A stretch of 64,000 bases of DNA, from NCBI GenBank assembly GCA_046563655.1, contig CM102288.1:3782001-3846000 (forward strand), in the 5' to 3' direction. The DNA comes from Yuukianura sp. NJ FZ-2021 (taxonomy: Eukaryota). Numbering within the stretch: the first letter of the stretch is position 1; each line of letters begins with the position of its first letter. The notes under the pieces were generated by a model. That model was not told where the DNA came from, did no database searches, and was given only the letters and a program-made list of their open reading frames with translations. Of the stretch, positions 1 through 64,000 are shown one piece after another. Position numbers and translations under genes: made by a program.

Positions 1-172
1 TGGTTGAAATTTTTTATTGATTTTTTTTAACACGTTTCAATTACGTAAACTTTATTCAGGTGTTTTTAATTAATTAACAGTTGACAGTCCCCAATTGAGT
101 AACTCTCTCATTTCAGGTCGATAAACTTGAAAAATACCGAGGTATTTCGAAGAAACAAGCGGCGAAGGCAGT

Positions 173-3100
173 ATGGACGCCGCCAATAAAAGTCAGGCAT
201 TTGCAGATGCACTGGCCCGAGCTCGTCAGGTACTTAACTTAACTTACTAACGTAATAGATGAGTAGTTAAGCCAAGTATTTAATGCTAATTAGTTTCTTG
301 TCTAAATAGCTGGCAGCAAAACTTGGAGCATCGAATCCAAATGGAGCTGTGGGAGGATCGGCCACAAGTCCCGGGCAAGGTGGAGGGTCAGTTGTGACTG
401 GAGTGAAACGAGGATTTGATGACTACCAGTCTCCGGGTAAAACGGCCTTGAAAAATACGTATTTACTACGTTCGGAAGTAAATTCCTTGAGGCCGAAGTC
501 TTTTACTTCGGTCTCCATGTTGCTTCCAATAAAAAATTCCTAACGGGATGCGGAGGATTCGCTAACACCATTTTCGTATAAATGGAGTTTGATAGTAGAC
601 CTCCGCACAGTCAATTCATATCTGTAACTCTATCTCTAATCTACATTGCTATTTCCTAATTGATAATTGATCACTCTTTACAGAAAGAGATGTGAAGAGA
701 TTGGCCGGAAATGCAGCTTTATCTGACCCCTTCGGAGCTCAGCTTGCTGCGATGAAGGGAGTTGTTGGAGGTGGGAATATCAGCATGTCCGGTATGGGAA
801 TCAAGACTGGCTTAGGAATCAGTGGAAGCGGAAAAGCATGTACCGAAGAGATTAGAATTCCAGACCCTCTCGTTGGGCTCAGTAAGAAACCCATCAATCA
901 ATCATTTAAGTTAAACATGAATTGATTCTGACTGATTTTTATTAATTAGTAATCGGTCGTGGAGGAGAACAGATTAACAGGATTCAAAACGAAGCAGGCT
1001 GTAAAGTTCAGTTAGCTCCGGACACTGGGTCAGGTCAGGACAGACCATGTCACCTTCAAGGAACCAAGGAAGCTATCGAGTAAGTTACCTCGCTCTTACT
1101 TTGGCATTGTAAGTTGCCCATATAAAGCCAGGAGACTCCATGATTTATTGGAGATCAACTATGGAACTTGGGCAGAAATAAACCTGTCAGACTTTTTACT
1201 GCCGTCTACGAGTTGCATTCTCTTACGATGGAATCAAAGTCTTACACATTCTACTTTTCTACTGCAAATGAAGAAATGAATTGACATGAACTAATTAATC
1301 TGATGTGTAAAAGTTAATCTAATGATTAACTATTGTTGTGCTTTTTAGGAGAGCTAAGGAGATGGTGATGGAGATTGTGAGTTCGAAGAGTCATGAGATT
1401 GGGTCGAGTGGTCGTGGACCCCCAAAAGGTCCCCCTACTGGAACTCCCCAAGGGCAGGTACAGGTATTGTGACCACAGATTCAAAATACAGCTTAAGACC
1501 TTGACCTTCGCCTTATCGGGGTAACTTGAGACATTTTTGACGTAAATAGGTGGAGTTGATGATACCTGGGTCAAAAGTAGGATTGATTATCGGTAAAGGA
1601 GGAGAAACGATACGGAATTTACAAGACAAGTCCGGCACGAAGATGTTCATTCTGCAGGAAAACATGTTCGAGGAGTGTGACAAGCCGCTACGGATCGTCG
1701 GAGAGCCGGATCTCGTCGAAGTAACGATCCATTAGTCGGTCCGCTTGGACTCCCTTTAGTGTTTCTCTCTTTTGGTTTTCAGCATGCTCGTCAATTGGTT
1801 TTGGAATTAATTAGTGAGAGTCCAATGAAACAAGACTATGGAAAAGGAAAGAGCGAATATGGAGGTGGGGGGTTCGTCGGCGGCCCTGGAACGCAGACAA
1901 TGAAGTTTCCAGTTCCCAAAGTGTCTGTTGGTTTGATCATTGGCAAGGGCGGAGACATGATCAAGAGGATCCAGGTATCTTTAACATTAAGTTGACTAAT
2001 TGTTGACTGATTAATCCATTGAGGTAATTGAATTTTGGTTTTGTGTTTTAGGTTGAGACTGGTGCCAAAGTTCAGTTTGATCCGATCAACTCTGACATGG
2101 GAGACATGGATGAGCAGTTGGCTATTATCACAGGGAAGCCTGATCAGATTCGGTTGGCTCAACTGAAAATTGAAGAATTGGTGGAGACTGCTTTGTATGG
2201 CAAAGGAGGAGGGCCTGATCGACCTGAACGTGGCGGCGGAGGAGGAGGGCGTTGGGGTGACGGAGGAGGAAAGCCAAGGTTTGAAGGAGAAGAGGATCGG
2301 CTGACGGTTCCGGTGGGCAAAGTTGGAATGATAATTGGAAAAGGAGGAGAAACGATCAGAACGATCAACCAAACTTCGGGAGCCCACTGTGAAATTGACA
2401 GAAACTTACCACAGGATGGACCGGACAGAACTTTTGTCATAAGAGGAAATCGTCAGCAGATTGAACTTGCAAAGGAACTCATAAACGAAAAAGTCAATGC
2501 AGTCTTCCCACCAAAACCCGTAAGTGATTCAATACTTAAGTAGAAGTAGGTTCTGTGGCTTTCAAACTCAATGTTTTCTGTTGTTTAAGGATCGTCGAGA
2601 ACGTGGGGGTGGTGAATATGGAGGTCAAGGTCATCATCATCCAGGGAGTAACTGGGGTGGAGGCGGAGGAGGAGGCGGCTATGGAGGTCATGGAGGAGGA
2701 AGAGGAGACTGGAATGGAGGTGGAGGCCCTGGAGGGGATCCTTCGAAAGATCCAGCAGCGGTTCATGCTCAAGCACAGTGGGCGGCTTACTATGCCCAAT
2801 GTTATTCCCAGCCTCAACAAAGTCAACAACGTGAGACTTTCTGGAATCTCAAAGTCTTATAAAAATATTTTGAAATTGGAGTTTTCAAAACATTTTTTTT
2901 TTTGCTTTTGTGTGCAGCAGCTGGAGAAGGTGGTGCTGACTATACTCAGCAGTGGATTGAATACTTGCGAGCTCAAGGGAACCACCAGCAAGCGGACTTG
3001 TTAGAACAGCAGTCTAAGGCAGCCAAAGGAGAAACTGCTACTGCCAGTACTCCAGCTCAACCTGCTTCCAGTGCCCCCGCTGTCGACTACAGTCAACAGT

Positions 3101-3467
3101 GGGCAGAGCACTACCGATCCATCGGTAATTCACACAATTCCTCACTAAAAATTATGAACCTGCTAATTCATGCTTCAATTTTGTAGGGAAAATCAAGGAA
3201 GCTGAAGAAATTGAGGCTTACATCAGGTCGCAAAAGGTAAACAGTTCCACCAGCATCAAGAAATACTTGGAAGTATTTATGTTTTCGATTTCATACTGTA
3301 CTGTAACCATGGTTTCACAGGGTGAAGCTAAACCAGATGACAGAAGTGGCAGTAGCGGAGGGCCAGGAGCTGAGTCAAGCTACAACTACTATTCTTCCTA
3401 TGGAAATGGACAAGGAGGATCCAGTTCACATCAAAAGTCAGCTTTGACACCGCCAGGAGAATCCTAG
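173..3467 (+). CDS. FUBP1: Far upstream element-binding protein / P-element somatic inhibitor (4 KH domains, C-terminal Tyr-rich AB repeats), multi-exon
   Basis: N-terminal AFADALARARQLAAK. Four KH GxxG loops: IGRGG at ~952 and IGKGG three times. C-terminal DYTQQWIEY and DYSQQWAEHYRSIG repeats. GT-AG introns join these in frame. Confidence 0.93.
474..612 (+). ncRNA. Intronic box H/ACA snoRNA (FUBP intron)
   Basis: Hairpin 1: GGAAGTAA/TTGCTTCC with upper stem AGGCCGAAGT/ACTTCGGTCT. H box ATAAAA at 529-534. Hairpin 2: GCGGAGG/CCTCCGC followed by ACA at 607-609. The 3' pocket is complementary to the conserved 28S sequence UCUACUAUCUAGCGAA. Confidence 0.88.
1114..1250 (+). ncRNA. Intronic box H/ACA snoRNA (FUBP intron)
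   Basis: Hairpin 1: TTGCCCA/TGGGCAG with inner CTCCA/TGGAG. H box AAATAA at 1176-1181. Hairpin 2: AGACTTT/AAAGTCT followed by ACA at 1244-1246. It sits in an intron much longer than its neighbours. Confidence 0.78.
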
Positions 3468-5647
3468 CTCCGAAAATTCCCGCTACACCGTGGAGAACCT
3501 TAGGAATTGGGTAAGATACTTCCGCTTTTGGCTCACTTCCCCCTCGGTGACAGGTCAGTACAGGTCAACCTCCATCAGAGACTGACATGCCTCGACCCGA
3601 GGGAGGAACGAGCTAGGCCGTTTAGCAACGCGGCGGCCAGTGATTATTAGATGCTGTGATGCTCAATTTTTGATGATTTGAATTCATGTTGATTTTGATT
3701 GATGATATTTGACTGATGATGATAATGTTGATGCATTGATTTTGAAATGTAAATTGTAATGTTTGATGACGATGAAGCGGAGAGCATAAGGTGGCCAGTG
3801 GTGGCCATGTCAGGATGGACTCCTGCTTTGATTTGTCGTTTCCTGTCTTTTCCTCTCTTCCAGGTTCAATGTCTTCTTGGTTTCTGATGATGCCTATTGA
3901 TGATGATGATGAATGAAATTGTTTCTCCTAATGTAACTTTCTTTAGAGAAATCTTGACTTGATTAGAGGAGACATACTGGCCCACTTCTGGATTCCGAAG
4001 GACAAGTGTAGTGTACAAGTGTAAGTAACTTCAAGGAAATATCCAGAAATATCTAAATATTTATTCTAATTGTTCAGCTCATACATTCTTATGATTAATT
4101 CTTATATTATTGATTGACAATTTATGGAGGGTATTATGTAGTTGTGTATTGTGGATGCTATGTATTTTTTTTTTCGTTTTATCGACGTCTGTATTCAATT
4201 CACGTTCATTCCACCAAGAGAAAGCGGGTTGAGTGCTCTATCGGAGACTATTATGTTCCAGGGGGGCTTTTAGCCCAATTGTTCAACTCCATTCTTGACC
4301 TATGACCGTATAATTCATTAAAGCTTCAATAAAAGTTTTCTTTAATTAATTGTTGAATTGCAGAAGTTTAATTGTTGCTGCGAGCATCGGTAATCCTAAT
4401 CAGAGTATTGGTCAACCTCCGGCGGCGGGTTTTGATTCAGACGCTGGAAAACCGGAGATGGGGGGTGGTTGGTGGTGGACTTTAGGAAGATAGCAACGCC
4501 GCGAGTGTCCCCCAAAAATGTGATGTACTTTGTTTACTTTCGTATTCAAACACAACAGGTAAATATTTCAATTGAACAATAGAAATTGAGAATAAGTTAT
4601 ATTAGTTTAATTATTACTAATTAAGTGGTTATTTACCATGTATTAGAGGGCATTTGAGATGTGAAGGTTTACAAATGCCGCTCATTGAGATCGGAGCAGG
4701 GGGTGGGTAGGAAGTTAGGGTTGTGGGTTTTGTACCATCCGATTCTGATTCATCTTTCGCAGCTTCACTTTTTTTCGTACTTTTTGAAGATCATCAAAGA
4801 AGAGTCAAGTGTGTTTGAGTGGGTTTTGAATTTTTGATGATCGTTGATTTTTTTTTCTGTACTAGGAGTTGTGCATTTTTCGGACGACGTTGCTGACAAT
4901 TCATCGCAATTAACTAATTATTGGTCAGTGACAGCGACAGGAACCTGAGTGGAGCTAAGAAGTCCATCAGCAAGCTAATCAAGTTAACTTATCGAGTTAG
5001 CTGAAGTTCTTATTCAGTTGCAATTGGAATGAGGTAAGTTGCTATTATTTTTAATTGATTCTTGTTTTAGTACTTTAGTTTGTAGTTGATCAGACGGTGC
5101 CCGGTAATCTCGCTCTCGATACATAATTTTCATCGAAACGTAAACCTTCCAGAAGTACCACGGTTCGGGACAGGTGACCTGTCACAGGTCGCTCGCTCGG
5201 GCATTTAGTTTGAAATATTATGTCGTAAGTATTACGACAGTTCAAAGATTAACTGGAGCTAATAGTCGCATGGGTTGTTTAGTTAAAAGTGCGTTTTCTA
5301 ATTGCCAAATGATGTGCGACATTTTGTTTAGCAGATTGTGCGGTTAAAACTGAAATCTGATTGCTACCTGCTGCTGCAGCGTCCCCGCGAGCCAAAGCCA
5401 ACACTAAATACTACGTGCGACTGCGATTACTGGTAAATTTCCAAGGGATTGCGTCAGCGTGTGCACAAAAATACTGCTAAACGCGAAACTTTGATTAAGC
5501 GGTAAGTGGTCAGGCATCGCTTGATCATAAACAAGGCACAACGCGATGACAGGTTTTGTCAGCAACGGTAACTGTACAAGCGATTCAAGGACGAGACTCA
5601 CAGAATATGTTATAATTTCAGGTGACATCAGTAGAAAGTAACTGGCG

Positions 5648-6901
5648 ATGGACGGCCAACTGGACGGAGGACATTCTACAAACGGTCAGGGTGACCACGA
5701 AGAGAGTGACGGGAAGTTCTGTCGTGACTTTATGCGGAATGTTTGTAACCGTGGCCAAAGCTGTCGATTCATTCATCCCATAGACATCAAAATCAAGACG
5801 GATCCAATCTTCTGCCATGACTTTCAACAGAGTAAATGCTTCCGTTCTACTTGCAAGTTTATTCATTGCAATCGAGAAGAGGAAGAGCACTACAAGGCAA
5901 CCGGAGAGCTTCCAGAAGGTTTTATTCCCGAAGAAATAACGTATCGGGCGGCTCCAAGTGGACGAGGAGGAGCTTCCGCTGCTGCTGCATGGGGGAAGAT
6001 GCCAAGAGGAGGTGGAATGGCTGGGAGAGGTCGGGGAGGGGGTCGTCCTAGTTGGCCAAATCCGGAAGAGGCTGAAATTCCAATGTGCAAGGACTACTTA
6101 AAAGGAGTTTGTGATCGACCACCAGGCGGTTGCAAGTTTCGTCACGTTGAAGAACCTACTCATAGTTACCGTGGAGGTGGGGCGGCTTTGAGTGGCCGCG
6201 GTGCAGCGGCTATGCCGATGGCACGAAGAAGACTTGCTGCTTATGGGTACGACGAAGCACCGGAAGCCAAACGATCCTATGATGGATACGGTGGACAACT
6301 TCGTCAAGCTACGGCGGAGTATGAAGAGTACTATGGTGAGTATGCAACTCCTCCACCTCCACCGCCACCACAATATAACTCATTGGCAGCATCCGGCAGA
6401 AACGAAGGTTACTTTTAAAAAAATAGCGCCAACTTTTTAAAAATAATATTTGAAAAAAATGTTTAAAAAATGTGTTATTTTTTGTTTGCAGCAGCGATGA
6501 AAGCAATTGAAGACGAAAACTTCATGCTAAAAAGACGAATTGAGGAGTTGAAGAAACAAGTGAGTGACCTCGTGGCGACAAACGAGTATCTCCTGTCACA
6601 AAATGCAACACTTCGCCTGAGTACGATGAACAATGCAGAGAAACAGGGTGTCGTTCCTGGAACGGTCAACGTCACGGCAGCATCTTTGGCCTCTTTGGTG
6701 TCAATGGCCCAACCAATGGGCCTCAACCCCGTGGCCGTGTCGCAATCTCTCTCTACCATGTCAACTCTTCCTTCTGTGTCCATGTCCATTGCTCCTGTGT
6801 CCATGAGTCAACCATTGGAAGCTGTTGTGAGCCTAGCTCAACATCAATCCACCGTCTACCCAATGGTCACCACTCAAGGAGTTCTTCCTCCAGGAAACTA
6901 A
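5648..6901 (+). CDS. ZC3H10: Zinc finger CCCH domain-containing protein 10-like, two coding exons
   Basis: Three CCCH fingers (CRDF..C..C..H, CHDF.., CKDY..) and the coiled coil ENFMLKRRIEELKKQVSDLVATNEYLLSQNA typical of ZC3H10. Intron at ~6409-6491. Confidence 0.88.
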
Positions 6902-9793
6902 AATCCTAAAGGTTTCGTCACTTCAACGAAAAACACACAAATTCTCATTAACTGGGCTCGGGATATCGTGCAAAATGCCATTGGATTTTGGAGCTGGACT
7001 TTGACTTTCTTATTTTCTGGGCCAATTCGTGGACGTTCTGCACAAATCCGGAAATTGCCGTTTTTAAGGTAACTCTCTTCGTTTTTTTAATTCTAAAGTT
7101 TCTCATCCTGATACGTGACAACACATGGAACTGTAAAAAGTTAAATTCTAGGTAAATATTGTGAAAATGTAGGTTAAGTTTTAGTCTTAAGTTGACGAAG
7201 TTCCCAGAGTGGAATGGGGTAAATTGACACCATGAGATTTTAGATTTTAGGTTAGAAGTAACTAGCATGTTAAATATCGTAGTTTTAGTTAACTTGATTA
7301 ACTCTGTTCTGAGTTAAATGACTTCAAAATCAATGCACTTGACATTGGAGACTTATAGAATATCAAGTAGAATTTAAAGTTATTGCACCAGCTATGCAAA
7401 TTTTTGCCCCCACAAACAAATTAACGTTTAAGTTAAGATCTTAGTGTGGAAAGATTTTACTTGACAATTATTAGTACAGTCTTGGTAATAATTACAACCA
7501 TAAATTAAGTTAAAAGTAATTTAAAAGTATAACATTTAACACTTTATGAGTACAATTTAAACAACCACCTCATAAGTGAATTTAGTTTAGGCAGTTTTGT
7601 TGTAAAACATTACTCTGTCTGGGTTAAAAACTTAACTGGATTAAGCATAACTAGCACAAATAGTTAGAAAAAATGTAGATTGTTTTAGAGAAGGCTGTTG
7701 TTTTTAAGATTCCGAAAAACTTCCATTTTATTGTAAAAATTAAAAAACAGAAAAGTTTTTTTAAAACAAAACAAAAAGCTAGTGAAAGTAGGAGAATACT
7801 TTCACTTGTGTGGAAAAGGTGTTAAGTGTATAATTAGGGAGATGAGAGGGTGTTGCCCTTGATGTTAATAACCAGAAAAACGTGTGTGTTTGTACTTTGA
7901 GGATTTTGATGAAATTTTGAAGCCGTTTTGTCTGTTGGGACAATTTTCTGAGTCAGTGGGTCAGTAGACGAAGAAGATTTGGAGGTTGAGACTGAAGATG
8001 AGTTCATTCATTGCTTTTTAGTTGCAAGTTCAAAGAGAAATTAAAAAAACGAGACACTTTTAATATTTTGAACCTTACCAGTTTCAATTTTTTGTTACAA
8101 AATTTCAAAAATGTAAGTCAATTCAATTCAAGTTTTGCGACATACAAATCTGATGTAGAGGGAAAAGTTTTGGTTTTGCAGGTGCAAAAATTTGAGGCGA
8201 TTGACCTCGGTTCTTTTTTTGAAGCAAAAAATGAGTTTCAAACTTGATTCATTCAAGTTTTTCTTATTTTAAACTTTTCAAAATTCAAAATTTCATGAAA
8301 GTTTTGTCTAAAACACAAAATTGGTAGCTAAAGTTTCTTATTTTCTTATCCTAAAGTACAATTTTTTGGCAACCTTTTTTTGTGTATAAGATGATCTTAA
8401 AGTTAAGTTTTTGATCTGTTGAATGAAATTTACCGAAAGGTGTGTGTAGAGTTACTTTTACGAAGAAATCTGTTCATTCTTCTCGTTCGGGTGCATTGTA
8501 CTAGCACGTTTTTCGCAAACAAAAAAGTTGCTCGGGGGTAAACTTTTTCGTACTTTTAATTTGCACATTGGAAGAGTAGTCGACGCATTTACTACACATG
8601 TACACACACACTATAGTAGACATTTGGCGGACGTCGCTCCCTTCCAGAACTTTTTAGTCACAAGAACCCCATTGATTTGCAATTTTTCATCTTACTTTTG
8701 ATTGTTATTGCTCACCACATTTAACAACAATGGATGAAAAAGAACAATGGAGTGGCCAACGGAATTTCGATATAAAACGAACAATAAAAGCCGCACCTTT
8801 CAATTTTTCAACCCCTAATCCTTTAAAATACACAAGCAGGGAAGAAGTCTTGGGAATTTGCAGCAAGCGAGTGATGTAATTTTGCATTTGCCAAAAACAG
8901 TTTAAAGACCACTTTTAAACTTGATGACACTTTGTGCAAAAACGGAAAAGCCAGAGGCAGTTTCTGTTAAAGTGGAGGTTACTTATGTAACAAAGGAAAT
9001 TGTCAACTGCAAAGTGGTCAGTTTGCTAAATTGGGCTCATCAAAATTGACATGCGTTGAAATTGTAACAAGTGCGGCAAATAATGGGTATCAAACTGTTA
9101 AGGGGAGCGGAAGTACTTTTACACAAATGACAAACGCTGTACAATTTCAAACTAACAATTACTGTACAAAAATGCAAGAAAAATTGTCATTTTCAGTTCG
9201 AATTCAGAAGAACGTAAAAAAAATCCCACGAAAAATAGAGAAAGTTTAAAGTTATGTTTCCAGTACCATTTTGAACGTGTGGGAGAAAAGCGTGGGAAAA
9301 GTTGAAAGTTGAACTATTTTTTTAATACATGAACATGGTTTTAGTTTAGTTTTAGAAGTGTCAACTAGAACAAGGGGTTGATTTTTTTTTTTTTGCAATT
9401 TTCAAAATTAAGGTTTCTGAAAATTTTGAATTTGAGGAAAGTTGACATTTGTTGACACTTGAGTCTCTCTTGATGTCATTTTTATTTGGTTTGCTGGATC
9501 ATCATTTTATTTGACAGATAGATGCGGAAGGGGTGAATTTTTTTGAGGTGTGCAATAATAGGGGAATGAATTGCACATTGCCAAAGATTTTTGCACCCTG
9601 CATCCCCCTCCCCTTTTGCGTTTGTTGGAAGATGAAGTTGCGAGAATTGGCATAAGAAACCTCTGCGTTTTCTGGCTCTTCATCTTCTCTCAAATACCGT
9701 AAAGATCCAAATAGTGACCCAATTCATATAAGTGCCTGTCCGAATTGTCTCTGGTCATTTCATTAGCGCGAATTCCACAAGCCGGCAGAGATT

Positions 9794-9851
9794 CAGTTCA
9801 ACTATTGACAACTTGCTGAATTCGCGCTTATTGTTTTCGCGATAATAACCT
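9794..9851 (+). repeat. Dispersed ~60-bp element, copy 1 (possible DNA transposon/MITE end)
   Basis: CAGTT..ACT..CAACTTGCTGAATTCGCGCTTATTGTTTTCGCG.TAAT.ACCT, shared with 12113-12170 and 60396-60453. Confidence 0.7.
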
Positions 9852-11070
9852 GCCACTGTCTAAACTGATGGAAGTTCATCGGGAAATACACATTATTCCG
9901 AATGCGCGAAAAAGTTTCAGCGATCAATCCAGTTATTGCGAAACTTTACAAGAAGTGCAAGTGTCGCCTTCGTAAGGTACAAGTTTATACTGTATGAGTT
10001 TAGCAAGTATGACTCTAGGTGTGAAGCTGGAGTTTTACGGTATTTCCCTGTGAGGCATAAATCCGGTTTTGAAAATTAGCAATTTAGAGGGAGAGGAGGG
10101 AGGGTGCTTAAACGAGTTTCTGCGGCATCTACAGCATCAAGTGCTTCTGCTGAAGGTGTCTTTAGAAATCTGTCTAAAATTCAATTGAATCTTCCCCAAT
10201 TCCTTCCTACTTTCAACCCAAGAATTCAATTCAAACTAACTCACACACAACTACAGCTACAAACCTAGCAAATTCACAATTTCAAAAAGTCGTCGCCATT
10301 TTTAAGCAGTCAGTGCCAATCTAGCCCAACTCTACCCGGTAAAGTAATGTTTTTATAAATTGTGTCTAATTGGTTATCCAAAATTTAGATTACACAAAAT
10401 AACGGTTTTTTGAAATCATCTAAAAAAGTTTTGGCTGTTGGAGAGAAAAACTTTTCAAAGAGTGCAATTGCAACTTTCGAGAGTTCGAAAAACGGCACAA
10501 CCAGGAACTTACGAAAAAGTAAACGGATCTGATCTACAACAGGTAAAGTACAAGCTTCATATTAAAATTACGATAAGTATCGAAAGTATCGAGATTTAGA
10601 AGAAAAATGAAGATTTTAACAAAAATTTGAACGCCTTGGCCAAAATTGGTTAACGCAGTGAAGTGAAGAAGCAGAAGGCTTCTAATCCGCTGATTTTGTT
10701 GTAATACTAATGAAACTTTTGGATTCATGTCAGTCTGCAACGACGTTTTGTGTTTTGCATTTCGTCTCTCATTTTTGCAACAATAAGCAATTAACGATGG
10801 ATTATCAGACATTTGAGTATCAAAATACTTTAAGTGGTCATCAATTATGAAATTGTAAGTTAACGTTAATTGTTAAGTTTAAGTAGTTGACAATTGTAGG
10901 TGGAGGGAAGGTGCCTGGTTGGTTTAAAGGAGTTCCATGCCCGGCGGATGTACTTGATGGCTCTCTTTCTGCTTCTTTGGTATCACTGAGAAGTTGCCAA
11001 ATTCCGGATTGTAGCCTCGGGGTCAATTGTTTGTTGGAATTGTTTTTTTGCGGAAAAAGAAGGCTTGGAT

Positions 11071-14000
11071 ATGCTCCTCGAGAGCGTGACAGTGGTAGTG
11101 AGTGGGGCGACGGGGCCGGTTGCCAGGGACAACCACGACCAGGTCCCCATCGTCAGTCTACTCCGACGAAGAGCCGGCCCTGCAGAGCCCAACCATATCC
11201 AAGTCCAAGGAGAAAGTGAAGGTGAGGATACATCCACCGAACAACAGCAGAGCAACGGACACGACGACAACGACGAGTTGGTGGTGGTGGCCAAACCTCA
11301 CAATACTACTACGTCAATTACTAATCAACAACGACAGGCGACTACGCTCAACGTAGCCACCTCCACGACACCTGACACGGCAGTAGTGACCTCAACCGGT
11401 ACTGGAGGCGGCAGTACCGTTATGGCTGACAAACGGCGCTACTACGAACGTGACACACGAACTGACAACAATAACTCATATGGGAACAGCTCTGACGCAG
11501 GGAGTCGACATTCGGGAAGTTCTGCTGGTGCTAAAGGTCATGGTGGGTCAGACTACGATGGTCCACCGAATTCCAGATTATTTATTCTCTGTGGACGCAA
11601 CGTAACTGAGGAGGACCTAAGAGATGTCTTTGCCAAGTTTGGGGAGATCAAGGAACTGTGGATCGTCAAGGACAAGTCAACAGGAGAATCTAAAGGTTCG
11701 ATTAATTTTACTTTAATTAACACCAACACTCAATTAATTCTCAGTGACTTACGTTTAAAATTATTACCTAAAGTTTGACATGTTTATTTATGGAAGCTTT
11801 CTGGGAATGTTGATGACTGTTCTATCACTGGGGAGTGATTAACGACCGGAAATGAGGCACCACGAAATAACAATCAACTCAACTGCTCTTACCTTAGCTC
11901 TTGAGTTAATTACCGTAAATCTCCCACTGAGAGTCTTAAGATCATAATTGCCATTACGGGCTTTATCACTTTTTAAGGTTCCAGGTCATTCGTCCGAAAA
12001 CAATACGCACGAATTCCGCAAGTCGGCAACACTGAACCTTACGTTAACATTACCAACGAAACATATTACGCCCTTAACCAACTCTACGCTCGCCCCAGCC
12101 AATAAGGTGGTCCAGTTACACTGTCGCCAACTTGGTCAATTCGCGCTTATTGTTTTCGTGCTAATTACCTGCTATTCTTTTTAAGTTGTAACATTTCAGA
12201 GGTCTATAACTCAAGTATAACTCTTGAGTCAATTCTTAAGAAAGGCTAACGCGACAATTGAAAAGGGATAGTGTCCGTTGCTATTCTTTGAGTATTCAGC
12301 TGAAAGAATCAACCAAGGAGAAATTTGATGTTACTTCCCGTCATCAATCTTTAGCATGACGCCGCCATTCATTGCAGTTTTGCATTGTGTTCAAGTCAAC
12401 ATGAAATTGCATCTTTCTTGTAATTTAGACAATATCCTTCAATCGACTCTCACCATTACATAAATTACATAATTTTTGGTGATGCTTGAGGCAAATACTA
12501 CTTACCGCTCTTAAAGTGAGGTTTTAGAAAGTTTCACTATATGCAGAAACCTTCGTAGCCTGTAATTGGATTTGTGTAACGTACTTTATAACATCGATTT
12601 TCAACGAATTAAACTGATAAGACGCCAAGCAAGTTATGACGCAGCTTTTATGACATAAATTTGATGTTAAAAGAGGAGGTTCCTTTGAGGGACTTGAAGT
12701 TTATAAACCAGAACAAGTGCCATTAGGTTATTACACTTTACAACGGTAGTTATTAGGCAGATTTATGTTAAGGTTTTATGTTAATGTAAATTTTGATTTG
12801 GATTGTTTCAGGTGTAGCCTACATAACATACTCGAAGACTTCGGAGGCAGCAGTAGCCATGGAGGAGATGAACGGAAAGTTTATTGGAAATAATGCCAAG
12901 TCCCTCAAAGTCCTTATTGCTAATAGTCGAGATCAAGGGTCACGGAGAGAAATGAACGAAGAGGAGAGACTACTGCGACTCTTCATCATTTGCCCCAGAA
13001 GTACCACAGAAGCTGAACTTAAAGACCATTTTTCACAGTTTGGAGACGTTGAGCGCTGCAGTATCGTCCGAGAACGGAGAACTAAGGAGAGCAAAGGATA
13101 TGCTTACATTACGTTCCATAGGTTAGTTTTTATGTTCCATTCAACTTTAGAGTGAAGTAACTAAAGGTTTTCTTTTCTTTTAGAATATCTCATGCTGCCA
13201 AAGCCTACGAAGGTTGTGATCGAAGTTTTAAGCCAAAGTTTGCAGATCCACGACCACAAAAACCGCCAGGAGAGGATCGATACAGCAGTGCCCACGGTTC
13301 AACAACTGGTCCTTGTAAGTGCCCACTTGCTCATGTTTACCTCAAAATGCTTGTCATTCTATTGAAACGCTTGTCAGTACTAATATTGAATTGGTTTTGT
13401 GTTTGGTAGATGATGTCCACGAGTACAGTTTGGTAGAGTCTTACCCGTCAATCATGAATCATCACCACGATCAACATTCACACCTTGCCATCCAACATTC
13501 AAGTCCACCACACGGCGTACAGTTGTCAACCCCTACAGGCTCATCTCTTCTGACCATTGTGGCCCATGGAAGTGTCAACCAAGATCAATTGTGGAGACTC
13601 TGTGACTTTTTTCCTCAACTGGACTACTGCAACGCACGACACGACACGAAATCACGACAAGTATTTGCAACAGCAGTGTATAAGTCACCACAGGCGGCGG
13701 CTTATGCAAAAGAAAAACTTCATGGATTCGAGTATCCGCCGGGAAATCGGCTAATTGTGAAGTTTGACACGAGTTCTCCAGTAGAACGGCCGCCAGGTGA
13801 GCGTAAACTTATGAAATTTTTGAAGAGTTGACAAGGATGAAACTAAATTGCTACGATTTTCAGTTTCTGGGTCACTGCTGGGCCCACCAGTGTCCCGTTA
13901 CAGTGTGAATGGAGGAGTACAAAGTGGTGGGGCGTTGGTGCCACATGGTGGGGGCAGAACTCCGCCAATAACAGATTTGGCCCGTATCTCCGAAACGTTT

Positions 14001-14658
14001 GCTCAAGCTCAGTCACTTCTCCAGGCCCAAGCACATCACATGAGTTCGTATAATTCAGCAGGGAGTGGGACGTCAACGCTGGGAGAGTCATATGATCCCT
14101 CTTACTGTTCCGTCAAGCTCCCTGGGCCGCAGCCACTGGCACCCATGGACTCTGCTGTAATGGAAAGGTAACAAACAAAGTTTTCAAAAAAAAAGTTCAA
14201 AAGTTTATCTCATTTCGTCAAAATTTTTATAAAACTTTTGAAAATTTCAGATTGTTTGTCGTGTGCCAACCGAGCCCTCCACAACTCTACGCCCTCAAAG
14301 ACGTATTTGGTAGATTCGGAAGTTTAATCGATATTTTTATGCTCAATGGAAAGAACTTTGGTTATGCCAAATATGCCAGCAAAGTGTCAGCCGATGAAGC
14401 AAAAAGTGTAAGTTGTCATAAAATCGCAGATTTTTAATTGAGAGTTGTGCAGCCAATCATGACGTTTCATTTGCAATTTTTCAGGTTCTGCATGGTCAAG
14501 AAGTATGTGGAATGCGCCTAAAAGTATTTCATGCGGAACCACAAGATCAGCAAAAAGGAGGTGGAGCCAGTATGGGTAGTGGCTCCACCCCTCCAAACTC
14601 TTCTGATCCAAAATGTAAGCGACTTCGAATGGACGTAAAGTCCGAGGAAGTGGACTAA
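11071..14658 (+). CDS. RBM45: RNA-binding protein 45 (multi-RRM), multi-exon; start may be the ATG at 11071 or 11422
   Basis: PPNSRLFILCGR...IVKDKSTGESKG/VAYITYSKTSEAAVAMEEMNG...LKVLIANSR, plus EKLHGFEYPPGNRLIVKF and a final RRM: the RBM45 architecture. Confidence 0.9.
12113..12170 (+). repeat. Dispersed ~60-bp element, copy 2 (in an RBM45 intron)
   Basis: CAGTTACACTGTCGCCAACTTGGTCAATTCGCGCTTATTGTTTTCGTGCTAATTACCT matches copies 1 and 3. Confidence 0.7.
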
Positions 14659-16952
14659 CTTTTAAAAATCATGCTCCACAAATTGTACAGGTTGGTTTTC
14701 ATTTTTTTGGACAAAATTATTTTACATTTTTTTAATTAATTTCTAGGATTTTCTGAAACGTGTTCACAATTTTTAATATTGTGAGTGGAATCGAGTCACG
14801 TGCATGAGAAAACTCGAAAGATTAAGAGTTTAGCATTTAACAATCACAGGGATCAAGTACTGCAAGTCTTCAACTTTACAGAACAGAGATTCTTTAGAAA
14901 AGTTTTTCTTAAAAAAAAAGTGCAACGATTTCGAAACTATCAGAAGTGCAATGTTGAATACCTCAAGGGACTCTTCTCATCCGTCCATTTTTAGAATCTC
15001 TGCTTACATTCCAAAGTTCAGGGAACGAACGAATTTTTTAACATTTTAACTTTTAGAATTTTAACATTTTTAAATTTACCGTCCTGTGATTGAAAGCAAA
15101 TTGAAAGCTTTAAGATAGAGGCTTACAAGTTACAACAGAACAACGAGGTCAAACAGTTCAAAAAACGAATAGTAATGGAAATAACGAATTTGAGTTTGAG
15201 CATTTTGTTGTTGATATGTTTGTTGTATAACTCAAAATGACATTTTACTATTTTTTGTTTGTCTCTAGATGAGTCTTTTGGAAGTGAGATCCAATGTTAT
15301 TCTAATCATTCCATTTGACCCTTGACCTTTCCCCTCCTTACCCCTGACCCCCTCCCTCAAATTGTTACGTTATAAATTTTATGTTAAAGTTTTTAAGTCT
15401 CCCAAATTAAGTTTTTAGTTTATTATAAATTTTGTTAGTTTTGTTTGAAGTGAGCTCCTTCCTCCCTTCCCAGTTTTTGTCCATCCTGCTCAAAATCCTC
15501 ACAACTGAAAAAAACTGAACAACGTTACGTTCCTTTTAACTACGAACGAACAAAAAGGACACGGTCGGACGAAACACCACCAAAAACAAGACCAGAAACT
15601 GATGAGATTTTGACATTGGACATGGACACACCAATTGATTGATTGATGAACTAAAAGCTTACGCAAAGTTACTGTACGAACGATAAGTGTGAGTTGAATT
15701 TACAACCTACTGAATTACTAAGTACTTTTTCAAAAATTTTTGAAATTAGTTTCAAACTTTAGTTTCTAGAAAGTACATCCTCACATTTTAAATGCTTAGA
15801 AAGCAGGGGTTGTGAAAGATGAGGTAAATATTTGAAATTGAATTAATGTTTAACTGTGCTTCAGTACCAAAGTTTAGCTGCAATTTTTGAACTTTTTTCC
15901 AAGGAATTTTTAAGTTTTCAAAATTTGAATTTTAGAGAATTTTGTTGACAGAGCAAGTTTCCTTATGTACTAAACCTTATGCAATTCTACGAGTTAGTTT
16001 TAGATAGTCAAAGATTAGTAAATTAAAAAATTATCAATGACATTTACAAAGTTTTGAAAATAGAGAAACAATGAGTGAAAAAAATTGACGGTTGTGGTAC
16101 TTGGGTTTTTTTGGACGGAGAATGACGGACAGTATGAAAAGTAAAAAAAATTTTTAGGATAATGTTTTTACAAACTCATCCAAGGTGGACGGCATTTTTT
16201 AAAGTTTAGTTTAGAAATGGTTAGGGTGAACAAATTTACATTACATTTATTACATTTAAATCACAAACTTATTATTAGGTGACGGTAACTTAATTAACTT
16301 AACTAACTTACGGTACGGTATTTGAACCTCAAACATTGAAACGACAATGGAGAAGTTTTGAAACTGCCTGGTGCTGCTAAAACCGAACATTTTAACTGAA
16401 CGGTACTAAAAAAAAGAATTGAACGCTCAAACTACTTTTTAAAAAAAAACTCAAAATTGCAACACTCTGTTGAACCGACTAAAGTTTCACAACCTTCACA
16501 ACCCTTCTTCCTCAATTTTTCCAATTTTCCTTTGTTCAAATAAGTTTTGAAAAAGAAACTGTGCATTTAATTAGAATCTAAACCAAAGATATTTTTCATA
16601 TACGTAAAAACCAAAACAGGATAAATGATGGTGCAATGTTGTATTTTTAATATTTATTTCATTTTAAGCACTATGCGTACACGAGTGTTCAGTTACTTCA
16701 AAAGTAAGAAGAGAAAAAAACTCAAAATTTCATAAGTTGTTCTCTTTTGTTTTCTTTGCTACCGATTTCAAAAAAGTGGCAAAAGGAAGAGCTTGTTTTC
16801 CAAATAAAGTGGAATGTTCAAATATTTAGAAAAAGTAAAGGATATACGATACCATACCGGATGATCTGTAAGCGATGTCAAGAGTTATTCAGCGTTATTC
16901 AGCCAATCGCTGTCATCAAGAACGCTGCGACGCTGGAACTTAGTTTTTTTTT

Positions 16953-19900
16953 TTAGAATATCCAGATGAGCCTCGTTGCTTCATCTGGCTTCCTGTTTTT
17001 CCTTTGTATCAAACCAAGAAATCGGAGTTCTTCATACGCTTGTCCAAACCGAAGTCTAAAAACACAAAACCAAAAAGTTTCTGAAATTCTAAACAAATTA
17101 TAAACGAAATTGGCAATTGACATACAGCAAATCTTCATCTTCCGCTTGTTTCGCTTTAAGTGCCAGGGAAGTCCGACGTTTCGGTGTGTTTGACTCATGG
17201 AAAGATTTGAAAGCCTGTCAAAGTTAAGCACATGAATACTTGACAGCATTTTTGAATTGATGCTGAGGAATAGCGAAAAATCGTCCACCTTACCATAAAT
17301 AAAGCGTTCAAATCAACATTATGATAATTCTGTTCCAGTAGCAATTTGTACACAATTGACGTGTCAGGAAGTGCAGAATGATTGGAAGCCAGTTGTGTGT
17401 CCTTGCAACAATCACACTAAAAACAAAATTCATCAATTCTAACTGAATCTAAAACTTTGAAATTTTAAAATATTCACTTACGTTCAAATACCTCTGAGGC
17501 AGGGAAAGAGCAACATGAATTTCTTTAGGAATGTTTGGAAACAGTTGTTTTTCAACAAGTCGGATATCATCAAAAACGTACACTTCGGCTAATGGGATCT
17601 CCGTCATGCTCTTCAACCTCTTCGTAATTGTTAGTTCGAAAAACTGCACCACATCATCTCGCACTTTTGCAACTTCAGAATTCGTTCCTACCTTTGCTCT
17701 GTCCACGTTGGCCTGCAGCTTCTAGATAAGTAAAGTAAGGAAATTCATTTTTTTTGAACTATTAGTCAGCAAGACGAGCGATTCTTGGCTTACTTTTGTC
17801 ACTTCCGGCAAAGACGTCTTCTTTGAAGCTTTCGTACTAGTCTGTGTCGCCGGTTTCTTGGTTTTTGCAGAAATTGGTTCCTTAGGTGTAGAAACCTTGT
17901 CTGCATTCGCTGCCGAGAGAATTGTTTGTTTGAAACTCAGGATGGCATAAGGAATTCCTTTGCTGAGATGAAGGTCAACCAACTTCGTACCAGCATTAGA
18001 GTTGTGAAAATCTTAAAAACCAGCCAAAAAGCAACATGAAAAACTTCAATTGTTTCAGAATAGCAGTTTAGATGTCTCTACTTCTACACTTTAGGTTATA
18101 ACCTTGAATTTCATTATAGGCAGCGTTCAGACGACTTTCCAGCTCAGTTACGGAGAAATTTTTGATCAACTGTAGAACACGACTAAAAGGAGATATCTCA
18201 GCCACTTTTTTATCGTCTTTGCACAAAGATCCACTAAACAATGCAATGTACAAATCGGTTTTCTTAAAAAGAAAGTAGAACAGAAATTGAAAACTCAAAA
18301 CGTAAAATGCAAAAAAAAAAAAAACGATACTCAAACTTACGGTTTTTCCAATTGGGTTTTCAGGAAGCCCGTGTCCAAACTGGAACAAAACTAAAAAGGA
18401 TTCATACCATTCCAGAATTTCCTTATAGCAGGCTTTGAGTTTCTCTAGAAATGCAGTCTGTAAACAATGTATTCTTCCGTTATTACAAAGATCTAAATTC
18501 AATTGGTTTGGTTTGATTTTAAAACCTGACCTTCTCCTCTCCGAATTCATCGTTGACAATCCTTCCCTTCTTCTTAGGACTCTTCGAAGGTGACTTGTTT
18601 CTTTTTTTGGCAAGATCTTTTCGTATATCGCTGAAACCTGGAAGTTGTTCCACAGTTTCCAGAAAATGCTGTCGTGACAACTTCAGGAACGCATCGGACT
18701 TCCAGAAGGTTGTGAGATCTTTTTGACAAAAGATGGATTCTGGCTTCCGAAAATGTTCCATGAGACAAATCTGGATGAAAAGTAATCAAGCTTGAAACAG
18801 TTTTTGTAAGTTAAATCTTAGGAAGTTTAATTAAAATTACTTGATAAAGTTGCAGAAGTCGGGCGGTAGAAAAATGGCAGTTGAGGAAATAGCTCCGGAA
18901 CAATTGTACCACACGACCGCTTAGACGGAACGGTGAACTCAAATCATACAGCGCCTAATAAAAGTGTAACAAAAACGGAATCAGTGAAAAAGTGAACATA
19001 CAGAAAGTCAATTCGTTTTTTTTTTGCATGAAAGCCCAATGATAACTAACCTGTTCAATAAAATTGTCTAAACTTTCTGTAGGATTCGGAAGGAAGAATT
19101 TTTCAATTCTGTAGGCTTCAGCAAGGTCATCTGGAAAAAATTTACTGAGCGGTGTGACCCTAGAGGTTATCCCGAGTAGCAGCGTGAGAGGAAACTTGAG
19201 ACATCTGAAACAAATCATGCACAAACCAGGATTTTGTCATTAAATCAGTGATTAAAAGTAATTGAAGTGTATGAAATGGTTCTTACTTGAGTAGAACCAA
19301 TAATTCACCAATGACTCCTTCAGGACAAGCATCAACATCATCCAGTACAATTAGAACATAGGGAGTACTTGTGGCTTCGTTGTACCAAGTATTGAGATCG
19401 TGTATGCTCAGGTAACGCTGTTTTTCATTATTAGATTCCTCAATCGAGTCCAACTCTTCGGATTCATCTGCATCAGGATCTTCTACTCGAGTTTCTCCGA
19501 TAAATCTAGTGACCTATACAAAGTTAACATGGAAAGAAGAAGTGAGAGGAGTCCAACATGTCAAGTTCATTATGTGTCCCTTACATTTGGGTCACCGTAC
19601 ACAAGCTGCTTGGCGACATTCTGGAAGGCGGATTTGACATTTGGGCACTTGTTGGAAGACACACGAACAAGAGAAACATCATCCGAGGAACAAAGAACCT
19701 CTTTCAGGATGCTGCTCATCAGTCTCTTATTTTCACCAGTAATAAGGAATCCAGCAGGAATCTCCGCAGTATCAGTCTTCGGCTTCTCGTAACTCCCAAT
19801 GTTAGATGCCACGAACGTGACCACTTGTTGAATTAGACTACTCACACAGCGATCTTCGTATTCCTGCAGGATTTAAAAACGACCCCAAATTGCTTTGGAT

Positions 19901-20228
19901 AACTTAACTTTTGGAAGGTTATTAGCTTACAGTAATTTTCGTCCGGAACTCCTCCCAAGTCTTTTGGTAAAGTTCATGACGAATGAGGCTCGTCTCAAGC
20001 GGTTCCGCAAAGTGCTCAATGGCAGCCTTGTTGACCTTTTGCCTAAGTGATTCTGTTTCATGTCCCTTGGACGGTGACCTCTTTACAATAGTCGTCTTCG
20101 TCCTTGGTGTAGTAATTTCGAAACCCTGTGTGGAAAAAAAGTCAACCTCATTAAATGAATCATCAACCTACAATTTTTAAATGTCGGCTTCGTCTTACCG
20201 TCTCTCCTCGAAATCGTAATCCTGGCAT
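16953..20228 (-). CDS. ORC3: Origin recognition complex subunit 3, multi-exon
   Basis: C-terminal RFGQAYEELRFLGLIQRKNRKPDEATRLIW resembles the ORC3 winged-helix end. Internal EIPAGFLITG and TLLLGITS motifs. Exons join across GT-AG introns. Confidence 0.82.
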
Positions 20229-21442
20229 ATTTATCGAAATTACCTATGCACTACTTACGAAAAAAGGAACTAAACTGGAAAGGAAACCCAAAACAGGCAA
20301 CCAACACATTCAATGTCAGTGTCAGCAATGTTCACGATTCACGAACAAAGCGAAACGGATGTCAAAGTTTATTTTTTCGCAACGATGTGTTCTTGTCTAT
20401 TTTGAATATTTTGCACAATAGTTTATGAATTTCGCGGCAGAATAAAAAATGTCATTCCTAGCGTTAGATGGCGCGGCAATTCAAATTTAAATCCGGAAAA
20501 GAAGCCACTACGGATTTGCCCCGCCCCTCCAACTGTAAACACAGCAACATACTATGCATAGGGAACATATATAAGTCGTTAATTGTAGTTAAAAACCATC
20601 AATTAATTAATTAACAATACACTGAATATGGCGTTAATTAAAAAGCCCATTGAATATATTTAGTTAACATACTAATATGTGACTATTTCATAAAACAGAA
20701 TGGCTTAAAAAAGTTATTCTAGTGGGAAGAGGAGGGACTGAAGCCGTTTTCCGTTTATAAAGGAGAGTATAAAGTGGGTTTTTTATGAGTGGAGAGAAGG
20801 AATATGGCGAGTGGCTGTGCGTCTGTTGATTGCCTGTGTTTAATTTAACTTTTTTACTTTTAATTCTTCATTAATTTATTTTAATTTTTACTTTTTCGAG
20901 TGTCTGCTCTTTGTAAGGTGTGAGTGGTGTGTGGGTGGTCACAGGATTACGGAAGGAACTGACCCCTACCTCGTAAAGTCAAGATTGATTGGGAACCTTG
21001 TAATTTATAAAGAGTGGGTCAACTAAAAGTGGTCAATTGATTTGTTGCCTGGCTGCATGAGTGCATAAATGGAATAAACAGTACGGAGAGGGAGAGGTCG
21101 AAGGTGATTGGATACTTCTGGATGAACGTTAATCCCTCAACACTAAAGAAATTGAAGGTATATTTAACGAAATATCTTGGTGGCTTCGTCTGATTGGACG
21201 ATTCCGTGGTCAGCTGATCCTTATCAATAATTGTACTGAGTTCTATTGAAGATAGTTTGTAAGTTGATGGCGATTGATGGAATTCTAAATTTATGTTAAT
21301 GTTTACAGGTGAATCGAGAAACGATTGAATCGAATACATTTTCGTCCAACGTCAAGTGAATAACTACATTACTAAAGTGTATCTGGTCTAACCTAGTTGT
21401 ATCCAGCATCACTTCATTGACCTCTACCAAGCTAAGCACTAA

Positions 21443-23852
21443 ATGATAGAGAAGAAAATGTCGACCTACTTACAAGTTGCAGAAGATGAGGGCGAAGAGC
21501 CCATTGAAGTTCCAGCAGAAGAAGATGGAACCCTACTACTCTCCACACTTGCTGCTCAGTTTCCCACCACTTCTGGACTCAAGTTTCGGAATCCAGATTC
21601 TGGCGGTATGCGAGGTGTTCGACTGGTCGACGGACGATTTCATCCGCCTGACGGTGGCTGGGGAAACAATGTTTACTACTGCGTCTTTCCTAAAGGTGAG
21701 GTCACTCGGACTCGACTCTGGATCTGCATCGCCATCTTTATACATTGTTGAACAAAACGCTGAGCGAATGCTAATGCTTGATTGGCTAAAGACTGCATGC
21801 TGCCAGTATTTCAATAATATGCTGCTAAAACTTTACTTTCCTCAATCGATCCAGCTTATTATGTTTGCTGAAATCTTTGACTTGTTCCTGTTCGTCCGTA
21901 GTATGTGTTTGACTGGTTGCATCTTATAAACTTTTCGTTTTCATATATCGCTATTTCGTGTCGTGTTTTTATATTGCTGAAATTCCTCAAAATGAGACGA
22001 CGCTTTTAGAAAAAACGTTTTCAATTTTCTTCATTCTGATCAACTTTTAGAGGCTTCCAGCCACTTTTGTCACAATTGAACCAATTTTTCAATATATCTT
22101 GAATTACAAAATTTGAACAGTAAACACGAAAACGTGTTGAGCCCCTAATAACATTTGACATTTTCTTTGCAGCGAGAGTAGTAGGAAAAGGATGTGAACG
22201 CATGCCGATTTGTAAGTCACATTTTACGTTTGCACAAAAACCTAAATTCAAAATAGTACTGGATGGCCGAGAGTATGAATGACTCAAAAGCTAACAATTA
22301 CTAAAAACAAATTACAACCTCGTAACCTAACCATGCACTATTTTAATTCTGTTTTGCTTTTTGTTTTCAGCCGAGAACAAACGGAAGTCAGATGACTACT
22401 TGGAAAACTCAACAGCCAAGTCCAAACGATTTGAATCCACAAGTAAAAGCAAATGCTCAGACCTCATTGTCCTTGGCCTTCCTTGGAAAACAACTGAACA
22501 GCAATTGAGAGAGTATTTTGAGCCGTTTGGAGAAGTTCTCATGGCCCAAGTCAAGAAGGACGTCAAAACTGGACAATCCAAAGGATTCGGCTTCATCCGA
22601 TTTGCCAGCTACGATTCTCAGCTCAGAGTTCTCTCGCAGCGACATTTGATTGAAGGACGATGGTGTGATGTCAAGATTCCCAACTCAAAAGTAATTCAAA
22701 CCAACCGATTTAATAGTTCTAAAAGCCAAAACTGAAAAGTTCTTAACTTTTTGAATTTTGTTGTCTGTTGAAGGAATCCCAGCAGAGTCATGTTCCAGCC
22801 AAAGTTTTTGTGGGAAGATGCACCGAAGATATTTCAGCTGAGGATTTGCGTGAATACTTTGCCAAGTACGGAGAAGTCACAGACGTTTTTATTCCGAAAC
22901 CGTTTCGAGCCTTTGCCTTTGTCACATTTTTGGAAGCCGGTAAGTTCTTGAACGAATTCTAATTGTAAGAATAATTTTGGTAAGAATAATGTGAAGAATA
23001 ATTTTGCTATAACATTTGTTATTTTTATTGACAGAGGTTGCTCAGGCCCTTTGTGGAGAAGATCACATTGTCAAAGGGGTGTCCGTCCATGTTTCTAATG
23101 CTGCCCCAAAAGCGGACCAGGCAAGGCAACAACCTTCCCATCAATACGCCTACAGAGGTAAAATTTCCAAGAAAAAGTTTCGGAAAAGTAAGGTTTGAAA
23201 GCACTTTTGGTTAGCGGCTCATCCATTCTCCCGCGACATTAATCGGCGTTTGTTTCTATTTTTCCAGGTGAGATGATGGCTCCATTGGCTCCTCGTGAAG
23301 TTGCAAAGATGCCCGGTGGCTACGGCGGGCACTACGGTCAACAAGGTACAGGGTGGAGCGGAGGTGGCAGAAGTGGAATGGACATGCCAAATCTACAAAC
23401 GTTAGGACTTGGTGGTGGGGCTGGTGGGACGCAAGGTGGGCAAATGGGCCTCGGTGCTCTCAATATAGGAATGCCAGTCAATCCCGCTGTCGTTGCTGCT
23501 GCACTCACTCAGGTAAATCAAACTTAAAAGTTAAAGTTTCACTTTTGATTCTTGACTAAAACTGATTGAAAACTTGATTCCTTTCTAGGCTGGGTGGGGC
23601 CTCGTTGGAAACATTCAGGGTGGACAAGGGGAAGGTCAAGGGCCCCAGAGTTTTAGTCACCCCTCAAACTTTGGTCATGGCAATGCCCCACCACAACCAG
23701 GCGGGTCTCAAGGAGGGGACAGTGGTGGATTCATGGGGTGGGGCGGTGGAGATGGTCAAGGTCATCCGAATCCGAATGCTCCACCGGCACAACCCCCTCC
23801 ATCTTGGTCACGGGATCAACCCAAAGGATTCATGAAGTACAACAACATGTAA
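21443..23852 (+). CDS. TARDBP: TAR DNA-binding protein 43 (TBPH); start at 21443 or 21458
   Basis: N-terminal domain [31 protein letters not shown]1 [25 protein letters not shown]2 [18 protein letters not shown]. Gly-rich tail with [15 protein letters not shown]. Confidence 0.97.
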
Positions 23853-25281
23853 GAGCGTAGTGTGGAATGGATGTGTCGTCGCTTCGTCTGGAGTGTGGAT
23901 GAACGAGAGAGAATTTTAAATGCGAACGGTGTAAACCCAGTCCTGGATGGATGAAAAACTCTACATTTTAATATTCAATCGAAATGAAGCGAACGAAAGG
24001 AACTATTGGATGCTGGATGAAGATGATGACGAGGATGATGACTTTTTTTCTGGAGTAGTTGTGGATTGTGTAACAAAAACGAAGAATACTGTCTTAACTG
24101 CATGCAGTTTTTCTGTTTGTGTGTTGTTGTTTTTTTTAAATGGGCAGGTTTAGGGCCTAAGTTAAAAGTAGGGCTAAGTTAAAACTAATCTTAAACGTAA
24201 CCGTGAAAATCGTCTTTTACCTAATTTTTGTTAAATTCTAAGTTGTAGTGTTACTAAGTTAGTAAAAATGTGACTAAATCTAGAAAAACAACTACTATAA
24301 TTAAGTAGACCACAGTTGTATAAAATGTTAACGACTTTTTGACAAAGGCAAATCAGCAGAGTTCAACACAAAATCTAGCAGGTTAAGTTAGTTCATTGTT
24401 GGAATTTTGTGAAAAATTGCTCTAAAAACTCATCCTACTTTTCCCTCCTCACTTTTATAGTCTGTTTAGAACCACAGAAACACTGTAACATTATTACGCT
24501 AAACGTTATCTCAAAAAAGGCTAATTTTTAGTTTTCTCCAATCCGATTGTTTGAACTTAGGTTTTTTTTTTATTTTGAAAAGTTTAAAAAACTGGTTCGG
24601 TGCTCTTGAGCTGGAAAGTTACGAAATAAGTGTAAATTGAAAGATACTATTTAAAAAGAGTTGGGTGTAAAAAATGTACAGAATTTGGAATTGGTTTTAA
24701 GTTTGGAGTTTGAAGGGAAGTGAATGAATTCACCCACACCACCAGTTGAACTGCCTAAAATTTAACAATTTCGAAGAAATAATTGTAAAGATACAAAAAG
24801 TTAAGTTAATTTATTTAATTATTATAAATTGTAAAAACAATTGAAACAGAAAAGGTTATTAAGGTGGAGTGTGGAAGGGCCAAGGGAAAAAGGACAGACA
24901 AAGAACTTCTTTGCAGAAACACAGAAATATATTTTATTTTATTAATAATCAAGAAAAATAAAGAAAAAAACGGATATTGGTCTGATTTATTTCAATTTTT
25001 TCAATTTACAAAACAAAAAAAAACGAGCAATTAAGTCTTTGAATTTGTGTAGTCTGTCATTTCTCCCGAATTTTTGTGGATTGTCGTGAGATTTAAGCCA
25101 ACTAACCGAGTACTGAAACTAATTCTACTCTAACAACATAGTTAAGGACTTTCATCAGGTTATGCTAACTTAACATAACAGGGTTAACTTAACTAACTAA
25201 ACTAACTTATTAACAAGGTTAGGGTAGTTGAAGAAGATGAGAATGTTGGTGTAATTGAAAATCAGGTAGGGAGTGTCCCTT

Positions 25282-26941
25282 TTACGCTTCTTCTGGATCT
25301 TCACCTTCCTCTTCCAAGTACAACTCCAGCCACTCATCTTCGTCGTCTTCAGTCTCTTCTCCATCGTCATCTTGTTCCACATCCAGAAACAAGTTGTCGT
25401 AACACTTTGAGGTAGGATCGTTAAAGTGGAGGTAAGGATTCCCATGGTCCAACTGAGCTGAGCAAATCCAGCAAAAGTAAGTGTTGCACTTGAAGCAAGT
25501 CACTTTGTTACAGCCCTCGAACTTCTCAATAGGAACACTGCAATGTGGACAGGCTTTGGACCTCGAGGAGACCCACTTCTCAGACAGAACAGTCTGGACC
25601 AACAGGTCCAATTGCTTCTTCCCAAATGCCTTCTCCAGTCTCTTCTTTTCGTCTCCGTCGGCACTCGTGTACTGCTCGTAGATCATTTTTCGATCATCTG
25701 GAGTCAAAAAAAATCAAAAAACTTAGAAGATTCAAAGTAATTGATTAATTGATAACAAATGAAATGATGTGTCTTTACCAGATTTGAATCGACAAGGCTC
25801 TACTCCATGGTACACTGACTTGCAACAGGAACAGAAGACGTAGAAGCACTGTGGGCACTTGGCTAACTTTTCACTCGTATCAGTGAGAACTGGGCATTGG
25901 CACATTGGCAGGGGACAAGTAATGACGTCAGCCATGTTCTCCAAGGTTCGTTTGAGCAAAAGTCGATCGTAGCGTTCGAAAAGTTCTTTACCAACGATTT
26001 CCTCAACCTAAACAAATCAAAAGTTGAAATTGAAAAATTGGCACATAAAAACTTTGTTTAAAAAAATGTTCCTCTGACCTTGGCAGGGTCTGGAACAACA
26101 TCACACTTGAATCCTGGACACCGCACTGCATCAAGGTTGCCTTCATTTATGAGGGATTGAAAGTACTCGCTGATGCAAGCAGTGCAAAATACATGTCCGC
26201 AGCGACGAAACCTTTGGCATGCTTTTCCACTTTTGTCAGAAATACAAATAGCACAGTTGTGAATCCCGAGGCGAAAGACTCTCTCAGCTTCTTCTTCATT
26301 GAAACTCTCCAAGTAGTCAAGCATTGGGTCCGGCATTCGATCAAAAACAGCTCTAGGATCCAGTGGCACTCCACCACGAGCTGTTTTAAGCTTTTTATGT
26401 CGGAAGTGAGCCGGAGCATAGCACCATGTCACGTCATATTCAGTCGTAATTCCCAAGAAGGTGAGACCGTCCTTGAGAAATGTATACCAACTGTAAAGAA
26501 CTGCGGATCCTTTGCCCTCTTCCCAAACATTGTCCAGGCCGACACACAGTTTGGATAACTAATAATAAGTTAAGAACACTGTTTTAAAATACTTCGCAAA
26601 TACTTGAAAAATACTTGAGTACTTACAGAAGCACGATCCAACCAAGTTGACGATAGAGTAAAAATGGGCTTGGTCTTTGATGGATAATCAGAAGAGAGAA
26701 TAAAGTGAAGATTCAACGGTGGCATGTGTGTCACAGTCTTTGAAATCTTTTGGAAAGACTTGTCTTCATTTCGAATCACCGCGTTCACAGTAAATCCCGG
26801 ATTAAACCGGAAGTCAATTTTGAGGATACCGGACGTCGGTTTGTCAGTCGTCCTGGATTGAACGATATGAAAAGCATGCGGATCCAGGATGGACTCCATC
26901 ACCATCATTTCATCACTCTGGGCTTCAAAGTCTTCGTCCAT
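25282..26941 (-). CDS. RNF14: RBR E3 ubiquitin ligase RNF14 (RWD + RING1-IBR-RING2)
   Basis: N-terminal RWD (Q.DEM..MESI; HMPPLNLHFILSSDYPS), RING1 CAIC..CGHVFC..C, IBR, RING2 CPHC..IEKFEGCNKVTC..C..YFCWIC, and PYLHFNDP.S.C. Confidence 0.9.
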
Positions 26942-28813
26942 TTTGTAATTTTCGTCTTCCGTCTTTTGTAATAGGTGTCACTGTCAATCTCGTCCACTCT
27001 AAAAGAAATTCATTGATCACGGGACAGGACTTAAAAATTATTCGCATATTAAGAACACATTCTCACCTAAACGTTACTATAAATCCATCCTGCTGCCTGG
27101 CTGTTTCTTTCAAATCAAAATCAAAGCTTTACGGACGGAAAGACGGAATGCTATCTCGATCCAAGTTGCCAACAAGTACTGCACCGCTAATCATCCAAGA
27201 ACAGGAGAATGCTTTTAACCACCGCACCGCCGTTGACAACGACGACCCGTCGTTGTTCTTGCGTTGAGAGAGCGAGAGTTCCTGTTCCTATCGAAAACAA
27301 AACGTTGGAGATTACTCATGATTTTTTTTGCAGAATGTGGCAAATCGAAATCCAACTTACAGTTTTTCAAGCGTCACGAACAATGTAGACGTAGAGGGAG
27401 ACGATGATGAAGAGCTGGACACGGACAGGACAGTCTAGGTATCAATCCTATCCAAATACTCCCTGACACTCGTAGAAGTCAGACCAGCTGAGCAACGGGA
27501 GCAATTTCATGTATGAAAACAATCAAAAAACTTCCAAGCCGAAAAAGCCAATTCAGCAAAAACACCTTACTATAAGTAGGTAGTATAGCGAAACTCACCC
27601 TACAAGTTGGTTGAATTGAGGCAGAGGTGCCATAACTTCTTTTTCTTAGCTTATCTTTATACTTATTTAATTGTTTAATTACAATTCCAGCATTCGGCCT
27701 TTCCTCCATTCAGCTCCAAAAGTTAGAGTGCATGTGAATTTTTTTACCAACTGAGTAAATGTGTATTATAGTTTCTCATGTGTAATGAGGAGGACGAGGA
27801 AGTCATAATTTAGGTTTCTCGTTTCTCAGTCCAGCCATCTTCTGACCTTCTTACAAGTAAAGGCGCTAGACGAGGCTAGAAACTTTTGAAGGTGTGATGA
27901 TGATGTTTTAAAAGAACAATTCTGAAAACATTTCAACTTCCCATAAATTACTAAATTACTAAAATTACTAAAGTGTAATTTCCTCAGCCTCATCATGATT
28001 TTTCACAAAAGTAAATGGACTAGAAAGGTAAAAGTTAGAAGTTTTGTGATGGTGTTATAAAAAAACACAATATTTTGGAAAATTTTAGTTTCTCATGATG
28101 GAGGAAGTTACGTGTTAGAGACAATTAACAACCATAGTAAAACAACGCTCGATAGTGAGGGCGTGAAAATGTTTCTAACTTACCATGTACGCTTGGTTTC
28201 ACTAAATTGGTATCCTTTCTTTTGTGACCCCTCCGCAACCAAAGTGCAGGGATCCTCGCTCAGCAGTCACAAAAGAAAGGTGGCAAAAAAAATACACAGA
28301 ACGCACAAAGTTTTGAAACGGAGCATTCTTCGAATGCTTCTTCCGGAAACGGTTAGCCAGTGTAAGCCTTACTTGAACCAACTGTAGGGCAGATTCACCC
28401 GCTTTTCCAAACACAAAAAAGTCTCAAATCGCAATAAGAGAGCAACGCGTCTCGCTGAACGATTCGTCGCCATTAAATTTCTCTGGCTCTGCTCTTGTTT
28501 CGCATTGAATCTGGTGGAGTCTCGACTTGGCCCTTCTCCGCTATTCCAAAAGTGATAATTCAAATTTGGACGCAGCAACATAACAACAACATTAGAAAAA
28601 ACTGAAGGAACGGTTCCTGTATCCTGTGGTACGATACGCCTATCGTTTCTTGGCGGGCATCCTTGTCTCTGGGTCTGGACGTTCCCGTTTACCCAGTAAG
28701 TAAACTAAATTATAATCATCTGATAAATTAATTCATTCATTCACACCCTGTTTGCAGTTGTATTTTTATTCTAGGACTAGCATTGACTGACATCGTCCTG
28801 TTTGTTTGTTGGA

Positions 28814-31143
28814 ATGACTACTAACACATCTAGCGAAGAGACATCTCAATCTCAAGCAATGGAAACAAATGACCCACTTCCATTTTGCCTCTTATGCAAC
28901 GTCACCCTAAACACGGCCTCCAGTGATGAAGAACCAGCCGAGAAGGAGCAGAATGCTGAAGGCCTTGTTCTCGTCAATCCGCCAGGATCCGGAACTGGAG
29001 CTGAAGTTGAAGAGGACGAGAATGCCAAAATACTGCACATTGCCCAGGAGATGGAGGAAGTACATGGTGAAGATGTTGGAACTGGATCTGCAGCGATAGA
29101 AGTGATGGGCCTGAAAGTGGGCACTGGAGATAAGAAAACTGAGGGGACTGGAGACACGAAGTCTTCGGGGTCAGGACTTGGAGATGCAGAGTGGATTCAG
29201 AAGTACCAATCATTCTTATCTAAAACACTTCATCTCAATATGGATGAAATTCTTGAGGATGAGGATGGGTATTCATATTACCGGTTTGGTAAGTACAAGC
29301 AGATCAAAATTCTTTCACCAAGTACAAAGGAATTAATTATTTGTGTGAATTTTAGAAGGAGGAAGGAAACCGACATCGCCAGAAGAGGAACTGATACTTT
29401 TTTGCAGCAAATGTAAAACAGAAGTGGAAAAATTGTATGAAGACAATGAAAAAGTGAAACTGGCGACAAAAACTTTTGAGGATAGAAGGGACAGCATTAC
29501 GGCTTGCATCGCTCGAACATTTGTTGACAGGAAACTTCGTGCTGAAGAACTAACGGAAGAGGATGTCGACATGGAAGAAGCAAGGATCAGCACAACCGAA
29601 ATCCTGCTAGAAAGTAAATTCGAGTTATCAAGTCGAATAATCTTAGCACTTTTTTTTTGTAAAAGAAAATGTTGATTCACTTTAGAATGGAGGCCAATTT
29701 ACACCGGAGAAGCCGAACGTGAGCTCAAGGAAAGAAACCTAATCAACGAAATTCGTGAAGAAATTCTATCACGAAGTGAAACACAACCCAAGACAGAATT
29801 CCCAGAAGGCACAGGACTTTCAGCAATGGAACTGTAAATGCTTCCTTCATCTCTGGATCGCTGATTCTTGTTAAGTCTGATAAATAAACAGTTGTATTTT
29901 TCATTTCAGTTCTAAGATGCAGCGAATGATGACTGCATGTTACTTCACTCCGAAGATGTCCATTCTTCGCAAGAAAGGCAAACTGTTCTTTCGAGTTGGA
30001 ATTCCAAGAGATGAAAAAGACAAAGCCAAAGTCTACAATTGTCCAGTTTGTGACGACACATTCAACCATCAACGTTCTCTCAGCGTTCACATGCGCCGTC
30101 ACAAAGTGGCTCGTCCATCACATCAAATCAATCACACTTGTCCAACTTGTGGTCTGTCATATCCAGATCGCAGAGCTCTGATTTTCCACAAGAGGAGTCA
30201 CTATATTGGAACAATTAATGCTCCAGGCATCAGATATCAACGGGTTCAAGAGTACTACAGTTGCTGTATCTGTTCCTGTCGATTTGCTTCAAAAGCCGGT
30301 AGAAACTCTCATATCAAAAAGCATCACCCGAATGAGAAGCTCTGCACTTGTGCCCTTTGCCTAGAAGTTTTCAAATCCGAGGTTGCACTGAAAGCACATT
30401 TTGAAAATACACATCGAGAGCTTACCACTGATGACTACACGCCGCATCCTACTGAACTATTTACATGTGTCGAATGTTCCAAACAATTTCTCAGAATCAA
30501 GTCACTCATTGAACATCGTCGTGTCCATGCCATAGAGACTCTGAGCGAATGCTACTACTGCGGAATGGGCTTCGAGGGAATGGATAGTCTTCGGGATCAT
30601 ACCAATGTCACTCACATGATTCCCAATCCATTCATGTGTGATGGTTGCGACGACTGTTTTCCAACTGAAGAGGCTCTGAATGAACACATGAAGTCAAAAG
30701 CTCAACAGCGAAGCAACAACACCATCGTCTGCGAAGTACCCAACGGAAGTCAGTTTGTTAAGAAAAAGGAGCAAGTATTATCAGCTGATGACGATGATAC
30801 CTCATCCGTGACCAAGATTCATCCAATAGCGTTGCCAATAACTGTGCCACCGCCACAACGAGTTACCAAACCGTTGATTGTGAATGATGTGACAGTAAGG
30901 GACGACGGGTTACATGAAAGATTTGCTCCACTTATTATGAAGAGTCTCCAGGACAAGTCGAATCAACCGATCATCGTACGAAGAGGGATCCAAGTTCCGG
31001 ACAAGACGACATTTCCATATGCTGCGGCAATTCAAATCAAAAGTGACGGAATTACAACTGATGGGGAGATAATTGAAGCAACTGATGGACCTGCAGAAGA
31101 TGAGGGAGAGCAGCAACAGCAGTACATCATTTACAATGTATAG
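28814..31143 (+). CDS. C2H2 zinc-finger protein with split ZAD-like N-terminal CxxC...CxxC
   Basis: About seven CxxC-x12-HxxxH fingers in 29917-31143. N-terminal FCLLC and FCSKC pairs followed by a helical segment. Confidence 0.8.
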
Positions 31144-31516
31144 TTGTAGTAAAAACACTTTGCAAATGTTAAAAACAATTTATATATAATGTTTAATAGT
31201 GAGATAATTAGCATTTAATTAACTTGAATTATGTTCTTTTGATTCCATTAGTTAAATAAGTTCTGTTGTGGGGAGGGCGGGGGTATTTAGATTTTATATA
31301 AATAAAGAATTATAATTTAAACTAGCTTATGAAAGTTGAATAAAATGAATCATGATTTTCTCTTTGACAAAAAAAATTAACTTATTTAATTCAGGCAAAA
31401 TATAAAAAAAATTGTGCAAAGTCTCTGACAAACTTCGCTTAGAAGGTCTCCATTGGTCAATTTGAACGTCTAGCGTGATCGGAGCCCGCGATAGTACGAT
31501 AGCAAAAATAAATGTT

Positions 31517-31588
31517 TACACCCGGCGAGATTTGCACTCGCATCTTCGGTACATAAGACCGACGCCTTAACTATTAGGCTACGGGTGT
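31517..31588 (-). tRNA. Non-canonical tRNA or tRNA-like gene, anticodon UAU (Ile)
   Basis: Minus strand reads ACACCCG TA GCCT AATAGTTA AGGC G TCGGT CTTATGT ACCGA AGAT GCGAG TGCAAAT CTCGC CGGGTGT A. All four stems are perfectly paired. TTTTT terminator ~10 nt downstream; TATATAAA upstream at 31613-31606. Confidence 0.8.
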
Positions 31589-31770
31589 CTCCAGTACCGT
31601 CTTCCTTTATATACAAGATAACAAACGTGGTACGCTAAGTTATCTTTCACGCCGACGCAAAGCAAGTGATTGATTACGCATTCCTGTACAAGAGTACTGA
31701 TAACGATACATTCCATCGTTCTCAAGATTTCAATTTTTATTTCTATTTTCTGTTGACCTTTGACCTCAAA

Positions 31771-33534
31771 TTAATGCTTTTTAAGCTTACGAACGTAGGC
31801 CTGGTTTTCAGGATTTCCTTCCACAAGAAACTTGAGTGTGACAATGGAACATTGAGGAATGAAGGGATTTCTGCTGTCGATTTTAGTACAGTTTAGAATC
31901 ACTGGTAGAACTCCCATCTCTCGAACTTGATTCTGGTTGACCTCTGACCCCTGTACTAAGAATCCAAGCAAACGTATCAAGTCAGCTTTGAACAAAAATC
32001 CAGGTTCAGTCATCAGATCTTCCGAGTTGCTGTCCAGCTTGTCAACTGGAGTGAAGCAGTTGTCGCCACTGGCTCCAATTTCATGGATTGATCTTAGCAG
32101 GGCTGGAATTAAACACAAGTTAATTTCAACTTTCAACTCTTTTTTAAACTCAATTCTTTCAACTTTCAACAATTTTTGAGACTACCAATTGTGGAAATGA
32201 CAAAGCTTGTGTCAAACTTCATCATTTGTGCAAGATGGTCGTTCTGCATGAATTTACAGAAGAGTTCTGCCATTGCTGTCGTTTCCAAAACGTTGAAGTC
32301 GTTTGGAACGCCACTCGAGTTTGTCGTAAGAATCTGGTCAGCCGAATTTTTGAAATTTGACACCAGCAATGCCAAATTCTACAAACGTAAAGAAACAAAA
32401 GAAGTGCAGTGTTTTCTACCTCCAAATTTTGTAACTTCTGAAATATTTTTTTTACCTTGTCCGAAAAAGATTCAATAACTTTGGAATGTGCCCCGAACGT
32501 ATACAAGCATTTAACCTTGACCTCTTCTTCCAACTCAGGATAAAACAGTGGTAGAAAGTTTTCAATGGCAATGAGCGTTTCCACCCACAGCATGCTGAAA
32601 AACAAATCAGGAAATGAAACGTTTGAGAAAAAAACAACACCTATTTTTTGTTTTAGAATTTTTACACAAATTCAATGTGAACGTGTTCAAACAAAAGCTG
32701 GACCGTGAGAGTATCCAGTTTTTCCAACATTTCGTCCGGTTGTTGCTGGGTCAAGGTTCGACCAATCATGGCAGCGTAATTGCATACTCGGCTGTCTCCA
32801 TGCTTAAGCCAATCAATCCTGAAACAGTATCAAAATCGCAATTAGAAGCCCGATTCTTTCCAATTTTAAGAAATTAAAAGCTTACATCCAATTCATGACG
32901 TTGTACTTTGTCCACAACCTTTGACAGTTGTTTGGATTGGATACGATTGAATTTCCAATAACTTGGAGTCCCAATGCTCGAATCGACTGGCTGTAGAAGC
33001 TGACATAGACGCTGCTACTGCTTCTGTCCAGAATTTGATTAATTATGACCTCAACAGCTCCACTATCATAAAGCAAATCCTGATTTTCGGTGCAATTGAC
33101 CACAGCATTTCGAAGTACCCGCAGAATCCACACCGAAAGGACATCGTTTTCAGATTTTTGGAAAAGTTGCATCAGTTTTTCAAAAAATTCCAGCGGAATG
33201 CCATTTCTGAAAAGAAAGTCAGATGTTTCAGGGTTTTAGTGTGAACCTCACGCAAAAATGTCTCATAGTGCCCCCAGCTTGGCGCGAAATTTATGAAGTT
33301 TAAATCCTTGAAATAGCCGATTCATTTCTTTCTTGTTTTTTTTTCTGTCAGTCATCCACCGTTTCTTACAGATTTCGCTAATTGTTTGTCAATTACTAAT
33401 TGGAAATTGGATTACCTGTTGTCAGCATTTTGAAGACTTGAGGTAAGTGATTCAAGTATCGCAACAAGATTCGAGTTTCCGGTTGTAGAATTAGCCAAAA
33501 AATTGTCAATGTCAAGAGCTAACTTTTTATCCAT
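31771..33534 (-). CDS. ATXN10: Ataxin-10, multi-exon
   Basis: C-terminal FKADLIRLLG..NQNQVREMG....ILNCTKIDSRNPFI...GNPENQ (ataxin-10 domain) and LRVLRNAVVNC.ENQD. Exon 1 (33534-33416) joins in frame to the exon starting at ~33206. Confidence 0.88.
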
Positions 33535-33551
33535 GTTTTCACAGGAGGTAA

Positions 33552-34545
<994 letters not shown>

Positions 34546-34866
34546 AGGCATTGTGGCTAGCACTTTACTTACTATTTCCACTATTCAATTCAATTAATTT
34601 ACGAAGTTTCCATCCAAGTACACCACATTACTCTTTCTTCTCAAAATATTGGCAAAACATTAGGGAAAAACCTATTGTCTTTGTGCAATGGGAGGCGGAA
34701 GGTGAGAAAATAAACTCTTCTTGTAATTAACTAAACTAATTAATTAATTGCTTTATGATTAATCAATCATTCTCATCCACTGATATCGTAATCATTCATT
34801 ATTCAACTTTTGGATAAAAAGATGCTGCAGCAGCGGCATTTGTATTCTCTTCTTACTTTTGCCAAA

Positions 34867-35116
34867 ATGAATTTGGGTAAAACAGTGTCTCTTGTGAGTA
34901 AAACTTTAACTTTAACTTTGATTAACTTTTTATAACATTTAAAATTATTTTATATTTAAATCTTTTCAGTTTATCCTGCTGCTGTTCAGCATCACGCTGT
35001 TATCAATCAGCTTCGAAACTTCGGAAGCCTTTGGAAAAAAGTTCAAGCACAAAATTATGAAGAAACTACTGAAAAAGAAGGGCTTCGGGTCAGCATCGCT
35101 CGGGTTCAAAGGCTAA
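34867..35116 (+). CDS. Small secreted cationic peptide precursor (57 aa, antimicrobial-peptide-like), two exons
   Basis: CAAAATG start. Exon 34867-34893, intron GTGAGT..TTTTCAG at 34894-34969, exon 34970-35116. Product: MNLGKTVSL/FILLLFSITLLSISFETSEA-FGKKFKHKIMKKLLKKKGFGSASLGFKG*. Confidence 0.75.
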
Positions 35117-35356
35117 CTCAGGAAAACAGTTTTTGAAGCAGAATTAGTTTCATTTTACTTCGCATTTTTTTATTATTTGAAATTTTACGGTATTTTTGAC
35201 TCTACAAACTAAAAAATTAGAAGAAAAAGTTTAGTTTTTGTATAATTTAATACCTTATGGCAACTTATATCCTCAGCCTCTGCCTCTATTGCTAGTTAAT
35301 AGAAAAGTTGAGGTAGTGACCTTGTAATCCAAATCAGGTCAAAGGTCAATGTCTTT

Positions 35357-38300
35357 CTACCAAACAGTACATCGTTTTTCTGGTCCTGGATTCATGACAG
35401 TTCCAATGGCACAGTTCCAGGATTTAGCAAAGTCGCCATTGTTCGAAAGTGGTCCACGGACACGGAACCTTCCCGGACTATGCGGATCCGTCAGCACTTG
35501 ATTGGTCAATCCCTGTGTCGTGATTTTTTCACACCACATCTAAAACGAAACAAGAAGAAATCAGCGTTCAGCGTTTACGCATGCGCTGAATGTATTTTAA
35601 ATTGTTGAACTTACATTTGCGTAACCAATGAAAAAGAGTTGTTCTGGCGAATACTGTTCCAGTCCGGGAAGACGTTTCTCTGGACCATTGTTGTTTACGT
35701 AGCGACGGTAAGCCAGAAGTGACTCTCTGAGGCCACCGTTGTCAGCAATGTTTTCTCCCAAGGTCAACTGACCGTTGACATGCAGGTCAATTTCTGGTGG
35801 CTGGAAGGCACCGTACTGGTCACGGATACAGTCAGTTCTGGTGGTGTACTTAACCAAAGTGGCATTGGTCCACCATGGATTTGCGTTTCCATCGGCGTCA
35901 TACTGCCGTCCTTAAATTTTTTGGAAAAAGAACAGTGATTTTGCAAAATTTAATTTAAGTTGTTTTATGAAGAAGCTTTCGGAAATATTGAATTTTTATG
36001 AATTACCTGAATTGTCGAATCCATGAGTCACCTCATGACCAATTACTACTCCGATGCCCCCGTAATTCAGATACCTGTTCAGAACGAACCATTTTTTAAA
36101 ATTCTGAAATTTCAAAATTTGAATTAATTTTTTAAGTTCGAATTACGCTGGTGCTCCTCTTTTGAAAAATGGCGTCTGGAGAATACCGGCGGGGAAGGCT
36201 GGTGGAACAGTGAAAAAAATTGTTTCAATTCAGGGAAACTTTTTTTTTGAAAAAATTGCAACAAAAAAAAAACGGATCTCACTGATGCTGTTGTATGTTG
36301 GAGCGTAGAAGGCATTCACAACTCCAGGATAAGTGAGCCATCTGAATTACACATGAATTATACATATGAATTACATGAATTATTAACAAAGTAATTAAAG
36401 TAATTAATATAGATAATTAATAAAAGTGTTAATTTACTCGTCACGATCTACCAAGGTTCCGTATTTTGCCAGGGCTTTGTCACCGCTCCACTGTGAAACT
36501 TGGCGAACAGACTCGAAGTGGTTTCCAGGAACAATTTCCAACTAAAAATTCAGTAATTACGAATTACTTTTTGAATTACTTGTAATTACTTTAATACGAA
36601 TACATTTAATTACTATTCCAATTACCTTGGCGTAGTACTCTTCCACCTTTGTCTTATTTTTGAGCCACTGAAATAAAAATATTGTCAAACATGGGAGATT
36701 TTTTTTTCCGAAACTTCCAGATATGCGTTTCTCGAAAGTGTTTGAAATTTTAAGCAAGGTCACAGTTGACCTCTGACGACCTTACATCAGGATAGGCCAT
36801 GAAACTTCGCATTTTGTCAGCTTTGACCTGCCCCTTGGCCCTGGTTTCATCGTCCATCCAAGTGGCTTCGTCCAGCAGTTGCTTGAAAGAGGCCCTTAAG
36901 TCCTCCACCATCGTGTTCACCTCGGCCTTGGCCTGCTCATCAAAGTTCGCAGCCACAATGTACTTGACTCCAATGGCCATTCCAAACCCATTGTTCGAAG
37001 CATCTGCGCAGGTCTTCTGTCTAACAAATCATAAATCCAAACAAATTCCTTTGGAGTCCAATTTTTCAAAATTTTTGTTCAATGCTTCAAATTTTCTAAA
37101 GTTGAACCTGGTAGGCGGTTCTTTGGCTCCCGTCAGCACTTGATTGAATTTGAACGCAATGTTGCGTAACTCCTGCGTCGTTTCTCCACTCAGCCCTGAA
37201 ACGTATCGAAACTGGACATAGTTAGCTACTGTCCGAGGATTGGTCGCTTGAAGAAGTGGAACAAGGTCACGGAAGTATTGGGTTTCAAGGACGACCACTT
37301 TCGTGTCAGAGGTCAACTTCACTCCACTCGTTTTGAAAACGTTGTTCAAATAATTCAACCAATTGAGGCTCTAGAAGAAAAAACAGACAGGAGGTCAATC
37401 ATTTCTTGTTGTGTGCGTGACCTTGACCTTACCACTCCAAGATGACCTCCGAGGTCACCGTAACTATCAGTGGTGGCCTGGAATTGTGGAAGTGTGAATG
37501 GATTGTACATCCTATCGGTGTCTGTCCTCAGTTCGTCCTTGGTTGTGATCTTAGCCAGTTCGGCTTCAAAGGCCACGAGCTCCTCGGCTTCTGATTGGAC
37601 CAATTCGGAATCAGGAGAATCGCCGCCTGCTTGAGCCAAAACTTCAACGGTTTCTGTGACATAGGTCATGTAGGCCGCTAAAATTGAGTCATAGGCTCCA
37701 TCTTGGTTGATGAGCATGTCACGTGGAAGGTTCAGAGAAGGTTGGTCAATCTGTTCATTAAATATATTATAATAAATTTAAAATGTAATTAGATTTTAAG
37801 TAATTAAACTTACGTAAATGGAGTAATGGTTGGAGTCTTTCAGATCTTGATCAACATAAACAGAAATAATGGCAGTGTCCAGAAACGTTCGGCGCAGGTC
37901 GGCAATGGTCGTGAGCCAATCAAATGACGAGAGTTTCCAGGACGGACCAATCAGCATCGGCCAGTCTCCATGCTGCGGTTGCTGCAAAGTGTCACGAATC
38001 GGTTTGACCCCGACATCATCCAACGTTTCTTTTCAAAAATTTCGAAATTTCAAGAAAGTAGAAAAAAATCAAATTAATTTAAATTTTTTGAATTTACTTG
38101 TATCCAGGCAGGCCTTGTAGAAATCCTTGACTTGATTCACGGGTTTCGGATCTTCGGTGTCTTTTTGTGCCGATAAAATTTCTGAAATCCGTTTTCAAAG
38201 TATTTGTTAAGTTAATTTTGACTAAAAAGTTGTCCAAAAGTTGACCTTGCTTGACCTCTGACCTTGAGTGATGTTGTTGACCTGTTCTCTGAGGTAGTTG

Positions 38301-38924
38301 AACTGACTCCACCTAGAGTTGCTCGGCGGAATGTTATTTTCAGCAAGCCATCGTCCACAAGCAAATTCATAAAAATCGTCGCAAGGATCCACGCTAAAAT
38401 TAATCGAATGCAGAAGTCTTGTCGCTGAAAGTTAAAAAAAAGCTGGAATCGCTGAATTTTGACATTTTATGAGGCCAAGAACTTACCTGATTCCAGACAT
38501 CCATCGCTGAAGCAGAGATCGCTGTGGAGTCTATTGATGTCAATGCCCTTTGACCCAACATCTACTGCCAGTTGCCTCACATCTTCCAGCGTCAACTTTG
38601 GTTGAGCGCTGCGAGCGCTTCTCAGAAGCGCTTCTTGGTGCAGCGTTTGTTGACCAAAGATGCTTACCGTTGACACGACACCAACCAGCCCAAGGAGCCC
38701 AACCACAAAAATGACACGCCTTCTCGCAGAAGTCCGTCCACCGACACCTCCATTGTTGTTCCTGAAATTTTCAAAAACAATTGTCCACATTTCAAAAAAC
38801 TCGAAATTTTAAAAACTAAAATCAAAACTATTCTAAAACTAAGGTTTTTCAAGAAAAAAATCTGGTTAAAATAACATCCGAACCCCTGCGGCAGAATCAA
38901 AGGCGTGCCTTCGTCCATGTCCAT
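35357..38924 (-). CDS. Neprilysin / M13 zinc metallopeptidase (type II membrane), multi-exon
   Basis: [13 protein letters not shown] (HExxH) at ~36015-36050, [21 protein letters not shown] and C-terminal CTVW. N-terminal transmembrane segment; [14 protein letters not shown]. Confidence 0.93.
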
Positions 38925-39865
38925 TCTCGGCACCTTTTTTTTTCAAAAACCTCGACTTTTTTAGAACAACTTTTTCTAAACAAAACTTATTTTGAAAATA
39001 CAATGCTACAAAAGTTTTTAAAAATTGAAAAGGATGTGACCGTGCTTCTGCTGTGTCCTTCCTCTCCCAAATGTCGAAATGTCAACTCAACTTCGAACGC
39101 CCCATTGTACTTTTCATGTTACAAATCAAAATTATCTAAAAACCTAACCTTAACTAATGTAATCCTAAGTTAATTCTTATCTGCGTGCAGCTAATCACTA
39201 AAATTAAACAACTAAAATTAAAAACTAATTTTTCTATTGAAAACATCTCTTACACATCCACTAGTCGGAGAAAACTCTCACGAGAAAATGATGCCATCAA
39301 AAATTGAAACAAATTTCAACTACAGCACAAAAACAGGGATGTAGTTTCGACACAATTTTAAAACAGGATTCCTTTTTTCAAAAACTGGTTTCTAAAAACA
39401 TGATTCAAGATTTTTTTTTACTGAAGTTTTTGTGAGAAGTCGTCTTTGAGTTTTATGTGAGTCAAAAGATGAGTAATAATTTTTAACGACTAAAAACTGC
39501 TTTCGTAGTTTGTTCATGAAGATTTTAAGGTAAATCCGAAGTCAATTATCCAAGATAATTTTTACAAATTATCTTCGAAAAACAAATTCTGGAGATAAAA
39601 GGTCAAGTGGAAACTTTAACACTAAAGAAATTTAAAAAAGGTTTTAAGATCGAGAGCTGAATTTGTAAGTTGAAAAAAATCGAAACAGGAAATTTTCCAA
39701 TCAGATGAAACACGGTCATGAAATTCAAAAAGCTTTTTTTTTTTTCGACACATTTCAAAATATCCATTTCAAGACAAAATTTTGATAAAAAAAAAGTTTA
39801 AAAAATCGTTTTTGTAGTTGAAGAACGAAGGTTTTGGTTGAAAAAACTTTGCCAATCTCAGTTTT

Positions 39866-42800
39866 TTAGCGCAGACGCACCCGTTCCACTGCCATTGCGA
39901 GCATTCGAATGTTGTAAATCGCATCTGCTGCGCCATTGGCCAAGATCAAGTCAGGTGATCCAATCATGTTGATCAAGTACTAAGAAACACAAAATTAATC
40001 TTAAGCAAAGGTCAAAGGTCAAAGGTCAGGAAAATCATTTCGTTATGCCTTACGTCAACGACACCACACTGATGCATTGTGATACAATTGCGTGGATCCT
40101 TGGACAGTGCTGCCAGGGCTCTAGCGGCTGCTCTGTGAACAAGAGGATCTTCAGATTGCAAGTATCCGCAAATCGGACTCACGGCTTTCCGTTTTCCAAA
40201 ATCTTCAGCATTGCTTTTCCACTGGCAGCATTCAGCTATCGCTTCAGCAACATTCCTCCGGAGGAAGTCGTTTCTGGTCGGAGCCAGTCGGGCCAAGTGC
40301 TGACACACTCCATGGTCAGACATGATGGCCAAGTTTTCTTCATTCAGAGCAATCACTGCCACTGCCTGAGCAACTGCTGCTTGAACTTGGACATCTAAAG
40401 TCAAAAGCTCAAAATTAGTTTCAAAATTTCAAAATTTGTTTTAAAAAACTTACCCTCTGAGGTCAAAAGGTTAACAAGTGCTTCCAGCCCACCGACAAAA
40501 TTTCGCACAACATCTCCAGACTCTGGAAAACTTTCGACGTAGGGAGAAATTGCCCAAGCAGCACTCGCTTGAACACTCGGGTTGGGATGCTTGAGTAAAC
40601 TCCAGACCAATCGGAATCCATCTTGCTCGTCCATCTCTCGTCGTGCGTCGGCGTCAACCGCCAGTTGACCAACAGCCTTCGTTGCGTTGACCAAAATCAA
40701 TGGATTGTTGATCGTCAGAAGTCCAATGAGATATGGAATTGCTCCAGCCTTTTTGATTAAACCAGCATTGGCTGGTTCTGTTTTGATGATTTGCTCAATA
40801 GCACCAGCGACATTGGCCAAAATGTACTCCGGCTCGTCATCGAGCAGACGCACAAGAATTTCAACCAGGTTGAACGGACTCTCCAAGTATTTCTTTTCCT
40901 TGGCAATTGAACTTCCGCATTTCCAAATTGCCCCAGTTGCAGCAGCCAGCAGCGGCTAGTCGAAAATTCAAAAATTTGAAATTTTGGAAAAAATTTGAAA
41001 ATTTTTGAAAAAAAATACCTTGTTTTGTCGCAAAAACTCATCCGACATAATATTGATCAAAGGCTGCACGAAAAAAAGAAGTGCTTAAACCTGACACTTG
41101 ATTGAAAAAATCTTTGCAAAATTTTTCAAACTTACGTCCATGGCCCCTAAGTTGTAAACGATCTGACGAGATTCTGGATCTTCAGCACACTGCAAAGTAA
41201 AAAAACGAGAAAAAAGTTTTGAAAAACGGAAATTTTGATAACTTTTTTTTTCATAATATTCTTTTTTTCTGAATTTAGGGATTTGACCTTTGACCTTACC
41301 ATGTAAATTGCCGAGGCACAGAATTGGACCAACTGGAAATTGTTCGACTTGAGTCCATCAACAAAATCGACTAAAAGGCCCTGTTGTTTTTTGAAATTCC
41401 CAAAAGATTTCAATTTTACGTGCTTCAAAATAAAATTTTGAAATTAAAAAAAAATAAAAAAAACTTGCCTCTGTTCTGATGGCCAATCGGAAACTGGCTT
41501 CAGACGAACATTCATGCAGAATTCCGACGACTGGAATGATGACACTGACGTGCTTGCTTTTGAGCAGATTTGCAAGTAGAGGAATTGCACCAGCCCGACG
41601 AATTGCGTCTTTGTTCTTGGTTGACCTCGCGAGTGACCAGAGGCAAAGTGACCCGCACCGTGGAACATCAAAGTCAATGGCATCACCCTCCATGTTCTAA
41701 AAAAATTAGCAAAGTTTTCAAAATTTGAAATTGTTTTTCAAAAAAAGTTGCTTACATGCCACAAGTGGTTGCTCGGAATCTCAAGGTCAAGCATGTCCAC
41801 CAAACGATTGATTCCATCGCCTTTGCGCATAGCCCGTCGTGCTTTCCGGATTTTGGAAATATTTGCCAGTACTTCTGCTGAAAGCAGCTTCAACTCCTTG
41901 GCAGGATCACACAAATTTTTCACCAAAGTTTCAACGCCCTAAAAATTTTCAAAATTTTACTTCTTCGCATGCGTTTCACCGAAATTTTCAGAAATTTCGT
42001 TGGTTTACCTTCATGTTGAAGACGATTCGGCTGATTTCGGGATTTGTCGTAATTTCACGCAGGATCAGGAGAGAGGCAATCTTACAGCGATCTGAAATTT
42101 TGAAACTTGAAATCAAAAATATCAATTTCAAAATTTTAATATTTCTTACTTTCATCCGTTTCCAAAATGTTCACCAAAACGTCAATTCCAGCCGAATCTT
42201 GGATCGCTTTTTGGATAAAGTGATCTCTGAGGTTGAAATCCCGCAGAGTTGACATCGAGATGATCGTCGCAGTAGGATTACCGGCCTACATTTTCAAAAA
42301 AAGCAAAATTTTAAACATGCGAAATGTCAAAACACACTGAAAAGTCATAAATCACCTTGATATACTTGATGAGACGCTGAACTTGCCAGTATTCCGGTGG
42401 AATTTCGCTTGGAGGGATCGGAGCGTCCGTTTCCCCTTCGGATTCTGGTGACGATTCAGCGTCAGAAGACAAAAGTACTTGGCCTTTCCGTACTTTTCGA
42501 CGGATGGAACTCATGCTTCCGCCATCTTCGGTTTCCAAATCGTCAAATCCCTCGTCCTCATCGTCGTCAAGGTCATCCAGATCCAATCCCTCCATCAGAA
42601 TGTCATCTTCGTCTTCATCTGCTCCTTCACCATCTTCTTCATCTGCATACCGAGCTCTGCGGGGTCTGCGGGTAGCCAAATCTGGAGCTCTCATGGTGGA
42701 TCCAGTAGGTGCAAGAATGCCCGTTTCCTCTGAAGGTGGTTCAAGGTCATCGCTTGGCGGAGGCTCAGCAGCGATTTCTAGTGGTTCTGGGGCTGGAACT

Positions 42801-42901
42801 GGTTCGGGTGGTGGACTCGGCCCACCATCGTCAGTGTCAGTTGTATCTCCTGGAGTGGTCGACGGCGCCTCGCCACCAGAAGTATCTTCAGAATCAGACA
42901 T
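39866..42901 (-). CDS. ARMC4: Armadillo repeat-containing protein 4 / outer dynein arm docking subunit 2 (gudu)
   Basis: EIPPEYWQVQRLIKYIK, LCLWSLARSTKNKDAIRRAG, LVWSLLKHPNPSVQASAAWAI, DPRNCITMHQCG and the C-terminal NIRMLAMA. Confidence 0.9.
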
Positions 42902-43088
42902 TTTCAACAAAAAGTTTAATTAGAAAAAAAATTCAAGTACTAATTGAAGTATCTTCAAGTAATTGAAGATTCGACTTATCGAAATTACGAAAAAAAAGCA
43001 GATCAGAATCAAAATCCAAGACAAAACTGAACCTGAAACAGAAAATCCGAGGAAACTGAAAATTCAAATGTTTGTTTGAAGAATCGAC

Positions 43089-43102
43089 GTAACCATGGCA
43101 AC
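43089..43102. promoter_or_regulatory. RFX X-box upstream of ARMC4
   Basis: GTAACCATGGCAAC matches the X-box consensus GTHNYY-AT-RRNAAC and lies ~190 bp upstream of a ciliary gene ATG. A forkhead-like TGTTTGTTT is at ~43069. Confidence 0.75.
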
Positions 43103-43378
43103 GCCAACTCATTCAGTAACGAATTTAATAATTTGAGAACTGGATGTTGAGGTGTTGGGAGAAAAAAATTCCAGTTGGATTTGAAATGTCGGAAAATTCG
43201 TGTATCTCAACTTCAAATGCTTCTTCGAGATCAGCGGTCAATGTTAATTTTCTAAAAGTTGTGACATTTTAACCGGTCAATAGTATCACTTAAATTGAAA
43301 TAACTAATTAGTTAATATAAGTAATTAGTTAATTAACCATTTAAATTGTAATTACTCGTAATACTCGTTTTCTAAATG

Positions 43379-45888
43379 CTAGTTATGCGGAGCCCTTTCT
43401 CCTTGGCTATACTGGATCCACCTAGCGGCAGTAGTTTCGAAAATTGGATCTTCATTGATACTTGCTAAAATGAGGAGCTGATTAATGTGAGTCACGTGGT
43501 AATCGAGTCGTGCCAGGTTTGGAGCAATTCCAGGCACTGTAAAATGTCGGAGGTCATAAAACGTTCCGCTGCCAGTATCATACAGTGGCAGCATTTTGAT
43601 CAAACTTCGCATTCCTTCGTTGTACAATTTTCGCGCCTTTTCTGTAGCTCCAGGAATCCTAAGCGTTTGTACATCGTATAATCCTAGCAGTGAGTAGATG
43701 AAACCTGACAACAAAACAAAAAAAAAACCAAAAAGTTTTTTAGGAAACGTTTGTTCAAAATTGTGTGAAAAGTTGAAATATTTTACCATTTAGCACAAAA
43801 GAGGAAGGCGTCGTGGGATACTCTTCGTACCAAACATATTCGTCCATGAACATAGCTCGGACACCGAGATTGTCCGTCCCAGAGTGGTCAAAGATAGACT
43901 TGAGTGCTTTTTCACAAGCTAACGAGTATTTGGAGTCTTTGGTAAGAGCGTAGGCACGTGACAAGAGTGACAGTCCATGACCTTGACCCATGGCAGAGTA
44001 CCAGCCAGGTCGCAGCATCGGATAGAAATTGGAATTTTGATGAAACTTGCGAGCAACTGGAATTGACCACCCACCTTGTCCATCTTGGTTTTCCACGAAC
44101 CAATCAACAGCCTGGAAGAACTGACTTCGATGCTCAGTATTGGCCAGTGTAATGTTGTCAATGAGCAGCGGAATGTCAAAAGAGTTGACATTTGATATCG
44201 AAAGTGAGTCCAGGATAATCTTGGATCGTTGTACTTTTAAACTCTTTTTCTTTGTTCTCCCGCCAGTGGAAAATCCAATGCCTTTTTCCAAGTCTACTCC
44301 GATATTTCGTACAATGTGGTGCCATTTTCGTTGACTTTTGTTTCCAAGTCCATGGAAGATATGTTTATCCTGCAAAGATAAAACTATACTGTTATGCTTA
44401 TCCAGTTAGCTTATCTTAAAATAAAAGACATGTTTTCCTACCTGTACTTTGATGTAAAAATCACCGGTAACATAATGTAGAAAAAATTCTTGAGATTCGT
44501 ATCGAACTTTGACGGTAAGAGTAATATTTGACGTTGATCCGCCGTTATGCTTATCGCGACTTATCGAGCGAAAATCCAAACTCAAAATGAGCATTTGAGA
44601 CCGAGTGGTGTCCAGGGAGAGTTTGACACTTTGTGTAACTGTGTCCAGAGCATTGTCATGAATAACCCCTGTTCAAGGAAAAACAACGGTGTGGGAAAAT
44701 AAAGTGTCAATTTAACAGTTCATGCACTTCTTCAATTGATGATAGATGGTACCTTACCTGTAGCCTTGATTGCTATAACTTGACGATTTGGATTGTCCGG
44801 GTCAGGAACTGATTTGACCTGTTGTGTCCCTGGTGGAATCCATTTCCCTTTGACATCGCGACCATTGGCCACGATGACTCGAGTTGGACTTTTCTCTGTC
44901 ACGTACTTGCTGTAATGTGACAGACCGAACTGTGCAATTTGAATTGGATAAAAGTATCCGTTGACATCCCACTGTGTTGACACTGGAACACCTAACCATA
45001 AGAAGACAAGGAATTAGTTTAATAATTCCTACGTTCCAGTGACGATATTGAAAAAATCAATACCTGTACTACCACTGATACACTTCACACGATCCCTGAC
45101 CTCGACGTTGTAATTTTCGAAAAATGCAAATACTCCTTCGGGATCGTACCGTTGTTTCGGTCGGTAAATTTTTATCGGCGCACTGTGAAACCACAGAAAC
45201 GTATCTGCCTTTGTGTCGGACATTTTCCCAAAAACCTAGAAGAATAGAAACAGAAGTTGGTCAATTAAATCGATTCTAATCCCATTCTAATCCATAGTTT
45301 TTGCAAATTTCTACAATAAGAATTCGAATCTGAATTTTGAAATGTTACCTCGAAATATTTGCGAAGAAAACTGAACGGCACATAAACTTCGTCATCTTCT
45401 CCTTTCTTGCAATCAATCATAAACTTTCCAGAGTTGACATCACACGTGACATCGGTGAATACTGAACTTTTAGACATTGATGGTTTCCGTAAAGGTTTCA
45501 GTGCTTTGTCATTGCCAAGATTTTCTTCTCCCGGGGCTGACAACGGGTCAAAGTCATTAGTTTCTACGTGATCTTCAAACGGGTAGTCAACAATCTCTTT
45601 TCCAGCCTTGGATATGTCAACAGCCTTGACCTCTCTCACTGGATCTCGATGGTTTGAGTAGTAATGCATGTCAATGTCCTCTTCCTGTAATCAAGCATCA
45701 CAATTCACTAAAAAAAACAAACTCAAAAGTTCTAAACTTGTTTAGTATTATTTTTTTCTTACCAAATCTGGAGAATTAAATGCAGTGGCTTTTTTGTTGA
45801 ACGTTGACCTTGACATTATGAGGATCGTCAGCCCCAGTCCCACTATGACTAGAGCTATAAAGCTCTTCAAGCTAATTAATCGTGGCAT
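43379..45888 (-). CDS. GLCE: D-glucuronyl C5-epimerase (heparan sulfate epimerase)
   Basis: N-terminal signal anchor, then [65 protein letters not shown] and GERAPHN*. Confidence 0.96.
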
Positions 45889-47225
45889 ATCCCGGTAAAG
45901 TCCTTATGTCCTTTGTAGTGATAAAATACTTAACATGTGCTTCCGTCGGTAATCGTAGTTGAGCCTTTTAGCGATATCGCCTCCATGACCTCTTGACCTG
46001 CCACTGCCTAAGTTAGGAACAATACGAAGGGATTAATTATTGAGCAAAAGAGTTAACAATTTGCTATGTTTCTGGAATCACCTGACAAGCGATGGTTAAA
46101 TTGAATCTTTTCATCCTTATTCTTCTGCGCCCTATCATCTGCTGTGGGGCAGGGGCTTTCTCTGCCAAAAAAAAAATTGCAAAGATGCAAAAATAGTGAA
46201 ACAACTAAAGTGAAGATGTGTAACAGTGTAACACAACTTGTGTTACACAATTAAGCAATAATTGATACCCCGTTTTTCATCTTTACATCAACTTCAACAT
46301 CACTTCTGTTATCTAATCTGGAATTCCTGGAGTCTGGAGTTCCAAACCTTTCCTTTGATAAAAAAAACTTTCTTACCAGTAAAAAATGAATCATAAGCAA
46401 ATATTAATATTCTACTGTAAACAATAAAGTTAACGACATTAGTTTAACGACGACGTTGACAAGACTTTTGAACTTATTTTTAGTTTCCCCTTGTACAACT
46501 AACAGGGTGGGTGTTTGATGAAAGGAGTGATGGTTTGAGAAAGTTCAAGAAGAAGCCCAAGGTCAAAGGTGACACAAGTGAATTTTGAGGATTAATTGTT
46601 AATTACATCATTGTCATCGCATAGAGTCGCATAGAGTATTTAAGAGATTTCAGATGTCTGCTATTACATCAAATATCAAAGACCAATCCTCAATCTTTGG
46701 AAATTGGTTCTGTTTTCTGTTCCTACGGATCAATTCATCATTGAAAGTGAATTGAAAACTTCAAGTCGATAAAGTGCCGTTTTTTCTGATTCTTCGATAA
46801 GCTTAAGCTAAACTTGGGTTTCCAGACTTTCTCCACAATCTGTGCAACGGAAAGTTTTTACTACGGCTAACAGGTGAGGCAATACACAAACTTTTACTTT
46901 AAACTGCAAATTTTTCAGCACCTTGAAGAAAAATCAGAGTGTGAAAGTCCGGATTCTGGGACTTCCAGAACCATATCCAAGCAAGTATTGAAATGAACCG
47001 ATTTTGGGGTTCAGTTCACAGTAATTTGGTGAAAATGAACCATTTTTGTGTGATTCCAACAAATCGTCACAACCGGAAAATGCGGTTGGCCAAAACTGGA
47101 TTTTCAGACCTTTGTCATTCGGAATTATCCACTTCCTAGTTTCTTTCCGTGTAGCGCACTTAAATTCAAATGCTAATTTTGGAATTAAAGAACACTAATT
47201 ACATTTTGCTTTTAATTACTTTAGA

Positions 47226-48593
47226 ATGCCACAATTACCTACAGAAACAGTTGCAACCAACGGTGGACACCATTCCAGTCATCTAGACCACGATCCCAAG
47301 GAAGAGGAAGATGACATCAGTAACCTTCCAGAAAAAGTCAGAGGTAGACATCACTCAATTAACTTAATCTTTAGACCAGGGCTGAGTACTCTAACTAAGC
47401 TTGAGTTTGTTTGATTCACAGGAATGCGAATGCCGTACATGCCAAGAGGTCAATCGTTCACTGAAGATCACTTGGTTTCTCACGAACCCTTCGCCCAGTT
47501 CAACCTGTAAGTTCGGACAGTGTCCGGCGGACATTAGACAGTTTCGGACTTCTTTCTTAGTAAAATCCTAATTGATGGTTTTTGGTTTAGATGGTTCCAA
47601 ATGGCCTGTCAACTGGACGGAATCCAGGAGCCGAATGCCATGTCACTAGCAACAGCAACAAAGTACGTTGACCCTTGACCTCGAAGAGGTCAATAGTGTA
47701 ACCAACAAATCCAGCGTGTGCTGGAATCAAAGCCTTATCGATTTGTTTAATTTTCCAGGGATGGAAAACCGTCTGTCCGAATGGTTCTTCTGAAAGGATT
47801 TGGACCAGAAGGATTCAAATTCTACACCAACTATGACAGTAGAAAGGGCAAGGAACTGGTATGTTAACTAATTAATTAAAGAGTAATCTGTAATTAACTT
47901 TGTCGAATACTGCCAAAGTGCCAAACAAATTAGTACACTCCATATAAAGCTTCTCGGAATCAAGTTTACCTGATTTTAACCTAACTCGACTTGTCTATTA
48001 GGAGGAAAATCCTTATGCGGCAATCAACTTCTTCTGGGAAGTAATCAAGAAGTGTGTAAGTTTTAATTTTTTAATTGATTAATCGTCGTTGTACATTAGT
48101 TTACCTTTGACCTTTGTTTAAAGGTTCGTATTGAAGGACGGGTTGAGAAGTTGAGTGATGCTGAATCTACGGAATACTTTCATTCCAGACCTGTTGGAAG
48201 TCAAATAGGCTCTGCAATTAGTGAACAGTCGATTCCAATTGAAAGCAGAGCAGTTTTGCTAGAGAAAGAACAGGAAATGCTCAAGATTTATACCGATGAT
48301 AATCCAGTTCCACGACCTCCGTCATGGTAAGGTCACCACTTAACTCTTTCCTGGGAATCGCTGATTTATGATATGATTTTATGGTAGAAAGATCAGCGAT
48401 TTGAAAATATCACTTCTGATTTGACAGGGGTGGATATCTCCTAGTTCCCGACACGATGGAATTTTGGCAAGGTCACGTCAACCGTGTCCATGACAGGATC
48501 AGGTTCCGTCGACCTGGTCCAGGGGAAGTTCCGGATGGAAAAATCTTACATGCTGGTGAGAACGGATGGGTTTATGAGCGTCTGTCACCTTGA
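47226..48593 (+). CDS. PNPO: Pyridoxine/pyridoxamine 5'-phosphate oxidase, multi-exon
   Basis: [64 protein letters not shown] and WVYERLSP*. Confidence 0.95.
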
Positions 48594-48760
48594 ATCTCTG
48601 TACATGTTCCTTATCCTTAGCAACGGTCGGAATTTTAGAATTGGACTTTACTTTAACGATTAATTTTCAGTTTGAGTTGTAATTGAGCAATATGGACAAT
48701 CATTCCCAGATAAAAGTATAAAAGTAGCAAGTTTACAGATTCTGTAGCACAATACTGCTG

Positions 48761-49857
48761 CTAACTTTTCCATTTGACGGAGATAATTTCACGTTGTACT
48801 CCAGTGCGAAATACTTGAACTACTTGTGATTCCATACTTCCATCGCTTTCAACAACACTTTGAAATGCTTTCGTTCCGCCACCGACTCCAAAATAACAAG
48901 TTTTCGCTGCCAGCAGCCTATAAACAGCACAAATTGAAAAATTTGGAAAACGTATCATAAAATATGTCTAGCCTTAATAGATTTTAGCTTACATGGTTCC
49001 ATTGGGTTTCAAGCAGGTTTTGATCAGTGAACAAAGTGCTGGAAGGTACTGAACGTTGTACACTGTTTCGGAGGATAGGATATAGTCATACTGGAAATGC
49101 TGTTGAATTTCGCTGGGAGATTCCTGAATGTGACGATTGAATGCTGTCCAGTCTCCGCTCATAAATCGACACCTAGAAACGTTTTCATCGTTGTGGTTCA
49201 GAATCACGTTCGGGATGGTCAGGAAATTGAGCACTTCTGGATTCTGAACAAAAACAAAAGGCCAAATTATTTGAAACAATCGTTGATCGTTGTTGGACAA
49301 TGAAATCGTTGAAAAAGCGTTTTTACATAATCGTGAAAGTGGACAGTCGCTGCTCCTCGACATAGCGCTGAGAGTCCAAGGAGACCGGAACCACATCCCA
49401 GATCCAGAACTTGGGTATTCGTAAACGACGTATTCTGTATCATCTTCATCAGGTCAAAGGTACATTCCCAGATCTTAAAACCACCTAAATAACAAACAGC
49501 ATTAATTGATTATCGAAACATCAATCATTAAAACTAGCGCTTGGGCTTTTGGTCACCTTCGTACACCCCCGAGATAAGGTCCGACGCTGAATTGGATATT
49601 TTGGACACCACGGTATCATTTTCCACAAACTTGGAGTTGAGCAGCTCGTGTAAGTTGATGTACTTGATTGAGCCACTTCCGGTTGAAATGCTTTCATATG
49701 CTGTTGTTGACGTTGGAATTTGCCTGGCAATAGTGTAATGACGCTCTTCAATTAAGTGGTCCTGGAAAGTATTTAGCTGATTAGCGTCATCAGTCGCTGT
49801 TTTGTCAGTCTCGCGGGTTCTATCGTCAACGCCGTCATCCTTCAGGAATTTGAACAT
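48761..49857 (-). CDS. METTL18: Histidine protein methyltransferase 1 homolog
   Basis: DLISGVYEG/GFKIWECTFDL, VLDLGCGSGLLG, YDYILSSETVYN and AAKTCYFGVGGG. Confidence 0.92.
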
Positions 49858-50280
49858 TATTTCCGTCCAATATCTTCAACTGCAAGCAACAAAAATCAAA
49901 ATGTTAGACAAAGTTGTGCTATTAAGGTCAAAGGTCAAGTTAGTTATGTTAAGGTAAAGCACTAACGGTATTTTATCCACGTTTGTTTAGATCCAGTCAA
50001 AAAAAAAGTCGAGGCTTGCGTGGTCTGGTCATGGTCAAGTGCCATTCATTCTGCCATTCTGAAATCAGCTGGATTGAATCCAAAACGGCTCATCTTCTCC
50101 ACTTCTCCTCCATCCAGTACCAGCTGTCTACTACATCATTTCGTCACTGATTGTTCATTTGTTTACCTCTTCGTCATCTCAATTAGTTCGGTAAGTAATT
50201 CTTTCCTATCTGCTCTAATTGATCCATAGTCATACACGCAACGTCAATTTGTCGTTTCTTTAGTTAAACTGAAGTGGGAT

Positions 50281-53200
50281 ATGGTAGTGATCAAGCAAAT
50301 CAAATCCTACGACCTTCCTGCACTGTTTCCATCAAAAGTTGGGGTCATCGCTGTGTCAGTGGACAACCAAGTTGTCACCCTTCATCGCAAAGGAGCACTA
50401 ATTCTTGTAAGTAATCAACGTTACATGAGAATAAGGGGGTGTGGTGCAGGATGTTTAATTGTTGTTAGTCTACTGATACTTAATGATACAGTTCTATTCT
50501 TAACGTGTACTTGGAAAGTAATTGTTAATTAGTTGTAGTAGGTTCTGGGTTAGTCAAAAATCATAAATGAAGGGGTAAATAGGGCTGATGAGTCACTTTT
50601 TTTTGGAGATACTGTCGATAGTTTGTCTTTTGTTGGGTAACACGCAACTTTTTATCTTTTGTTTGTAGTAACTCTCGGTAAATATTTGACGGTCACTGTC
50701 CATCATTCGAAAAATACCAGTTGTGGTGTGCCCATTACGGTAACTGAAACTGAACTTCTGGAAGATCAATTTCCTAATTTTGATCTTTAGATCTCAGCCT
50801 CCTCCAGATCTTCATAACTGTTAAACATGTTAAAATCAATGTCAAGATTCTACGGCATCATAATAATCGTCATACTGCTGCCAAGTTCTCTGTCCCAGAA
50901 GTTAGTGCTAGACAAAGGTGGATTTTCGGGCAAAGATGTAACACCAATCGTCTTTGGTTCTGAAGAGAGCAAGGAAGTATTTCCAGTGGCTTATGCCGAT
51001 TTCAACTCAGACAAAATCACCGACATTCTGAGCCTGTCACGCGATCAGTCCACTTTGTCCATTTGGTTTGGCCAAGAAACACTTTCTCCTCTATTCAAAC
51101 AGTCAATCCAATGCAGTCTGCAAGAAAACTGGGAAGGTGTTGGATATGCTGGACGAAACGCTCCAATGAAAATAGTCGGAGTCGTTACTGCTGATTTCAA
51201 TGGAGATTCAATTCTTGATGTCATGATTACCTACAAGAGGAATCCAGAAAAGGTGTTGCATAACGACGGAAATGCTTGTGTCAACGTCACGAGCAGTGTG
51301 GAAGCTGTCATTTTCCGAGGAAACTTGACAACTTTAGAGTGTAACTTGCCAGTACTTCCGGATCATGTCATTGATAATCTCGTGGATGAACCTTTGGCTC
51401 TTGACATCAATGGTGACATGGTCATGGACCTGTTTGGGGAAGTTTATGTTCCGGGAAACCTTGATGCTGAGAAAAATTGTTCAAGAGTGAAGATTGAAAA
51501 GAAAATTTGGTTGTTCAAGTCCACTTCAGCAGGAGACTTTACTTCGACACCCATTTTGCCGCCCACACCAATCAATTTCACACTGGCCGATCACTCTTTC
51601 CCTGACCCACATGACACCGTCAACTGTACGAGACCGCATGTCAACTCTTTTGGTGACATTGACGATGACGGCGTTCCAGAACTGATTCTCATAACCGGAA
51701 AACTACAAGAATCGCATGACCACAACAACTCCTGGAAGTACCAACGAAAAATTTACCAAATCAAGCTGGACGATCCCACTGTACCGAAGTTTCGTCTGAT
51801 GCTGCCACCAGTAGACATCACATCTCCAAGTCTGGTCGATCCACAAGTCATTGGTCAACCAATCCTGATGGACTTGAACCAAGAAGCCAAACTGCTTCAA
51901 CTATTTCCATTTTGCTCTGGAAAACATTGCGGCAAGGGTGCCAATGGAATCTTGGTTGTCACTGAAAATAGAACAGAAGTTTTACCGATCGACTTTGGGG
52001 ATGCTACTGGAAAATGGCATTACGATTTCAACAAGCATGAGAAACAGTATCCCAATGGCAGTCCACACTCAAACTACTCTCAAGCCCTGACACTTCGGGC
52101 GGGAGATTTCAATTTGGATGGATTTCCAGACCTTATCGGAATTCTTCGACCTTCTGGAAGAGAAAAGGAGCGGGAAATTATAAACAGTCGAGCAGTTTTG
52201 TTCGAAAACGTTCCATGTACGTCCTCTGACAAATCGACATGTCCATTTCCCAGAACGTTTAAGATTAACTTTGATGCTCTTAACCAATACCATAATGTCA
52301 CTTTGGCCACATTCTTTGACCTCCACGAAGACGGCCTCGTTGACATCATCATTGTTCGCAAGACAGACGACAAGTCAGAGCGATACAAAGACACTTACTC
52401 AGTCTATGCTTTTCAAAATAGTCCAGACTACGATGCCAACTTTATGAAGGTCATGGTCCTGTCCGGGCTACCCTGTCTACTATGTCCACAGACTCAGACA
52501 CCTTATGGAAACCTTCTATCCGGTCCAGTCATCAAGTACATGACGACAACTCAGGCAGATCGGTATCAAACAGCAGTTGCTGCGCAGTTTTACCGTTCGT
52601 CTCATTTTGCTCTGGATTTACCCTATACGATCTTCGGTGTCGGTCAATCACCGAACTTCATTGAAACACTTGAGATTTCGGTATCGACCAATCGGAGTTT
52701 GCGTACTCAACAGTGGCAACAACTCATACCCAACTCCCAGATAATTGTCATTCCAGCACCACTGGACCAACCGTTTTTCTGGAGTGCCAAGTTGTTTCTA
52801 ACACCAAGTCGAGCTGTTCTGAACACTGGACTTGTTCTAATTGGATTCTGTACCGTAATTTGTCTTATAATTGGCGGACTCCAATATAAGGAAAGGCGAG
52901 ATGACATGAAGGAGAGACTTCAAGAAGCTTTTCATATGATGTGAACCTCAAAATATTAATTTTAGTCTTATTTTTGTGCCACATTTTCCTTCTACTATGT
53001 TTAGTAATCTAAAAAATGTAATTAATCATGAACTAATTAAGTAATTAATTAATTATTTTGTCGTTAATTAACAAAAACCCAACATGTTATACCGCACTAT
53101 GACTAATTTATTCTCTAACTTTTACAATATAATCAATTACACAGTAGATTGAGATCTGCGCACAACTAAATGCCTGAATTATGCTAAATTAGAATAAAAC

Positions 53201-56150
53201 TTAAGATTTTAGACTCAAAAATTGAAAAATTCTGGTAGAACTCTTCTCAAATTTTGGGAATTATTGGAACTTTCAAGGTAATCATATCTTTTACTTGTAC
53301 AATTTTTAGTCACAGATTTTGTTGTTCTCTTTTATTTTTAGGCTGTGGATTGGGTCCCATGTCAATTCGGACCAGATTTTACAGCGAAGCGGTCCATCCT
53401 GGATGTTCCAAAAACTGTTGATGCTGTTTCAATTCGGTCAGTTGAAAATGCTCTTGTGGATGGAAACAAAGACCAGATTATGGAACTGATGAGAGACAAA
53501 GTCCTCACACCGCGGAACTACGATGGACTGGAATTCCTGATTTATTTTTCAAAAGCCGAATGGTCATCGGTTCGACTCAAAAATGGTCCACTCAGGTATG
53601 TCAAATGCAATTGCAATTCGAAAATTGAGATTTTAGAGTTGAAAACTTTTGGTTTTTCAGAATTCCGCGATGTGTCTTGGCCACCCTGACCTCGACATTC
53701 CAGTTGATGATTTATGGTCAGCTGAACGAAGTGACTGATGAGTATCAGCGTAACTGGTGTCCTCTACTCAACGTTTCACAAACGGCAAACATGATTCTAC
53801 GTCAGAAATGGGAAGCTGAAGACGAAGGACGGCAGAGTGGAGGTCTAGGATTCGAAGAGTACAAAAAACGGATGTACGAGTTGACTTGTGTTGGTAAGTT
53901 TCGAAAGTTTAAAAATTTACAAAATTATGAAAACTTTTTTGAAAACTGTTGTTAGATTTTACTTGGATGGGACCGTTTGTCGATGAAGCTTTGGACGGAG
54001 CAGATTCCGAACTCTTCATGATCGTCGCTCATCTGAACGGATCAGTTGATATTTGGAGAATTTTTACTTGTGCCGAAACTCAGAAACTCGTTGGAGAAGT
54101 CATTTGCAACAAAATAGTCGTAGAAGGTCAAGGTCACGTCATTTCCACAATGAAGTTTCAAGCAGTAGATTCAAAAATTGGTAATTTTTCACTTCCTTTT
54201 CAGAAAATACGGTTCCGAAAGTTTTGAATTTTTTAAAATATTGGTTTTTGCAGGAATTTTGGCAATCGGGACCAACAGTGGAAGAGTTCGGGTTGTCCGA
54301 ATTGAAAAATCTACAGGCGATGCACAAGATACGACTGAAATGGACACTGGCGAGAACGGAACTAAAAAAATGTTTGAAATCCAAGATGGAATTGACATTT
54401 GGGAAGCAGATGATCTGCGCATTGAAACATTTTTGTTTACGATTATTCCGCCAGAGGACCGGAATATTTCGAAGCGCCTGTCCGTTGACATTCTCTTCCA
54501 GAAAAATACGAACGTCCTCTGCACTTCAACGGTTTCTATCTTTGGAGATGGATTGATTTCCACTCCTGTTCAATTTGTTAAATTACAGAACGGGCCAATC
54601 GTAGGTAAGGTCAAAGTTTTACTAAAAGATGTTTTTTTTTAATTTTGAATTTCCCTGGAATTTTTGAACTCAGGATTTGGGCGGTGCTCGATCGATCTAC
54701 TGATGTGCTGTCATGAATCTGGCCTTTTGTCGCTCGTGTATTACAAACATGGGGACTTGAAGTACATCGAAGGGTCTGCAAATCCTATCAAAGATGGGCC
54801 ATCGTCCAAGGGCGACATCTACAGATACAGCGGATTCGGATTCTCACCTAACAAGGGATTGGCATTTGTTGGCAAAAAGTAAAGATTTTTAATTGAAGTT
54901 GCTAATTAATGAATATTTTAGTTAATTAATTTTTTTTTCGTTTGTTTCCAGTTTGAGTTGCTTCTATGATCATAACTTAGAAAAAGATCCTGGAAAAGTT
55001 ATCGTATTCTCGACTCTGTCAACGGACAATACTTGGGAAATTGTCAAACAACATTTCGTGACGCACGACTACCGCCTTGAACCAATCGCTGATGTTCTAA
55101 TGGCATTTCGGTGAGAATCTCAAAATTTTGAGAATGAATGTCAAAGTTCAAAATTTGGAAAATTTTAGGGAACCTTGAAACTCAAGTAATTTTTGTTAGG
55201 TATCAGTTGAGAACTCGGAAGGAGCTGGACATTGACAAGTTCCTGGACGGAACAGGGGGGCCCTTGGACATTGCTCCAGAATTTCTCAAACTGTATTTAT
55301 GGGTCCTTCGAGCAATGCATTTGTACGACAAAGACCAAGAAATTGGCGTAGACGAGTCGAAAGTGACACAAGTTGAAGCAGTGGTAACTCACAAACTCAC
55401 GTCCAACTTTTTCGAAATATTTTTCATAATTTTGAAAAACTGGAATTATTTTGTAGTTTCAGCGTCAGCGAGAAGTAGAAGATGAGTTGCTCCAGCGTCA
55501 CTACATTGCTCTACTCGAGTCGATTGATGAATCGCTTCTGTCCAAGTTGAATCTAGAAGAAGCTCAGTCTCTCTTTCTGATTCAACAGTTTCTCAATTCC
55601 AAACCGAACCTTCGTCATCTCTCTTTTGAGCCAGCGATTATTCCAACTGAGGCTCCGAAGTGTGTCATCTGTGACAGCGTAGTGGACTTTGTGGAGACTC
55701 TGTCTGGTCAGGAAGAAGATCCACTAGGAGATGCAGTTCCACCATCGAGAACGGATGGGACAATCAGACCGGGAAAAGTGGCTGGATTTGAATGGTCCAA
55801 TCAACAGTGTGAAGAGAAACATACTTTTCCTGTCTGCATTCTCAGCCTCCTACCGTGTACTTTTCCGTACAGAACCTGCGAAATTTGTAGAGTAGTCGCC
55901 AGCCTGAAACCAGGTAGTTTTCAAAGAATTTCAAAAATTCTGTAAGAAAATTTAAAACGCTGTTTTTTTTTAAGTTTTTGGGATGAAGCCGGAATGTCCT
56001 CTTTGTGGAAGTGAAATGCGGGCATCGGATGCTGTTGATGAAGAAGAATGCGAAAATGAAGATAATTCGGATTTGGAAAATTTTGATGATCCGCCAGGAG
56101 TTCGGTTTTTGGGAGTCAAATCGGAAGACAAGGACGAAGGATCGTCTTGA
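50281..56150 (+). CDS. GTF3C4: General transcription factor IIIC subunit 4 (TFIIIC90/delta)-like; first coding exon 50281-50406, remainder 53342-56150
   Basis: Propeller-type AEWS...RCVLATLTS motif and LAIGTNSGRV. C-terminal Zn module CVIC...CEEKH..C...C..CEIC...CPLC. Exon 50281-50406 splices in phase 0 to 53342. Confidence 0.7.
50827..52944 (+). CDS. ITFG1: T-cell immunomodulatory protein / LINKIN (FG-GAP repeat membrane protein), intronless, nested
   Basis: Signal peptide, several D-F-N-x-D repeats (AYADFNSDKITD, GDFNLDGFPD), DANFMKVMVLSG, LPYTIFGVGQSPNFIE, a C-terminal TM helix and a short charged tail. Confidence 0.93.
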   Translation: MLKSMSRFYGIIIIVILLPSSLSQKLVLDKGGFSGKDVTPIVFGSEESKEVFPVAYADFNSDKITDILSLSRDQSTLSIWFGQETLSPLFKQSIQCSLQENWEGVGYAGRNAPMKIVGVVTADFNGDSILDVMITYKRNPEKVLHNDGNACVNVTSSVEAVIFRGNLTTLECNLPVLPDHVIDNLVDEPLALDINGDMVMDLFGEVYVPGNLDAEKNCSRVKIEKKIWLFKSTSAGDFTSTPILPPTPINFTLADHSFPDPHDTVNCTRPHVNSFGDIDDDGVPELILITGKLQESHDHNNSWKYQRKIYQIKLDDPTVPKFRLMLPPVDITSPSLVDPQVIGQPILMDLNQEAKLLQLFPFCSGKHCGKGANGILVVTENRTEVLPIDFGDATGKWHYDFNKHEKQYPNGSPHSNYSQALTLRAGDFNLDGFPDLIGILRPSGREKEREIINSRAVLFENVPCTSSDKSTCPFPRTFKINFDALNQYHNVTLATFFDLHEDGLVDIIIVRKTDDKSERYKDTYSVYAFQNSPDYDANFMKVMVLSGLPCLLCPQTQTPYGNLLSGPVIKYMTTTQADRYQTAVAAQFYRSSHFALDLPYTIFGVGQSPNFIETLEISVSTNRSLRTQQWQQLIPNSQIIVIPAPLDQPFFWSAKLFLTPSRAVLNTGLVLIGFCTVICLIIGGLQYKERRDDMKERLQEAFHMM

Positions 56151-56411
56151 ATGTTTGCAAAAAAATTTGTATTTTTGGTACTTAGGGACGTAAGGCCTCG
56201 GTTTTAATTGCTCTTAATTTAGTAAGACTAATTAACACGGAGGAATTAAAAGCGTTAAAAAGTTGTCATTGAGAGGAGTTTATCAGCATTTGCGGTTGTC
56301 GCGACTTACGTTTCGCCTTGTGTGTGCAATTAAACTGCACATTATTGTTCTTAAGTTGAAACAAAAAGTAACGCTAAGTTTTGGTGTCGGGTTTACCGTA
56401 CAGTGGTCGTG

Positions 56412-58614
56412 ATGCTTCCGAATGTTACCGAAGTTAAAAATTATAGTCTCGTTACACCCCATTTGAACGTTACATATCGACCAGACTACGGTGACTTCTC
56501 CGACTACAATTGGACAGGATTTCCATGTCTGCGTAAGTGACTCTCTAATACGGATAAGTGATATATACTATTGTTTTTCTCAAATACCATCGTAGGTACC
56601 ATCTAACTGTCTACAGGAGGCATTTGGAAAAAGTTACGATTAGGCTGAGAAATTCACTAAAGTGTAACTTCCTTATTTATGACAAATTGAAATTTTCCAA
56701 AATATTGTTTTTCTCAAATACCATCCTACCATCTAACTTTCTACAGGAGGCATTTGGAAAAAGTTACGATTAGGCTGAGAAATTCACTAAAGTGTAACTT
56801 CCTTATTTATGACAAATTGAAATTTTCCAAAATATTGTTTTTCTCAAATACCATCATACCATCTAACTTTCTACAGGAGGCATTTGGAAAAAGTTACGAT
56901 TAGGCTGAGAAATTCACTAAAGCGTAACTTCCTTATTTATGACAAATTGAAATTTTCCAAAATATTGTTTTTCTCAAATACCATCATACCATCTAACTTT
57001 CTACAGGAGGCATTTGGAAAAAGTTACGATTAGGCTGAGAAATTCACTAAAGTGTAACTTCCTTATTTATGACAAATTGAAATTTTCCAAAATATTGTTT
57101 TTCTCAAATACCATCATACCATCTAACTTTCTACAGGAGGCATTTGGAAAAAGTTACGATTAGGCTGAGAAATTCACTAAAGCGTAACTTCCTTATTTAT
57201 GACAAATTGAAATTTTCCAAAATATTGTTTTTCTCAAATACCATCATACCATCTAACTTTCTACAGGAGGCATTTGGAAAAAGTTACGATTAGGCTGAGA
57301 AATTCACTAAAGTGTAACTTCCTTATTTATGACAAATTGAAATTTTCCAAAATACTATGTAAAAAATAATAATTCTATATTAATGTTTGAAGGTTATCGG
57401 TGGTATGCCTACTATGTCGGTGGGATTTCGACGACGGCGCTCTGTTCTTTCGCAATTTTTGGCAACATTGTTTGCATCATCGTCCTCTCTAGGCCAGTCA
57501 TGAAATCTTCAGTGAACTTCATTTTACTGGCGCTGAGTTGTTCCGACTTAGTCCAAGTCATTGCATCGCTGCTCATGCGTGGAATTCAGCGAATTGGAGA
57601 AGCCCATTGTGCAGCGATTTACTTCACCCATTGGCTCCAGCCCATCCTCACGCCATATTTGTTTCCTCTAGGCACAACCGGTGAGTCAAACAGTCAAAAC
57701 ACAATTCTAAAATTTGAACGTAAAAGCTAATCTAACTTACTAACTTTATTTTAAAACAGCGCAAGTTGCGTCCGTTTACCTCACGGTTCTGGTGAGCGTC
57801 GAGCGTTATGTCGCCGTTTGCAAACCGTTTAAAGCCCGAATTTATTTTTCATGGCACAAGTCATCTCTGTTTTGTCTTGGTGTTTTTTTCTTTTCGTTTT
57901 TGTACAACATGCCAACATGGTTTGAATTGGACACAAGAGCAAGATACGTTGGAGATCACTTCTATGGGCTGTCAGTCCGAAGGACAGCTTTGTACAACGA
58001 CCCTACCTACGTCTTCTACTACGTCAATCTAGGCTCATTCATTGTCATTCGTGTCATTCCGTTTGCGCTACTAGTCGTCCTCAATGCATTCATCTATTAT
58101 GCCGTAAGATTTCTTGACATGAGCATTCATTCTTTGATTTTGAAAACCTGATTTGATTCAATTTTTTGGTAAAATTCTAATTTGTTGTCCGCAGATTCTG
58201 AAAATGAACAAAGCCCGCAAGACCATGACGCATCTCCAATGCCAAGAAGTGTCCGTCGCTCGTATGTTGCTCCTCATTGTGGTCATCTTTCTTCTCTGTA
58301 ACTTCGTAACCATAGTTACTCATATGATGGAGTCTTTCGAAGTCTACGTTCCATCCGAACTCCAAAGTGCTTCCAATTTCCTTGTACTTGTCAATACTGC
58401 TCTAAACTTCATCATCTACTGCTTCCTGAGCGGGAATTTTCGGAAATGCTTGTTCCGCCTACTTGGAGCTTCACGGTATCCGGAGTACTTTAGAAGTAGA
58501 ACAGGAAATGAATCAATATTGCAAGCATTGAGAGCCCGGTTGAGAGAAAGGAGGTTTTGGCTTAGGCGTCCAAGAACGACCCGAACTACAACAACAACAA
58601 CAACAGCAGTGTGA
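56412..58614 (+). CDS. Class A GPCR, FMRFamide-receptor-like peptide receptor
   Basis: Exon 1 (56412-56532) carries four N-glycosylation sequons and joins 57392 in frame. GN in TM1, LALSCSD in TM2, SVERYVAVCKPF, and NTALNFIIYC in TM7. Confidence 0.85.
56569..57354 (+). repeat. 130-bp tandem repeat, 6 copies, in GPCR intron 1
   Basis: AATATTGTTT recurs at 56701, 56831, 56961, 57091 and 57221 (period 130). The first copy is slightly diverged. Confidence 0.97.
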
Positions 58615-59069
58615 CCTACAGGATTGAATTTAATGTTTTTTTCATGTTTTGCCCTATTTTTCATTAATCAACTATAAAATTTAAAACGTTTTTTCTCAAG
58701 GAAGCTTTTTCGAGTAAAAGATCTTGACAGAGAGATTCAACTTTTTTTATCGTTAAAATGTACCCACAATAAGTTTTTCTGATACTTCCAGATAAAATCA
58801 CGCAACTTCAGAAGCTTTTTCCTTTCAACTTCGTGTTTAATACTTAAAAAAAATTTGCGGTTTGACTGGTCTTTTTGCATCTGAAATTCTCAAAACAGTA
58901 TTATCCAATCTTATGTGGGAAGATTTTGACCTTGGACGGTGTTGCTGGAAATAAATTACTCCAAAAACAAAAAGGAAAAACTGGTTTTCAAAAAGTCACA
59001 AAGAGTTAAGTAATTTCAGCTTTTCGGACAGAATTGGACCAAACGTCGTGTCGAAAAGGAAAGGGGAAA

Positions 59070-60328
59070 ATGAATTTCCAAAATACTTTTGCAGTTGTTG
59101 TAGTTTTCCAAATTTTAGATTTTTCAAAATCTTTTGCTCAATTTCCTTCTACGACCAACTATACAACGACTGAGAGAAAAGCCTTGGAAAAGGTAAACAT
59201 TTCCAAAAATTGTAAATTGTGCAATTTTTTTTTACAAATTTTCAAAAAAAAATTTTTTTAGTTTCGTTCTCGGGTTGGTCCACATTTGTACCGGGATTTT
59301 ATGAAACGAGATGAATATCTCATCAGATGGATACGAGATCAAGACTACGATTTGGACAGGGCACAAGAAAAACTGTTTGCTGTAACAAACTCTTTCAAAA
59401 AAAAAACAAAAACAAAAATCATTTCTAAAAATTTTTTTAATTTTCAAAAACGTTTCTAGTCTTTTAGATGGAGAAAGGAGAACAAAATAGATTCGATTTT
59501 AGAAGGGGAAGACTTTGCTGATATTGAGAAACTCTGCCCATTCAGTGCTGATGGACGGGACAGACACGGCGGACCAAGTAACAACACATCTCTGATTTTA
59601 AAATTTCCAAATTTTGAAAATGCCATATTTTTGAAAATCCTTTTTTTTCAAAAGTTTTGACAATAAGTGTTGGAACTTGTCCTTTGCGGAAGATCCTTTT
59701 GCTTGGGAACCTTGACCGACTGCAGCGTATGATCTACTATGGTTTTGAAGCAGCGTCTTTCATTATTCAAGAATTTCAAGAACAAGGATTGCCAATTGCC
59801 GATGGCATAATAATAGGCGACTTCAACAATTTCAACATGCGGGAACATGGTTGCTTGAGATGTAAAAAAATCAAAATTTTGAAAAAAAAAGATGAATTTT
59901 GAAAAACCAAAATTAAGAAAAGTCCTGTGCAGGTATCTCAATTGCCCTGGAAGTATTGACTCTCTATGAAAACCATTACCCACTATTCGTCTCACATTGT
60001 TTCATAATCAATGGTAATTGAACTAATTCGATTTGAAATAGTGTTGAGCTAATTGCTGTTGACTTGATTTCCAGTTCCCAGAGTTGCAGAAGCCTTGATA
60101 CCACTAGTATGGCCATTATTATCAGAACGAAGTAAACAGAGTGTTCATATATTTGGATTCAATCGACCAGAGTGGCAAAAAGCAATTTTGAAATTCGTCA
60201 GTCCTGATCAAATTGAGCAGCAATATGGCGGCACAAAACCACACTCAAAATTTACACCTATAACACCACTGATTCGACAGAGAGTACGACAACGACTTTC
60301 AACCAATAGGAACGTCACTAAAACCTAA
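59070..60328 (+). CDS. SEC14-like CRAL-TRIO protein, tandem copy 1
   Basis: DEYLIRWIRDQDYDL, WRKENKIDSIL, DGRDRHG, YENHYP...IIN/VP and VSPDQIEQQYGGTK. Confidence 0.88.
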
Positions 60329-60395
60329 GCTAACTTTAACTTCAAACATAATCTAAACATTTTGAAAAATATAATCCGTTAATCCTCATAAGGCC

Positions 60396-60453
60396 CAGTT
60401 CCACTGTTTTCAATTTGCTGAATTCGCGATTATTGCTTTCGCGCTAATGACCT
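60396..60453 (+). repeat. Dispersed ~60-bp element, copy 3
   Basis: (TAAGGCC)CAGTTCCACTGTTTTCAATTTGCTGAATTCGCGATTATTGCTTTCGCGCTAATGACCT matches copies 1 and 2. Confidence 0.7.
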
Positions 60454-60882
60454 CTATGGGAATAAACAAGGTTCCCACTTTGCTTAACTTTTGCTTTAAA
60501 GAAATGAGGTACAACTTTAGGTAGTTATAGTAAAATGAACACAAAGATTTTTATTGTGATGCTTCCAGATAAGCATGTACCTTCAACAAGCTTTTTAGTT
60601 GCAAACTCGTACTTATGAATAGGATGAATTTGCTTAAAGTAATGACGTTTGTGGTTTGACAGGTCCTTCTTGTTCTTGCACACGAAATTTCCAAAATATT
60701 ATCTATCACTCACATCTTACGTATGAAGATTTTGGCCTTGGACGACGATGCTGCTGGACTCAAATTACTCCAAAAATGAAAAAAAACTGGTTTTCAAAAA
60801 AATGTAACGAAGCGTAAATTATTTCACCTTTCCGGACAGAATTTGATCAAACCTCAGACAGTAGAGAAGAGGAAAGGAAAAA

Positions 60883-62147
60883 ATGAATCTCCAAAATACT
60901 TGGAAAATATTTGCACTTTTGCAGGTTTTTAATTTTTGTGATACTTTTGCTCAAATTGTTCCAAAGAATTTTACGGCAACTGAGAAGAAGGCACTGGAAC
61001 AGGTAAAACAAAACTTTTTCTTTTCAAACTTGTATGAAAAACTAACTTCCTTTTCACAAAATTCACAGTTTCGTTCTCGTGTTGGCGCACATTTGTATCG
61101 TGATTTTATGAAACGCGATGAATACCTCATCAGATGGTTACGAGATCAAGACTACGATTTGAACAGAGCCCAAGAAAAACTGCTTACTGTAAGATACAAA
61201 ACTTGAATTTTTGAAAAATTTTTAGAAAAGAATGACTGAAAATTTTGAGCAAGTTTTTAGTCTCTTAGATGGAGAAAAGAGAACAAGGTGGATTCGATTT
61301 TAGTGAACGAAGATTTTTCTGACATTGAAAAACTCTGTCCGTTTAATGTGGATGGACGGGACAAACTGGGCAGACCAGGTAAGTTCCTGTACACAAATAG
61401 TTCAAAATTTTAATCTAATTTTTTTTAAACAAAATTTTCAAAATTTTGAAAAGTTTTGACCATAAGCCTTGGGTCTTGTCCTGTTCGGAAGATCCTGCTA
61501 CTTGGTAACATCGACCGTCTGCGTCGTGTGTTCTACTTTGTCTTTGAGGCTACATCTTTCATCGTTCAGGAGTCGCAAGAACAAGGATTGTCAGTTGCAG
61601 ATGGCCTCATTATTGCCGATTTCAACAATTTCAATATAAGGGAGCATGGTTGCTTGAGATGTAAGAAAAATCAAAATTTCCAAACTCATTTTTTCGGAAT
61701 CTGTACTTTGAATTTCAAAAACTGTAGGCCTTCCAATTGCACTGGACGTATTTACACTATACGAAAACTACTACCCGCTCTACGCCTCACACCTTTTTTT
61801 AATCAATGGTAAATGAATAGTCAACTAAAGTTTAATTACTAAGTTAACTCAATTTGAGTGTTGACCCAATTGCTGTTGATCTATTTTCCATAGTACCCAG
61901 GATTGCTGAAGGCGTGATATCACTAGTATGGCCATTATTGTCAGAACGAAGTAAACAGAGTGTTCATATTTTTGGATTCAATCGACCAGAGTGGCAAAAA
62001 GCAATTTTAAAATTGGTCAACTCTGATCAAATCGAGCAGCAATATGGCGGCACAAAACCACACTTAAAATTTACTCCTCTGTCTCCAATTATTCGAGAGA
62101 GAGTACGACAGCGACTTTCAAGCAATAGGAATGCCACTAAAAGTTAA
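60883..62147 (+). CDS. SEC14-like CRAL-TRIO protein, tandem copy 2
   Basis: Paralogue of copy 1 with the same exon structure and motifs. Confidence 0.88.
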
Positions 62148-63227
62148 ACTAAGCAATCGAAGTAACAGAAAAATACATGCACACGCAACTTTTGAACTTT
62201 TCATGTCGTTTTTTGTCTTCTTTGTCAAATGCGAGAATAAGTTCAATCATAATTTCGCACGACCAGTAGATTTTGTCTATTCTACTGTTTAGTAGTTTTA
62301 GTTGTGGGTTTGCAGAATTCAGTAATTTCGTATTGTGAGATCAAGGTTGCTTAACATGTAAGTTCAAAATTCAAAATTTCAACTGAAATTTTCAAAAAAG
62401 TGCTCTTCAAAAAAGTATTTTCCTAGTTTGGTATTACCCTTCTGTTGGAAGTGTTTAAAACTATACGAATCCTACTACTCAAATCCATTATTCACATCGC
62501 ATTTTTGTTAACTAATGGTGGGCTAACATTGTCAAAACGCCAAAACTTTATCAAAAAAAATTTAAAGTTCAAATTTGACCTTTGACCCCACCATTTGGTT
62601 ACCCACCCAAAAAATAAAGTAACAAAGACAAAATCACAAGCAAGCTGGTTGGTAATCCGGCAAAGTTTAATTACCTATACTGGCATCATTTCTAAGTTTA
62701 GTTTTAATTTTAGTTTGCAACTTCATTTATAATTTTAGTCACGTGTAATGTAAAATGCAACAATACTTTGAATCAAAACATGAATTTAAATTTCAAATTA
62801 TTTGAATGATTCAGGTTCTGGAAGTCAATGGATAATGTAGGAAAAACAACGTTCTCAGTCTGGTGAATTTTCACTTTAAAAAAAACTTAAGTGCAATTTT
62901 AGTTGTAATGTACAAAGATTTTTATGGTGATGCTTCCAGATAAGCATAACTTCAGAAGCTTTTTAATTGCAATTTCGTATTTCAAATGAATACGCTTAAA
63001 ATAATGACGTTTGTGGTTTGACTGGTCCTTTTTGCACACGAAATTCCCAAAACCATATTATCACTTACATCTTATGTATGAAGATTTTGGCCTTGGGCGA
63101 TGTTGCTGGACTTAAATTACTCCAAAATCGAAAAAAAAAACTGGTTTCAAAAAAGTAAGAAACAGTGAATTATCTCAATTCACACGACAGAATTGGATCA
63201 AACCTCGCAAAGAAGAGTAAGGGAAAA

Positions 63228-64000
63228 ATGAATCTCCACAATATTTGGAAAATAGTTGCAGTTTTGCAGGTTTTTAATTTTTTTCATACTTTTGCTCAAA
63301 TTGTTCCAAAGAATTTTACGGCAACTGAGAAGAAGGCACTGGAACAGGTAAAACAAAACTTTTTCTTTTCAAACTTTTATGAAAAACTAACTTCATTTTC
63401 AAAAAATTCCCAGTTTCGTTCTCGTGTTGGTGCACATTTGCATCGTGATTTTATGAAACGAGATGAATACCTCATCAGATGGTTACGAGATCAAGACTAC
63501 GATTTGAACAGAGCCCAGGAAAAACTATTTACTGTAAGATACAAAACTTGAATTTTTGAAAAATTTTTAGAAAAGAATGACTCTGAAAATTTTAAGCAAG
63601 TTTTTAGTCTCTTAGATGGAGAAAAGAGAACAAGGTGGATTCGATTTTAGTTAACGAAGACTTTTCTGACATTGAAAAGCTATGTCCGTTTAATGTGGAT
63701 GGACGAGACAAACTGGGCAGGCCAGGTAATTCGCAGTAAAGAAAATCAAAAATTCTACGCCAAAAAACTTTTTGACCCAATTTTTTTTTGAAAAGTTGTG
63801 ACAGTAAGTCTGGGCTCTTGTCCTGTGCGCAAGATCTTGTTGCTTGGCAACATTGACCGACTGCATCGCGTATTCTACTTTGTCTTTGAAGCAGGAAGCT
63901 TCATCATTCAGGAATTGCAAGAACAAGGATCGCCAGTTGCCGATGCCCTCATGATTGTCGATTTCAACAATTTCAACATGAGGGAGCATGGTTGCTTGAG
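63228..64000 (+). CDS. SEC14-like CRAL-TRIO protein, tandem copy 3 (runs off the window)
   Basis: Nearly identical to copy 2 over the first exons and introns; frame open to the window end. Confidence 0.85.

Follow-up and report, generated by a model that had tools for sequence, protein, structure and literature searches.

The bases at positions 18 and 55 of tRNA, i.e. G18 and Psi55, are among the most conserved in biology, and in the gene considered here, which is nuclear and apparently constrained, both of them are changed at once. The question raised by this locus is whether such a gene is kept as a tRNA, in decoding or outside it, or has come to be there in some other way. It bears on two wider issues: whether a tRNA elbow can be built with a G-type T-loop, and whether animals keep tRNAs for non-decoding work. 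A preliminary description of the locus had offered four options, namely a maintained atypical tRNA, a tRNA-like RNA with a non-translational role, the head of a young SINE, and a gene of foreign origin; the first two remain the best, and the last two are not supported.

In the window, by which we mean the whole 64 kb stretch of DNA analysed, ARAGORN found a single tRNA, a tRNA-Ile with the anticodon tat at 31517..31588 on the minus strand. The same 72 nt match the Rfam family RF00005 with 68.9 bits (gathering score 29, E 6.4e-13, model positions 1-71 of 71), and a permissive Rfam scan of the whole window returned five matches at E values up to 1, of which this one alone was to a tRNA. The gene was also recovered by a script parse and as the minimum-energy fold, and the coordinates and strand of the 72-nt cloverleaf as first described are exact. 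Its stems are ACACCCG/CGGGTGT (acceptor), GCCT/AGGC (D), TCGGT/ACCGA (anticodon) and GCGAG/CTCGC (T) according to the script parse; all 21 pairs (7/4/5/5 bp) are Watson-Crick with no G-U among them, and the discriminator is A, just as had been claimed. The D loop reads AATAGTTA and position 26 is G; the 7-nt anticodon loop, CTTATGT, has U33 in place and carries UAU followed by G37 and U38; the variable loop is AGAT (4 nt) and the T loop is TGCAAAT. On the minus strand the anticodon lies at 31555-31553, A18 at 31572, G19 at 31571, G37 at 31552, U38 at 31551, U54 at 31536, G55 at 31535, C56 at 31534 and the discriminator A at 31517, positions that agree with a match of a sequence pattern on the plus strand. 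According to both ARAGORN and Rfam the 72 nt contain no insert, and thus no intron. The cloverleaf is the minimum-energy fold (-28.6 kcal/mol, z -4.18), equalled by 1 of 200 shuffles; the same fold adds a C32-G37 pair, which leaves an anticodon loop of 4 nt.

An origin as a nuclear copy of mitochondrial DNA (NUMT) was considered and dropped in view of the complete cloverleaf and a G+C content of 51%. Arthropod mitochondrial tRNAs contrast with a gene of that composition and a full cloverleaf. On the opposite strand, positions 31516-31588 (+) match the Rfam family Plastid-ycf2 5'UTR at 33.8 bits, below its gathering score of 65.7. The consensus of that family reads as a reverse-complemented plastid gene of the tRNA-Ile type, so that the match would be a tRNA-tRNA cross-hit and not a second feature.

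Of the invariant elbow set, G19, U54, C56 and A58 are kept in this gene, and G18 is replaced by A18 and Psi55 by G55. The other tertiary partners, i.e. U8-A14, A15-U48, G19-C56 and U54-A58, are all present. The preliminary description had AG in place of GG in the D loop, TGC in place of TTC in the T loop, GT at positions 37-38 and no intron, and the script parse agrees with each of these. The A was placed at position 18 and the following G at 19 on the basis of the Rfam alignment, which has a lower posterior probability for the four letters concerned, and of the likeness to a AATGGTTA-type D loop; an alternative register with G18 and U19 would keep G18 yet break the G19-C56 pair. It has been reported that G18G19 and U54-Psi55-C56 are conserved in all the mammal and insect tRNAs analysed in PMC9023262, in line with the background on which the preliminary description had relied.

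One reading of the gene is that it is simply the standard tRNA-Ile(UAU) of its lineage and the only decoder of AUA there. It does share with the metazoan Ile-UAU the anticodon UAU, U33, the discriminator A, four of the five positions of the T stem, and the A15-U48 pair that Ile-UAU is reported to have (PMC9023262), U48 being here the last base of the variable loop. Furthermore, AUA is a codon in use in this genome: of the 176 Ile codons counted over 11 ORF pieces from the window, 25 are AUA, and a proper decoder of it must therefore exist. The stems conserved in Ile-UAU among human, mouse and silkworm are GCUCCAG, GCGC, CGGUA and GUGAG (PMC9023262, Table 1), and those of our gene, ACACCCG, GCCU, UCGGU and GCGAG, agree with this signature at 11 of 21 positions by a hand count. 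By the same hand count the gene agrees at 16 of 21 positions with the row for Thr, at 15 of 21 with that for elongator Met, and at 17 of 21 with that for Arg, 6 of the latter being wildcards; no isotype row in Table 1 of PMC9023262 matches all four stems. Unlike the metazoan Ile-UAU, the gene has G37 and U38 in place of A37 and A38, A18 and G55 at the elbow, a variable loop of 4 nt, G30-C40 where Ile has U30-G40, and an A1-U72 pair, which is reported only for initiator Met and mammalian Leu-UAA (PMC9023262). It also lacks the intron for which Ile-UAU is marked as 'Ile-UAUi' in human, mouse and silkworm (PMC9023262, supplementary table); the earlier statement that animal Ile-UAU genes bear an intron is thus borne out for these three species. 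All human decoders of ANN codons are described as carrying t6A, as had also been stated, and this modification is impossible here because G37 stands in place of A37. Since no row fits all of its stems, the gene cannot be equated with the conserved animal Ile-UAU or with a recent duplicate of any conserved isotype; a canonical parent would have had to undergo many substitutions to arrive at these stems, each one compensated (21 of 21 pairs Watson-Crick). That the gene is the standard Ile-UAU of its lineage, which had been named as a possible refutation, is improbable given the stems, the missing intron, G37 and the loss of G18 and Psi55, which all the mammal and insect tRNAs analysed have, and the proper AUA decoder is expected elsewhere in the genome.

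A second possibility is that a viral, bacterial or organellar gene was inserted into an animal genome. To look for relatives we used a pattern made of the D loop of the gene, CTTAT and the T loop, in a version with R18 and K55 and in one with A18 and G55 fixed. The R18/K55 version found 31 loci in IMG/VR, of which two were not tRNAs and the other 29 were phage tRNA-Ile(UAU). These phage tRNAs resemble our gene in their length of 72-76 nt, their discriminator A and their 8-nt D loop of the form AATGGTTA, a loop likeness that was imposed by the pattern; many also have the D stem GCCT/AGGC and a 4-nt variable loop, and several have U38. G18 and T55 occur in every one of the 29 and G37 in none, and their stems differ from those of our gene. 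A tRNA-Met(CAU) was also called in 16 of these 29 loci (L003-L031), within the locus of about 650 nt and nearly always adjacent. With A18 and G55 fixed, the pattern matched seven loci in JGI metagenomes and five in prokaryote genomes, none of the 12 being a tRNA; as these collections hold few animal contigs, this negative is weak. A blastn search against 50,697 phage records returned seven records, the best at E=2 and none covering 80% of the query. Apart from the length, the D loop and the variable loop, a foreign origin could draw on the Plastid-ycf2 match of the antisense strand, which at 33.8 against 65.7 bits is weak. In view of the resemblance imposed by the pattern, the uniform G18 and T55 of the phage tRNAs, the animal genes on both flanks and the eukaryote-style TATA and oligo-T signals described below, we regard an inserted foreign gene as very unlikely. 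Nor was an orthologue seen in any clearly different species, in collections that hold few animal contigs; no published tRNA with A18 and G55 was found in a whole-word search of a full-text library, and nothing relevant on atypical or tRNA-like genes came up in that library.

The heads of SINEs are typically tRNA-like Pol III units with altered loops, and the gene might accordingly be the head of a young tRNA-derived SINE or of another dispersed repeat. However, the 17-mer of its T arm is unique in the window even when three mismatches are allowed, and no direct or inverted repeats or target-site duplications framing the gene were found. In the contigs of four DNA runs there were no contigs that carry the gene with other flanks, and no loose contig ends at its borders. 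Over the gene the contigs are as deep as over its flanks, or as deep as the two haplotype contigs added together, this depth not being a copy number. The gene is thus apparently single-copy, and because a T5 run begins nine nucleotides past the discriminator, there is no room for a SINE body or tail before the terminator. A dispersed repeat is accordingly given very little weight.

The gene has signals of a likely Pol III unit around it, and both the upstream TATATAAA and the downstream oligo-T of the preliminary description are present, at -25..-18 and at +9..+13, respectively. The TATATAAA octamer, a candidate TBP/TFIIIB site, lies at 31606..31613 (-), counted from the mature 5' end A1. It occurs four times over both strands of the 64 kb (128 kb in total), i.e. 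about 0.03 per kb per strand, and the chance of finding one within a given 40-nt stretch of one strand is about 0.001. None of the listed variants (40 of 90 sites) falls inside it, the nearest being at 31603 and 31615. The T5 run at 31504..31508 (-), preceded by a T3 run at +5..+7, is the likely Pol III terminator, although TTTTT occurs about 8 times per kb per strand in the window and T5 alone is weak evidence of a terminator. A T8 run at 31404..31411 (-), about 105 nt downstream of the tRNA, matches the terminator consensus and might serve as a back-up, and a terminator search found a 9-pair hairpin before it at 31416..31438 (-), about 80-110 nt downstream; hairpin and T8 together are the sole terminator-like site in 31300-31800, where 0.4 would be expected from shuffles. 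Of the internal promoter elements, the A box is off consensus only at position 18, and T55 is part of the B-box consensus. As the gene has G55 instead, its transcription may be poor, and the upstream TATA element may carry more of the load. It has been shown that TA-rich elements up to 50 nt upstream boost the transcription of tRNA genes, their usual place being -34..-29 (PMC3082873), and by analogy a promoter role of TATATAAA is likely, although it lies about 9 nt nearer to the gene than usual. We speculate that the nearer TATA leads to a very short 5' leader or to none, with transcription perhaps starting at A1.

The gene sits between a C2H2 zinc-finger gene on the plus strand, which ends at 31143, and the last exon of an Ataxin-10 homologue on the minus strand (31771-32181, stop codon 31773-31771, Pfam Atx10homo_assoc, E 1.5e-21). 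The window is gene-dense, and its genes are those of an animal: they encode KH/FUBP, CCCH and C2H2 zinc-finger, RRM, RWD-IBR, Ataxin-10, proteasome alpha-5, M13 peptidase, armadillo-repeat, glucuronyl C5-epimerase, ITFG1 and rhodopsin-type receptor proteins. For the proteasome exon, identity is 80-85% with named proteins of insects, Daphnia and decapods, and 90-99% with proteins of JGI contigs of about 1 kb. Judged by such matches, the window is animal DNA and would be that of an arthropod, probably a planktonic crustacean. As the tRNA gene lies on the same strand as the Ataxin-10 homologue, 182 nt past its stop codon, it could be imagined as a tRNA-like element for the 3'-end processing of the Ataxin-10 mRNA, similar to mascRNA in MALAT1, with RNase P cutting a Pol II transcript. 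An AATAAA at 31741 stands between the stop codon and the gene, though, and the gene has a TATA octamer at -25 and a T5 of its own as well as a regular 7-nt anticodon loop with U33, all of which makes this proposal the least credible of those weighed here.

Variation in and around the gene bears on whether it is under constraint. The locus is present in DNA data of five rows from two studies, under two organism labels, and we compared four runs over 30900-32200, using contigs only. This interval of 1301 nt holds 90 variant sites, 40 of which are listed by position. None of these 40 falls in a block of 105 nt (31498..31602) that comprises the tRNA, 14 nt upstream and 19 nt downstream of it; the listed sites nearest to the block are 31495 and 31497 at one edge, with 31603 and 31615 at the opposite one. 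Run X3 has two pairs of contigs, of which records 20 and 21 cover 31295-31527 and records 22 and 23 cover 31573-31732, and their ends at 31527 and 31573 overshoot the variants at 31497 and 31603, respectively, by exactly 30 nt. This geometry would be that of the bubble arms of a k=31 graph, if k is taken to be 31, and both X3 haplotypes would then be identical over the 105 nt in between. The diverged X3 haplotype (records 21 and 23) shows 24 substitutions in the 333 nt of flank outside the block, i.e. 7.2%. At that rate a Poisson model expects 7.6 changes in 105 nt and gives a probability of 5e-4 that there are none; for the 72-nt gene it expects 5.2 changes, with a probability of 0.006 for none. 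Within the gene only a single differing letter was seen; it occurs in run X2, in a minor contig of 60 nt (depth 17 as against 342.3), and, if it lies in the middle of that contig, falls in or beside the variable loop. A run labelled organism B has a contig of 664 nt across the gene, with 19 substitutions and 9 gaps relative to the window; 13 of the substitutions are listed and none of these is in the block, and the other 6 are unlisted and could fall in the gene. There is thus real but modest evidence that the gene and the few nucleotides next to it are under purifying selection, resting on 72-105 nt, an assumed k of 31 and 40 of the 90 sites. In intergenic DNA of 30900-32200 the divergence of the paired contigs from the window is about 7%, and the diversity is very high; pooled individuals, strongly diverged haplotypes or cryptic species may lie behind this.

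Whether an elbow can be formed with A18 and G55 is a separate matter. T-loops in general consist of a U-A handle and a UNR or GNR turn, and a clamping G is their usual form, the U clamp of tRNA being rarer; the base that is intercalated into the loop bonds that G (PMC2615604). At the second position of the loop tRNAs have U, and rRNA and other RNAs have G; a screen of riboswitch T-loops found this G to be nearly invariant, and several intercalating bases, A among them (PMC6158498). In the generic G-clamp T-loop, as found in rRNA, RNase P and riboswitches, the letters are U-G-N-R-A with a reverse-Hoogsteen U-A pair, the G at position 2 clamps a phosphate, and a purine from elsewhere is intercalated and bonded to that G. 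The T loop of our gene, U54-G55-C56-A57-A58, is exactly of this general G-type form; on the other hand, the generic loops belong to other RNAs, and position 2 of tRNA is U or Psi almost without exception. Given the G-type loop together with G19-C56, U54-A58, U8-A14 and A15-U48, an L-shape in which A18 is stacked between positions 57 and 58 and bonded to G55 is plausible by analogy, and it is likewise plausible that the changes at 18 and 55 are truly compensatory. The flat face formed by G19-C56, which is what RNase P and other elbow binders read (PMC4810234), would be intact.

The chief rival of a maintained gene is an inert relic, i.e. a lineage-specific tRNA duplicate that lost its function through G18A, U55G and the changes at 37 and 38, and whose stems stayed intact by chance or under low local diversity. 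The case for it largely coincides with the points against a maintained tRNA. A mutational scan of the yeast suppressor tRNA SUP4oc tolerated no single mutation in U8-A14, R15-Y48, G18-U55, G19-C56 or U54-A58, so that single changes at G18 or U55 abolish function there, and G18A was rescued only by U20G and not by a change at 55 (PMC4117946). In yeast, moreover, the intron of Ile-UAU is needed for Psi34 and Psi36, and the intronless form receives ncm5U34, which may read AUG (PMC9602550). To these may be added the missing intron of our gene, the loss of the B-box T55, the missing t6A37 site, and the lack of a relative in the collections scanned (IMG/VR, JGI metagenomes and prokaryote genomes). 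Against a relic, there is no conserved metazoan tRNA with these stems, and descent from one would take many changes with every pair restored; the rare TATA octamer and the terminator are intact; and none of the listed variants falls in 105 nt whose flanks are diverged by about 7%. The same evidence, i.e. perfect stems unlike those of any conserved isotype, the rare octamer with its terminator, and a block free of listed variants in diverged flanks, speaks for the earlier view that the gene does not look like random decay. A relic is possible and has to be taken seriously, but we doubt it.

We put at roughly one in two the probability that the gene is a maintained, Pol III-transcribed, single-copy orphan tRNA of an arthropod-like animal and probably not the main AUA decoder. 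On this orphan-tRNA reading, Pol III would use the upstream TATA, A and B boxes that are weakened at 18 and at 55, respectively, and the T5 terminator. The predicted cloverleaf would bend into an L-shape that keeps U8-A14, A15-U48, G19-C56 and U54-A58 and has A18/G55 in place of G18/Psi55, A18 being the purine that slots between 57 and 58 in the U-G-C-A-A turn of the G type. The RNA would keep its flat G19-C56 face and should thus still be a substrate of RNase P, RNase Z and the CCA-adding enzyme. The product would be devoid of Psi55, Gm18 and t6A37, and there would be no intron to direct Psi34 and Psi36; since it lacks all of these and its stems are unlike those of Ile-UAU, the main decoder of AUA is most likely another tRNA. 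The product would be a minor, specialised tRNA, either a weak reader of AUA charged by IleRS via A35-U36 and A73, or an RNA that is kept off the ribosome, and within the orphan-tRNA reading we consider the weak Ile/AUA reader and the RNA off the ribosome about equally likely. If the gene proves to be silent, it would be an ordinary odd tRNA-like gene, as tRNA finders report in many invertebrate genomes.

A bolder reading, which we hold to be unlikely, is that A18/G55 is a selected compensating swap to a G-clamp T-loop, and that the gene yields a tRNA without Psi55 and t6A that folds and is processed and yet kept from normal decoding. The nearest parallel is offered by the non-proteinogenic tRNA-Gly of staphylococci (NP1-NP3), which supply glycine for the cell wall and are excluded from the ribosome. 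Like our gene, they form tidy cloverleafs without conserved elbow bases, in their case G18-G19 and U55. The preliminary description had presented them as having an altered D-loop GG together with a UGC T loop, and of this the absence of G18-G19 and U55 stands according to the papers. In our gene, G18 and U55 are lost and G19-C56 is kept, whereas NP1-NP3 have lost G19 too; in addition, the staphylococcal tRNAs are bacterial and specific for glycine, and they are excluded through weak EF-Tu determinants and used by Fem enzymes. If the swap were real, the staphylococcal non-proteinogenic tRNAs would have in this gene their first counterpart that is nuclear and from an animal, and its RNA could donate an amino acid, act as a sensor or decoy for factors that bind the elbow, or give rise to small RNAs. 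The gene also provides a test substrate for the factors that read the elbow or position 55, i.e. Pus4, Trm2, RNase P, RNase Z, the CCA enzyme and exportin-t.

Some further features of the window deserve mention. The homologue of ITFG1 (T-cell immunomodulatory protein) at 50818-52944 (+) forms one unbroken frame of 708 codons; its best named matches are to branchiopod and copepod proteins at about 30% identity, metagenome proteins reach 65%, and it groups with arthropod clusters in a protein atlas. Upstream of the 419-codon multi-C2H2 frame at 29884-31143 (+) lies an acidic frame of 209 codons at 28787-29416 (+) with no Pfam match, and the two (28787-31143, +) may be exons of one gene. Finally, positions 471-612 (+) resemble an H/ACA snoRNA below threshold, with matches to ceN58 (38.8 bits, gathering score 60, E 5.6e-4) and SNORA62 (32.2 bits, gathering score 80); the segment lies just upstream of the pieces of a KH/FUBP-type gene at about 2052-3186, and may be an intronic snoRNA.

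Follow-up and report, generated by a model that had tools for sequence, protein, structure and literature searches.

Between a proteasome alpha subunit gene and the 3' end of a neprilysin-family gene lies a short reading frame, split by one intron, that a sequence-only reading had taken for a secreted, lineage-specific antimicrobial peptide. Two questions follow: is the frame a working gene, and what would its product do? We addressed them within the window, by which we mean the whole 64,000-nucleotide stretch analysed (G000:C6:3782001-3846000), and across the 98.7-Mb genome of 22 contigs to which it belongs (G000). The window is gene-dense and its introns are short. Elsewhere in it, an ITFG1-like gene at 50818-52944 forms one open frame of 708 codons, unusual among short exons; two of its 11 matches are crustacean, at 29-31% identity, and the closer ones are environmental proteins. 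At 57744-58614 there are exons of a Rhodopsin-family 7TM receptor, with weak Srw/Srx profile matches. The peptide gene and its neighbours are laid out as follows.

33594..34545, + strand: proteasome alpha subunit gene, upstream neighbour (Pfam Proteasome, E 4.9e-26; exons read)
34867..34893, + strand: exon 1, the start codon and first 9 signal-peptide codons; 1 synonymous change in the C7 copy
34894..34969, + strand: phase-0 intron, 76 nt, 15% GC, consensus ends
34970..35116, + strand: exon 2, 48 codons, TAA included
34970..35029, + strand: signal part of exon 2, residues 10-29, ending S-E-A (from hydropathy; cleavage judged by rule)
35030..35113, + strand: predicted mature peptide of exon 2, 28 residues, with a Lys-rich helix at 1-16, a Gly-rich tail and a terminal Gly
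35114..35116, + strand: stop codon TAA; the C7 copy still has it, the C4 fragment has lost it
35357..37777, - strand: neprilysin-family (M13) gene, 3' part, downstream neighbour, tail to tail (Pfam Peptidase_M13 and Peptidase_M13_N)

The proposed two-exon model proved exact, with its ATG at 34867, its stop at 35114-35116 and 57 codons in all. CAAA stands directly before the start codon (34867-34869) and the intron runs from a GTGAGT donor to a TTTTCAG acceptor, both as had been claimed; its size is ordinary, six introns beside each other in the window measuring 59-96 nt. An in-frame ATG also lies upstream, at 34822; in a second copy of the gene a stop closes that frame. The gene starts 321 nt behind the proteasome gene, which we take to be alpha-5 (PSMA5), and the neprilysin stop (35357-35359, minus strand) lies 240 nt from it.

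The genome holds two further copies of the peptide gene, here called the C7 copy and the C4 copy. The C7 copy is whole, with start, both splice sites, frame and stop all kept, and therefore offers a comparison from which selection can be read. It differs from the gene by 6 synonymous and 4 amino-acid-changing substitutions (omega 0.20, Fisher p 0.010); under stricter counting these become 5 and 5 (p 0.05). Amino-acid sites have changed at 4/132 positions against 20/153 intron sites (p 0.002), while synonymous sites, at 6/39, have changed at the intron rate. Indels are absent from 174 coding bases and number 14 in 545 non-coding ones (p about 0.01). The intron of the C7 copy, 75 nt long, differs at 10/74 bases (13% diverged) and by 3 indels, with both ends intact. 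The numbers are small, and when total substitutions in the coding part are set against the gene's own intron the difference reaches only p 0.07. Three of the four amino-acid-changing substitutions fall in the signal part; the mature part has the remaining one, besides 3 synonymous changes. Codon use points the same way: third-position GC stands at 0.65, compared with 0.35 and 0.31 at the other two, and the synonymous-codon score of +12.5 bits is the best of the six frames, the other forward frames scoring -5.7 and -0.4. Thus, because the C7 copy is intact, because amino-acid changes are rarer than intron changes and because codon use is coding-like, we conclude from these sequence comparisons that the gene is very probably real and, with high confidence, that it works.

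The C7 copy sits in a 4452-bp inverted-repeat element (G000:C7:9606049-9610500; L009 and L002), whose terminal bases match at 22 of 22 positions, which has a 6-base repeat on both flanks and whose arms have 38 matches genome-wide. Its cargo derives from window positions 34198-35730 and 37362-37474, and comprises the whole peptide gene, the 3' end of the proteasome gene and scraps of neprilysin. It also includes a frameshifted gene piece from G000:C4:8000250-8001248, presumably DPH6-like, and a 430-bp palindromic insert. The element accordingly has what defines a Pack-TIR: terminal inverted repeats, a flanking direct repeat and cargo from intron-bearing host genes. As an observation in its own right, cargo and parents differ at synonymous and intron sites and almost nowhere else (introns by up to 13%), a hint that haplotypes of this species are very diverged. 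The frameshifted piece shows 9 synonymous and 0 amino-acid differences from its parent, and since a dead piece shows only synonymous changes, the differences between cargo and parents mostly record selection at the working locus. We infer that they probably reflect diverged haplotypes under such selection; they give no sign that the C7 copy itself works. The proteasome exon in the element has 0 amino-acid changes at 201 sites, and the peptide gene changes faster than the housekeeping cargo as a whole (4/132 vs 0/539, p 0.001).

The C4 copy is a fragment without exon 1 and most of the signal; its stop is lost and it lies beside tandem arrays. In this fragment (G000:C4:10340592-10341952; L003) an insert of ~880 bases interrupts what is left of the peptide gene and the end of the neprilysin gene, and the neighbouring arrays have periods of ~270 and 195 bases.

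We searched for relatives with exon 2 or the mature part as query. A word-index search of proteins of 26-84 residues gave no candidate, phmmer against 1.84 billion representatives returned 0 matches at E <= 0.001, Pfam, queried with exon 2, with the C7 copy and with the mature part, gave no family at E up to 10, and PDB sequences gave 0 matches at E up to 10. Foldseek likewise returned 0 matches, a result that tells little for a query that was a 31-residue helix model. A metagenome scan produced 597 pattern matches, 0 of them confirmed. An Atlas lead, a 62-residue arthropod cluster scoring 0.76, fell below the guide value of 0.9 and was dropped. The motif scan of the own genome found 8 matches, 3 of them the known copies and the other 5 without a signal-plus-peptide frame. 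There is no tandem family: the four own-genome candidates are the gene, the C7 copy, the C4 fragment and a chance match (L008), rejected for its stop. The family had not been recognised from the sequence, and the protein, Pfam, PDB and metagenome searches agree in finding no relative. Of the kin that the sequence-only reading had proposed to look for, paralogues exist (the whole C7 copy and the C4 fragment) and orthologues were not detected in these searches. The literature searched, in which subscription journals are thinly covered and the APD and DRAMP collections lie outside the scope, holds no description of the peptide.

The precursor begins with a signal that, as had been described, is hydrophobic and ends in S-E-A: residues 7-24 are hydrophobic and a short polar stretch follows, the best 19-residue Kyte-Doolittle mean being 2.33, from precursor residue 6. 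At -3 to the predicted cleavage the three genomic copies have Ser, Gly or Ala, all of which the (-3,-1) rule permits, and hydropathy taken with this rule predicts a cleavable signal peptide. By eye, 4/7 of the diapausin-family precursors of the same genome also seem to end their signals in E-A. These seven diapausin-family genes (L104-L110) lie on G000:C2 and C6, and one of them, L105, has a Pro/Arg/Gly-rich cationic C-terminal extension and a net charge of +7 over its matched part.

The predicted mature part has the composition first reported for it, 28 residues with 10 Lys, 1 His, no Asp or Glu and no Cys, with hydrophobic residues at 1, 5, 9, 10, 13 and 14 and a terminal Gly. It has also 5 Gly and no Arg, and a mass of 3140 Da. 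A length of 28 residues, a charge of +9.8 at pH 7, 0 Cys and 36% hydrophobic residues together make up the composition of a linear cationic antimicrobial peptide. The terminal Gly is common to all three copies, and in insect cecropins such a Gly is an amidation signal (PMC13267129). The copper monooxygenase family, which includes the amidating enzyme, has 9 matches in the own genome, not resolved to PHM.

Structure was predicted with AlphaFold from the single sequence. The model has a helix over mature residues 1-16 (pLDDT about 88) and a loose tail (pLDDT 53-61), the latter a low-confidence coil with Gly at 18 and 20, no Pro, and the residues Phe, Ala, Leu and Phe. The modelled helix is weak support, as short cationic peptides often model so. 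The sequence-only reading had gone further and seen a cecropin-like amphipathic helix, and this part of it finds no support: the peptide has no Pfam match and its hydrophobic moment, 0.25-0.28 over residues 1-17 at 100 degrees, is no better than that of shuffled sequences, being reached by 43-52% of 20,000 shuffles. On the helix the six hydrophobic residues are spread over 220 degrees with Lys between them. The periodicity peaks near 85 degrees and not at 100, a feature noticed after the fact, and eleven-residue windows have moments of up to 0.55, so that short stretches are amphipathic. Mature residues 2-7 fit the heparin-binding motif XBBXBX, a six-residue motif that is common in Lys-rich sequence.

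What, then, would the product do? We put at about even the chances that the gene works, is lineage-restricted and encodes a linear cationic peptide that is secreted for host defence and acts on microbial surfaces. By established pathways, signal peptidase would cut after Ala29 and amidating enzymes would then take off the terminal Gly, giving a Lys-amide of 27 residues. The later steps are inferred: the peptide would bind LPS, teichoic acid or anionic lipid on the negatively charged surface of microbes, residues 1-16 would fold into a helix there, and the Gly/Phe/Leu tail would dip into the membrane. With lysines breaking up its hydrophobic face, the helix would be less likely to form a pore of the cecropin type than to act as a surface carpet or by entering cells and binding polyanions. 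The original proposal of a secreted, lineage-specific antimicrobial peptide has fared unevenly: selection, indels and codon use bear out a real, secreted and lineage-restricted gene, and the antimicrobial function, which is read from composition, is partly supported.

Another way to view the gene is through the slot that it occupies. A scan with the last proteasome exon gave 80 loci, many of them short transcripts or from distant animals, and the order of proteasome and neprilysin genes is kept in 1 of the 80, from a related animal (L016; identity 91-98% in proteasome exons and 69-78% in neprilysin exons). The slot between them holds a 126-codon ORF on the same strand (L016:1875-2255), 302 nt past the stop of the proteasome gene. 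It has a TATA box, its N-terminus is hydrophobic (2.36), its GC content is 53%, and an AATAAA lies downstream. After its signal the product is neutral, with 7 basic and 7 acidic residues, and rich in Gly, Ala, Ser and Pro. No homologue of this ORF was found and G000 has no copy of it; the K-F and G-F-G spacing common to the ORF and the peptide is not significant (p 0.13-0.47 by shuffling). Homology of the spacer as a promoter, which at first seemed strong (0/400 shuffles), was rejected, the half beside the ATG being at chance (241-298/500). The signal lies in the proteasome-side half (13-47/500 shuffles; 3-13/500 for the whole spacer). A signal-bearing orphan thus occupies the slot in both animals, possibly by shared descent.

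Two points follow from the L016 slot. As its product is neutral, the case for positive charge as an ancient property of the slot is weakened. Moreover, the tail-to-tail neprilysin, whose presence had been allowed to be coincidence, is indeed best seen as old synteny that persists in L016 beside an ORF without significant similarity; since the order is kept there, the adjacency has no special tie to the peptide and is silent on function. A bolder history can be drawn from the same comparison, one that we consider unlikely: that the slot's longer, neutral secreted protein was shortened and turned polycationic in place, founding an undescribed springtail family of defence peptides that act without a classical amphipathic face, and that the gene was then copied intact by a transposon. 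If this were true, one could trace at this locus how an antimicrobial peptide was born of a secreted ancestor outside immunity and began to spread.

The L016 ORF also bears on the rival that survives best, in which the peptide is a secreted polycation without an immune role, serving as a glue, a coat or a reproductive protein by binding heparan sulfate, mucus, or a chitin-associated, egg or spermatophore matrix; any killing seen in vitro would then be incidental to its charge. The poor one-sided amphipathicity and the XBBXBX motif are what such a polycation would have, the signal-bearing slot ORF with its Gly/Ala/Ser/Pro-rich tail looks structural, and reproductive and matrix proteins evolve fast, as does this orphan gene. 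The peptide is, however, short and non-repetitive, it has no Cys, Tyr or Pro for cross-linking, and the terminal Gly, which all three copies retain, would suit amidation. We regard this rival as rather doubtful.

Host defence also competes with a neuropeptide or hormone precursor, from which either the whole amidated peptide or a 10-residue tail freed at Lys-Lys-Lys would act on a receptor, with neprilysin as a possible degrader. The signal peptide, the basic runs, the terminal Gly and the genomic copper monooxygenase genes would suit such a precursor, as would a tail with one conservative change in the C7 copy. It has no Arg, however, and so no Lys-Arg site, the usual convertase site, Lys-Lys being described as a poorer one (PMC6585902). 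Hexapod neuropeptide families are broadly shared (PMC4770511), whereas this gene has no detectable orthologue even in the syntenic relative L016, where the neprilysin neighbour persists beside an unrelated ORF. A signalling role is on these grounds quite unlikely.

A third rival denies that there is a working gene: the short spacer would hold either a frame open by chance or a gene that has lately been silenced. Loose filters do find such frames by chance: in block-shuffled windows a signal-like ORF occurred in 138/150, and in 15/150 when a net charge of at least +8 was also required. A tight filter, written after the finding, gave 0/200 block-shuffled windows, and in the real window the peptide gene is the single match under every filter. 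Sequence pattern alone is therefore indecisive against chance, and conservation in the second copy together with codon bias is the stronger argument. The absence of homologues in the searches above and of a canonical poly(A) signal would also fit a chance frame, as would an in-register antisense frame that is open with omega 0.19. That value, however, is the mirror of the sense frame by construction, and the antisense frame has no early ATG and a lower codon score (+7.2 bits vs +12.5). Given also the selection, the indel pattern and splice ends kept in a 13%-diverged intron, the absence of a working gene is very improbable. Slightly less probable still is an uncleaved membrane anchor with a cytosolic Lys-rich tail, a micropeptide regulating a membrane protein, which an 18-residue hydrophobic stretch followed by many Lys would fit under the positive-inside rule, but against which stand the two Glu and the small-X-Ala site after the core, the small residue at -3 in 3/3 copies and the concentration of amino-acid-changing substitutions in the signal part.

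Regulatory signals carry little weight in this choice. Three candidates lie upstream of the start codon:

34663..34672, + strand: kB/Dorsal-like site, 204 nt upstream of the ATG, in the proteasome 3' flank; a weak lead
34697..34706, + strand: splice-donor-like 10-mer, identical at L016:1699-1708; possibly the end of an upstream non-coding exon or a 3' UTR element
34813..34821, + strand: TATA-like word with one mismatch, candidate core promoter (sequence reading; block kept in C7)

The kB-like 10-mer is 1 of 4 such in the 64 kb and is conserved in the C7 copy, where the flank around it is generally conserved (3 changes in 154 bases). It fits 10/11 positions of the Dorsal consensus (PMC2626603). 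In Drosophila, however, Dorsal sites of the repressor type are distinguished by an A at position 6 (PMC3239199), and the A-tract of this site has that mark. The site occurs in 0/7 of the diapausin-family genes within 800 bases of the match, and the literature search on it found nothing. Divergence from C7 rises from 3/154 before 34700 to 17/161 after, and the donor-like 10-mer could belong to an exon further upstream or to splicing that reads through from the proteasome gene. In L016, by eye, a good acceptor stands ~20 nt ahead of the start codon of the ORF, and another ATG, immediately 5' of the donor, would be in frame. There is no exact TATAAA on this strand from 34540 to 35400; a TATA box is seen by eye in 5/7 of the diapausin genes. 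On the gene's strand the only poly(A) signals are variants, at 35208 and 35298. Around 35197-35250, ~54 bases are identical in C7 within a spacer otherwise 11%-diverged, and this block probably holds 3'-end signals of one or both of the tail-to-tail genes.

Taken together, the orphan gene is probably real and its peptide a fair candidate for a new antimicrobial peptide. A homology-based survey of five springtails recovered only five families of antimicrobial peptides, of which diapausin is the one found in all five species (PMC10051947); with its seven diapausin-family genes, G000 belongs to an arthropod and probably to a springtail. Surveys of this kind cannot detect orphans such as this peptide. 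If it is active, some of the defences of microbe-grazing soil arthropods lie in small, unannotated, intron-split genes; if it is inactive, the locus encodes an ordinary orphan secreted peptide. At 27-28 residues the product is cheap to make and test, and the contrast with the L016 slot gives a handle on how such genes arise.

How does a host-defence peptide of this kind compare with known systems? Bovine BMAP-27 and the spider latarcins have, as here, a Lys/Phe/Leu-rich helix, a flexible tail and a Gly as amidation donor. Their precursors carry a cathelin domain or an acidic propeptide, whereas the present one has no propeptide and no evident homology to them. With cecropins (PF00272) the peptide shares a signal peptide, a linear form without Cys, a cationic N-terminal helix, a less polar tail and a terminal Gly. 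It is unlike them in having no clean hydrophobic face and a tail predicted to be non-helical. Cecropin identity was accordingly rejected, the PF00272 profile being unmatched at E up to 10 and the one-faced helix absent. The sole match to that profile in the own genome (L111), which is at another locus, was also set aside; it lies below the cut-off and looks like the tail of a ribosomal protein.

The cecropins of a springtail, ScurCecropin1-3 of Sinella curviseta, have precursors of similar length (61-62 residues vs 57 here), but their mature parts are of 38-41 residues, a range that the 28 residues of this peptide miss (PMC10051947). Unlike these three, the peptide has no Trp, Pro or Arg, and the likeness by eye amounts to only a four-residue word (PMC10051947). 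Tabulated cecropins of Aedes albopictus, with 28-36 residues and charges of +7 to +10, include the peptide in both respects, its length at the low end; its hydrophobic content of 36% is below their 42-47%, and definitions may differ (PMC13267129). With heparin-binding antibacterial peptides it shares the XBBXBX (Cardin-Weintraub) consensus, which is reported to be antibacterial in repeated model peptides, and any activity would depend on how its charges are arranged; the peptides of that group are either models or pieces of large vertebrate proteins, whereas this peptide has a stand-alone precursor (PMC3173955).

Capture of an intact gene by a transposon is likewise a known kind of event. In animal Pack-TIRs such as Drosophila Ssk-FB4, as in the C7 element, a whole, frame-intact small gene is carried between terminal inverted repeats; the rest of the C7 cargo is, in contrast to Ssk-FB4 (PMC8277862), truncated or frameshifted. 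The peptide itself, which is not a cecropin, would, if it acts at all, work in the manner of the linear cationic antimicrobial peptides, a well-known class.
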